Notes: generated from the sequence alone by a model not told the origin. DNA of 64,000 nucleotides from Mobula hypostoma (GCF_963921235.1 NC_086098.1:236902001-236966000); one strand, 5' to 3'. Shown: positions 1 through 64,000, counted from the first letter of the stretch. Numbers and translations are program-made.

Positions 1-904
1 CTGTTTTTGAAAGACTCAGCCGACCTGTCTTGGCTGTGTATTGTGAACCCATCAATCTGAATTGCTGCGTCCGGACACGGATGTGCTTAACCAAGATTCC
101 CTGAACCAAAAGACGCAAGTGGTCCTAATGCACCTCTGATACAGCACCCGAGCTCCAAGATATTCAGTTTTGTTCACCAAAGACTGTACGTTTGGCAGTA
201 AAATGGTCGGTATTGGGAGTCAAAAGCAGCAATTTCTTAAACGAACCTTAAGTTCAGCTGAGAATCAACGAATAACACCAGAAATATGCGAATTAAAGAT
301 GAACGTGAAAGACTATGGAACGTAAACAGGGTATACATTATTCCAATAACAATACCCACAACCGGTATCATCCCAAGGTCACTACACATTAGCATTACAC
401 AATTAAGCCTGCACAGCCACAATACTAAATGCCACTGGAATAGTCCCAATCTTCCCAGCAATTAAGTAATGAATGCAATTGGCTACACCCGGACCTCTGG
501 TTTTACCAGCTTGAGATGAAAAAATGTAATCGTAGTAATCAATAGATAAATTTCTAATACATCCTGATGGTATGAGATGAAGAACCCTTCCAAGTGAGTC
601 CATAGATTGTGGGAATATTTCAATGATGGACCAAATGAAGTTAAGTGAAGATATTCGTTCTGTTTCAAGATCCTGATGGTTGAGGGATTATTAATGTTCC
701 TGAGGTTCATTGTGTGGGTCCTGAGGCTCCTGTATCTGATTCCTGATTGCAGCAGCAAGAGTAGAGCATGGCCTGAATGGCGGGAGCCATGAATGGGGGT
801 GGGGGTTGGTGGGGTCAGTGTATACTACCTTTGTGCTGGACTCCCCTGAAAAATAAGTATACTACTTTGGATGATGTTCAGCGGGACATCCTACAGTGGG
901 GTGT

Positions 905-3303
905 GGTGGGGAGGAGCAGCGACCAGGACTCAGACACTGAGTCTGACTCTTGGCTTAGAGAAGAGGCGAAGAGGACTATAGCTGTGACAGGATATTCCAT
1001 ATTTACAGGAATAGGGACGACATTCTGTGGACGCAATAGCGTCAGCTGAATGGTATGTTGCCTACTATGTGCCAGGATGAGGATTGTCTCTGATCGGGTC
1101 CACCGCATTCTAACTGGGTTAGCTGAGTAGCCAGGAGTCTTAGTGCATATTGGCTCCAAAGACGTGCGGAAAAGAGGAGAAGGACCTGAACAGAGATTTT
1201 AGAGAGCTAGGTAGAAAGATGAAAATCAGGCCATCCAGTGTAGTAATCTATGGATAACTGCTTCTTCCACGCGCCAATAACGATAAGACTGGAATGATTT
1301 GGCAGATGAATGCCTGGCCGATGATCTGTTGCACGGGGTATGGTTCATTAGGATTTTTTTCTGGGGAAGGTAGAGTCTGTATAAAAGGGACGGGTTACAC
1401 CTGAACTGGAGAGGGCCCAATATCCTCGTGGGCAGGTTGGCTAGAGGTGCTCGGGAGGATATAAATTGATTTGGCAGTGGGGTGGGAACCGAGATGATAG
1501 TGCTAAGCAACGGAGTCGTTGGATTATGAACAGAGGCAGTGTATGGTGAGAGACTGCAAGCAAGGAGAGACTGATGCCAGCGTGAAATTGCAATTACCGG
1601 GATGAGTTGAAATGTTCACGGAGGATAGAATCGGAAAAAGTGTTGAATACAGAGCTGAAGGTGTTGTTTTTGAATGCACGCAGTATAAGCGAGAGGGAGG
1701 GTGGGAGAGAGAGAGAGGGGGGGGGAGAGAGAGAGAGAGAGAGAGTGAGAGAGAGATGTATGACGTTTTGAGCATCACTGAGTCGTGGCTGAGAGAAGGT
1801 TATAATTTGGAGCGTAATGTTCAAGGATGCACCTTCTATCGAAAGGACAGACAGGTCTGCAGATGGGTGGCTCTGTTGCTGAAGTAAAAAATGAAATCCA
1901 ATCCTTAGAAAAACGTGACATAGTATCGGGAGGTTTATGATCCTTGTTGACAGAGCTAAGGAACTGCAAATGTACAAATCCCTGATGCATGTAATATACA
2001 GACCTACCAACCGTTTCTACGATGTGGTCTACAATTTACAAAGCGAGATAGAAAATGTATATCGAAGGGGCAATGTTATAATAGTCATCGGGGATTTCAT
2101 TATGAAGGAAGAGTTGGAAAATTAGGGTGGTGCTGGATCCCAAGAATGCCTACGAGATGGTTCGTTATTGAGCCAACGAGAGGATTAGCGATTCTACAAT
2201 GGGTGTTGTGCAATGAAACGGAATTAATTAGAGAGAAATCAAAGGAAGCCTGAGGGGACAGTGATCATAATATGATAGAATTCATCCTACAAATTGAGAA
2301 TGAGAAGCTAAACTCAGATGAATCAGTATTACACTGAAGTAAAATAAACGACTGAGGTATGTGAGAGGAGATGGTGATTGTTGATTGGAAGTTGACATTT
2401 GCAGAGGTGACGGTAGAACAGCAATGGCTGGAATTTGTAGAAGGAATCTGAAGGCACAGAGTAGATAAAGAAGAAGTATTTGTAATACTTCCCAAAGAAG
2501 AAGTATTCGAAATGCAGCATGACGCAACCTAGCTGACAATAAAAGTCCAGAAGGGGAACATAGTAGACCAAATATTATGGGAAGTTAGAGTATTGGGAAG
2601 CTTTTAAAAACCAATAGAAGACAATTAAAAAGTCATAAAGAAGCAAAAGATGGAAAACGGAAGTAGGCTAGCTGGTAATATTCAAGAGTATACGAATTGT
2701 TTCTCGAGATATATCCACTGTAAAAGAGGCAAGAGAACTGGAAAATTGCAAATGTCAAGAAGGGAGAGAGGCAAGAGAAAGAAAATTATAGGCCAGTTAG
2801 TTTGACCTCAGTGGTTCGGAAGGTGTTGGAATCGATTGCTAAGGATGTGGTTTCGGGCACTTGGAGTCACATGATGAAATAGGCCGACATCAGCATAGTT
2901 TCCTTCAGGGAAATTCTTGCCTGTCAAATCTGTTGTAATTCTTTGAAGAAATAACCAAACAAGATAGACAACAGAGAATCGGAGGATTTTGTGCACTTGG
3001 ATTTTCAGAAGGCCTTTGAGAACGTGCCACACATGAGGCTGCTTAACAAATTAAGAGCTCGGGGCATTACAGGAAAACTACCAGCATGGAGAGATCATTG
3101 GCTGATTGATTGGAGTCTAAGAGTGGTAATAAAGTGAGCCTTTTCTAGCTGGCTTCCAGTGACGAGTGTATTAGGCAGGGAGCTGCGTTGGGACCGCTTC
3201 TTTATTAGTTATGTATCAATAATTTGGATGAGGAATTGATGGGGTTGTGGTCACGTTTACGGAGAAGAGGAAGATCGGCGGAGGGGCAGATAGGAGATAT
3301 TAC
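905..3303 (+). mobile_element. Decayed CR1-type LINE (ORF1 esterase, endonuclease and RT remnants)
   Basis: Remnants read FCGRN..MVCCL..VHIG (ORF1 SGNH-like), YDVLSITESWL and VIGDF (endonuclease) and NYRPVSLTSVV (RT). Many stops and frameshifts. The 3' end resumes after the solo LTR at 4384-4590. Confidence 0.8.
1690..1757. repeat. (GA)n-rich microsatellite
   Basis: Run of gagaga, read directly. Confidence 0.95.
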
Positions 3304-4383
3304 TGACAGGGTCCAGTCCGTGAAGTCCACATTCCGGTTCACGGACCAGTCCATCGATCCTTATTCCAGTTTTTCCGGTTTTCCCTTGTTCGGTTGGTGC
3401 CTTAATTGAGGCACATGATTCTCATTTGGGGCTGGCTACATAAACAGCTCCTGGGTTCAGCTTCAGTTGCTGGACTGTTCCCTTCCCCTTCCTTTTGTAG
3501 CCCTTGCCTGAAACCTCGCCTGCTAACTTTAGCCTGAAGCCTCGCCTATTCTCGCCGTCAAGTTCTACCGCCGGAGCAAGACCGGAGCCTTACTGTGTCT
3601 AGATAAGAAACTGTTTGGAACTGTCTCTTTGTGTCTTCGCCTTCGCTAGGTAGGTCCGGCCGTTTGCCGCTACCTTGTGTTAGGAACCGTCTCTGTGTCC
3701 ACGTCTTCGCTAGGTAGGTCCGGCCGTTTGCCCCTGCCTTGTGTTGGGAACCGTCTCGTCGTGTTTATGTGTCCCGGCCCTACGACCTGTTCCCAAGGAG
3801 GGGTCCCGGCTCTGTGTTCTACGTTCTTGTCTCCCAGGACCAACGCTCCGTGTACTGCGTTCCTGTCTCCCAAGGCCAAGGCTCTGTGTTCTGCGTTCCT
3901 GTCTCCCAAGGCCAAGGCTCTGCGTTCTGAGTTTCTGTCTCCCAAGACCAATGCTCCATGTTCTGCGTTCTTGTCTCCCAAGACCAAGTCTGAGCTTCGT
4001 GTCCTCATCCAGTTCTGGTCTCGCCTCCTTCCCAGGAGTCCTGCGTCCTGCCGCCACGTCCAGGAATGTTGCCTTGCCATGTCTTGTCCTCGCCTAGATC
4101 CGGAATCCGAGCCCGAGTCAAGATCCAGGTTCCAGGTCCCTGTCTAGTCTCTGGCTCGGAGTCCTTGTCCAGGTTCCAACTTCCTAGTTCTTCGTCCAGG
4201 TCCCGCTTTCCTAGTCTAGTCCTAGCACAGGTCCTGTATCTTAGTCTCGTCCAGGGCCTGTGTTTTGTCCAGTGTCGTTTCCTCCTCACTTCCCTTGCTT
4301 TCTTGACACACCTAGTCCTGTTCCTAGTACTTCATTGTCTGTATCTTGCATTTGGGTCCGCCACAAACGCACCCCTTATAACA
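3304..4383 (+). mobile_element. Solo LTR inserted in a CR1 3' region
   Basis: TG...CA termini and a near-TSD ATTAC/ATTTC. The flanks rejoin to the CR1 motif aggagaNatttcttta. There is a U5-like end cttgcatttgggtcc...ttataaca and no internal coding sequence. Confidence 0.7.
3809..3988. repeat. 36-bp minisatellite, 5 copies, inside the solo LTR (a 64-66 bp duplication lies at 3617-3750)
   Basis: Unit gctctgtgttctgcgttcctgtctcccaaggccaag, matching the 12-aa periodicity of the overlapping ORFs. Confidence 0.9.
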
Positions 4384-7300
4384 ATTTCTTTAAGAAGAGA
4401 TGAATCTGTGGATTTCGTTGCAGCAGGCGGCTTTGGAGGCTGTCATTTAGTATATTTAATACCGAGGTTGCTAGGCTCTTAAATAGTCAGAGCATGAAGG
4501 GATACGAGGCGAAGGCAGGATTCTGGGGCTGAAACGGAAATGGATCTGACAGAATGAAATGGCGGAGCAGGCTTGACGGACAGATATTTCTGTCATAGAG
4601 CATAGAAGTGACACACAACATATGAAATACTATTACCACAAATAAATTAACAAATAATGCAATATTTTCCAGAAGACTGACATTTAGTATCAGTTGCATT
4701 TACGACACAAGTCAAAAAGCAAACAGTTTAACGTTATGAGCACTTCATAAGTGATGAAATCTGGATGGTGGCAGGGAATTCAGTAGTCTCACAGTTTAGG
4801 GAGGAAGCTGCTTCCCGTCCTAAAAGTGCTTGTCCCAATGCTAAAACTGCCCGAAGGTAGGGGATCAAAAGAAGGGGAAACGCGCGTCGAAGAAATGCGA
4901 ACTCCGCTTGTTTTCACTGTCGGACCTTGCCTACTGTCTGTATTCTGGTTGAATGGCTGAATTCTATCGCCACCACAATACTGCTTACCTTTCCAATGTG
5001 AGATCTGAACTTTTTATACTCAGTATCAATATTAGTTCAGTGTACCATAGTATTCAGTTTGCAAATTGCCATTGCAGGTGACATGCAAAGGCAGTGTGGA
5101 TATAGAAAATAAATTTATATCTGGACATCCACGGAAGTGGTCAATATGGTGCGTTCTCATTATATGGTGCATTTAACTGACTGTTTTACACTGTTTCTAC
5201 TGCAGACTGGGCACGGAAAGTCAACTCTTTATTCCTTTTCGCAGAAGCTGCCTGACCTGCTAAGTTCCTCAGGCATTTTGTGATTTTGTGTGTGTTACTC
5301 TGGATTTCCAGTATTTGCAGAACTTTCCGGGTGTCAGACCTGTGCACTAAGCGCCACAGTGGAAGCGGGACCGGATCCAACTGGGAATACCGCTCATCCC
5401 TCTCCAAAGAAACGCATTTATGGAGCATCAGCCAGCTCACAATCACTGCGTACCTTGGTTGGAGCCTCCTTCTCCTTCCAAAGAAACCCGTAAACTATTT
5501 ATCTATTTATAAACTCGGAACTTTACCCCTCTGTTCCTTCCCTTGGGCATCGTAAGTTGTACGGCGTACGGAAATCTGGGGAGCAGCCCTCTTCTATGTA
5601 GCTTTCGTGAGGCATTATGAAGATCCCCGTGAAGCACCACGCTACCTCCTGCAGTTTGTTCTATAGATGCTGCCGGAGTTACTGAGTTCCTCCAGCATTT
5701 TTTGTGTTACTTTATTCGTGGTGCCGTTCCATCTTTCCCGCTCTATCGATCCCATCTTCAAAGCAGCCCTAACAGATTCCCTCAATTCATAGTTTGAGCG
5801 AAATCTGTCTGAATTCCCAGTGAGTGCATGGGGCCGTCACTAACAGCGCGTCTTCTCAGTCACACTCCCCATTAACTCCACTCTATTATTCAGGCAGAAT
5901 CTAACTTGAATATATGCGCACGGGTTCTTTAGTCATCTCATGCTCTTTCCCGGTTCAGTAATTCCCTCCAGTCTGATATATACACAAGCCTTAAACTCCA
6001 CCGCAGCAGGTTCAGGAACAGTTATTACCCTTTAAACATCAGACTGCAGAAGCAGTGTGGATGACTTCGAAAACCACAAATCTGAACTGATTGCAAAACC
6101 TAAGGACTCAATTTCAATAACTCTACAAATCTTGTCATCCGTATTATCTATCTGTCTATCTGTTTCTCCATGCAGCTACCTATGTATTTATTTATTTGCG
6201 GGTTTTCATTGATTCTATAGTATATAGTATTTTTGTTAATCTCCAATTGTCCGCAACAAGGTGAATGTCAAGGTAATATATGGTCACATATCTGTACTTT
6301 GATAATAAAATTAATTTGACTTTTGGCAATAACGTCACACTGACTGGCGGGGAGTTTCCAATGACTGAGACGGGTTTAGATACTCAGTGAACTGGTGGGT
6401 CAGTAAGGGAAACCGGAACTGAGTGGAAAGGTCCACATTGATCATATTGGATGATGGAGTGGGAGGAAAAGGTTGAATGGTCTACTCCGGTTCTGTGTGT
6501 TATTTTAAAATGTTCAGTTGCCCAGCCCTTTAAAACATTCCCGTGCGGTAGATTTGTGTACGGGCTCGGATAACGTGTCCAAGGGGTGACAGATAGGAAA
6601 TGGAGCAGATAATTTCGCCAGGATTGGAACAGCTCGACATTTAGATACTCAGAAGTTACAGAAGGTAATTTGCTGAGTTTCCTGGGAGGTTATATGTTTG
6701 TGTGCGCGTGTGTGTGCCGGCGGGATGGGAGGGGCGGGAGGCGTTTGGCTTGGTTTCGGGGCGTACAAGGAGATGGTTTGGTCTTTGTGGTGGAACTAAG
6801 AGAATAGATAACTTCAAGTGTAGAGAATGTCTAAATCATGGGTAAACAGCCTTGCAGCGAGTCTATCAACAGCGTAACACCCGTGGCCAGAATTTGGACA
6901 AAATATAGTGAGAATATCGAGCTCCCTCCCACAGGGATAGGAGGAAATGAAGAGCAGAGGTGCAGGGCGACGAAGAAAATAAGTTCCCAGTGATGGTGGG
7001 AAGTTAACAAAGACGAAAGAGGCCACGGTAGGACAGAGAAATCGGCTTCGGTCAGGAATGGCGGAATACCATATTTTGGTGGATTTGAGTGTAATTTTGT
7101 GTGACTCGGCTGGCAGATGGCACGTTATTCGCCAGCAAACTCCCAACGTACTGCGAGTAAAGACAGACCATGTGAAACCAACCAGTAGTTGCATCTTTAC
7201 TAAGAGTTGTGATGAACAAGATCTAATTATAACATAGTCAAAGGGAGCTCTCTCCATTCTACACACAACGGAAATCAGACTCAGCACAGTGGATACAATT

Positions 7301-7520
7301 CTACTGAGAATTACGCGTCACAAAAATCGGACAATCATCGCGCTCATTTCTGAAATAACTGAACATCTGTTTGTTCTCAGAAGCGGATATTAAGGCACAA
7401 TTAACCTGCACAACGCGGCTACACAGTCCCAATGAGGGCAAACAGTTCACGTGTGCTGTCATCCCGCGCGGCCTCACTGCGAGCAGGACGACGAAGAGAT
7501 GGTGTGACGCAGAGGCGAGC

Positions 7521-7792
7521 TCAGCTCACGGTGCAGGAATAAATGGAACCTTTTTTCCAGGCAGCGGCGGGTACCCGCAGGTAGCTGCTCAGCCTGTAGG
7601 TCTGGTCGGTATCCGGTGACACGGTGCCTGTGGTCACCCCGTTCTCCGTCTCGACGTTATCCACACTCCAGCGAAGCGCTACCAAGCCCGGTTTAAAGCC
7701 GCTCACCAGGCAGGACAGAGTAGCCGAACCTGAGCCGGTCTCTACCGCGGAGGGAGGGAGCAGGAGAACCGAGGGCCTCCGGGACTCGCTAC
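7521..7792 (-). CDS. IgL sigma-cart constant exon, cluster 1, truncated by a 10-nt deletion
   Basis: Acceptor cacag at 7793. Reads SESRRPSVLLLPPS...ATLSCLVSGFKPG..LRW...YRLSSYL...YSCTVS*. The ancestral tail LSSPLRHTISSSSCSQ* continues in another frame to a stop at 7474-7476. Confidence 0.93.
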
Positions 7793-9068
7793 CTGTGTGT
7801 GAGAAACGAGATGAACGGAATAGAGACAATATTAATTTGTGGACTCCCAGAGCTCGGGTAAAAAAAAAACTCGCCAGAAAATAATTAGAAGCTACCGAGT
7901 ATGGAGGCAAACAATGAAATAGGTGGCGGAGTTTGCGGTCCTTCTTTCGGTGAATGAAGCGGCAGTGCGGATTTTTCCAGATTAATCACAAATCCTAAGT
8001 GGACTTTAACTTCCACTGTCTTCCCGGGCGGGGAATCCGGGTCCCACCAGAGATGAGTAAGGAGCCTCATTTATTCCACCCTCCAATTCCTGCACATGGC
8101 TCTGCCCGGTTATTGGTATCTCTGTGGATTCGTGTTTTAGCCTGACCCCAGTGGTTCTTAAGATCTATAACAGGGCTGTGAATTGATGGATATTACTCTT
8201 TCAGCTCTGTGAAGGAGCGCCACAAACTCTAGATTTATAACCTACTGTCATCTCCAGATTCCAAATCCTTTCCCGATTCCGAAAAACAATTACCCTAACT
8301 CCGGACCAAACTATTATCAACAAATCCGGTGCTACCTTGTCACTGGCTCCTATGCCGAGCGATTGAATTCCGGTGACTCCCCAGATATCGATGACTCCCC
8401 CCCCCACCCGGATATTGAGTAATTCAGGATGTCCAAACCTTCTTGCCCAGTGATAGCAGAGGAAATGACGAAAAAGAAGATCGGTCCCGTGAGCAGAAGA
8501 GAGGCGAGGAAACAAGAGTCCAGGTCAGACCGGGATTACCTCCTGGACACGTGCAAACCCGCCCGTTCCCGCTCTATTCTCTGTCCAGTCCGCTAGCTGC
8601 CCAGCATTCTTCTGCAATGTACCTTAAAATATCTGCAGTGTTCCTTGCTTGTTCGTGCCCTTGTTAACAGTTTGAACCTGAGGCGGCCAACTCTGAACGC
8701 GTTGGCTGCCATTTATAGCAGTTCTGAATATTGGGGAAAGTTTTGTAACCAAATCTTGGGGATTGGGTAAGACTGGTTCCGATTCCGACAATACTGGACC
8801 TGGGTTCAGTGTTAAAGGAGAGAAAATGCTCGATCGATCTGGGCATCCACCACCTTAACAGGAGTTCTCGAATGTCGGTATGTACCTCGTGTAAAAAGGT
8901 CATGAAATTGAGGGACCGAATGGTCTCCTAGCCCTATTCGAGACAGGTAAAGCTCTCCCGCGGCATAGAGATGGTACGATTATTTCCTGCATGGATATTT
9001 CCAAAGATGTGAAAAATAGGAGGGACTATGATGGGAATTGCTTGTAAAGGAATGAGCGAGTCACTTAC

Positions 9069-9428
9069 TCTTTACATCCAGGATAATGCCTGGACCGAAG
9101 ATATATTTATCATCCCACACTGCACAGTAATAGACAGCGGAGTCCCGGGAATCCAAGCTGCCGATGGTCAGGATGTGAATGTTGTTGGACAGGTCTCCGG
9201 ACGGCTGGAAACGGCTTGTGATCCCAGGCCCTCCGTTTGTAGGATCATCATCCTCTGGATCGTGCAGAATTACCCACTCCGGTCTCTCCCCGGGACGCTG
9301 TCGATACCAGAGCATGTAGTAACTTGCAATATTTCCGTTCCGCATCTGACACTCTAAGTGGGCGGTGTACCCCGCGGAGACAGGACCGGACATTGGTGTC
9401 TGATTGAGGACTGGGACCGCTAGGATAC
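9069..9428 (-). CDS. Germline-joined VJ exon, IgL sigma-cart, cluster 1 (open frame)
   Basis: Acceptor AG at 9429-9430 and donor GTAAGT at 9068. The 360-nt exon keeps Cys, WYRQ, DSAVYYC and FGPG, with V continuous into J and no RSS. Confidence 0.95.
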
Positions 9429-9548
9429 CTGTGATGAAACACACTAAAACTACTTGGGTGTCTTGGAGCCAACGGAAGTCCCACCAATTGTTTAACACGC
9501 ACTAGAAAATCAGCGGCAATCGCAATTTTTGAGCAATGAGACACTCAC

Positions 9549-9597
9549 CTGATAAATGGACCAGTAAAGCCCACAGGAGAGGCAGCACTCGGGACAT
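9549..9597 (-). CDS. IgL leader exon, cluster 1
   Basis: ATG at 9597, MSRVLPLLWALLVHLS plus G, donor GTGAGT, 120-nt intron, phase 1 matching the VJ exon. Confidence 0.93.
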
Positions 9598-9629
9598 TTC
9601 TCCGGACGAAGCGAAGTTTCGACCGAATC

Positions 9630-9730
9630 GCTCACTGTTATACAAACACGGGGAGGCTCCGGCAGCAGCTTCTGCAAACCGGTGGCCCCAGGTCTGTTTA
9701 TTAACGGGGATATTAATGAGTGGGAGGCGC
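9630..9730 (-). promoter_or_regulatory. Putative V promoter, cluster 1
   Basis: Block conserved with 53700-53770 (taatgagtgggaggcgcc, ctgtttattaac). TAATAAA at 9697-9703 and degenerate octamer-like sites. Confidence 0.6.
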
Positions 9731-12691
9731 CAGGAAAAGGATGGGGCGGAGCAAAACGCCCGACAGTTGGACTCCGTGAATGGCGACATCACTTATCTTT
9801 AAAACCTTAACTTTTCACTCCTAAAATATTTCAGCTTAATTTGTATCACATATCCAGTCCTGTATAAGTTTATAAAGACTCAGTTAAAACTGATTTTAGA
9901 CCTCGATATCAGCAGCTGCTGTCTGGAACAACAGAAAACAGTCGGCCCCATTGATTCTGTCCCAATAGTTATTAGGATCTAAACCGTTGAAGGTCACATT
10001 TATTAAATCCCCACAATACCTAACATTCCCTTATCTTGACGATACCTTCGCCATCAACATGCAGTGGTGACCATTAAACAGTAACCACTGGATTGATTAA
10101 ATTACATTATGAAAATAGAACGCGACCCAAAGTTAGGGATCATAAATTTGAAAATTGAAAGTAAGTTAATTGTAAAATATGTGTATGTCACCGTATACAA
10201 CCCTAAGATTCAATTTCCTGCGGGCATTCTCAGTAGATACTTAGAAACACAATGGAATGAATTAAAATACACAAAACGAAGACGGGCAAACAACCGATGT
10301 GCGGAAGAAGACAAACGGTGTAGAAACAATAAATACATGAGTAAGTTCATAGATAGATGGATGGGTGGATGGATAAATAAATAAATAAACACATTAGTTG
10401 TGGAGTCCTTGAGTGTGTTCACCCTGGCTCAGTAGCCTGGGCACGTATCTGACGATACAAAAGGCAGGTCGAAGTTATTTTTCAAGAAAAATGCTCCAGT
10501 TCGCTGGACCTAACTCCCGATGCATTGGCAAAACAGGAATATCCCAACCAAATGGACTTGTCCCGCACTACTACCCTAAGATGCCCCCCTTTTTCCACAG
10601 GGTTAACGGGCATGTCATGTGGGTCATTGAAAAAGAAGGCAAGGGTATGCTTACGCTTTTCGGATATTGACCTCTCACGCACTCTCCCTTATCCAAGTTT
10701 TGTAGCCCTGGCTCCTCTCTCTCTTTCCCTCTCTGTCTGTCTGTCTGTCTCTCGCACTCACTTTCCTTTCCCTCTCGACTTACATGTTTATAAAGTTACA
10801 GCTACATAGGACCCTGGTCAGACCCCACTTGGAGTACTGTGCTCTGTTCTGGTCATCTCACTACAGGAAGGATGGGGAATCTGTTGAAAGGGTGCAAATG
10901 AGATTCATAAGGATGTTGCCTGGATTGTGGAGCATGCACTTATGAGAACAGGTTGAGTGAAATTGGCCTTTTCTCCAGGCATATCCAGTGGAAAGCAAGT
11001 AATATCCACGCCACTGTGACACACAACTATCTTTCGCAATCCCCTCTCCTCCTCTATCTCCTTCTTTCTCTATTCCCCTCTCTTCTTTTACACGCTGTAG
11101 TTGCTGTACTTACAATTATTACCTTTCAATTTGACCGCCTAGCTGTGCAAATTGCTGCCTGTTGGAAGACCCCTCACCTCTCTTCTCTCTATCTATCTTT
11201 CTGTCTGTCCCTTTCTGTTCTTTATTCTCACCTGTTTCTGTATCACTCTCTTTTCTCACTTAAGAGGTGCATTTGAATTTAGTATCATTCAGTCTGTGAA
11301 TTCTACAATATGTTGAACTCTGGAACATGTGAGCAATATTATCCTCGATCAAAAGCTTAAGGAGTACTGGCATTGAGTGCTACTTGCTTCTTCAAAGCCA
11401 ACTTCTTACAAATGCTGTCAGCATTGAGCATCACGTTAAGCTTTCCTTCAACTATATTTCCGTGAGGTTTTATTTTAATTCCTTGTACATTTGGATAATT
11501 TCATGGCTGTTTTTATTTTTTTACTTTCTAATGTATCTATTCTCAGTCTGAAAGCGATCCATGTCTACTTTTGTGGTTAAAAAAAAATCTTACTTACAAT
11601 TAGCTTTCCAAGTCTCTCCTGATGTCTCAGGCCACGTATCTCCGTTGGGGTAGAGATAGAGTTAAATGCAAGTAGACATCTTTCCAGAGGTAGGGAGAGA
11701 CTGGAAATAGAGGTCATGGTTTAAGTATGAAAATTGAAATGTTTCAGGGGAACATGCAGGGTAACGTCTTCACTCAGAGGATGGCGAGAGAGTAAAAGTT
11801 GCTGCCAATAGAAGATTTGGCGATAGATTCGATTTCAAAAGTTAAGATAAGTTTATAGAGGTAATTAGATGAGAATGGTACGGAGGGCTATGATGCGGGT
11901 GTTAGGTCGATGGGACTAATCAGGTAAATATTTCAGCATGGACTAGATGGGATTAAGGGGCTGTTTCTGTGACTGTGACAATGTGACTCTGTGACATATT
12001 GTTTTTGGTTCAATCAGATACTTCATACTTTAAGCATCTTGGTAATCCTTTCTTTATCTTCTCACACCCGACTTGGCATTTGCATCATTGTGTTTCTGTA
12101 CCTTCAAATAGAGACGTCAATTATATTAAGTAATCTGCAAATTTATTGAGGCCCCCCTCCAGATCCGACAAAGATCCAATCAACACCAAACCTGCTCTTC
12201 TTAAATGAATTCTTGGACAGCAAATAACATTCCGGAATCGAGCCTGCATCCCCTCCACACTGGCAGTCCTGCACACTAAGAATGGGTTAATATTGAAAAT
12301 AACTTTTTTTTTCGCACTTCAGGTCTGAAGTCGCATTTGGCTCTGTTGAACGTACATATCGCAGTATTTCCTGCTGCAAACTCTTTTAATTTGGAAGCTA
12401 TTGACGCCGTGAACAGTGCAAACCATATAGACCAATTTTATGTGATTGCACACCTGTTTGTGCCAGATTACATCATGTAAAGTGTCCGATGACCATGAAT
12501 CCAGGAAGCAACACTGTGAAGTACACGGAAGAGATGCTGCAGATGCTAGAAATCGAGAGTAACACACGAAAAATGTTGGTGGTTCTCAGTAAGTCAGGCA
12601 ACATTCATGGAAATGAATAAACAATCGACTTTTCGGGTCAAGTGAATAAAATATTGACATTTCTGGCAGAGATCTTCCATCAGGAGTTCTG

Positions 12692-13102
12692 AAGAAGATT
12701 GAGGGGGGATCTGATTGAAACGTATAAGATCCTAAAGGGATTGGACAGGCTAGATGCAGGAAGATTATTCCCGATGTTGGGGAAGTCCAGAACGAGGGGT
12801 CACAGTTTGAGGATAGAGGGGAAGCCTTTTAGGACCGAGATTAGGAAAAACTTCTTCACACAGAGAGTGGTGAATCTGTGGAATTCTCTGCCACAGCAAA
12901 CTGTTGAGGCCAGTTCATTGGCTATGTTTAAGAGGGAGTTAGATATGGCCCTTGTGGCTACAGGGGTCAGGGGGTATGGAGGGAAGGCTGGGGCGGGGTT
13001 CTGAGTTGGATGATCAGCCATGATCATAATAAATGGCGGTGCAGGCTCGAAGGGCCGAATGGCCTACTCCTGCACCTATTTTCTATGTTTCTATGTTTCT
13101 AT
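12692..13102 (+). mobile_element. Young 5'-truncated CR1 3' end
   Basis: RGDLIETYKIL...NFFTQRVVNLWNSLP followed by a (tttctatg)n tail. Nearly identical to the 3' end of the element at 20658-21070. Confidence 0.92.
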
Positions 13103-13104
13103 TT

Positions 13105-15780
13105 AATATTTTGTCGTTGTTCAAGTATAGAACCAGCGATAATCCTGGAAATTTTTGCCCGGTGAGTGATCGGAAAGATGATGAAGAGATTTCTTAGGGT
13201 AGAATTTATGAGCATTATGGGTTAATTAGGGAGAACCAGCAGAGTTTTGGGGCAGGTCGTTTCTCACTAACTTTATTCATTTTTTTTTGCCGAGGCGACG
13301 AGGGTGATATGATGAACGTAGAACTGTGGATGTTATGTACATGAATTTTAGTAAGGTGTTTGACAAGGTCTCTCATGGAAGGCTCATCCGAAAGACTAAG
13401 TATCAGGAATCCATGGTGAGTCGGCTTGCCTTTAACAGATTCAAAACCAGCTTGCCTTTAACAGGTGGTATGTAGGAGTCGGAGGGGCATATTCTGGCTG
13501 GAAACCTGCGATTAGTGGCGTCCAACAAGATTTATCCTTGGTCCTCTGGTGTTTGTAATGGCTTTAAAGGATGTTAATAAAAATGTGCATGGGTAATCCG
13601 GAATGTTTCTACATGATACGAAGATTGATCCTGTTGTAAATAGAATACACAAGATTGGCAAAGAATTCAGCTGGATATAGAGCACTTGCAGATATGGACG
13701 GAGAAATGACAGGTGGGGTGTAATGTAAAGTGTTGCGCATTGGTAGATTAAAAGCAAAGAGGCAGTACTATTATTAATCAGTGTTTCCTTTTTCTTTGTT
13801 GTACTTGAAGTTTGTTGTCTTTTACCTATTGCTTGTTTGTCCATCGTGTTGAGTGCGGCATTTATCCGTCTTTGTATTTACTGTGAATGCCCGCAAAAAT
13901 ATCAACTCAGAATGTGAAAATATGTATTTTGATAATGCAAATATTTTCACTTTGGCTTTGAGACAGGGACAGTCGCAGGAGTTCTCTAACTACGGAGTTA
14001 GTGGAAGGAGACGCAATAACTTTGAAAGACTAGATACTGAATTGAAAACAACGTGGACGCAACGCCTGCTTCCTCTGTTCGTAGGGGCGAGGTGGAGTGG
14101 GGGAGGAGTGATGAACGATTGGGGAACATGATGAGCAATTCAGATGTGACCTAATTCAGTCAGGTTATGTGAATTTGTGAAGTTTTCTCTCTCATAATCC
14201 CATGTATCCTTAGTCACTGACAGATTCCAGGCTGGGCAAGGTATCGGAGAATCCTAAGGGATTCTACAAATATGATAAGAGCAAAAGGCTTGCAAGGGAC
14301 TAAATTCTGGAAGATCAGAATGGAAATTCATTTGTGGAGCCAAAAGAAATGGGGGAGATTTACTTAGGAGACGGGTACAGAGTCTGAAGAAGTGAGGCAA
14401 AACGACATCAAATTCATGGATCCCATACAGATTACATAGGAAAAGGTGTTTGACCAATTAACCAGGAAACTATAGGACAGTGAGCCTGACATCATAAGTG
14501 AGAAAGGTATTGAAAGGTACTCTGAGGGATGAAAATAGAAGTATTGTATAGACCTGGACTGATTAAAGATAGTCAGCATATTTTCGTGCGGGTAGTTCAT
14601 GTCCACCAAATCCTTTCGAGGAAATTACCAGGAAAGTTAATGAAGGCAAGGCAGTGCATGTTGCCTACATGAACTTTAACATGGTCCTGCAGGGGAGTTC
14701 GATCAAGAGGGTTCAGTCACTTGATATTCAAGAGGAGATAGTAAATTGGATTAGACATTGGCTGTGTGGGAGAAGCCCTAGTGAGTTAGTAGATGGTTAC
14801 GTCTCTGACAGGAGGCCTGTGACAATTGTAGTGTCGCAGGGATCAGTGCTGGGTTCGTTATTATTTGTCATATCAATCAGCAAGCTGAATGATAATGTGG
14901 TTAACTTCAGAAAATGTACAGATGACACCAGGAATTGGGGGCGTAGCGGATAGCGAGGAAGGACGTCATGGCTTGCAGCGGTTTCTTGACCAGCTGGAAA
15001 AATCAGCTGAATTATGGCAGATGGAATTTAATGCAGACCAGTGTGAGATGGTGCACTTCGGTAGGACCAGCCAGGTTAGTTCTTACATAGTGACCGGCAG
15101 GGCACTGAGGAATGTGGTGAAACTATGTGTTCTAGGAATATAGATTCATAATTCATTGAAAACGGAGTCACAGTTAGATAGGCTCGTAAAGATGTTTTTG
15201 GCATATTGGCTTTTATGAATCAAAGTATTGACTTCAGGAGATGGGATGTTATATTGAAGTTGTAAAAGAGATCGATGAGGCCTAATTTGGAGTATTGGGT
15301 GCAGTTTCCGTCACCGACCTACAGGAAAGATAGAAATAAGGTTGAAAGAGTACAGAGAAAATTTTTAAGAATGTTTCCCTATCTGGAAGACCAGAGATTT
15401 AAGGAAAAATCGAATATGTCAGGACTTTATTCTCTGGAACGTAGAAGATTGAGAAAAGATATGCAAACTTATGAGGTGTAGAGACAGTCTAATTGCAAGT
15501 ATGCATTTTCTACTGAAATTAAGTGGGACTATAAATAGAGGTCATGGATTAAGGGGTAAAGGTGAAAAGGTTAAGGGAAAATGAGGGAAAATCTCCTCAC
15601 TCAGAGGGTCCTGAGAGTGTGGAACGAGTTGCTAGCGCGAGTGGTGCATACAAGCTCGATTACAAAGTGTAAGAGAAGTTTCATAAATTAGGTGGGCAAT
15701 AGGGATATAGAGGGCTATGATCCTGGTGTAGGGCTGTGGGAGTAGGCAGATTAAATGGTTCAGCACGGACTAGATAGCCA
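13105..15780 (+). mobile_element. Decayed CR1 RT fragments
   Basis: Remnants such as VSQGSVLG.LLFVI, WQMEFNADQCE and RPNLEYWVQF. Confidence 0.75.
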
Positions 15781-17189
15781 AAGGGCTTGTCCAATGCTGT
15801 ATTTGTCTGTGATTCTTTGACGCTATGATAAAATTTTGAAAAATATTGAAAAAGAAAAGAAAAGAATTTTGGTCACGACGTGATTTAGCATCACTTCTTG
15901 TGCGAATGATGTCCTAAGGCCTCAATGTTCTGCAGCACTCCCCAGGTTCCTACCATTTGTTACGCACTGGCCAGTTTACAGTATCTTCGCCAAGTGCAAC
16001 ATGCCAACCATTTCTCATCAAGATCGCTAATATTGTCCACCAACTGCCTCACTCACCCTGGTCCCTTTTACAAAGCTTCCAAACTAGCCTAACGTGCGCA
16101 GTCTTGCAAAATACATTGCTACAGTCCACGTACATAACAGACAGATCAGATATACAATTCAAGGTTACCAATAAAATCTGTACGCTGGTCTGGCGCCCTC
16201 CCTCACCTTGATGCATTATTTCAGTGACTGTTTATTCCTTTCCGAGCTAGTGGTTTAACATACTTTCCGTCTTCCTATACGCCAGCAATGAGCTGGTGAT
16301 GGAAAAGGTTCCAATTCCTTCCCTAAGCCGAACCAAACATTTCCTTCTGTTTTTTTTTTCAGCTCATGCGTTTCCGAATGGCTTCTATCTGGTCCCATAT
16401 TGCTTTGTTGCTTCTTTCTATATGCTCTGGATACCCTCTTTCACTTGGTTCAGGAAAACTGTTCAGGCACGAATCTGCTTCCGCCTGCGTATCAGGGATT
16501 TAACCAAATCAGCGAGTTATTGGATGGTTGCAGTAAATAGCGATATCAGTGAAGGGTCATGGAGGAGTAATACTCATCTATTTCTGTAAAGTGGAACTAT
16601 TTAATTGATAGATCACTTAGTTGCACTCAATCTCTAAAGAAAAATGTAGCATTGTCCCTTGTGACCAGAGATAAGAGCGATGTCTGAAAAAAAACTTTGG
16701 TAAAGCAAATAATCCCTATTGCGTATATTACAGGAATGACCGCATTCCATCAATGTGTTCACTGGTGATTTGTGTTTACTGGGTTGTCTGCAACGTTGAT
16801 CAAAATGTGCCGTCGCAGAAACTGCTTTGGCAAGCTGGGTTCGACTTCAGTCTAAGACGACACTCTACCGCTACCGCAGGTTTACCCGCGGAACCTCAAG
16901 CACCCGGAGCCCTAAGTTCTCAGTGCCGCCTCATATGTTACTACCCTTTGACACAGAGTTGTGCAACAAATTACCATTTTGAAATACGCCCTTAGTACTC
17001 TGGAACTAATTATGTTTATTGCAAGTATTGGATCGTATTGATAGAACAATTCAATGCTGGAGAAGTCAAAACTTTTTTTTACGTTATACAAATTTTAGCA
17101 CTATTATTGAATGGAATTGAATTGACTTTATGGCTTACGTCCTTCACCAGCACGAGGAGTAAAGATCTTTACGAGGTAATTTCTACGTA

Positions 17190-17760
17190 ATCTGGACCAT
17201 AAGGCGCAGGAGCAGAATTAAGCTATTCGCCCCATCTTGTGCTCTGCCATTCAATCATGGCCCATTTAATATCCCTCTCAAGCCCATTAACCCACATTCA
17301 CCCCATCATCTTTGACACTCTAACGAGTCAAGAGCCGGCCAACCTCCGCTTTAAATATACCCAATGACGGCCTCCAGATCCGTCCATGGCAATGTATTCC
17401 ACAGAATAACTACCCACTAGAGGAAAAAAATTCCTCCTCTTCTCCGTTGTAATGGGATGTGCCTTTCTTCTAAGGCTGTGCTCTCTGGTCCTAGGCTCCC
17501 CCACTATAGGATATATACTGTCGGTGTCTGCTCTAGCTCTTTCAATGTTTAATAGGTTTCGATGAGATATTTCTCCTAAACTCCGATGAGTATATTGGAC
17601 CTTCTCCAATACCAGCGCATCGTTTCTAGATAAGGGGTTCCAAATTACTCACAGTACTCGCAAGTATGATCTGACCCATGCCTTAACGCCTCAACATTAC
17701 ATCCTTGGTTTTATATTCCAGTCCTCTTGAAATAAATGCTGACAGTATATTAGACTTTCT
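17190..17760 (-). mobile_element. Decayed CR1 3' fragment
   Basis: PIVGEPRTREHSLRRK...RNFF remnant with the CR1 3' UTR. Confidence 0.75.
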
Positions 17761-18439
17761 TACCATTAAGAGCACCTTGTACTTTCAATTAGGTTTAAGT
17801 TCTGGGTGTAGATTCTGCTTTGTACTCTAGGGCAGAATTCTCCACAGTCTCTACCTACCCCACAGCAAATAGTTTCCAAGCCCAACATCCACACCGACCA
17901 AAATGCTGCATGTTCAGCTGTGTTTGTCCCATTAGAGCAAAGATGAGGAGAAATTGTTTTAGCCAGAGGGTGGGGAGTCTGTGGAATTCATTGCCACAGA
18001 CAGCCGTGGAGGCGGATTTGTTGTTGATTAGTCATAGCATCAATGGTTGTGGTGACAAGGCAGGAAAATGGGGTTCAGGGCGAAAGTTATTCAGTCATGA
18101 TGGAATGGTGGAGCAGTATTGCTGGGCTGAATGATCGAATTCTGCTCCTGTGTATTAGGACTTGCATCCTGATAAACTTTTCCGATCCACGTACTCGTCC
18201 AAATGTTTGTTCAATGTTGTTGTGATCTTTTATCATTTTATACCCTTCCAATAAAAACTCCCTCAATTCCCTCTGTTCAATGTAAATCAGGCTTCAGTTA
18301 AAATGTTCCAAACCAGATAAATTTGTAAATGTCTCCACCGTTGTCATTACAATCACATCATGCACTGTGATTTAACCTGCCAGATTGTTGGAGAAAAGCG
18401 CAAGTAGTTTATTTGTATTATTTATTGGGACAATATACA

Positions 18440-18630
18440 ATCACCTACTAACCGGTGCATCTTTGAATTGGGGAAGGAAAGTGGAGCACCTGGAGAAAAT
18501 TGCGCGCGTTCTACCGGGTGAATGTACAGACTCCTCACAGATCAAATGTTCATCTAATATCAGAGAATGTATGCAACCTGAAATGACGCCAGAGCCCCAA
18601 GCCGTAATAGCATCATGCTTACCACTACTC
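18440..18630 (-). mobile_element. Decayed V-SINE (HE1-like)
   Basis: Resembles the SINE at 60270-60515 (tctttgaattggggaaggaaagtggagcacctggag). Confidence 0.5.
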
Positions 18631-19544
18631 TGCCGTAATCTTCCTTGGAGACAAGAGAAACGAGGACACTGTGTGCCTTCTAACTCCAGAGGAAGGCACC
18701 AAAGCTATTGAGCTTGTTACCCACGAGCAGGCTGTGGGAGGCACCTTGCGTTTCAGTTTCTGTGCTCTATTTTGACTTTAAAGAAAATTACTGATGCCGA
18801 GTTCTTCCCTCGCCAGCAGGATATCAGCTATCTATCTCTGTATCTCATAACCTTATACATCTCTATCAGGTTTCCCCTCAGCCCCGCTGCTGCAGAGAAG
18901 ACACCTGTTGTTTTCTGACCTCTACTGATAGCACATGCCCTCTAATCCAGGCAGAATCTTGGTAAACCTCTTATGAACCTTCTCCAAAGCCTCCAGATCC
19001 TTCCTGAAATGGGCGACCAGAATTGAATACAATATTCCAGAGTTTTATAAAGCTCGAACATACCTTTTGAATTCAGTGCTTTAACTAATAAGCTATTTTC
19101 AATCTTTGCAGTCACTTTCAGGGAGTGATGGACTTGGAAACCGTAATGCCTCTGTACATCATCGTTGTTCAATAAACAATAATATTTTTGAGTGGAAACC
19201 CATTGAATAACTTGAGTGAATTGAGCTACATCTCGCAGCGTTTGTAATCTGTAACATGTAACACTTCAATATGGATGGGACCTGCTTCAGCTAACCAGAA
19301 GAAGTTGCAGAAGTAAATGTCGTGTTTCCTTGAAGATGAAATGGTCAAAGGCGAGTGGTTGGATGGAAGTTGTTTGTCCTTAGCGACATAGTGTGTGGAT
19401 AGACTGAGAAACCGCAGATCAAGAAAAAGGTGAAGCAACGGGGAAACCCTCTCACAGAGTAACACTACCAATGGGGAAGTCTGGATTTGGCTAATGAGCA
19501 ATGAGAATGTGGATTTAGCTTCCGCAGTAAAGGATTTAGGCAAA

Positions 19545-20590
19545 GAGCAGGGTAGATATGTGGAGGAACAGGTTGATTGACTGGCAGAGAGTGGGAATAA
19601 AGGGGGCCTTTTTTGGTTGGCTGCTAGTGACTAGTGTGATTCTGCAGGTTTTAGTATTGGGACCGTTTCTTTTCACGTTATTCATCGATGATTTGGTGAT
19701 GCAATTGATGCTTCATGGCCAAATTTACGAACAATACCAAAATAATTGGCAAGGCAGGTAGTGCTGAAGCAGGACAAGGACTTAGGCAGATTGGGAGAAT
19801 GGGCAAAGAAGTAGCAGATGGAATATTGCGTGGGAAAGTGTATGGTCATCTACTTTTGCAGGAGCAATAAAGGTGCAGACTTTTCCAAACGGAGACAGAA
19901 TTGGAAAATCGGATGTGGAAAGGGTCTTGGGAGTCCTGGTGTAGGATTCCCTAAAGGTTAATTTGCAGGTTGTGTCGTTGATAAAGAAGGGAAATGAAAT
20001 GTTAGCATTTATTTCGAGAGGATTAGAATATAACTCATGATTTGGTAAGACATCGGCCAGACTGAACGTGCTGTTTTGGGTCCCTTATGTAAAGGACCAG
20101 AGATGGTACACGAGAGTGATTCCGGGAATGAAAGGGTTAACGCACGAGGAGCGTTTGATGCTTGTCAGCTTGTACTCTCTGGAGATTAGAAGGATGAGGT
20201 GGGAATCTCATTGAAGCATATCATATATTGACAGGTCCAGCTAGTGTTGATGTGGGGAGGATATTTCGCATAGTGCGGGAGTCTAGCACCAAAGGGCACA
20301 GCCTCGTGATGGAACAATATCCCTTTAGGAACAGGTAAGGAAGATTTTCTTCACCCAGAGGATCGTTAATCTATGGAATTCATTTCCACAGACAGCTGTG
20401 GAGACCAAGTCATTGGTTATATTTAAAATGGAAGTTGATAGGTACTTGATTCATCAGTACATCAAAGGATATAGGAAGAAGGTAGGAAAATGAGGTTGAG
20501 AGGTATAATAAACCAGCCATGATGGAATGGTGGAATACACGCGATGGGCTGAATAGCCTAACTATGCTGCTGTATATTATGTTCCAAAAC
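19545..20590 (+). mobile_element. Decayed CR1 RT C-terminal fragment
   Basis: WQRVGIKG.F.GW..VTS....VLGP.LFTLFIDDL remnant. Confidence 0.8.
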
Positions 20591-20657
20591 GGCAGCAGGA
20601 GAAACGGGATGCAATCTCTATTGGAGAACTCGGTAATGGCAGGAGGAGAGAAAAGAT

Positions 20658-22621
20658 CATAGAAACATAGAAACATAGAAAATAGATGCAGGAGTAGGCC
20701 ATTCGGCCCTTTGAGGCTGCACCGCCATTTATTATGATCATGGCTGATCATCCAACTCAGAACCCTGCACCAGCCTTCCCTCCATACCCACTGATCCCCG
20801 TAGCCACAAGGGCCATATCTAACTCCCTCTTAAATATAGCCAATGAACTGGCCTCAACTGTTTCATGTGGCAGAGAATTCCACAGATTCACCACTCTCTG
20901 TGTGAAGAAGTTTTTCCTAATCTCAGTCCTAAAAGGCTTCCCCTTTATCCTCAAACTGTGACCCCTCGTTCTGGACTTCCCCAACATCGGGAACAATCTT
21001 CCTGCATCTAGCCTGTCCAATCCTTTTAGGATTTTATACGTTTCAATCAGATCCCCCCTCAATCTTCTAAGTTCCAACGAGTACAAGCCTAGTTCATCCA
21101 GTCTTTCTTCATATGAAAGTCCTACCATCCCAGGAATCAATCTGGTGAACCTTCTTTGTACTCCCTCTATGGCAAGAATGTCTTTCCTCAGATTAGGGGA
21201 CCAAAACTGCACACAATACTCCAGGTGTGGTCTCACCAAGGCCTTGTACAACTGCAGTAGTACCTCCCTGCTCCTGTACTCGAATCCTCTCGCTATAAAT
21301 GCCAGCATACCATTCGCCTTTTTCACCGCCTGCTGTACCTGCATGCCCACTTTCAATGACTGGTGTATAATGACACCCAGGTCTCGTTGCACCTCCCCTT
21401 TTCCTAATCGGCCACCATTCAGATAATAATCTGTTTTCCTAGGCTAAGCGGTCTATAATTCCCCGGTTTCTCTCTCCCTCCTTTTTTAAAAAGTGGGGTT
21501 GCATTAGCCACCCTCCATTCCTCAGGAACTAGTCCAGAATCTAACGAGTTTTGAAAAATTATCACTAATGCATCCACTATTTCTTGGGCTACTTCCTTAA
21601 GCACTCTGGGATGCAGACCATCTGTCCCTGGGGATTTATCTGCCTTTAATCCCTTCAATTTTCCTAACACCACTTCCCTACTAACATGTATTTCGCTCAG
21701 TTCCTCCATCTCACTGGACCCTCTGTCCCCTACTATTTCTGGAAGATTATTTATGTCCTCCTTAGTGAAGACAGAACCAAAGTAATTATTCAATTGGTCT
21801 GCCATGTCCTTGCTCCCCATAATCATTTCACCTGTTTCTGTCTGTAGGGGACCTACATTTGTCTTTACCAGTCTTTTCCTTTTTACATATCTATAAAAGC
21901 TTTTACAGTCAGTTTTTATGTTCCCTGCCAGTTTTCTCTCATAATCTTTTTTCCCCTTCCTAATTAAGCCCTTTGTCCTCCTCTGTGGAACTCTGAATTT
22001 CTCCCAGTCCTCAGGTGAGCCACTTTTTCTGGCTAATTTGTATGCTTCTGCTTTGGAATTGATACTATCCCTAATTTCTCTTGTCAGCCACGGGTGCACT
22101 ACCTTCCTTGATTTATTCTTTTGCCAAACTGGGATGAACAATTGTTGTAGTTCATCCATGCAATCTTTAAATGCTTGCCATTGCATATCCACCGACAATC
22201 CTTTAAGTGTCATTTGCCAGTCTATCTTAGCTAATTCACGTCTCATACCTTCAAAGCAACCCCTCTTTAAGTTCAGAACTTTTGTTTCTAAATTAAGTAT
22301 GTCATTGTTCATCATAATGAAGAATTCCACCATATTATGGTCACTGTTACCCAAGGGGCCTCTCACGACAAGATTGCTAATTAACCCTTCTTCATTGCTC
22401 AAAACCCAGTCTAGAATAGCCTGCTCTCTAGTTGGTTCCTCGACATGTTGGTTCAAAAAACCATCCCGCATACATTCCAAGAAATCCTCTTCCTCAGCAC
22501 CTTTACCAATTTGGTTCACCCAATCTGCATGTAGATTGCAGTCACCCATTATAACTGCTGTTCCTTTATTGCACACATTTCTAATTTCCTGTTTAATACC
22601 ATCTCCGACCTCACTACTGCT
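20658..22621 (-). mobile_element. Young CR1 LINE, 5'-truncated, with an internal deletion of the RT core
   Basis: Clean ORFs 21419-22576 (endonuclease C-terminus to NYRPLSL) and 20757-21392 (QRDLG to stop). The FADD region is absent. (catagaaa)n tail at 20658. Confidence 0.92.
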
Positions 22622-23459
22622 GTATCATAAGATATAACAGCAGAATTAGGCAATTTAGTCCATCGAGTCTGCTGCACCATTTGTTGATGGCTGCTTTATT
22701 TTCCTTTTTAACCCATTCCCGTACCTACTCCCGTAACTTTCGACACCCTGCCTCATCAAGACGCTATCAAACTCTGTTTTAATAATACCCAGTGACTTGA
22801 TCTCCATAGCCATTTCTGGCAATGGATTCCACAGGTTCGCCAGCTTCTGGTTATAGATATGCCTCCTGATCTCTGTTTTCTGTTTTTGCATTCTGAGACT
22901 GTGCCCTCTGGCACTAGACTTTCTCTCTATTGGAAATATCCTCTCCACATCCGCTCTTTCTAGGCCTTTCGATATTCGGTAGTCTTCAATGAAATTCCTC
23001 ACTGATTTGCCTAAATTCCAGTGTGTACATGCCCATGGCCATCAAAACACCCCTCGTAAGCTAAACCTTTCATAAAATACAGAACACGTCAGTACAGTAT
23101 ATTCGCCATTTATATAATCCATGTTCCTATCTAGGAGTTTCTTAACTGCCCCTAATGTATCTGTCTCTATCACCCCCATACTTTCCTCCAATTATCTTAA
23201 TAAATTTTTTCCTTGGGAAAAAAACTCTCTGGCTATCCATCATATCTATGCCTCTTATCATCTTGTACACATCAATCAAGCTACCTGTCATTCTTCTTCG
23301 TTCCAAAGGCAAGATATCTTTTGCAACACAGATAAAAATTTCTGGTGAACGCAGCAGGCCAGGCAGCATCTATAGGAAGAGGTACAGTAGACGATTCTGG
23401 CCAATACCCTTCGTCAGGAAATATTTAATTCACTCTACCTCTCTTTATCAGACACGTGT

Positions 23460-23803
23460 CCTCGCAATTCTTCTCCATTTCTTCTCTAAAGTTCCCACAT
23501 CCTTTCTATAAGAAAGCGACCAGAACGGAACACAATATTGTAAATGTGCTCTAACCAGGGTCTTATAGAGCTGTAAATTTACCTTGCGGTTCTTGAAATT
23601 AACTTCCTAATTAATGAAGATCAATACGCCACACTTCTTAGCAACGCAAACAATCTGTGCGGCAAATTTGAGGTAATTATGGATGTGGAACCCAAGACTC
23701 CTCTCTTCCTTCTTAGAGTCAATAATTATGCCATTAACCTTGTATTCCACCTTCAAATTGAATATCAAAAATGAATCACAATACAGTTTTCTGGGTTGAA
23801 CTC
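23460..23803 (-). mobile_element. Decayed CR1 fragment that hosts the Gypsy element (continues 30505-32060)
   Basis: CR1 RT remnants lie on both sides of the LTR element in the same orientation. Confidence 0.7.
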
Positions 23804-23908
23804 TGTGAGGGGATCCAGGAGTACCCCTATTAACTGTTTGGAGAGAGACATTTATAATTGATGGTTTGTTTGGAAAGGAGAGAGAGAGACAGTTATTTAC
23901 CACCGATA

Positions 23909-25181
23909 CCACTGACTCTCACAGCTATCTGGACTATTCCTCTTCTCAGCCTGTCTCTTGCAAAAACGCCATCCCCTTCTCGCAATTCCTCCGTCTCCGC
24001 CGCATCTGCTCTCAGGATGAGGCTTTTCATTCTAGGACGAGGGAGATGTCTTCATTTTTTAAAGAAAGGGGCTTCCCTTCCTCCACTATCAACTCTGCTC
24101 TTAAACGCATCTCCCCCATTTCACGTACATCTGCTCTCACTCCATCCTCCCACCACCCCACTAGGAATAGGGTTCCCCTGGTCCTCACCTACCACCCCAC
24201 CAGCCTTTGGGTCCAACATATTATTGTCCGTAACTTCCGCCACCTCCAACGGGATCCCACCAGTAAGCATATCTTTCCCTCCCCCCCTCTCTCTGCATTC
24301 CGCAGGGATCGCTCCCTACACAACTACCTTGCCCATTCGACCCCCCCATCCCTCCCCACTGATCTCCCTCCTGGCACTTACCCGTGTAAGCGGAACAAGT
24401 GCTACACATGCCCTTACACTTCCTCCCTTACCACCATTCAGGGCCCCAAACAGTCCTTCCAGGTGAGGCATCACTTCACCTGTGAGTCGACTGGGGTGAT
24501 ATACTGCGTCCGGTGCTCCCGATGTGGCCTTTTATATATTGGTGAGACCAGACGCAGACTGGGAGACCGCTTTGCTGAACATCTACGCTCTGTCCGCCAG
24601 AGAAAGCAGGATCTCCCAGTGGCCACACATTTTAATTCCACATCCCATTCCCATTCTGACATGTCTATCCACGGCCTCCTCTACTGTAAAGATGAAGCCA
24701 CACTCAGGTTGGAGGAACAACACCTTATATTCCGTATGGGTAGCCTCCAACCTGATGGCATGAACATTGACTTCTCTAACTTCCGCTAGGCCCCACCTCC
24801 CCCTCGTACCCCATCTGTTACTCTTTTTTATGCACACATTCTTTCTCTCACTCTCCTTTTTCTCCCTCTGTCCCTCTGAATATACCTCTTGCCCATCCTC
24901 TGGGTCACCCCCCCCCCGTCTTTCTTCCCTGACCTCCTGTCCCATGATCCTCTCGTATCCCCTTCTGCCTATCACCTGTCCAGCTCTCGGCTCTATCCCT
25001 CCCCCTCCTGTCTTCTCCTATCATTTTGCATCTCCCCCTCCCCCTCCAGCTTTCAAATCCCTTACTCACTCTTCCTTCAGTTAGTGCTGACGAAGGGTCT
25101 CGGCCTGAAACGTCGACTGCGCCTCTTCCTATAGATGCTGCCTGGCCTGCTGCGTTCACCAGCAACTTTGATGTGTGTTGC
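23909..25181 (+). mobile_element. 5'-truncated Penelope-like element (RT thumb plus GIY-YIG) inserted in the 5' LTR
   Basis: TDSHSYLDY.S...IPFSQFLRLRRICS, GVIYCVRC...LYIGETRRRLGDRFAEH. 13-bp TSD tttaccaccgata at 23896-23908 and 25182-25194. Confidence 0.95.
25082..25119 (+). ncRNA. Minimal type I hammerhead ribozyme motif at the Penelope 3' end
   Basis: CUGACGA, 3-bp stem II, GAAA, palindromic ACGU, predicted GUC cleavage after 25114. Stem I has one mismatch. Confidence 0.65.
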
Positions 25182-26208
25182 TTTACCACCGATATGTTGC
25201 TTTTGGAAAAGAGAGAGAGAGACGAAGATTGACAGTTGGACTGTCACTTTAAGGCATTGGAAGTAACTTTGGATTGTTACTAAGTCTGGAGTTGGAGACA
25301 GCACCGAGCAGCTCGAAGGTTGCTACGGTGACCAAAGGCCGATTGTTGATGTTACTTCCAAGGACTTGTTGCCTGCTTGTGCACTTCTTTACAGACAAAG
25401 GAAGGAGGGACTCTTTGAAAGGCAGGTGATGCTCGGCCTGGTGAAATAAATAGGAGGTCAGATGATACAGACCTCAGACACATGATCTGGACACTGAATG
25501 AGCATTGTTGTGCCCGCAGAAAAAGTGGGTTTTGGAGGATCGATCAGGCGGATCGATCCAAATTGCTATTCCACCATGTGACGAAGGGGTTGACTGGTGG
25601 GGACTTGTCTATGTGTCCACGCTTGCCGGGGTGATAGCTCCACCACAGGAAAACCGGTCCCCCTGGTTAAAGTCACAGTCGGTGACTTGTAAAGGATTTC
25701 GGAGGACGACGAGAAGATCGACGGCATCAGCTCACCTGAAGACTCAACTCACACTCTCTCTCTCTCTCCATCGCTACTCAACTAAATACGACAAACTGAA
25801 CTAAACTGAACTTTACTCAACATCGTAAGACTGTATCTTTTTACCCCTAGACTTAAAGAGGCTTGGTTTTTCATACATATATATTCCACACGTACTTTTA
25901 TATATAATCATTGCTAACCTGTTTGATTTATCTACGTTTATATTACTGTATTGTGTAGTTACTAATAAATATTCGTAGTTTATAGCAATACGAGACTCCA
26001 AAGTGTTTTCCATCTCTGCTGGTTCTTTAATCCCGTCATGGGGTACGTGACAAAATCCTTTTAAACCGTCTCTGCTTTTCTGCCACGTGACATAAATTGG
26101 GGCCTGCGTCCGCGATATGAACAAATTGGTCGGGAGGCTGGTTTGAGTTGATTGGGGAAAACCCGTTTTGAAAATTCCTTTGATTGGTTGTGTGGAATAT
26201 CAGCAGAA

Positions 26209-27227
26209 ATGGATGTTGCGGAATTTTTGGAATCGCCAGACCACGTGTCCTTGAAAAAGGCGAGGAAATAGGAGTTGCGGGACATTGCTAAGGAAGTGAA
26301 TGTTGAGGTAAAGAGAGGTATGACGAAAGCAGAAATTCAAAGAAAAATAGCTGAATATTATGTCTCTATACAGACTTTTGAGGAGAGCGAGTTAAAGAGG
26401 TTTCCTGTAGAGAAAGAGGAGGTCGAGGTCCACCTAGAACTGTTAAAGATAGAGAGATTGAAATTAGAGAGAGAGGTGGCACAGAATCAGAGAGCGTTTG
26501 AAAGGGAGAGATGGCAACAGAACGCTCAGATGGTGAACCGTGAGGAGGGGTTTAGTGTCAATCGAGAAATTAAGTTAGTACCTCCATTTGATGAAGTAGA
26601 AATTGATAGGCATTTCCTACATTTCGAGAAAGTGGCCCGTAATCGGGAGTGGCCGCGGGAGCAGTGGGCGGTGTTATTAAGGGGAAGGCTCAGCAAGCAT
26701 ATGCAGCCCTGTCTCTCGAAGACGCAAAGGATTATGATAAAAGTGAAGGATGCTGTGTATAAGGCTTATGAGTTAGTACCGGAGGCGTACAGACAAAGGT
26801 TTCGAGGCTTGAGAAAGTCTTGGAACCAAACATATGTGGAGTTTGCGTATGAGAAACGGGTATTCTTTGATCGGTGGTATGCTTCGAAAGGGGCGGTTGA
26901 GAGTGTTGGCAACATGAGAGAGTTACTGTTGATTGAAGAGTTTAAAAACTGCGTCTCGGCTGAGATACGGACGCACTTAGATGAAAAAGGGGCGGCGACA
27001 CTGTCAGAAGCTGCTAAGTTAGCAGACGAATATGCCCTAACTCATAAAGTAAATATTTCCCCACGAAGAGTAACCCACAAGGGAGTAGAGATAATCTACC
27101 GGCTAAACCAGAGAGTAAACCGGGGATTAGTGATAAAAGTAAGGAGGAAGGGAAACAGTCGGGTGTAAAATTTCCCCGTTTTAAGTGTTACTCTTGTGGA
27201 AAACCTGGCCATGTGGCGTCGAATTGT
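26209..27227 (+). pseudogene. gag: Gypsy gag with SCAN-like capsid region and CCHC knuckle
   Basis: ATG at 26209, in-frame TAG at 26269, LLLIEEFKNC...EAAKLADEY, CYSCGKPGHVASNC at 27186-27227 after a frameshift. Confidence 0.85.
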
Positions 27228-27589
27228 CTTGCTGCGAAAAGGGGGTATGTTGAGAAAGCAGACAAAGAAGTTTTAACCCATGAGGTTGAGTTAACTCCAG
27301 ATGAGCGTTGGCCAGAGAATAGCTGGGAGGTTCGAGATGACCTTGAATTTGAAACTGGGACAAGTGATGACAGCCCAGAAGAGGCAGTTGTCCCGACTGA
27401 ATGTGTTCAGGTTGTTGAAGTACCTGTGAGTTCACAGGATTCTGAACCTTATGTTGAGGCCTATAGCAAGACCAGAGGTTTAAATTATGAGGTGTCAGGG
27501 ACTTTTCCATCTTCTAGATTTCAGCAGGACTTAGAGGGTAGTACAGCTGATAAGGGTAAGGTGTACAAGAAAGGTTTGTCTTTATTGAG

Positions 27590-29410
27590 CAAGGATTTTA
27601 CAGAGGAACAGAAGCGAGATTCTGGAATGGTGGCTTTAAGGGAGATGGCTATCACAGGAGAGGAGGTTCAGAGTGAGTCAGTGGGATGTTACCTTAAAGA
27701 TGGGGTGTTGATGAGGAGGTGGAGACCAGCCAGAGTGCCTGCAGGTCACGTGGTGGTTCTGGAAGGTTACAGGGCTGGAATTTTAAACATGGCTTACAGT
27801 ATGCCTTTAGGTGGATTTCATTGTGTGAGAAATGAGGAAAATTGGGATGGGGGGTTCCCCTCCTTTTATTTAGTGGTGGAGATTCGATTCAGAAGGCAGT
27901 GAAGGGTAATTTGTTGGAACCTGTGTTCAGTTACAGGCCAAAAGGACCTTTGACCCTCTTCAGAGAACTCTGGAAGGGATGTAGTAAGCTTTGTGACTTT
28001 GCCAAGGAAAGTTTACAAAATGGTCGAGTCAAAATAAGACAGTTGTTTACTGGAACTGCGGCTGGGAGAATTGTTGGAGTACAAAATGGAGTCGTGAAAT
28101 CTGATAATGGAATGGAAAAACATGTTTACCCATTGAATCTTGACTCACCAAAATGTCAGAATTCCACTGTTTTGAAAAATATTACTGATAAGGTCCACCA
28201 GTTGGTCCCAACGCCGAAAAAACAAGTAAAAGGACTAATTGGTGTTTTGAAATGGGGCACAGGTGCAATGAATCACGTCATTATGAATTTAGTCCAGCCT
28301 ATGAAATGGTATCTTCACAGAGTGAACTTTGAGAAAAATAAAATGTTTGAACAAGGAATTAGAAACAAGAAAGAACGAAGAAAGAGAATGGATGACTGTA
28401 TTGATAGAGTGGGGAAGGCTAAATACCTCGTTAAGATTGACTTGTTAAAAGGATACCGGGGAGTTCCTTTAACAGAGAGGGTTAAAGAGATATCAACATT
28501 TGTGACACTGTCTAGACTGTATGAATACAATGTTTTACACTTTGGGATGAAGAATGCTTTGGAAACATTTCAAACAATGATCAGTTCTGTGATTGGAGGG
28601 TTAGAAAGCACAGGAGTTCATATCAATGATTTAGTGGTCTGGAATGACACGTGGGAAGAGCATATTGCAGCTGTAGAAAAACAGTTTGACAGACTTTCTA
28701 AGGCCAATCTTATGGTGAACCTCGCTAAAAGTGAATCTGGCCGTGCCACAGTCACATATCTGGGTTACGTGGTGGGCCAAGGCCAGCTGGCTCCTGTACA
28801 GGCCAAGGTTCAAGAGATTGCTGAAGTTCCTGTTCCAACTGGCAAAAAAAGCTTTAAGAAGGTTTTTAGGAATGGTTGGGTATTATAGAAAATTCTGTAA
28901 GAACTTTGTTGACATCGCTCTCCCCCTAACAAAACTCCTAGGGAAAGAGCGAAAGATTTGAATGGAGTGACCTTTGCCAGGAGGCATTTGAACGTCTGGA
29001 CACTATCCTGTGTTATCATCCTGTGCTCAAAGCACCTGACTTTTCAAAGCCATTTTCAATAACAACAGGTGTTAGTGACGAAGCTGCTGGGGCAGTACGG
29101 TTACAGAAGGGAGCGAATGACATTGAACATCCAGTAGCTTATTTCTCAAAGAAATTTAATGTACACCAGAAAAATTATTCAACTGTTGAGAAGGAGTTAT
29201 TGGCACTTATTCTGGCCTTACAACATTTTGAAATTTATACTTGTCCTGCCCAAAGACCTCTTGTGATTTACACAGATCACAATCTGCTGAAGTTTTTTTT
29301 TTAAATAAAATGAAGGATAAGAACAGAAGGTTGTTAAATTGGAGTCTAGTATTGCAGGAAGGTGACTTAAAAATCAAACATGTGAAAGGTACTGACAATG
29401 TTATAGCTGA
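27590..29410 (+). pseudogene. pol: Gypsy pol remnants (IN N-terminus, RT, RNase H)
   Basis: ILNMAYSMPLGG (H2C2-like), then KIDLLKGY...FGMKNA and HIND in place of YIDD, then HPVAYFSKK...YSTVEKELLA. Frameshifted, no protease motif seen. Confidence 0.88.
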
Positions 29411-30193
29411 GTAGTTATCCCGATGTTAAGATGAAAACTGTAACCATTTTTGCTTTGTCATCTGATTTATTTTCCCTGTATTGTTCAAAACCCGGTGATG
29501 CACATTTAAAAAAAATCGTCTTCGACCATTTTTTTCCCTGAGGAAGGGGAGTGTGAGGGGATCCAGGAGTGCCCCTATTAACTGTTTGGAGAGAGACATT
29601 TATCATTGATGGTTTGTTTGGAAAGGAGAGAGAGACAGAGTTATTTACCACCGATATGTTGCTTTTGGAAAAGAGAGAGAGAGACGAAGATTGACAGTTG
29701 GACTGCCACTTTAAGGCATTGGAAGTAACTTTGGATTTTTACTGTGTTTGGAGTTGGAGAGAGCACCGAGCAGCTCGAAGGTTGCTATGGTAACCAAAGG
29801 CAGATTGTTGATGTTACTTCCAAGGACTTGTTGCCTGCTTGTGCACTCCTTTACAGACAAAGGAGGGAGGAGCTCTTTGAGTGACAGATGATGCTCAGCC
29901 TGGTGAAATAAATAGGAGGTCAGAGACATGATCTGGACTCTGAGTGAGCATTGTTGTGCCCGCAGAAAAAGTGGGTTTTGGAGGATCGATCGGGCGGATC
30001 GATCCAAATTGCTATTCCACCGTGTGCAGAAGGGGTTGACTGGTGGGGACTTGTCTATGTGTCCACCCTTGCCGGGGTGATAGCTCCACCACAGGAAAAC
30101 CGGTCCCCCTGGTTAAAGTCACAGTCGGTGACTTGTAAAGTATTTCGGAGGACGGCGAGAAGATCGACGGCATCAGCTCACCTGAAGACTCAA

Positions 30194-30224
<31 letters not shown>

Positions 30225-32837
30225 ACTACTCAACTAAATACCACAAACTGAACTGAACTGAAATTTACTCAACATCGTAAGATTTTATCTTTTTACCCCT
30301 AGGCTTAAAGAGGCTTGGTTTTTCATACATATATATTCCACACTTACTTTTATATATAGTCATTGCTTACCTGTTTGATTTATCTACATTTATATTACTG
30401 TATCATGTAGTTACTAATAAATATTCGTAGTGTATAGCAATACGAAACTCCAAAGTGTTTTCCATCTCTGCTGGTTCTTTATCCCCTTCACGGGGTACGT
30501 GACAACTCTCAGACCAGTTCTACAACCTGTCAAAGCAACCTGCAACAATCTTCCACACTATACACAACTCCACCAATCTTCGTCTTATCTCCAAGGTTAC
30601 CAATCTACTCTTGCAGTTTGTCACCCATGTCATTTTAAAAACTGATAAAGAATAGGGGTCCCAGAAAAGATCCTACGGAACATTACTGATCACAGACCTC
30701 GAGGCAGAATACTCTGTATCTACTACCATTTTCTGCTTTCTATAGGCAAGCCAATTCTTCATCCACACAGCCAAATTTCCTTGGATTAGACGCGTTCTCA
30801 ATTTCAGAAAGGGCCTACCATAGGGAACGTTATCAAACGCCTTACTAAGCATGGTATACACCATATACACTCTCTACCTTCATTACTGCGCTTTATTACA
30901 CCTAAGCTGATGCTCGTGAGGCATCACCTGCCCCTCACAAAGTCACGCCGACTATCTGTGATCATACAGTGCATCTCCAAATGATCGTAAACCCTGTCCC
31001 TAAGAATTCTCTCCAAGAAATCGCACACCACTGTATAATACCCAGGGTTATCCATGCTCCCTTTCTTTAACAACACCTTCCAGTCATCTAGAACTACTCC
31101 TGTGGCCAGTGAGGTCGCAAAAATCGTCGTCAAGGGTGTGGCTATCTCTTGGCGTCGCAACCCGCGTTATATCCCGTCTGGCCCCAGGGTCTTATTTAGG
31201 CTAATGTTTTCCAAAAGCTCTTGCACATCCTCTTTTTTAATATGAACATGTTCTCGCATATCTGCTCGTTTTAAGCTGCATTCAGAAGCGACAAAGTCCC
31301 TCTTACTTAGGGGTTCCCAAGGTTTTTATGACATGGAGCCTTATCATTATGTTGTGGTCCGTGGACTCCAGATTGGGAACCACTGCTTACTGAAGCAAAG
31401 TATCTAGTAAGGACGTCGCTTGCTTCTCCGACTACAGGCACATCTTTCCTTTACTATTTCTGATCGATCCAACCGTCACTCCAGTTATCCTCCTCCTCTT
31501 CACATACGGGTAGAAGCCTTGGGGTTTTCCCTAACTTTATTCGCTAAGGCCTTCTCCTGCTCCTCCTAGCTGTCCTAAGTCCATTCTTCAGCTCCTTCCT
31601 GGCTACCTTGTAGCTTTCTCGGGCTCTGCCTGATTACTGCTTCCTAAAAATAAGTTTTTTACTTCCTCTTGAGTAGATGTTCCACATTTCTTGTCAGCCA
31701 TGGTTCTTTAATCCTTCCATCATTTCCCGCTTCAATGAGACAAACCTATCCAGATCCCTCACCAAGTACTCCCGAAACAACCTCCACATTTCCGCTGTGC
31801 ATTCCCCTGAGTACATCGGTTGCCAACTTATGCTTCCCAATTTCTGCCTAATAGCAAAATATTTTCCCCTCCCACAATTAAATACTTTACTATACTATCT
31901 GCTCCAAGGTTATTGTGAAAGTCATTTCTCCAAATGCTCAGCCACCGAGAGATCTGACACCTGACCTCGTTCATTGCCTGGAGTCGGTCTGTCTACCTAT
32001 TGTTAGGAGTCCCTCCTGACACACCTAACAAATTGTGCCCCATCCAAACCTTTTGCACTAAGGAGACATCGATCAATATTAGGGAAATGAAGTTCCCCAT
32101 GACAAAAGCGCTGTTACTTTTTCATCTTTTCGCTCTCCCATCCCCTGCAGCCATTTGAACTGCTCATCCTCCTCTATTAGAGTGCTGTGGACTAGAGCCG
32201 AGACACCCCTAAACAGCATACCATCCGTATAATTCTTGAGATCATTATCGTAAATCTTCTCCAAACGTTTCTTGGATACGGGACCCAAAACTGCTCGTAA
32301 TGCTCTATGCGCGTTCTGACCAAGGCCGCAGAAGAGGGATGAAGCCGCTGTAGGACACAGAAATCAGTATTGATCAAGAGGGTCAGAATAAGCTGCCTGA
32401 GCTGGTTTGAATGTAATTCTGTGTGCAGCTCCTGAGCTCCACCTTATCCGCTACCAATCACCCCAAGGTACTGCGAGTAGCCAAGTGAGGACAAGCCACG
32501 ATAAACCCACTACTGTCATATCTATATTACGAGTTTTTTTTACACAAGATCTAATCGCAACATGGTCACCATCTACGGAATATCTCTCTCCATTCTACAC
32601 ACAGTGCCAGTTCAGATATAGCACAGTAAGGATAATTCTGTAGAGAACTGCGCGTCGCAAAAAAAAAAGCGGACAATCATCGCGCACATTTCTGAAATTA
32701 TTAAAAATTCTGTTTGTTCCTGGAAGCGGACAGTACGACATAATTACATTGCTTGAGGTGGCTGCACAGCCCCATTGCGGGTTTCAGTGCTTTTGACAGG
32801 AGCAAACAATCCGTGTCTACTGCCAACCGACGCGGCC

Positions 32838-33085
32838 TCATTGCGCGCAGATGGACGAAAGGATGGTTCGAGCCCTTGTTCCAGGCAGTGGCGGGTATCC
32901 ACATGTAACTGCTCAGCTTGTAGGTCTGGTCAATGTCTTGGTCTCGAAGCTATGCACGCACCAGCGGGATTTTACAAAGCCCAGCTTAAAGCCGTTCACC
33001 GGGAAGGACCAAGTGGCCGATTCCGAGCTGGTTTCGACCAGCGAGAGAAGGAGTAGCAGAAGCGAGGATTTCCACGCCTCGCTAC
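32838..33085 (-). pseudogene. IgL sigma-cart constant pseudo-exon, cluster 2
   Basis: Acceptor cgcag at 33086. Aligns to C1/C3 with deletions of 31 and 50 nt (248 vs 329 nt). First Cys is now Phe and the second Cys is deleted. DQTYKLSSY and ICAQ* are retained. Confidence 0.92.
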
Positions 33086-33997
33086 CTGCGTTTGAGAAGG
33101 TGTGGATGCGGTAGAGAGAAACTTCATTTGGTTATGGTATTCGCCAGGGACGCCACACACGGACTCGATTACCGGAGATAATTAAGACGACTTATTTCCG
33201 GGATTGAGTAAAAGGTGGGGTAGTAAACATGGACATTCGGATAAGCGGTATGAAACTTTGAACGAAGAGCTGTCATCTGTGTGACTTTGCGAATAGTATC
33301 CTTTCACCGTTGATTGGGCGAGCGTGGGTTATGATGTCCCGCGATCGGAAAGGCTCTTTGGTACCCAGGCTTCCCTGCCCAGTAACGGGAGAGGAAATGG
33401 CAGAAAAGCAGAGCGGGCCTGTGAGATAGTGAGAGGCGGGAAGACGAGGAGCCAAGCAGTTCTGACCCACCCAGATTACATCCGAAATAGCTTTAACAAA
33501 TCTGTTCTCGTTTCACTCCCTGAGAGGCCGGGCTGCCGCCCAGTACAATAGCCCAGTGTATAGTTTTTAAAAGCGATCCGTTTTCCTGTAGTATCTACAG
33601 CCAAAAAGACGTGATGCTCTTTCACAAACTGGAGCAGAATTTACCGCAGCCAGAAATATTCAGAATATTCTAATGTCCGTTGGAATCTATTGATGGCGAC
33701 TGAAATATTCCATAAAACCCAATCCCCAATTTCAAATTGTTTCTTCCTCAGTGGTTTCACAGATCCAAGCTTGTTTAGAATGTATAGATTGATTTGAGAA
33801 ATCCGGATTTGGAGATGCTTTCAGGAACAGCCCGAGGCCATTCGGCCCCTTTACCGTGTCCTGCTGGTGAATGAGATGAAAACTGCTCTGCATCAAGTTC
33901 ATCAAACCCTCGCAAGCTCTCTCTACCAGACCAAAGTTGTCTCCGCTGAGAACAGGGATTTGGAAAATCTGTAGAAACGTGCCCCCTGTTATTTTAC

Positions 33998-34190
33998 TTC
34001 AATTGTACAATAAGATTAGCCTTAAAGTACATAATTCCCAATCAACTGCTGGTTGTTTCTCTAAAGCAGCAGAATCTTGATTCCAGTCAGACGATGGGGT
34101 CATTCCTTGAAGAAAGGACAATTATTGTTTGAGGTCAGTCAATACAGCCTCAGGATACTGCGGGCTTTCCTCGGGACAACAAAACGGGGC
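33998..34190 (-). pseudogene. Heavily decayed VJ relic, cluster 2
   Basis: GTCCCGAGGAAAGCCCGCAGT matches V3 FR2 at 17/21. CTGGAATCAAGATTCTGCT resembles LEPGDSA. The position is collinear with flanks shared with cluster 1. Confidence 0.45.
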
Positions 34191-35156
34191 CAGCTATTTT
34201 CCGGCTATGTTACCAATCACCGTTCCCATCAAAGGATCAGAATTCCGGATGTTAATTATTAATTGCATTGCAGACACTGTTATCTGGAAGAACCCAATTA
34301 GCGCTGGAGGAGCTCAGTGAGTCAGGCTGCATCTATGGGGGAAAATGGACAGTTTCTGTATAAAGTCAAGATACTGCATCAGAATAATTGAATTGTGTTC
34401 AGTATATTTCCCATCTGCAAGGCAATGACCCATGGCACAATGTTGTAGAGTTATATGTTGTATGTTATGATCTGTGTTCTATGTTGTTTGCTGTAATATA
34501 TCAAATGCTCTACTACGTTCTATGTTCCATGTTGTGATACTCATGGAAGACTATTAGAAGTAAATGTCATTCATGCCATTTAGAGAACACCGAATGCTCT
34601 CTTTCAATGAGAAGGATCTGGCCACTAGCCTGTGAAATCAAATAATCTTCCCACTCCACCCCTCCTCTGCTTCCGCAGAACTGCTGAATTCTTCCCGATC
34701 CACATTCAGTTATGACCATTGACCAGAAACTACTGGATATATTAAGTAATCATTAATTAATTAATCGTAGACGATTGTGGCCCCACAAAATTATTCAGAA
34801 TCTGCCCCAATCAGAAGACCTGGATGGAACATGAGATCTGCATGTGCTTCGGGGTAGATTTGTGGCGACCATGATACAAGATTTCCAGGTACGATCTCCG
34901 GAAAGCTCTCTACCAGGCAAAGTGGCAATTCGAAACTAAACTTGAATTATTGAAGGATATTCTGAAGCTGTGGTAGGTCTTGAATACAATTACTTCTTAC
35001 AAAATAATATCAACCGACATGGGTGACAAAAGGGCTTCACTTCCAGATGAGCTCAATGCCTTCTATGCTCGCTTTTGACCATCAAAACACAGAGGAGCTT
35101 TCACGAACCTCAGCTCCCTAATCGTCTTTGGTTCATTACATACCACCCAATTCAGT

Positions 35157-36020
35157 ATAGTCATAGTCATAGTGATACTTTATTGATCCTGGGGGAAATT
35201 AGTTTTCGTTACAGTTGCACCATAAATAATAAATAGTAATAGAAATAGTAATAGTAATATTACTATTAGTAAATTGTAATAGTAATAGTCATAGAAATAA
35301 TAAATAGTAATAGAACAGCAGTAGAAAATAGTAATAAATAGTTAAATAGTAATATGTAAATTATGCCAGTAAATTATGAAATAAGTCCAACCTATCTGCT
35401 CAGGGTGTCTGACCCTCCAAGGGAGGAGTTGTAAAGTTTGATGGCCACAGGCAGGAATGACTTCCTATGACGCTCTGTGCTGCATCTCGGAGGAATGAGT
35501 CTCTGGCTGAATGTACTCCTGTGCTCACCCAATACATTATGTAGTGGATGGGAGACATTGTCCAAGATGGCATGCAACTTGGACAGCATCCTCTTTTCAG
35601 ACACCACCATCAGAGAGTCCAGTTCCATCCCCTCAACATCATTGGCCTTACGAATGAGTTTGTTGATCCTGTTGGTGTCTGCTACCCTCAGCCTTCTGCC
35701 CCAGCACACAACAGCAAACATGATAGCACTGGCCACCATAGACTCGTAGAACATCCTCAGCATCGTCCGGCAGATGTTAAAGGACCACAGGAAATAGAGA
35801 CGGTACTGACCCTTCTTGTAGACAGCCTCAGTGTTCTTAGACCAGTCCAGTTTATTGTCAATTCGTATTCCCAGGTATTTCTAATCCTCCACCATGTCCA
35901 CACTGACCCCCTGGATGGAAACAGGGGTCACCGGTACCTTAGCTCTCCTCAGGTCTACCACCAGCTCCTTAGTCTTTTTCACATTAAGCTGCAGATAATT
36001 TTGCTCACGCCATGTGACAA
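35157..36020 (-). mobile_element. Rex1/Babar-type LINE 3' part
   Basis: LRMFYESMVASAIMFAVVCWG...HPLH...TERHRKSFLPVAIKLYNS with an AT-rich 3' UTR and a (tagtca)n tail. Confidence 0.85.
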
Positions 36021-36479
36021 ACAGTAGCTGATCCCCCTGTTAGGCTCAATAACAAACTGCGATACTACCATTTAAAAGCCATTTGACAGGTACATGGATA
36101 GGACAGGTTGGAGGCATATGGATCAAACACCAGCAAATTGGATTGGCTTAGGTGAGCAACTGGTTGGCATTATCTCGTCCGGCAGAAGGGCCTGTTTACT
36201 TTTTGTACGAATCTCTGACTCTACAACATTTCACGCATTCCCTCCATTACTTACATATCCTCCCATGACTAGAAAGGTCAGATCTAAGCACAATATTCCA
36301 ACGGTGCTGCCACGAGGGTCAAATATAAATGCAGTTATATCTCTTTACTTTGTACTCAAGTAGTCTTGAAACAAAGGCCAAGGAACCTCTTGCGTTATTT
36401 CTGGTTTGTCACACTTGTGAACATTTTGTGATATAGAACACGTTTGAATCTTGCGGAATATTGGTAGTTCGGGTTGATT

Positions 36480-37145
36480 ATATGGAAGTTTGTTTGATCG
36501 CTGAGCTTTGCAAAAGTGTGCAGTCGTCTCGGCTCCAATCGAGAAGCCGTCATAAGCTCGCAGTTGGCGCTGTCTCCCCAGAATGGCGGCTTTTATACTT
36601 CCTAGAGGTTAGAATGGATATTGATTATTCGTCGTGACCTGGTTGGCTGGTTCAGAACGCTGTGAACAGTTTAGTGGTAGAATGTTCTGGCTGGCTAGCT
36701 TCCGGGGAGGTCAGTTGGAAGTGTTTGCTTAGCTGTCTAGATCCCGAGATTACTGGCGATTCGTTGATTGCTGACGTCGTTCTTCTCTTTTCTCCATAAG
36801 GCTTCATATATCGGATCTAAGTCGATGTGATTGTTGAGCTTCCGTTCTGTAGAGAACCACGCTTCAAGAAATTCTCATTCTTTTCTTGTTCTTGTTTACG
36901 TCAAGACTCTGGCTGTCGTCCAATTGAACTAGTATTCTTCTTCATCTTCATGAGCTGATACTAGCGAGAGTGCGTCATGCCTTCTGCTCGCTGGCTGATA
37001 CTCATGAAGCCTGGGTGATAGTTTTCTTCCAGTTTGGCTAACGTAGTGCTTGTCACTACACTGGATTTTGTAGATAACATTTGTTCTATCAGTCGCACTT
37101 TGTTGCACTTCGAGTTTTGATAGTATCCTCCTCAAGGTTGCATTC
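36480..37145 (-). mobile_element. Decayed Penelope-like element (GIY-YIG), with an inverted piece at 37200-37447 (+)
   Basis: NVIYKIQC...YV.QTGRKL..RLHEY on minus and YVKNVSEVAARLL...TLRR on plus. Confidence 0.8.
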
Positions 37146-37939
37146 AAGAGGATTGAGTCCTGTTCCAACATCACAGACACAAAACTGAAAAAAAGAAACA
37201 CACCTCTTCAAGACTTTTCAACAGAATGGTCATCCAGGAAACTTCATCCGACGGCGCCTTAAGGTCAGAAACCCGAATATACAAACTGCACGAAGGACCA
37301 AATCGCGAATTGTATTGCGGTATGTAAAGAACGTCTCGGAGGTGGCAGCAAGACTGCTTCAGCACCACAACATCACAATTGCTCGCAAAGCGACTGTAAC
37401 TTTGCGGAGGAACCTATTAAAACATAAAGCGAAACAAAACGTGACTGCTCGGCGATCAACCAAACTTGGAAACTTTGAATCTATCATCATTAATTAGAAC
37501 TCTGGCTTTCAATTTTTTTTTCTGCATAAATAGATGACCTCACGTATTTTCCACATTTTATTCCATTCCTTCTACACTCGAAAGCTTATCTAATCTTTCA
37601 AACATCGTTCTAGCAAACCAGAGTATCATCAGCAATCAGGGAGATATTTCACCTAGTTCCCTCGTTTAAGCATTTTGATACTGTATATGTTCTGAACCGT
37701 TTGAGTAGTTTCTATGGTAATACCTTTTGTAGCCCCTCACAGACGACAGTCAACATGCTTATCCTCTAATGCATTTGTTCTTTTGAGCAGCGTACTCGAA
37801 AGTCTCCAACCGACTTGTCGAACAAGATTTCCCATACCAATTCCCAAGTGTTCTCTTTTAAATTTCTTTAATAGTATATTTTAGCATGTCTACGGACCTG
37901 AGACTAGAAAAGGAAGCATTTTGTAGGTCTGTCTTCTCC

Positions 37940-38175
37940 AAACTCTTTGCCTGTCTGTCTCGCTCTCTCTCTCTCTCTCTCTCTGTCCTTCTCTCTCCAT
38001 CTCTGTCTCTCTTCCACTTTCTTTCCTTTTCTCTGCTCCTTCTCTCTCCCTTCCTCTCTCTCGGTCACTCTTTCTCTCCTTCTGTCTACCTCGTTACTCT
38101 CTCTTTTCCCTACTCTCCCTGTCTTCCCTCCCTCTAGATCTTTCTTTCGCATTGTCTTTCTCTCACTGTCCACTT
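37940..38175. repeat. CT-rich low-complexity tract (similar tracts at 11040-11260, 39150-39330 and 58540-58685)
   Basis: Read directly. Confidence 0.9.
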
Positions 38176-39846
38176 TCACTCTTCTCTTTCGATCTGTGAA
38201 ACTAATTTCACATTGTGTCGAAACTTTGCAATATGCAAACAAGAGCACCCGTTATCAGACACCACGATCCGCAAAATTTCTTTGCCGTTTAATTCTGCAA
38301 CGCCATTTTCTTACTGTGCCAATACATTCAGCGTCACGCCGGCATGTCATTCTACAATACTTACCGGAAAATTTCTTTGTATCTTCATGCATTTGTTTAA
38401 CGTCATTCCCCTTTCCTTATTTGCATTTCTAATAGAGCCATTCTCAGTCTGAAACGAATCCACTGCTATTTTGTACATTGTCTTATATGTTTATAGAATA
38501 AATTTCCTTTGTCTTGACGGATACTGTCACCGAATTCCAGCATTTTCTTTTCTTCCATTAGTTCCCAAGATTACCTTTGCTGATCTATCAAAGAAGCTGT
38601 CATGGTCCCTTCTGGCAATCCCCCACCTTGCTTTTTACCTCAGGAATTGGGCCTCAATCCCCCCCCCCCCGTTTTATTTCCGATCATTCCCAGGTTCCAC
38701 TGACTGCACACACCTGCTTTCAATCAGAAAATGCAGGATAAAGACCCTGTGATCAGAACAAGGAGCTGCCGTTCGTCGGTAGACTCCGGTGTGAGTAACC
38801 TCGTTTCATGGTTCTTAGGACTGTCAGTTATAAGTCTAGCATCGCTCCTGGATTCTCTCCAAACCCAAGACTTCAGGTAAGGACTCTCCTGGAAACCGAT
38901 TCCACGCTCGCTACGGCAATAACGCCTCCCGACTCTGCCGCCGCGCACGTGTTCTGCACTTGGGTTCGTCCACCACCACGCTAGTGTAACAGAAGCTGCA
39001 ATTACTGGAGGGAAATAAATCGCAAATCGAGTTTGAAAATCGTTTGCAGAAATTGTAATTCGCTACAGTTTCAAGATATGGAATTAAATATCGTAGTAGT
39101 CTAGTAATTCTGAGAAGGAACGAAGAGTTGGAGATTGTGAGCGAGGAGGTGGAAAGAGAGAAAGATAGAGTGAAGGAAGAGACAGATAGACAAAAGAGGT
39201 GAGAGAAGAGAGAGAGGGAGAAAGGGAGACATAGAGAGTGAGAACGTGAAAGAGAGAAAGAAAGTGAGAGAGGGAGGGAGAATGAGAAAGAGAAAGAGAG
39301 GAGGAAAGAAATAAAGGAAGAGAGAGAATGCCTGCAGGGAATGAAATCTTAGGGTAGTATATAATGATATAAACGTGCATTAATAATGAATCTACTCCTT
39401 AAACTCACAATCCATCAAGTGTCTGCCTCGCCTTAATCACCAAATTTAATCGCAACACGGATGAGAGTGTCTTCAGACCTCACTGCCCAAGGTTCTGGAA
39501 TTCTATAATTCTCTCCACCTCTCTGTCCTCCTGTACCTTGAGGATTAAATGCACTTTTAACTTCACCGTGCTCAACCTGCTTCATTATGCGCCCCGGGGT
39601 CCACCTACTCACTTTTTTGTCGGGAACATCTATGAGAAAGAATATAGTCAGCATTTCAGGCCGAGATCCTGCATCAGGACTGGATAAACTAGACTTAGGT
39701 ATGGAAGGGCCATTGCACAGGAGTGGAAAACGCTTCAGAAAATTTAAAACTCAGCCAGCTCCATCATGGGCACTAGCCTTTCTGGCATCGAGGACACCTT
39801 CAAAACGCAATGGCACAAAAAGGTCCCCTGAACGGACAATCAACAA

Positions 39847-42800
39847 ATAGAACCATAGAACCATAGAAACTACAGCACAGAACAGGCCTTTTGGCCCTTC
39901 TTGGCTGTGCCGAACCATTTTCTGCCTAGTCCCACTGACCTGCACACGGACCATATCCCTCCATACACCTCCCATCCATGTATCTGTCCAATTTATTCTT
40001 ACTTGTTAAAAAAGAACCCGCATTTACCACCTCGTCTGGCAGCTCATTCCATACTCCCACCACTCTCTGTGTGAAGAAGCCCCCACTAATGTTCCCTTTA
40101 AACTTTTCCCCCCTCACCCTTAACCCATGTCCTCCGGTTTTTTTCTCCCCTTGCCTCAGTGGAAAAAGCCTGCTTGCATTCACTCTATCTATACCCATCA
40201 TAATTTTATATACCTCTATCAAATCTCCCCCCATTCTTCTACACTCCAGGGAATAAAATCCTAACCTATTCAACCTTTCTCTGTAACTGAGTTTCTCAAG
40301 TCCCGGCAACATCTTTGTAAACCTTCTCTGCACTCTTTCAACTTTATTTATATCCTTCCTGTAATTTGGTGACCAAAACTGAACACAATACTCCAGATAC
40401 GGTCTCACCAATGCCTTATACAACCTCATCATAACATTCCAGCTTTTATACTCAATACTTTGATTAATAAAGGCCAATGTACCAAAAGCTCTCTTTACGA
40501 CCCTATCTACCTGTGACGCCACTTTTAGGGAATTTTGTAGCTGTATTCCCAGATCCCTCTGTTCTACTGCACTCCTCAGTGCCTTACCATTAACCCTATA
40601 TGTTCTACCTTGGTTTGTCCTTCCAACGTGCAATACCTCACACTTGTCTGTATTAAACTCCATCTGCCATTTTTCAGCCCATTTTTCCAGCTGGTCCAAG
40701 TCCCTCTGCAGGCTCTGAAAAACTTCCTCACTGTCTACTACACCTCCAATCTTTGTATCATCAGCAAATTTGCTGATCCAATTTACCCCACTATCATCCA
40801 GATCATTGATATAGATGACAAATAACAATGGACCCAGCACTGATCCCTGTGGCACACCACTAGTCACAGGCCTCCAGTCAGAGAAGCAATTCTCTACTAC
40901 CACTCTTTGGCTTCTTCCATTGAGCCAATGTCCGATCCAATCTACCACCTCTCCATGTATACCTAGCGACTGACTTTTCCTAACTAACCTCCCATGCGGG
41001 ACCTTGTCAAAGGCCTTACTGAAGTCCATGTAGACAATATCCACTGCCTTCCCTTCATCCACTTTCCTGGTAACCTCCTCGAAAAACTCCAATAGATTGG
41101 TCAAACATGACCTGCCACGCACAAAGCCATGTTGACTCTCCCTAATAAGTCCCTGTCTATGCAAATGCTTGTAGATTCTGTCTCTTAGTACTCCCTCCAA
41201 TAACTTACCTACTACCGACGTTAAACTTACCAGCCTATGATTTCCTGGATTACTTTTCGATCCTTTTTTAAACAAGGGAACAACATGAGCCACTCTCCAA
41301 TCTCTGGCACCTCACTTGTAGACAGCGACGTTTTAAATATTTCTGCCAGGGCCCCTGCAATTTCAACACCAGTCTCCTTCAAGGTTCGAGGGAATACCCT
41401 GTCAGGTCCCGGGGATTTATCCACTTTAGTTTTCCTCAAGACAGCAAGGACCTCCTCCTTTTCGATCTGTACGGTTTCCATGATCTCACTACTTGTTTCC
41501 CCTAATTCCATAGACTTCATGCCAGTTTCCTTAGTAAATACAGACGCAAAAAACCTATTTAAGATCTCCCCCATTTCCTTTGGTTCCGCACATAGGTGAC
41601 CAATCTGATCTTCAAGAGGACCAATTTTATCCCTTACAATCCTTTTGCTCTTAATATACCTGTAAAAGCTCTTTGGATTATCCTTCACTTTGACTGCCAA
41701 TGCAACCTCATGTCTTCTTTTACCCCTCCTGATTTCTTTCTTAAGTATTTTCTTGCACTTCTTATACTCCTCAAGCAACTTATTTACTCCCTGCTTCCTA
41801 TACATTTCATACAACTCCCTCTTCTTCTTTATCAGAGTTGCAATATCCCTTGAGAACCAAGGTTCCTTATTCCTACTCACGTTGACTTTAATCCTGACAG
41901 GAACATACAAATTCTGCACTCTCAAAATTTCTCCTTTGAAGGCTTCCCACCTACCGATCACATCCTCGCCAGAGAACAACCTGTCCCAATCCACGCTTTT
42001 TAGATCCTTTCTCATTTCTTCAAATTTGGCCTTCTTCCAGTTAAGAACCTCAACCCTAGGACCAGATCTATCCTTGTCCATGATCAAATTGAAACTAATG
42101 GTGTTATGATCACTGGAACCAAAGTGCTCCCCTACACAGACTTCCGTCACTTGTCCTAACTCTTTTCCTAACAGGAGATCCAATATTGCATCCCCTCTCG
42201 TTGGTCCCTCTATATATTGATTTAGAAAACTTTCCTGAACACATTTTACAAACTCTAAACCATCTAGACCCCTAACAGTATGGGAGTCCCAATCAATATA
42301 TGGAAAATTAAATTCCCCTACCACCACAACTTTTTGTTTCCTGCAGTCGCCTGCTATGTCTCTGCAGATTTGCTCTTCCAATTCTCGTTGACTGTTGGGT
42401 GGTCTGTAATACAATCCCACTAATGTGGCCATACCTTTCCTGTTTCTCAGCTCCACCCATAAGGACTCAGTAGACAAGCCCTCTAATCTGTCCTGCCTAG
42501 GCACTGCTGTAATATTTTCCCTAACAAGCAATGCTACTCCCCCACCTTTCATTCCTCTGCCTCGATCACATCTGAAACATCGGAACGCTGGAATATTAAG
42601 CTGCCAGTCCTGCCCCTCCTGTAGCCAAGTTTCACTAATTGCTATAACGTCATAATTCCACGTGTCAATCCACGTCCTCAACTCATCCGCCTTCCACGCA
42701 ATACTCCTAGCATTGAAATATATACACCTCAGAAGATTTTCACCACCACTCACTACCTTTCTATGAGCGGATTTGCTTGAAATTTTAACATCACTTTATT

Positions 42801-43995
42801 TTCACCCCAGCCACACTGTCAGCTCTGCCACTCTGGTTCCCATCCCCCGGCAAATCTAGTTTAAAACATCCCCAATAGCACTATCAAACCTCCCGGAAAG
42901 GACATTGGTCCCCCTGTAGTTCAAGTGTAACCCGTCTCTCTTGTACAGGTCCCACCTGCCGCAGAAGAGGTCCCAATGATCCTGAAATCTGAAACCCTGC
43001 CCCTACACCAGTTCCTCAGCCACTTGTTCATCCTCCAGAGCATCCTATTCCTACCCTCACTGGCATGTAGCATAGGTAGCAATCCTGAGATTACCACCCT
43101 CGAGGTCCTGCTTTTCAACTTCCTACCAAGCTCTCTATATTCACTCTCCAGGACCTCCTCACTCTTCTTTGCTATGTCATTGGTACCGATATGCACCACG
43201 ACATCTGGCTGATCACCCTCTCACTTCAGAATGTCATGCAATCTATCAGAGACATCCTTGACCCTGGCACCCGGGAGGCAACAAACCAGCCTGGATTCTC
43301 TGTCACAACCACAGAACCTCCTATCTGCACCTCTAACTATCGAGTCCCCCATCACTACCGCTCTCCTCTTTTTCCACCCTCCCTTCTGCACTGCAGAGCC
43401 AGACCCAGTGCCAGAGATCCGGCTACTGCAGCTTGTCCCAGGTAAGTCATCCCCCCCCCCCAACAGTATCCAATGCGGTATACTTGTTGTTGAGGGGAAT
43501 GGCCACAGAGGAACCCTGCTCTGCCTGCCCTTTCCTCTTCCCTCGCCTGACAGTGACACAGTTTCCTGTCCTCTGCTCCTCTGGCGTAACTACCTCCCTG
43601 TAGCTACTATCTATAATCTCCTCATTCTCCCGAATGATCCGCAGGTCATCCAGCTCCTGCTCCAGTTCCCTAACGCGGTTTGTTAGGAGCTGCAGCTGGA
43701 TGCACTTCTTGCAGGTGTCGTTGTCAGGGACACCGGAGGGCTCCCTGACTTCCCACAGCCTGCAAGAGGAGCATTCCAACATCCTGCCTGGCATTCTCTC
43801 TACTCTAAACAATCTGAACAAAAAACTTACCGGAACCTATCCCGGCCTGTTCCTGTTCTCACCGAAGCCTGTTGAGCTAAAGCCATCCCACTCTGACTCA
43901 GTCGACTCCGACGATGGCCGCTGTATATGGTGGTCTGCTTTTCAAACCTTGGCGCGCTACGTCACGCGCCTGCGCAGTGCAGACCCTTCTCCCCG
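39847..43995 (-). mobile_element. Near full-length CR1 LINE
   Basis: ORF1 (Cys-rich/coiled coil plus SGNH) at 42900-43821. ORF2 is split into 41227-42753 and 39926-41293 by one frameshift, with FADD intact. (atagaacc)n tail. The 5' boundary is approximate. Confidence 0.95.
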
Positions 43996-44379
43996 AGCAG
44001 GGCTAAAAAAAACGACTTTTTTTACCCGAGTTCTTTCACTCCCTTCTTCAGCTGCTTGTACACAACATGTACACAACTTCAGTCTATTTCTTCTTTTTCT
44101 CTGTTATTCTACGAATTACTTATTTTAATTTAAAAAGCATATTTCTCAATGTGATTTATAGTTTTTATGATTATGTATTGCAAGGTACTACTGCCGCATA
44201 ACAACAGATTTAACGTCATATTCCAACGATATTAAACCGGATTCTGCTTACATTATAACGGAATATAGAGTCGAAATCAAAACGGAGACTCTACAGTACC
44301 AAACGTATTATAAACAATCACACTATTTCCCAATTTCTGATTCTTACCTTTAATTATTTCTCTATACAAATTAATAGAT

Positions 44380-45140
44380 TACCCCAGTTAATGTTAAAGG
44401 TTTACAGCGAGGAAAGCTATCAAAGGTTGCAGCAGGATCGAAAACAATTGGAATAATTGGCTGGAAAAATGGCACGCGGAATTTACTGGAGACTAATGTG
44501 ATTTTTTTGCACTTTGGGAGGACAAACCAGGGTAGGACTTACACAGTGAACGGTCAGGCACCGAAGAGTCTGGGAAGACAGTCCAATAATCTCCTTGAGA
44601 GTGACGTCACAGGTTGATAGGCTCATAAAGAGTATTGTGAACATGAGTTGAAATGTTATGTTAAAGTTATATTTAGTGACGCAAAATTTGGAGTACTGCG
44701 TGCTGTTCTGGTTTTTTGACTACAAGAAATTAATCAAAACGATTGAAAGAGTGCAGAGAAAATTCACGGGAGTTGTTGCTGGGACTTGAGGACCTGAGTT
44801 ATAGGGAGATGTTGAGCAGGGTGGGACTTTATCCCCGCAAGTGCAGGGCACTGTGAGGAGATTTGATAGAGGTATACAAAATTATGAGGGGCATAGATAG
44901 GGTAAATGCAAGCAGGCGTTTTTCACTGAATTGAGTGAGTTTACAGCCAGAGGTTAAGGGTGAATGCTGAAATGTTTAAGAAAAACATGAGAGGGAACTT
45001 CTGTCAGACGGCGGTGCGAGTGTGGAAAAAGCTGCCAGTGTAAATGGTGGACGTTGTTCGCTTGCCGCATTTAAAAGAAGTTCTGTTAGGTACATTGATG
45101 GGAGGTGTATGGAAGGCATTGGTCCGGGTGCGTCTCGTGA
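44380..45140 (+). mobile_element. Decayed CR1 3' fragment
   Basis: RT C-terminal remnants (gaaagagtgcagagaaaattcac, gatttgatagaggtatacaaaattatgaggggcatagatagg). Confidence 0.75.
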
Positions 45141-45259
45141 ATAGCTGCTTTCTCCTGCCACTACATGATCAGTAGCACTTGGAGTAGCTCACCATTCCAT
45201 GGAAATCTTAACGTTTTATGCCCAGTAATATTTACAATTTAGTGGAAAATCAATTTAGA

Positions 45260-45775
45260 ATGCATTGCAGTTGATATGCAGAGACAGTGGAGGAGGGTCC
45301 CTCCGTTGGTCGAGGTCGACCATGGACGTTGCGTTCTAGCTGTCGGACGCAAGCTAGGGCAGTCCAATGTGGACAGCAAGCTGTTGTCCATGCACGTGGT
45401 CACCCCTCTCCACGCTGCTAATGAATCTAAAGGAACGGCAGAGACCGACACAGCTTGGCACTAGCGGCGGCGCAGGAGTTGCCAGTCAACGTTGAACTCA
45501 ACATTGGATAGCCTTAGCGATTCCAGCTCCGTATTTTACCTCGGAGTTTACTCCTGATGCCTTCCCCATGAGCGGGTGTAGTCGTAAGGCAGCAAAGTTT
45601 GACATCGGAGTTTTTCTTCTCTGAAATGAGCCGCCAACCATTGCTGACGAGCCATATCTGCCCGGAGCGACTAGTTTTCAGGCGCCATTAACCCACTTTT
45701 GTTCCCTTCTCTTGTCAGTAGAAACGTTCTGCAGCGCTTAGTAACTTAGCCACACGTGATGGCCAGGACGCACCT
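45260..45775 (-). mobile_element. RTE-clade (BovB-like) LINE 5' UTR fragment
   Basis: Resembles RTE/BovB 5' UTRs as I recall them (ggcaactcctgcg, gcgtggagagggg, ggggaaggc..ggagtaaac). Not checked against a database. Confidence 0.5.
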
Positions 45776-46439
45776 ATTGGGAACATTTAATAGATAGCGG
45801 GAAGATGTCTCCTCTACCTCTCCGAATCTTAACGAATCAGCGTGGATACGGAAGATAACCTATTCTCTGAACATAGGAAATAGGTCAGTGCGGCACGTTT
45901 TTATGATTTTTTGCATTTAACTAAGTATTTTGCAATGGTTTGTATGCAATCTTGGAATAGGAAAAGCATGCACTGAAAGTGTGCTCACGGCTGCGTTATT
46001 CGCTCTCTTTCGGAAGACATGGTGAGTGATCGAAACAAGAACTTACATGAAACTTATTCACACTCTCCATTGGTCTCGGGATTTCTCTCACTGTTCAATT
46101 GCACAGAATGATATTGCGTCGTAGAGAGCGGGAGTAAAGACGGCGAAACTGAGAGAATTCGCAATCATACTTCTTTACAAACGAGCTGAGAGATTTCATT
46201 GTTGGGGACCTGTTGTACCAATCTAATCTCCCTGTCAGTCAATCGCTTCATTTCAAGAACTAACAATATGAACAACTGCTACTTTGCTCTGCAAGTATGT
46301 CCTTCCATATATTTAGATAGCAAAAGCATACACTGGGTTCTCATCAGTCTCGTCCAAACTTGCAATAAATCTCCTCTACGTATGTATTTCATACGTTTTG
46401 TAATAAAGACCAACATTCCATGAAATTTCCTAATTACCT

Positions 46440-46682
46440 ATGGTACCCTTATGCCAGTCATAGAGTTTAATATGTGGCTTCCTGCGAGCACTTCGGTGTC
46501 CTGCCTCATTTCCAAGACATACGGATTAGGGTTTAGTAATTTGTGGGCATACTACGTTGGCGCCGGAAACATGACGCCACTTGCGAGCTGCCCAACACAT
46601 TCTTCGCTGATTTGATTTTACGAGAACGACCTATTTTACTGCATGTTGGATGCACGTGACAAATAAAGCCAATCTTTTAACT
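46440..46682 (+). mobile_element. V-SINE (HE1-like) 3' part
   Basis: ccaagacatacggattagg...gttggcgccggaa...gtgacaaataaagccaatctt. Confidence 0.65.
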
Positions 46683-47230
46683 TTGCGTTATTTTATTTAC
46701 GTTCCTTGATTTATTTTGTATTTTGAATTATTTGCAACATACTTGACTGCCTTACTATTTTTAAACGTGTTTAAAACTGTTGGCAGGTTTAATTGTACCA
46801 ACTAACCAGGCGAGGGCGTCATATACCCGACTGTTCATTTGATTCCTATCTTACAGACATGATTACGCTCCAGAAACAGTGTAACTAATATGGTAATTCA
46901 TAGTCAGTGAAAGTCCAGGCAAGGGTTGACAGCACCCAACCAGCGCAGAAACATCAGAAGACCATAAGGCATAGGAGTAGACTTAGGACATTCGGCCCAT
47001 TGAATTTGCTACGCTACTCCATTATAGCTAATCTACTGTCCTTATCAATTCCATTTTCTTGCCTTCTGCTTGTAATCGTTGACATTCTGACTAATCAGGA
47101 AATTAACAACCTCCGCTATAAATATACTCACTGACCTGGCTTCCACAGCCGACCTTGACAATGTATTCCGCAGATTCAATATTCTTTAATTAAAGAATTT
47201 CCTTCACATCTCTGACGAAATGAGGTTTCT

Positions 47231-47407
47231 ACACAAAATGCTGGAAGAACTCAGCAGGTCAAGTATCATCTATGGAAAGGAATAAACAACTGACGTTTCG
47301 GTCCAAGACCAATAACCAGTCCCGATGCAGTGCCTCGCTCCGAATCGTCAACTCTTTATTCTTTTCCGTCTACCTAACCTGCCTAGTTCATCCAGCATTT
47401 AGTGTGT
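47231..47407. repeat. Fold-back element derived from Penelope ends
   Basis: Imperfect ~70-bp inverted arms (aaatgctggaagaactcagcagg / cctgcctagttcatccagcattt) around a decayed hammerhead core. Confidence 0.7.
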
Positions 47408-48444
47408 GTTGCTCTGAATTTCAAATATCAGCAGAATCTGTCGTGTTGACGAAGTTTCTACATTGACCAGGTGGTGTCAAACCTGTGCCATGATCATGGC
47501 TGTTGAAAGAGGACTAGATCCAACTGGGAATAACTCACAGTCATGTACAGTGGATAACAACTGTCAAATATCACCCAGCTCACAATCACTGCACCTTTAG
47601 CTGGAAACTCCTTCTTCTCAACAAGCCCATTAACCATTTATCTGCTTATAAACTTGGATTTACACCCCTCTTTTCATTCCCCTCGGAAATTGGTAAGATA
47701 TACGGCATAGAGATCGTTGAGGAGCAGAGTATGTCCTTGTACTTTTCTTTGGTTATTATGAAGATTTTTGTGGAGCACCTCTCCACCCACCCTGCAGTTC
47801 CTTCTTCTCTCCTCTCCGGCTCCCACCTTCTAACCAACCACGTACCAAATAATGGTTTGCGGTGTTATTGAATTTTCTGTGAGTGCATGGAGTGACAAGC
47901 GAAGTCCAACTTATCAGACACGCCCTCTAATAAACACCACCTTATTCAACAGACAGGATATAACTTAAGTACGTCCACATCGGCCCCGGTAGTCATCACA
48001 CGCTAAGTTCACCGTTTAGCAGCTCTGTCCCATGTGCTAACTATAGGGACCTTAGATACCAGACCAACAGGCTCAGGAACAGTTATTTCCTTTCAGCCGC
48101 TATCAGGCTCCTGATCCAGAGCAGATAATTTCACTCACTTCAGCCTGAACTGATTCCACAACCCACAGACTCACTTTCAAAGACTACAACTCATGTTCTA
48201 GGTGTTATTTACTTTTTTTTTAATTGCACATCTGTTGCTTGTCAGTCTTTGTTTGCGTCCGTTTTTTAGACTCAAAAATCTCTATCCCACATTACCAGGC
48301 TCAGGAACACTCATTACCATGCAACCATCATCTCCTGAGCCAACGTAGATAACTTCACTCACCACAGCTCTAAACTGATCCCACGATCTGTGGACTCACT
48401 TTCAATGGCTCCACAACCCATAATCTATCTATCTATCGATCTAA

Positions 48445-48465
48445 AATATATATATAAATATAAAG

Positions 48466-48530
<65 letters not shown>
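48445..48530. repeat. (TA)n(TG)n microsatellite
   Basis: Read directly. Confidence 0.97.
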
Positions 48531-48532
<2 letters not shown>

Positions 48533-48689
48533 TATTTGCGTACTTTGCACGCTTGTTGCTTGACGGTGCAGTTTTTATTGATTCTATTTCTTTGTTCTAA
48601 AGTGAATTTCTGCAAGAACACGAATCTCAACGAAGCATATAGTAACATACACGTACTTAATATGATAATAAATGTTGTTTGAACTTTGA

Positions 48690-51190
48690 AGATACCAATG
48701 AATTATAGAAGCTAGGGCGTGGTTTCTGGAATGTTATATGTTTAGGGATGTGTTGGGTATAGGGTAGTGGTGGTATCGGGGCGAGCAATGACGCCATTTG
48801 GCCTTTGGATCATATTGTGTGCAAGGACTAAGAGAGCCGAGGTGGAGGCAATGGCCAAGTCACAGGGAAACATATTTACGATGTTTACATATTTACATTC
48901 CCTATGTTGAAGCCAGAATTTGGCCAAAGTCAACAGGAATGCAAATCTCATTCCTACAGGAACGATTGTGAATGAACAGCAGAGATGAGGGATGAAGAGA
49001 AATAGAAGGCCCCTGTGATTACGGTACGTGAGCGAAAACGGAGTAGACTTGCAAAGGGCACAAAGATCGGAAGGGCGGAATGAGATGGGTTTGACTGTCG
49101 TACTGAGTGAGGCTCCTAAGCTCCACGTTATGAAGAAATACTCAAATGGTGAAATAGTACAACCATCACTGACAAAGGAAGTCAAAGCTATTGTGAAAGC
49201 AATAGAAACGACATACAACAAATAAAAATTATTGGGAAGATAGGAGATTGAGACGTTTTTGAAAACCTACAGTGAGCAACTAAAACGCATTAGAAGGTAA
49301 AAGATGAAATATGAAAGCAAGCTCGCAAATAATATCACAGTTTATTTGCACATATTTTTTCAAGTATGTCAAAACGAAGTTGAAAAAAGACTGGATATAG
49401 AACCGCTAGAAAATAAGGCAGGAGAAATCATAACGGGGAACAACGAGATGACTGATGAACTAAATGAGTATTTTGCATCAGGCTTCACTGTGGAAGACAC
49501 TGGCAGTATGCTTGATGTTGTAGTGTGTGAAGGAAGAGAAGTGGGTGCAGTTACTATTACAAGTGAGAAGGTGCTCAAAAAGCTGAAAGACCTAGAGATA
49601 CATAAGGCACCCGGATCAGATGAACTACACCCTAGGGATCTGAAATAGGTAGCGTTGAGGATTGTGGTGGCATTAGAAATGATCTTTCAAAAATCAATGG
49701 ACTCTGGCATTGTGCCAGAGGACTGTAAAATTGCAAATGTCACTCCACTCTTTAAGAAAGGATGAAGACAGCAGAAAGGAAATTATAGACCTGTGAGTTT
49801 GACCTCAGTGTTTGGGAAGATGTTAGAGTCAATTGTTAAGGATGAGGCGATGGAGTACTTGGTAACACAGGACAAGATGGTACAAAGTCAGCATAGTTTC
49901 CTTCAGGGAAAATCCTGCCTGACAAATTTGTTGGAATTCTTTGAGGAGATTGCAGGTAGGACAGATAAAGGGGATGCACTGTATATCTTATATCTGGACT
50001 TTCAGAAGTCCTTTGACAAGGTGCCACACAAGAGGCTGCTTACCAAATTAAGAGCTCATCGTATTACAGGAAAGTTACTAACATGGTTAGAGGATTGGGC
50101 GACTGGTAGGAGACAGTGAGTGGGAATACAAGTATCCTTTTCTGGATGGCTGCCAGTGACTAGTGGTGTTCTGCAAGGGTCAACGTTGGGACCACTTTTT
50201 AAAAAGCTGTATATAAATGATTTAGATGATAGCATAGATGGCTTTGTTGCCAAATTTGCAGATGATACAAAGATTGGTGGAGGAGCAGATAGTGTTGAGG
50301 AAGCTGGTAGGACGCAGAGGGCTTAGACAGATTAGGAGAATGGGTGAGAAAGTGACAAATAAAATACAATATTGGAAAATGCATGGCCATGCATTTTGGT
50401 TGTAGAAATAAATGTGCAGACCATTTTCTAAACGGGGAGAAAATCCAAAAATCTGAGATGCAAAGGGACTTGGGAGTCCTTGTGCAGAACACTGTAAAGG
50501 TTAACTTGCAGGTCAAGTCGGTGATGAGGAAGGAAATTGTCATGTTAGCATTAATTTCAAGAGGTGTAGAATATAAGAGCAAGGATGTGGTGCTGAGGCT
50601 TTATAAGGCACTGGTGAGGCCTCACCTTGAGTATTGTGAACAGTTTTGGGCTCCTCATTTTAGAAAAGATGTGCTGGCATTGGAGAGGGTCTAAAGGAGT
50701 TTCACAAGGATGGTTTCAGGAATGAAACGGCTATCATACCAGGAACGTTTGATGGCACTGGGTCTGTACTCGCTGGAATTCAAAAGGATGGGGGGAGGGG
50801 AGGGGGGCAATCTCATTGAAAGCTTTTGAATGTTGAAAGTCCGAGACAGAGTAGACGTGGAAAGGATGGTGGGACAGAGTCTAGGACAAGTGGGTTCAGC
50901 CTCAGTATAGAGGGGCGCCCTTTCAAAGCAGCGATGCGGAGAAATTTTTGTAGCCAAAGGCTGGTGGATTTGCGGAATTTGTTGTCACATGCAGCTATGG
51001 AGGCCAGGTTGTTGAGTGTATTTAAGGCAGAGATTGATTGGTTTTTGATTGGACATGACATCAAATGTTACGGGGAGTAGGCCGGGAACTGGGGTGAGGA
51101 GGAGAAAAAAAGGATCATCCATGATTGAATGGCGGAGCAGATTCGATGGGCTAGATAGCCTAATTCTGCTCCTGTGGCTTATGGTCTTAT
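48690..51190 (+). mobile_element. Decayed CR1 LINE downstream of C3
   Basis: SLTSVFGKMLESI, QHSFLQGKSCLTNLLEFFE, KFADDTKIGG and RPHLEYCEQFW, with stops and frameshifts. Confidence 0.88.
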
Positions 51191-51460
51191 CTCCTAACAA
51201 CCACCCCCACTCACCCCTGACGTACTGCGAGCAGCTGAGTAAACACAGACCACGATAAACCCGCCGCTGTTTCCTCTTTAATAAGAGTTGTGTCATACAA
51301 GATCCAATCACATACAGACAATACCTGCAGAGGGATTTCTCTCCATTTTACGTAAAGCCGAAATTCAGGCCCAGGAGAGCGGATATAATTCTGCAGAGAA
51401 TTACGCGTCTCAAAAGATCGACTATCATCGTGCTCATTCCTAAAATTATTAAGCATTCTG

Positions 51461-51466
51461 TTTATT
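51461..51466 (-). terminator. Poly(A) signal AATAAA of cluster 3
   Basis: tttatt on plus, about 120 nt past the C3 stop. Confidence 0.7.
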
Positions 51467-51583
51467 GCCAGAAGTGTACATTACTACATAATTACATGGC
51501 ACAAGGCGGCTGCATAGCCCCAGAGCGGGTTTCACTGCATTAGACAGGAACAAACAATCTGACGTGTAATCAAATGGCTGTCC

Positions 51584-51912
51584 TCACTGTGCACAGGCGG
51601 ACAAAGAGATGGTGTTGCGCAGCGGCGAGCTCAGCGAGCTGTGGCTCACGCTGCAGGAATAGCTCGAGCCCTTTTCCCAGGCAGCAGCAGATACCCGCAG
51701 GTAACTGCTCAGCCTGTAGGTCTGGTCAGTGTCCAGGGACATGGCGCTTGTTGTCACCCCACTCTCCGTCTCGATTCCATCCACGGTCCAGCGCAGCGCA
51801 ACGAAACCTGGCTTAAATCCGCTCACCAGACAGGATAACGTGGCCGATCCTGAACCAGTCTCTTGTAGGGAAGGAGGGAGCAAAAGAACCGAGGGCCTCC
51901 GCGCCTGGTTAC
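51584..51912 (-). pseudogene. IgL sigma-cart constant exon, cluster 3 (open frame, acceptor mutated AG to AC)
   Basis: 108 codons ending SCSVSHSSLSSPLRNTISLSACAQ*. Acceptor reads cacacac|GT where cluster 1 reads cacacag|GT. Confidence 0.92.
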
Positions 51913-52637
51913 GTGTGTGTAAGAGAGGGCGGAGGGTGAAGAAAAACATTTCTAATTTATGAGCGCCTCCAGTCATTCACCCGAAACATGCTTTACGAAC
52001 TCCCATTGTTACCGTCTGATTAATCCATTGTTGCACCGACGGAAGTATATTTAAGATAAGATAAGTGGTAAGACTCTTCTTTATTCCTCCCACCATTTAC
52101 CCCTCTGCACTTAGTCGTATCATAAGGATATTGTAGTAGCTGTTAGGCCAAGAATTCCATATTATTTCCGTGATAGTTGCTGAGGAGTTTAGGACGTTCT
52201 AAAGTTGGAAAAAAACTGTGTATATTGAAAGACCCCCCCCCCACCACCACCCACTGTGGAACACGAAATAGATGTAAATCAGGGCAGGTCTGTGAGCCTG
52301 TTTGAGGCTGAATGACCAGAAACCGTTAGGCTGAGACGTAAACCACATCACTGATCTGCTCCCGGCCCGGGACTCTGAACAGTTCATCCTCCGCGCGCCA
52401 TTTTCGCGTTTCTTTGTCAGAAACTGACGTTTGTGTTAAATTTCCTGAACATGTGGACGGTGTTTAACAAGGAAAGGATTGTTGTCCTATGCCATTTTAT
52501 GGGGCGCGCTGTCTCCAGGATTGGACTCGGCCAGAATGGATTGATTCATTATGATGGGCCCGCAAGATCTGTGGTGGGCCTCGAGTGAGAACGATCAAGA
52601 AATGATCGTCGAATCCGGAGTAACGAACAATCTCAAA

Positions 52638-52800
52638 CACAATATGCTGGAGGAACTCAGCAAGTCAAGCAGCGTCTATGGAAAAGACCCTGATGAAGGG
52701 TCTCGGCCCAAAACATCAGCAGTTTACTCTTTTCCATAGACGATGCCTGACCTTCAGCATTTTTTCTATATTGCTTTGGACTTCCAGCATCTGCAGATTT
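52638..52800 (+). repeat. Penelope-end-derived fold-back in the cluster 3 J-C intron
   Basis: Perfect 15-bp inverted repeat at 52673-52687 / 52728-52742 flanking CTGATGAAGGGTCTCGGCCCAAAAC. Confidence 0.75.
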
Positions 52801-53083
52801 TCTCGTGGGGTACGAGCTGCATGAGAGAGGGGAAAGGAACTGTCGCGATTTCAGGTCAAAATTCCGCAAGGGCTGATCGAATTCTGGCGAAAATAGTTCA
52901 TGAGCTTTTTCGAGCTTTCCACTAGCCTCCTCGCCGATTCGGTGCGGCGATGGGACATGAAGGTCATAGATCGAGACCTCCCACAATCTGTAGTGAGCAA
53001 TTCCCGAATGGGGATTTCTCCAGCGGCAGGAAACGAGAACGACTGTAATGTGAATTTTTGAAACAGAAGAGGGAGTTACTTAC

Positions 53084-53443
53084 TCTTTATATCCAGCATC
53101 GTTCCCGGGCCATAGAAATAACCCACGTTATTCTCCCCAAACCGGCAGTAATAGACGGCGGAATCGCCGGGCTCCAGACTGCTGATGGTCAGGATATAAC
53201 TGTTGGCAGAGGTGTCTCTGGACGTTTGGAAAGGGTCAGTGACACCGGTTCCCCTATAAATATTATTACCAGCTGTATGTGAAATCACCCACTGCGGTCT
53301 CTCCCCCGGACGCTGGCGATCCCACAACACGCCGTAACTTGAAACCTTTCCCTTCTCCATCCGACACTCTAAGCGGGCGGTCTATCCCGCGGAGACAGGA
53401 CCCGAAAATAGAGTCTGATTGAGGACTGGAACCGCCAGGATAC
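53084..53443 (-). pseudogene. Germline-joined VJ exon, cluster 3, with a premature stop
   Basis: 360-nt exon with intact splice sites. TAG at 53382-53384, WDRQ in place of WYRQ and YGPG in place of FGPG. Confidence 0.95.
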
Positions 53444-53573
53444 CTGCAACGCAACACAATAAACCAGTGTTATTTGAAGCTAACGGGAAGTTCATCATCG
53501 TTAAAGACCCGCAGAAACCAGCATTATCGGGATTTTATCGGAATATCCGTGGGTGAACCAACCCTCCTCTCAC

Positions 53574-53622
53574 CTGTTAAATCGACCAGCAGAGCGCACA
53601 GAAGCTGCAGGGCTGGGGACAT
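53574..53622 (-). pseudogene. IgL leader exon, cluster 3
   Basis: MSPALQLLCALLVDLT plus G, donor GTGAGA, 130-nt intron. Confidence 0.92.
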
Positions 53623-53699
53623 CTCTCCGGAAAGATGCAGACAGAGAGCGCCGAAATTTCCGACCGAACCGCGCGCTGCTTCGAGTGGGAGTTGCTTCG

Positions 53700-53770
53700 A
53701 TTCCAGCGAATGCAAACAGAGCCGCGGGTTCTGTTTATTAACCAGGATGCTAATGAGTGGGAGGCGCCGG
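53700..53770 (-). promoter_or_regulatory. Putative V promoter, cluster 3, with two 7/8 octamers
   Basis: ATTAGCAT (53747-53754), TAATAAA (53734-53740) and GTTTGCAT (53710-53717) on the minus strand. Confidence 0.65.
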
Positions 53771-53879
53771 GGACTGGATATGTGCGGTGACTGACCACCC
53801 GTCCTCTAGAAACAACTGACGGCGAATTAAATGATCGCTGAATCCTTAACTTTCATTTGAAGAAGATTCATTTCAGTTG

Positions 53880-56800
53880 GATCCAGGCTTGGGGATATTT
53901 GATAGACTTCGAGACCAAAGTGATCTGAGACACTGGAGCCTTTTTCAGGAGCAACATGGGGCTATTGAGACCATCGGCCATGACCCCAGTTGTTGCTGTG
54001 ATCAAATCAGTCAATGTATCAGAATTAGGCCATCTTGCCCACTAAGTCTGCTCGGCCATTTCATCATGTCTGATCTATTTTCCCTCCTAGCCCACCTCAT
54101 GCCTTCTCCCCATATTCCTTCATGCCCTGACTGTCAATAATATATCAACATCTGCCTCAAGTATACATACAAACTTGTCCCATTTGCCTGTGGCAAAGAA
54201 TTCAACAGATTCCTCACTCTCTGGCTAAAGAAATTCCTCTTCTTCTTCGTTCTAAAATGACTCTCCTCTATTCTGAGGCTGTGTTCTTTGGTATTAAACT
54301 CTTCCATTACAGGAAACATTCTCTCCTCATTCACTCTATCAAGGCCTTTCACCATTCGACAAGCTTCTATTAAGTCACCCTTCATTCTTCTGAATTCCAG
54401 TGAATATAGTCTCAGAGCCTCCTAACGGCATTCATATGACAGGCCGTTTAAACCTGGAACCATTTTCGTGAACAGCTTTTGACCTTCTCCAGTTACAGCC
54501 CATCCCTTCTAAGATAAGAAGCCCAACACTGCTCACAATACTCCAAGTGAGACTTCACTATTGATTTCTAGTCTCAAAGTTACATCCTTGCTTTTCTATT
54601 CTAGTCCTCTTGAAATGAATGCTAACATCCCAATTGCCTTCCTTACCACATACTCAACGTGAAAATCAACCTTTAGGGAATCCTGCACAAGCACTCCCAA
54701 GTCCCCTTGCGCTTCAGTTGTTCTTTTGTATTTAGAAAATGGTCATTTTTTTCTACGAAAGTGTATACATTTCTCGACACAGTATTCTACCTGCCAGTTT
54801 TTTTGCCCATTCTCTTAATCTTTCTAAGTCCTTCTGTAATCTTTCTGCTTTCGCAAGTCTACCTGTCCCTTCACCCATCTTCTTATCGTCTGCGAACCTT
54901 TCAACGAAGCTATCAATTTCATCATCTAAAACATTAATATATAACGTAAAAAGCATCTGCCCCAACACAGAGCCGTATGGAACACCACGAGTCACTGGCA
55001 GCCAACAAAAAAGGCTCCCATTATTCCCACCCGTTGCTTCCTGGCCATCACGGACTACTTTACCATACTAGAATCTTTCTTGCAATACAATGGGCTCGTA
55101 GCTTGTGAAGCAGCCTCATGTGTGGCACTCTGTCAAAGGCCTTCAGAAAATTCAAATAAACAACAACTCCTTTGTCTATGTTGCTTGTTATTCCTTCAAA
55201 TAATTCCAACAGATTCGTTAGGCAAATTTTCCCTTGTGGAAACCATGCTGACTACGAACTATTTTATAATGTACCTCCACATACCCCGAAACCACAATAG
55301 ACTCGAACATCTACCCAGCCACTGAGGTCAGACTAAGCGGCCTAGAATTTTCTTTCTTCTGCCTCTCTCTCTTCTTGAAGAGTGGCGTGACTTTGCAATT
55401 TTCCAGTTTTCCAGAATCATTCCAGAATCTAGTGATTCTTGGAAGGTGATTACTAATGCCTCTACAATCTGTTCACCGTCTCTTTCAGAACCATTGGGTG
55501 TACACCATCTGGTTCAGGCGATGTATCTACCCTCAGGCCTTTCAATTCCTCAAGAACTTTCTCCTTAGTAATGGTAACTTCACGCACTACATGACCCCTG
55601 ACAAGTGGAACTTCTATCAGACTGTTAGTGTCTCCCATAGTGAAGGCTCAGTTTCATATTCAGTTCTTTCAACATTTCCTTATCCCCCAATACTACCTCT
55701 CCAGAACTGTTTTCCAGCAGTCCGATATCCACTGTCGCCTCTCCCTTACACTTTATATATCTGAAGAAACTTATGGCATTCTCTTTAATATTATTGACTA
55801 GATTTGTTTCGTATTCCATCTCTACCTTCTTAATGACTTTTAAAAAGATCGCTTCTGTTGGTATTTGAAGGCTGCCCAATCCTCTAACTTCCCACTAATT
55901 TTTCTCTATAACACATCCACCCTTTGACTTTATTGTGAGCTTTGACTTCTTTAGTTAGCCACACTTGTGCCATTTTGCCTTTTGAATACTTATTCTTCTT
56001 TGAGATATATATATATATTTGTGTCTTCCAAATTGCTTCCAGGAATTCCAGCCATTGCTGCTCTGCCGTCATCCCTGCCAATGTTCTTTCCCAGTCAATT
56101 TTGGACAACTCCTCTCTCATGCCTCTGTAATTTCCTTTACTCCACTGCAATGCTGACACATCTCACTTCTGGTACTCCTTGTTAAAAATCAGGGTGAATT
56201 CGATCATATTATGATCACGTATCCCTAAAGGTTCCTTTACCTTAAGCTCTCCAATCAATTTCGGATCATTGCACAACATCCACTCCAGAATAGCGGATCC
56301 CCGAATGGGCTCAAACACCAGCTGATCCAAAAAGTGATCTATCTCGTAGGCATTTTAGAAATCTCGCCTCCTGGAAGCCAGAGCCAATGTTATTTTCCCA
56401 GTCTACCGGCATATTGAAATCTCCATTGACTATTGTACGATTTCCTTTTTGGCATGTATTTTCTATCTTCCGTTGTCGTTTGTAGACCACGTCCTTCCTA
56501 CTGTTTGGAGGGTCTGTTTATAACTCCCATCAGGGCCCTTTTACCCTTGCAGTTCCTTAGCTCTACCCACAATGATTCATCATCCTACGACCTCATGCCA
56601 CATTTTTCTAATGATTTGAATTCATTTTATTTACCAACGGAGAAAGGCCAACCCCTCTGACTTCCTGCCTGTCCTGTTGATAGAATGTATATTCGCGAAC
56701 ATTAAATTCCCAGCAATAATCTTCTTTCAGCCATGATTCACTGATGCCTACAACATCAGACATGCCAATCTATAACTGTGCTACAAATTCATCTACTTCA

Positions 56801-57400
56801 TTCCGTTTACTGCGCGCATTGAAATGTAACACCTTCAGTCTTTTCGATTTTCCCACCTTTTACGTTGCAACTCATCCTGCTGACTGCAATTTCACCCTAT
56901 CATCCTTGTTTGGAGTCTCACTAAATATTGCCTCTGTTTGTAAACCAACTACCTCATCTTTAGCACTATCATTCCGGTTCACATCCCCAGCCAAATTAGC
57001 TTAAACCAAGTATATTGGACCCACTCAGGTTCAGGTGTAACCCGTCCCTTTTGTACAGGTCATAACTTCCCAAAAAGAGATCCCAATAAACTCTAAAGTT
57101 GAACCACTGCCCCCTCCACTAGTTATTCAGCCACACATTCACCTGCAAAATCATTCTATCTAACTCTCATTGGAACATGGCACATGCATCAATTCAGAGA
57201 TTACTATCCTGGAAGTACTGCTTCTCAGCTTTCTATATATCTCCCTAAAATCTATCTTCAGGACATCCTCATCTTGTCTACTTATGTCATTGGTGCCAAT
57301 ATGCTGCAATACATTTCGGTGCTCACCCTTGAGAATGACATGGAGCCCCCCGATCTTGGTACCAGGAGGCAACATAGCATCCGGATGTCTCTATCGCACC
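53880..57400 (-). mobile_element. Decayed CR1 LINE upstream of the cluster 3 promoter
   Basis: HIGTNDI (ORF1), WSKGNYRGMREEL, GVPYGSVLG..FADDKK and NFFSQRV. Confidence 0.88.
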
Positions 57401-58649
57401 CACAGGGCATACAGACAGAGGTGCATGTGTTCTGGTTAGCACGAAGGTATTGAGATGTCGAACAGCCTGGGAGAAGAAGCTGTTAACCATCCTGGCAGTC
57501 CTGGTTCTTATAGTGCAGTACCTTCTGCCTGGCGGCAGGTTGTCAAACAGTTCGTAGGAAGGATGAGAGGAATATTTGACAATGCTGGAGGCACTGCTTA
57601 TGTAGTGCTTCTGATATGTATCCTGAATGGGGGGAGGGAGACCTTGATGATATTTTCAGCAGTCCTTACTATCCGCTGCAGGGTCTTGGATCTGTTGCAA
57701 TGCAATGCCCATACCAGATAGCGATGCAACAGGACGGAGCATTTGATGCTGCTCCGGTAGGATATGGTAAAAATGAGTGAGGTTCGAACATTCGCTGTTA
57801 TTTCTGTTTCTTCTTATTCGCTGTTTCTTCTTATTCTACCCGCATTCATGGACACTTTATTTTAGAGACTGTGACCCCTTGTTTTTGACACTGTGGCCAG
57901 TGAAATCATCACCACTGTATCTCCGTCATCAAACATACGCTTCAGTGAGATTGTCTTTCATTAGTTCGAGATCTGGCGTCTATAGGCCCAGACTGCGTCA
58001 CCACTCTTAATATAGGAAAAGCGTAAACTGAATTTAATTGTTTAAATCTTTCTTGCCCTCCCTCCATCACTGGTATGTTATTTTATAACCATGAAGATCA
58101 GACCTATGACGACATTTCTAAAGTATAGTTGTATTTATATGTTAAAATTCTATGATGTGTGCACCAGAACAAACAAGCACTTCCTGTTTCAGCACCCTTC
58201 AAGCTCCGCCACTAAATATTACTCCAATCGTCTTTTTCTCTCTTGATAAATGTATCACTGTTCCTTTTTTCATAATTTTCCATTCATCGATTCCCAACGG
58301 TTCACCCAAACTACCAATAACACTTCAATCTTTCTGGATTCCTCTCACAAACCTAGGATAATTCAGCAAAGCTGAATATATTACACTCACTAAAAGTCAA
58401 CATGTGCAACATACCTTTGCTTCCAACTTTTATATTTGGAACCGTAATTTTTTCTTAGAGATTTCAGTTCCGACTTCCTGTCTTCTGTTTGCATTTCATT
58501 AGAGTCCAGATTTATCCTGTAACTGATGGGAAAATAAATAGTCTGTAGGTCTCTCTCCCACTGTCTGTCTGTCTGTCCCTCTCTCACTCTGTCTGTATCT
58601 CTTTCCTTGGCCTTCTCTCGCTCACCCCCCTCTCTTTCTCTCACTCCTG

Positions 58650-58681
<32 letters not shown>

Positions 58682-59109
58682 CGATATAGATTTTTTTTTG
58701 TCGTTTCTGCATTGGTACGTATCTCTAGCCTTCTTTATTGTATTTTAAAAAATCACTGCATGACAGCTCCTGTACACAGTCCATTATGAGATGCAGCAAT
58801 CATATCCTCAGAGGTAACGCGACTTGAACAGTTCTGTTTGGTTGTGCTGTGACTCAGTTGCATTCACGGAACGTTAGGGATCGATGGTTTCAAAAGTGGT
58901 GTCGATTAGTTCGATGATTCCATGACATCCATTGCGGATGCGACACACCAGCGATGATAGGCCTGTGGTCTCCACGCTCACTCTCCGGCCCTTTCCTATG
59001 GGGGTCTGGTAATGTCACTGTCAATGGGTCCAGTGTGAAACATCACCCGTCAGTGCTGTTGTCATAAGTTATTTCACCGCCACTACCCTTCATCCCTCTA
59101 CCTTCTTCA

Positions 59110-59790
59110 GACAAGTGTGAGGTGTTCAACTTGGGAGGACAAACCAGAGTAGGACTTACGCGAAGATTCGTAAGGCATCGAGGAGTGCGGTACAACAGAG
59201 GCATCTAGTAAAACAGATCTATAACTTCTTATAAGTGGTTTCACAGGTAGGTAGGATCCTAAAGAAAACTATTGGCACAATGTCTTTGATAAACCAAAGC
59301 AGGGAGTACAGGAGTGGGCTGTTAGGTTGAAGTTATAAGACGTCGGAGAGTCTTAATGGGGTATTGTGTGCCGATTTGGTCACCTATCTGCTGAAAATAT
59401 ATCAATAAGATTGAAAGAGTGCAGAGAAATTGTACAAGGTTGTAGACAGGACCGGTGGACCTGAGTTACAGGGGAAGTTTCAATAAGTTATGACTTCATT
59501 CCCTAAAGCCTAGAAGAATGAAGGGACAGTTGATAGAGGGGTATAGATAGAATAAATGCAAGCAGGCTTTTCCCACGGAGGTTAGATGAGATAGAGCTAA
59601 TGGTTTAAAGGTGACAGGTGAAATTTTTAAGGGGAGCATGAGGGTAAACTTCTTCACTGAGAAGTTAATGAGGGTGTGGAACGAGCTGACAGTGGAAGTG
59701 CTGGATGCGAGGTCGTTTTCAACATTGAAAAGATACTTTGATAGATACAGGGATGGGAGAGGTTTGGAGGGTTACGGATGGGACGATGCA
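59110..59790 (+). mobile_element. Decayed CR1 3' fragment
   Basis: FKGSMRVNFFTEK..VWNEL remnant. Confidence 0.75.
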
Positions 59791-60269
59791 GAATAAAACG
59801 CCAGCATGGAGAGATAGGCCGAGGGATATATTTCAGAAATATATATTGCTCTAACATTCTGCGACTCCATCTCTGCGCTGATGGATGAACATTGCGTACT
59901 GGAAGAGCAGACGAATCTTCCAATGTTTTACGTAACAAAACCATTGCCCTCCACCCTTCGTTGGTAACCCAGGGTCCGTTCCCCTTCTAGCCCTGCAAGC
60001 CTCCATATTATCTGCTTAATTTACAATTAATGATCACCAAATTATCCAGGACCAACTTTAGCCTTCAATCGCCAAGCCCGCAAGCCTTAAAATTCCATGA
60101 ATTCTGTCTTCCAGTAGCACAGTGCTCGAGGACTACCCTTTTGATGAAGTGCTTTCTCATCTCTCCGAATGCGTCCAATCCACCTCGAGGTCAATGCTTT
60201 TCTGACAGAACCACTATGAAGCAACTTGTTTTGCTTTTCTCAATATGTTCTCAGAATCTTAATTAGTTT

Positions 60270-60515
60270 TTTTTAGAGATACAGCACGGCAACATGCCTT
60301 TCGGGCCAACGAAGCCGCGCCGCCCAGTTATGCCTATGTGACGATCCAACCTATTAACCCATACGTCTTTGGAATGTGAGAGGGAACTGCAGCACCCAAA
60401 AGAAACCTACACAATTACGAGAAGAATATACAAACTACTTTCATACAGCAGAGGGAATTGAACACGGTCGCGGGCGCTGTAATAGCGTTACACCAACAGC
60501 TGCGCGACCGTGACG
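60270..60515 (-). mobile_element. V-SINE (HE1-like) with tRNA-derived head
   Basis: Minus strand starts cacggtcgcgcagctgttggtgtaacgctattacagcgcc...gtgttcaattcc (B-box-like), followed by a V-domain-like body. Confidence 0.65.
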
Positions 60516-60894
60516 CACAGTTTAGTCATTGTTTAGGGTATTTTTCATAGATCAGGTATCAATCAATTGCAGTTCAGGGAGGAGTACAGGCTTCCCCGCT
60601 GCACCTCTCCTCTCTGACCCTCACATCCCACAAATAAAATTGGTAAGGAACGAAAATGCATTGTTATTATTAATTCGGAGAGGACTGTAATATAAAAGGG
60701 AGGATGGAATTCTGAAACTTTCTAACCCATTGGCCAGACCGCACTTGGAGCATCATAAGCAGTTTTGAGGCACTCATCTCGGCCTGAAACGTCGACTGCA
60801 CCTCTTCCTATAGATGCTGCTTGGCCTGCTGCGTTCACCAGCAACTTCGATGTATGTTGCTTGAATTTCCAGCATCTGCAGAATTCCTGTTGTT

Positions 60895-61876
60895 CCCATT
60901 ATTCCCACCCGTTGCTTCCTGGCCATCACGGACTACTTTACCATACTAGAATCTTTCTTGCAATAAAATGCGCTCGTAGCTTGTGAAGCAGCCTCATGTG
61001 TGGCACTATGTCAAAGGCCTTCAGAAAATTCTAATGCACCACATCTCCGTTGTCTATCCTGCTTGTTATTTCTTCAAATAATTCCAACAGATTTGTCAGG
61101 TAAATTTTCCCTTGTGAAAACCTTGCTGACTACGAACTATTTTATAATGTACCTCCACGTACCCCGAAACCACAATCGACTCGAACATCTACCCAGCCAC
61201 TAAAGTCAGACTAATTGGCCTAGAATTTTCTTTCTTCTGCCCCTCTCTCTTCTAGAAGAGTGGTGTGACGTTCCAATTTTCCAGTTTTCCAGAATCATTC
61301 CAGAATCTAGTGATTCTTGGAAGGTGATTACTAATGCCTCCACAGTCTCTTCACCACCTCTTTCAGAACCATTGGGTGTACACCATCTGGTTCAGGCGAC
61401 GTATCTACCCTCAGGCCTTTCAATTCCTCAAGAACTTTCTCCTTAGTAATGGTAACTTCACGCACTACATGACCCCTGAGAAGTGGAACTTCTTTCAGAC
61501 TGCTAGTGTCTCCCATAGTGAAGACTGATGCAAAATGCATATTCAGTTCTTCCACCATTTCCTTATCCCCCAATACTACCTCTCCAGAACTGTTTTCCAG
61601 CAGCCCGATAGCAACTCTCGTCTCTCCTTTAGACTTTATATATCTGAAGAAACATTGGTATACTCTTTAATATTATTGGATAGCTTTGTTTCGTGTTCCA
61701 TACCTTCTTAATGACTTTTTAATAGTTAGTTTCTGTTGGTATTTGAAGGCTGCCCAATCTTCTAACTTCCCACTAATTTTGCTCTATAACACATCCGCCC
61801 TTTGGCTTTTATGTTAGCTTTGACTTCTCTAGTTAGCCACATTTGTGCTGTCTTGTCTTTAGAATACTTATTCCTC
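60895..61876 (-). repeat. ~1 kb duplicate of the CR1 segment at ~55017-55995
   Basis: Collinear, about 90% identical by eye, with shared idiosyncratic changes. Confidence 0.8.
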
Positions 61877-62111
61877 NNNNNNNNNNNNNNNNNNNNNNNN
61901 NNNNNNNNNNNNNNNNNNNNNNNNNNNNNNNNNNNNNNNNNNNNNNNNNNNNNNNNNNNNNNNNNNNNNNNNNNNNNNNNNNNNNNNNNNNNNNNNNNNN
62001 NNNNNNNNNNNNNNNNNNNNNNNNNNNNNNNNNNNNNNNNNNNNNNNNNNNNNNNNNNNNNNNNNNNNNNNNNNNNNNNNNNNNNNNNNNNNNNNNNNNN
62101 NNNNNNNNNNN
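61877..62111. other. Assembly gap (235 N)
   Basis: Read directly. Confidence 1.
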
Positions 62112-62310
62112 NCAGAGAGCTAGAGACAGAGGCAGACAGAAAGATAGAGGGAGACAGACAGAGACAGACAGACAGAGTGAGACAGAGATACAGAGAGACA
62201 GACACAGAGACACAGTGAGACAGAGAAACAGAGAGAGAAAGAGAGAGAGAGAGGGAGAGAGAGAGACAGAGAGAGACAGAGAGGGATAGAGAGAGAGAGA
62301 TGAAATAGAC
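62112..62310. repeat. (GA)n/(GACA)n microsatellite next to the gap
   Basis: Read directly. Confidence 0.95.
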
Positions 62311-62516
62311 TGACGGACAGATATTAGAATAATCCTAAGAGGCACAGGCAATCGAAAGAATCAAAGAGATAGACAGATAGGCAGGGGAGAAGAGAACAAG
62401 TTTACAGATAGATTAAAGAAAGATCGCGGGGTTACTACCATCTACCACACTCAATTCCCGGGGTACCCACCGTTCTCTGAAGTCCCCCACTTAACCCATA
62501 GTGACAGCATGCACCC

Positions 62517-62845
62517 TCTTTTTTTTTGTAATGTATTTTTTATTGAATTTCATCATCAAAAAAACATTGGCATAAGACGTATTTGAGATACTATACATAT
62601 ATATCATATAAACATATTTGTCACAAATCTCCACATAATATTTATCTGAGGTATACACTTATAGAACAGAAAGGGAAGAAAGAACAATCGAAAGAAGAAA
62701 ACTATGTACAGAGTAGGGAGTGATCTTTTTTATTTACAACATATTCATTGACTTGTGAGAATAAAATCAGGCCTATGAGGTGTTATGTAGTTAAACCATT
62801 TTTCCAGTATGAATAAAATTGTTCCAACTTATGATTAACAGATGC
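62517..62845 (-). mobile_element. L1-like LINE 3' end with poly(A)
   Basis: T-run at ~62517-62528 with an AT-rich 3' UTR. The minus strand reads HKLEQFYSYW, resembling an L1 ORF2 C-terminus. Confidence 0.45.
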
Positions 62846-63431
62846 TGTTAATCCACACAAGATTCAAACCCAGGCCACACAAGATTCAAACCCAGGTATT
62901 CTTTTGGGGACTCTTTATTTGCGTGACACAGAGAGCAATCCCTTTACGGAGCAATGGCTTCGCTTAAATTCAGTACACGCATCCTCTTTATAGATGTTTC
63001 TAACAGGTAGGGGCTTGTTCAACATTTCCATATTTGGTATTGCTCTAAGCAAGCTACAGGGAAATAAACAAGTCACGTAGGCTCGTAGGCTAACAGTACT
63101 AGACTAGAGAAGATTACCCCGTGGTCTTGTGTTTACAGCAGTAGCCTAAAGGGCAGCACGACGATTCTCTGCTGATCCAAGCATTAAGCAATACAGACAG
63201 GCAATTCTATAGTCTCACAAAGGTATTTACCTGATTCAGTTGGCAAAAGTCTTCCAAAGCCCCTTCCTTTTTGATCATTGTGATCAATTCTCCTCCTCGA
63301 AAGAAGAGGGTTTATATGCAGGGGGAGGGACGGAGGAACGCATGCCCAGACAGGCTTTCTCATCATACTCCGTATCGTTGGTCTCTCTCTTCTCGGGTCC
63401 CTTGGTTAACTGGGGGAAATATAATGTTTCA
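62846..63431 (-). mobile_element. Probable solo LTR
   Basis: TG...CA termini, CATATAAA box at ~63310-63318 and AATAAA at ~62905 on minus, 22-bp tandem duplication at 62854-62897. No TSD confirmed. Confidence 0.5.
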
Positions 63432-64000
63432 TAGAACATAGAACATAGAACATAGAATAGTACAGCACAGTACAGGCCCTTCGGCCCACAATGTTGTGCC
63501 GACCCTCAAACCCTGCCTCCCATATAAGCCCCCAACTTAAATTCCTCCATATACCTGTCCAGTAGTCTCTCAAATTTCACTAGTGTATCTTCCTCCACCA
63601 CTGACTCAGGCAGTGCATTCCATGCACCAACCACTCTGAGTAAAAATCTTACTCTACTATCCCCCTTGAACTTCCCACCCCTTACCTTAAAGCCATGTCC
63701 TCTTGTATTGAGCAGTGGTGCCCTGGGAAAGAGGTGCTGGCTATCCCCTCTATCTATTCCTCTTATTATCTTGTACACCTCTATCATGTCTCCTCTCATC
63801 CTCCTTCTCTCCAAAGAGTAAAGCCATAGCTCCCTTAATTTCTGAACATAATGCATACTCTCTAAACCAGGCAGCATCCTGGTAAATCTGCTCTGTACCC
63901 TTTCCAATGCTTCCACATCCTTCCTATAGTGAGGCGACCAGAACTGGACAGAATTTAGCCTAACCAGAGTTGTATAGAGCTGCATCATAACATCGCAACT
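63431..64000 (-). mobile_element. CR1 3' end
   Basis: ORF 63506-63988 (QFWSPHYRKDVEALERVQ...VVGAWNALP) with an (atagaac)n tail. Confidence 0.92.

Follow-up and report, generated by a model that had tools for sequence, protein, structure and literature searches.

Does a light-chain cluster whose constant exon stops just behind its second cysteine still make a useful protein, or is the gene lost? The locus in question, cluster 1, is a compact three-exon immunoglobulin (Ig) light-chain cluster of ~2.1 kb at 9597-7474, on the minus strand of the window (the whole 64,000-nt stretch of Mobula hypostoma DNA that was analysed, NC_086098.1:236902001-236966000). The original prediction offered two readings of it: a recent pseudogene, or an invariant, RAG-independent, non-covalently pairing light chain loosely analogous to surrogate light chains.

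Structure of cluster 1 and its truncated C exon

The exons, introns and motifs of cluster 1, in the order in which they are read, are as follows.

9549..9597, minus strand: leader exon, 49 nt, ATG at 9597, donor CAG/GTGAGT
9429..9548, minus strand: leader intron, 120 nt, GT..AG
9069..9428, minus strand: VJ exon, germline-joined, 360 nt, acceptor ...cacag/GT, donor AAAGA/GTAAGT
within 9354-9343 and 9132-9124, minus strand: codons of the V-set domain Cys pair of the VJ exon, both present
9099-9088, minus strand: J motif FGPG, followed by Ile where Thr is usual
7793..9068, minus strand: J-C intron, 1276 nt, with the same joint in a paralog RNA contig
7521..7792, minus strand: C exon in its current reading, encoding C1-set strands A-F and both intradomain Cys, preceded by ...cacacag
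between 7524 and 7523, minus strand: site of the 10-nt deletion, a gap in the MAFFT alignment where the contig of a second organism (organism B) has 10 nt
7523-7521, minus strand: new stop TGA, directly after YSCTVS
7474..7520, minus strand: stranded remnant of the old frame, now 3' UTR, encoding SPLRHTISSSSCSQ, i.e. the G strand and terminal Cys
7476-7474, minus strand: old stop of the C exon, at the end of the stranded remnant

The leader, VJ exon and splice sites had been described as intact and in phase, and both the exon map and the open reading frame (ORF) agree. The exon phases match (49 + 360 = 409, phase 1), and the spliced ORF encodes 226 aa with the C-terminus ...GSIYSCTVS. The VJ exon reads without interruption as YYC-AVWDDKYI-FGPG-IILDVK and contains neither a recombination signal sequence (RSS) nor a spacer. 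The leader peptide is almost identical to those of three family members discussed below, P0039, P0019 and P0023. Pfam profiles recognize a V-set domain (E=4e-13) and a C1-set domain (E=1e-20), the latter over profile positions 1-81 of 86.

The missing end of the C1-set domain is explained by a single event. MAFFT alignment of the cluster 1 C exon (C1) with that of cluster 3 (C3, 51912-51584) places one 10-nt gap in C1 right behind GTGAGC, giving 319 vs 329 nt, and reading the ORF through this point gives the TGA at 7521; both values reproduce the earlier ones. The frameshift removes the last 19 codons of C, and because the stop follows immediately behind the break no new tail is encoded. When mapped on a human lambda chain (PDB 2rcj_C), the lost part comprises the end of strand F, the FG loop, strand G and the terminal Cys, so that the 226-aa precursor keeps its intradomain Cys and loses the G strand and terminal Cys, as predicted. 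The remnant at 7474..7520 can still be aligned with the tails of P0019 and P0039. The C-terminal Cys of a light chain is the partner in the heavy-light disulfide. Cluster 1 thus lacks a complete C domain with strand G and terminal Cys, and is, as judged from its sequence, a broken rather than a working member of the type I / sigma-2 light-chain family.

The deletion had been placed between two TGAGC repeats. Both copies are indeed found beside it and both are kept, and the flanking microhomology amounts to only 2 nt (GC). Classic slippage between the TGAGC copies was rejected on the basis of the MAFFT alignment, since both copies remain and only the 2-nt GC microhomology is present.

Family placement and flanking regions

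The V exon of cluster 1 used as a query returned one match, a stingray 'lambda-1 light chain-like' model (P0001), and a protein search with that model returned 59 relatives; the family was gathered with these two queries rather than with the whole spliced 226-aa protein. Cluster 1 is 69% identical to the type I chain P0035 of Leucoraja erinacea and 62% identical to the type I chain P0045 of Heterodontus. In a maximum-likelihood tree it is nested in the batoid part of the type I family, within a 100/99-supported batoid subclade that also holds P0019, P0023, P0032 and P0039. Homology and tree position, the pairing of V-set and C1-set domains in a compact cluster and the germline VJ all agree with an assignment of cluster 1 to the type I / sigma-2 isotype (sigma-cart, NS5) of cartilaginous fish.

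At least 89 type I clusters have been characterized in skate, and every one is germline-joined (Anderson et al. 1995, PMC2192082). They have the same L / VJ / C layout and germline VJ as cluster 1 (PMC2192082; review PMC5192425), which, unlike them, is unable to make strand G or the terminal Cys. The Pristis gene L001, 2.0 kb long, likewise has its V and J together in one block and its C in another, and the 243-245-aa gene models of Mobula, Hemitrygon, Hypanus and Pristis are consistent with the same germline-joined organization. Since a germline VJ is universal in the batoid type I family, the pre-joined, RAG-independent and invariant state is no mark of cluster 1. The C-terminal tail, ...SC.VSHSSLSSPL...C.., is found in all 50-odd homologous light chains and is missing from C1.

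Pseudogenes are known among shark light-chain loci, for example nurse-shark NS4 R6/R19 and the fourth sigma-2 locus (PMC2193156, PMC5192425), and in Hemitrygon a frameshifted family member is annotated as a protein (P0055). As in cluster 1, these carry a small lesion in a gene that is otherwise normal. Unlike in those shark and ray pseudogenes, the cluster 1 lesion lies at the extreme C-terminal end and leaves most of the protein translatable. The likeness is one of birth-and-death turnover.

The flanks of cluster 1 contain the following conserved elements.

9672..9727, minus strand: conserved, promoter-like upstream block, aligned with the upstream region of cluster 3 and compared by eye with Pristis pectinata L001
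9727-9708, minus strand: part of the upstream block in cluster 1, CCTCCCACTCATTAATATCC
9705-9694, minus strand: part of the upstream block in cluster 1, GTTAATAAACAG
9680-9672, minus strand: part of the upstream block, GGTTTGCAG, identical in the intact Pristis pectinata gene L001
9646-9635, minus strand: TATAA-like motif of cluster 1, downstream of the promoter-like block
7250..7473, minus strand: conserved 3' UTR and flank, aligned with clusters 2 and 3 and with the Pristis and Amblyraja genes
within 7376-7367, minus strand: AACAAA of cluster 1, the norm for the family
between 7439 and 7438, minus strand: lineage-specific 21-nt deletion in the 3' UTR, which appears to be common to the organism B contig

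The block at 9672..9727 probably acts as the promoter. Two apparent signs of decay in the flanks were considered and rejected. The octamer of cluster 1 differs from that of cluster 3 (GTTTGCAG vs GTTTGCAT); the intact Pristis gene likewise carries GGTTTGCAG, which is therefore the family state. Similarly, AACAAA in place of the AATAAA of cluster 3 does not amount to a lost poly(A) signal, as AACAAA is found in cluster 2 and Pristis too, and AACAAC in Amblyraja. The promoter-like block, splice sites and 3' flank of cluster 1 are like those of intact family members, so the lesion is recent.

The deletion, its age and the Mobula birostris ortholog

The disabling lesion is present in sequencing reads. 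Four DNA runs of organism A, which belongs to the same species as the window, contain 77-86% of the stretch's words. A Logan read contig of this organism, with a depth of 8.3, matches 7493-7722 without a single difference or gap, and the single-copy contigs that flank the break have depths of 7.9-9.1. An insertion at the break was found in none of the organism A contigs aligned to the window. A check of reads across 7515-7530 had been proposed earlier; here the contig keeps the deletion and no 10 nt are restored. As the read contig carries the deletion with 0 differences, the gap is not an assembly slip, and as depth across the break equals that of the single-copy flanks, the deletion looks homozygous in the sampled animal. 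The organism A evidence comes from one sample (S1, runs X1-X4), possibly the assembly's own animal and hence not fully independent.

Organism B, in which ~40% of the stretch's words are present, keeps the 10 nt. Over 7300-9300 its syntenic contig of 3007 nt differs from the window at 57 of 2001 nt (2.85%), and the alignment has 16 gap letters. Behind 7523 this contig has ten extra letters, included in those 16, with the sequence CACAGCCCGC in the gene's orientation. The intact ten letters also follow 7524 in contigs of a third organism and of an RNA run whose alignments end there. The closest protein to cluster 1, at 94.7% identity over all 226 residues, is P0039 of Mobula birostris ('immunoglobulin lambda-1 light chain-like'), a 245-aa chain with the full tail ...SCTVSHSPLSSPLRNTISSSSCSR. 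The HSPL of P0039 is the exact translation of organism B's ten letters and is unique among the 59 homologs. Organism B contigs further agree with P0039 at Arg40 (9359 T>C) and Arg82 (9234 C>G); with three of three diagnostic sites matching, organism B probably lies in or very near the P0039 lineage. Since the 10 nt are present in both the organism B contig and P0039, they were lost after the split, in the lineage of the window. The truncation of C1 is lineage-specific and not conserved.

P0039 and the organism B ortholog have the acidic, extended CDR2 and the FGPGI of J in common with cluster 1, and the M. birostris gene model spans 2139 nt vs ~2134 nt for cluster 1 with its missing 10 nt counted. 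The ortholog differs from cluster 1 in that it keeps the 10 nt and the tail and bears other lesions. The organism B contig has a 1-nt deletion at 7682 in the C exon, which turns ...CCG GGC TTG GTA... into ...TTG TAG with a stop after KPGL, a change seen in one contig at depth 6.5. P0039 is without this frameshift, and its V domain has lost the first Cys (Cys23 to Tyr), the Trp of FR2 (W68S) and a conserved Asp of FR3 (D112G). The cluster 1 lesion is thus not conserved and the ortholog is free to decay; in the sister taxon it is decaying by different lesions.

Cluster 1 and P0039 differ at 12 amino acids, where 14.5 would be expected under neutrality (509 non-synonymous sites, 2.85% divergence), in an estimate that sets protein differences against the 2-kb DNA divergence and is not a true dN/dS. 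Values of omega <=0.3 are rejected (P<=0.002) and omega 0.5 is not quite rejected (P=0.065); the divergence is compatible with neutrality. Just 1-2 of the 12 differences fall in CDRs and the remainder in framework and C positions, whereas a diversifying V gene would have its changes concentrated in the CDRs.

The lineage leading to both genes had already accelerated. P0019, also from M. hypostoma, is the nearest intact relative, and in relative-rate tests with four outgroups cluster 1 has 18-21 unique changes vs 4-7 for P0019 (p = 0.001-0.04). In the tree the stem to cluster 1 and P0039 measures 0.23 vs 0.066 for P0019, and the cluster 1 lineage is 3-4 times faster than this relative. Changes on the stem at near-invariant positions include Arg to Gly in FR3 and FGPGT to FGPGI in J. 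With P0019 as outgroup, the later differences can be assigned to branches: ten to that of P0039 and three to that of the window's gene. These data fit a dispensable gene, with constraint on the cluster 1 lineage relaxed before the deletion and the species split. A phase of functional change on the stem is possible and compatible with the protein data, and the window's own branch, with its 3 unique changes only, may possibly have been under constraint up to the present. Departures from family-invariant residues were counted as a further measure of decay and set aside; the 5 of cluster 1 and 8 of P0039 are inside the range of annotated members (0-10).

Alternative readings and neighbouring clusters

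Transcription of cluster 1 was sought among the RNA runs on record, none of which contains the stretch; runs X11-X13 hold ~0 of the cluster 1 words. In X11, the largest RNA-like run of organism A, a spliced contig joins 7789 to 9066 (cut +3). The join corresponds to the predicted removal of the J-C intron, and at ~88% identity to cluster 1 the contig must come from a paralog. Further paralog contigs of X11 lie on the C exon, and in one of them 7524 is followed by the intact ten letters. Of the 7 aligned contigs, none is >=95% identical to cluster 1, in what is a small run of unspecified tissue represented by contigs only. A search of RNA for spliced L-VJ-C1 reads had been proposed earlier; X11 shows paralogs only, and the absence of a cluster 1 transcript among the RNA contigs is a weak negative.

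The deletion after codon 226 shifts the C1 frame onto an immediate TGA, which costs the chain everything from the end of strand F onward, including the FG loop, strand G and the heavy-chain-bonding Cys. A stop codon in the last exon normally escapes nonsense-mediated decay (NMD). A cluster 1 mRNA, if transcribed, should thus persist, and its product would have an incomplete C domain, for which misfolding, retention and degradation are to be expected. Such a chain would form no covalent heavy-light bond and would make no contribution to the antibody repertoire.

We consider it very probable that cluster 1 is a copy of a germline-joined sigma-2 light-chain cluster that lost its function recently and in this lineage of a devil-ray-like batoid only, a pseudogene or, if the deletion is not yet fixed, a null allele. 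The recent-pseudogene half of the original prediction is supported in that the deletion is real in reads, is absent from organism B and M. birostris, and is accompanied by an otherwise damaged ortholog and relaxed constraint. Loss of the 10 nt as an assembly or sequencing artefact is scarcely credible. The best DNA source is possibly the same sample as the assembly; against this, the contig at 7493-7722 was built from raw reads, is gapless with 0 differences at normal single-copy depth, the insertion is seen in no organism A contig, four runs contain 77-86% of the stretch's words, and a 10-nt loss in non-repetitive sequence is atypical of read error. That the deletion is instead a segregating and possibly rare null allele, the gene being functional in most individuals, is unlikely but deserves more weight. 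It is documented by the single sample S1 (runs X1-X4), the window's own branch has acquired just 3 unique changes since the split, and the flanks and splice sites are intact. The sampled animal nevertheless looks homozygous, with contig depth at the break equal to that of the flanks, and a lineage that was fast before the split and whose ortholog is decaying points to a gene that would be dispensable anyway.

It is very doubtful that the 226-aa product is made and used as an invariant, non-covalently pairing, surrogate-like light chain, with its incomplete C domain either tolerated as it is or completed by a partner. Several points favour this reading: no damage is seen in the ORF, the signal peptide, the V domain, the C-domain Cys pair or the splice sites; the last-exon stop should spare the mRNA from NMD; the promoter-like block and 3' flank are as in intact family members; and the V of this lineage evolves fast, with an acidic CDR2 that is unusual. 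Specialized joined chains also exist: in the neonatal nurse shark, IgM1gj pairs preferentially with a germline-joined sigma-2 chain (PMC5192425). Set against these points, the truncation is missing from organism B, P0039 and all 50-odd homologs, the ortholog bears different disabling changes, the stop directly at the break leaves no new tail, ortholog substitutions are spread across framework and C at a near-neutral rate, and the RNA run that expresses paralogs yielded no contig of a cluster 1 transcript. Germline joining is family-wide and no sign of special function (PMC2192082). The mammalian surrogate light chain (VpreB / lambda5) is loosely alike as a non-rearranging Ig-like chain with an incomplete Ig domain. 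VpreB and lambda5, in contrast to cluster 1, are conserved across species and have unique non-Ig tails, and each completes the fold of the other by donating a strand; in cluster 1 the truncation is unconserved, and there is neither a unique tail nor a known partner. No VpreB or lambda5 has been found in fish (PMC5192425). If this reading were true, cluster 1 would be a newly arisen functional analogue of the surrogate light chain in a ray.

If cluster 1 is taken as a pseudogene or null allele, it has no place in a count of the species' functional light chains, and it opens no route to a surrogate light chain in cartilaginous fish. As an ordinary case of its kind it would have little importance beyond annotation. 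It does offer a clean, datable example of birth-and-death among the germline-joined clusters of rays, with orthologs hit differently in sister lineages. The M. birostris ortholog, with its V-domain Cys gone, also illustrates that an intact-looking gene model need not be a working gene.

Two further light-chain clusters and one N run were recorded in the window.

51584..53622, minus strand: cluster 3, pseudogene, carrying TAG in FR1 of V, WDRQ in place of WYRQ, and AC in place of AG at the acceptor of its C exon
32863..33085, minus strand: cluster 2, a decayed orphan C exon that has two internal deletions and lacks the first Cys
61877-62112, window coordinates: N run

The original prediction had used C3 as its yardstick for C1, a choice that does not hold up: cluster 3 is itself broken, and C1 and C3 are 78% identical paralogs, not near-duplicates. 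The C ORF of cluster 3 is intact. With clusters 2 and 3 both dead, and a frameshifted relative annotated in Hemitrygon (P0055), the context speaks for the pseudogene reading of cluster 1. A V exon belonging to cluster 2 was sought in the window and none was found. Retroelement ORFs occupy the space between clusters 1, 2 and 3.

Sequences flanking the light-chain clusters

An upstream block of the form CCTCCCACTCATTAA.ATCC ... GTT.ATAAACA ... GGTTTGCAG is kept in both the window's ray and the sawfish Pristis pectinata (locus L001). The canonical octamer ATTTGCAT is absent from this block in the ray and sawfish sequences compared. From sequence, the conserved motifs are candidates for promoter elements in sigma-2 clusters. 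At the other end of the gene, approximately 250 nt 3′ of the stop codon are conserved among the light-chain clusters of the window's ray, the sawfish and the thorny skate (locus L002). The conserved segments are:

Upstream block: window 9672–9727; window 53730–53779; L001 about 2850–2910
3′ flank: window 7250–7473; L001 5000–5280; L002 11277–11560 and 6336–6620

For a 3′ UTR or flanking region, this downstream segment is unusually well conserved. In cluster 1, 21 nt of the segment are missing between 7439 and 7438, and the contig of organism B, a relative diverged by ~2.9%, shows no gap against the window at this position, so that the deletion appears to be common to organism B. A canonical AATAAA lies downstream of only one of the three window clusters, cluster 3.

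Decayed clusters and intervening elements

The two other clusters, and the ORFs in the space between clusters, are located as follows:

51584–53622, minus: cluster 3, pseudogene with intact C reading frame
32332–33085, minus: cluster 2, orphan decayed C exon
39926–42753, minus: LINE endonuclease and reverse transcriptase
27842–28888: reverse transcriptase
26275–27168: SCAN-domain ORF
23866–24789: weak GIY-YIG match
21419–22576: endonuclease fragment

Cluster 3 is a pseudogene, although its C reading frame is intact: FR1 of its V segment contains an in-frame TAG (SAG*TARLEC), WYRQ is changed to WDRQ in V and FGPG to YGPG in J, and the splice acceptor of the C exon is AC in place of AG. The C exon of cluster 2 carries two internal deletions, each of roughly 30–50 nt, and is missing its first Cys; neither a V segment nor a leader was found upstream of it. 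Its 3′ flank remains conserved despite this decay. Retroelement ORFs occupy 20757–28888 and 39926–42753 in the inter-cluster space, and by our own reading of the weak GIY-YIG match, the ORF at 23866–24789 could be a Penelope-like element.

CDR2 and gene models in related rays

The V and C features described here are located as follows:

9205–9275, minus: acidic CDR2 of cluster 1, HDPEDDDPTN
L002 6020–6343 and 10961–11284: two C exons at the P0042 locus

The acidic CDR2 of cluster 1 exceeds the usual length by two residues. Related acidic CDR2s occur throughout the Mobula and Hemitrygon subclade comprising P0039, P0019, P0023 and P0032; the feature is not private to cluster 1.

P0055 (Hemitrygon akajei, 280 aa), publicly labeled ‘uncharacterized protein’, belongs to the light-chain family. 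Its C exon is read in the wrong frame from just past SVLLLPP onward, so that this protein annotation covers a light-chain cluster with a frameshift. In the thorny skate, gene model P0042 extends over 8.3 kb, bypassing a first C exon and using a second that is 96% identical to it. Either the C exon is tandemly duplicated here, or the gene model bridges two clusters.

Intron differences in organism A

At several intron sites within 7861–8616, organism A's own read contigs disagree with the assembly of the same species. Examples are 8153, where every organism A contig has G>A, and 8396, which is followed by an extra C. These differences mean either that the reads represent a different haplotype or a different animal, or that small assembly errors are present there.
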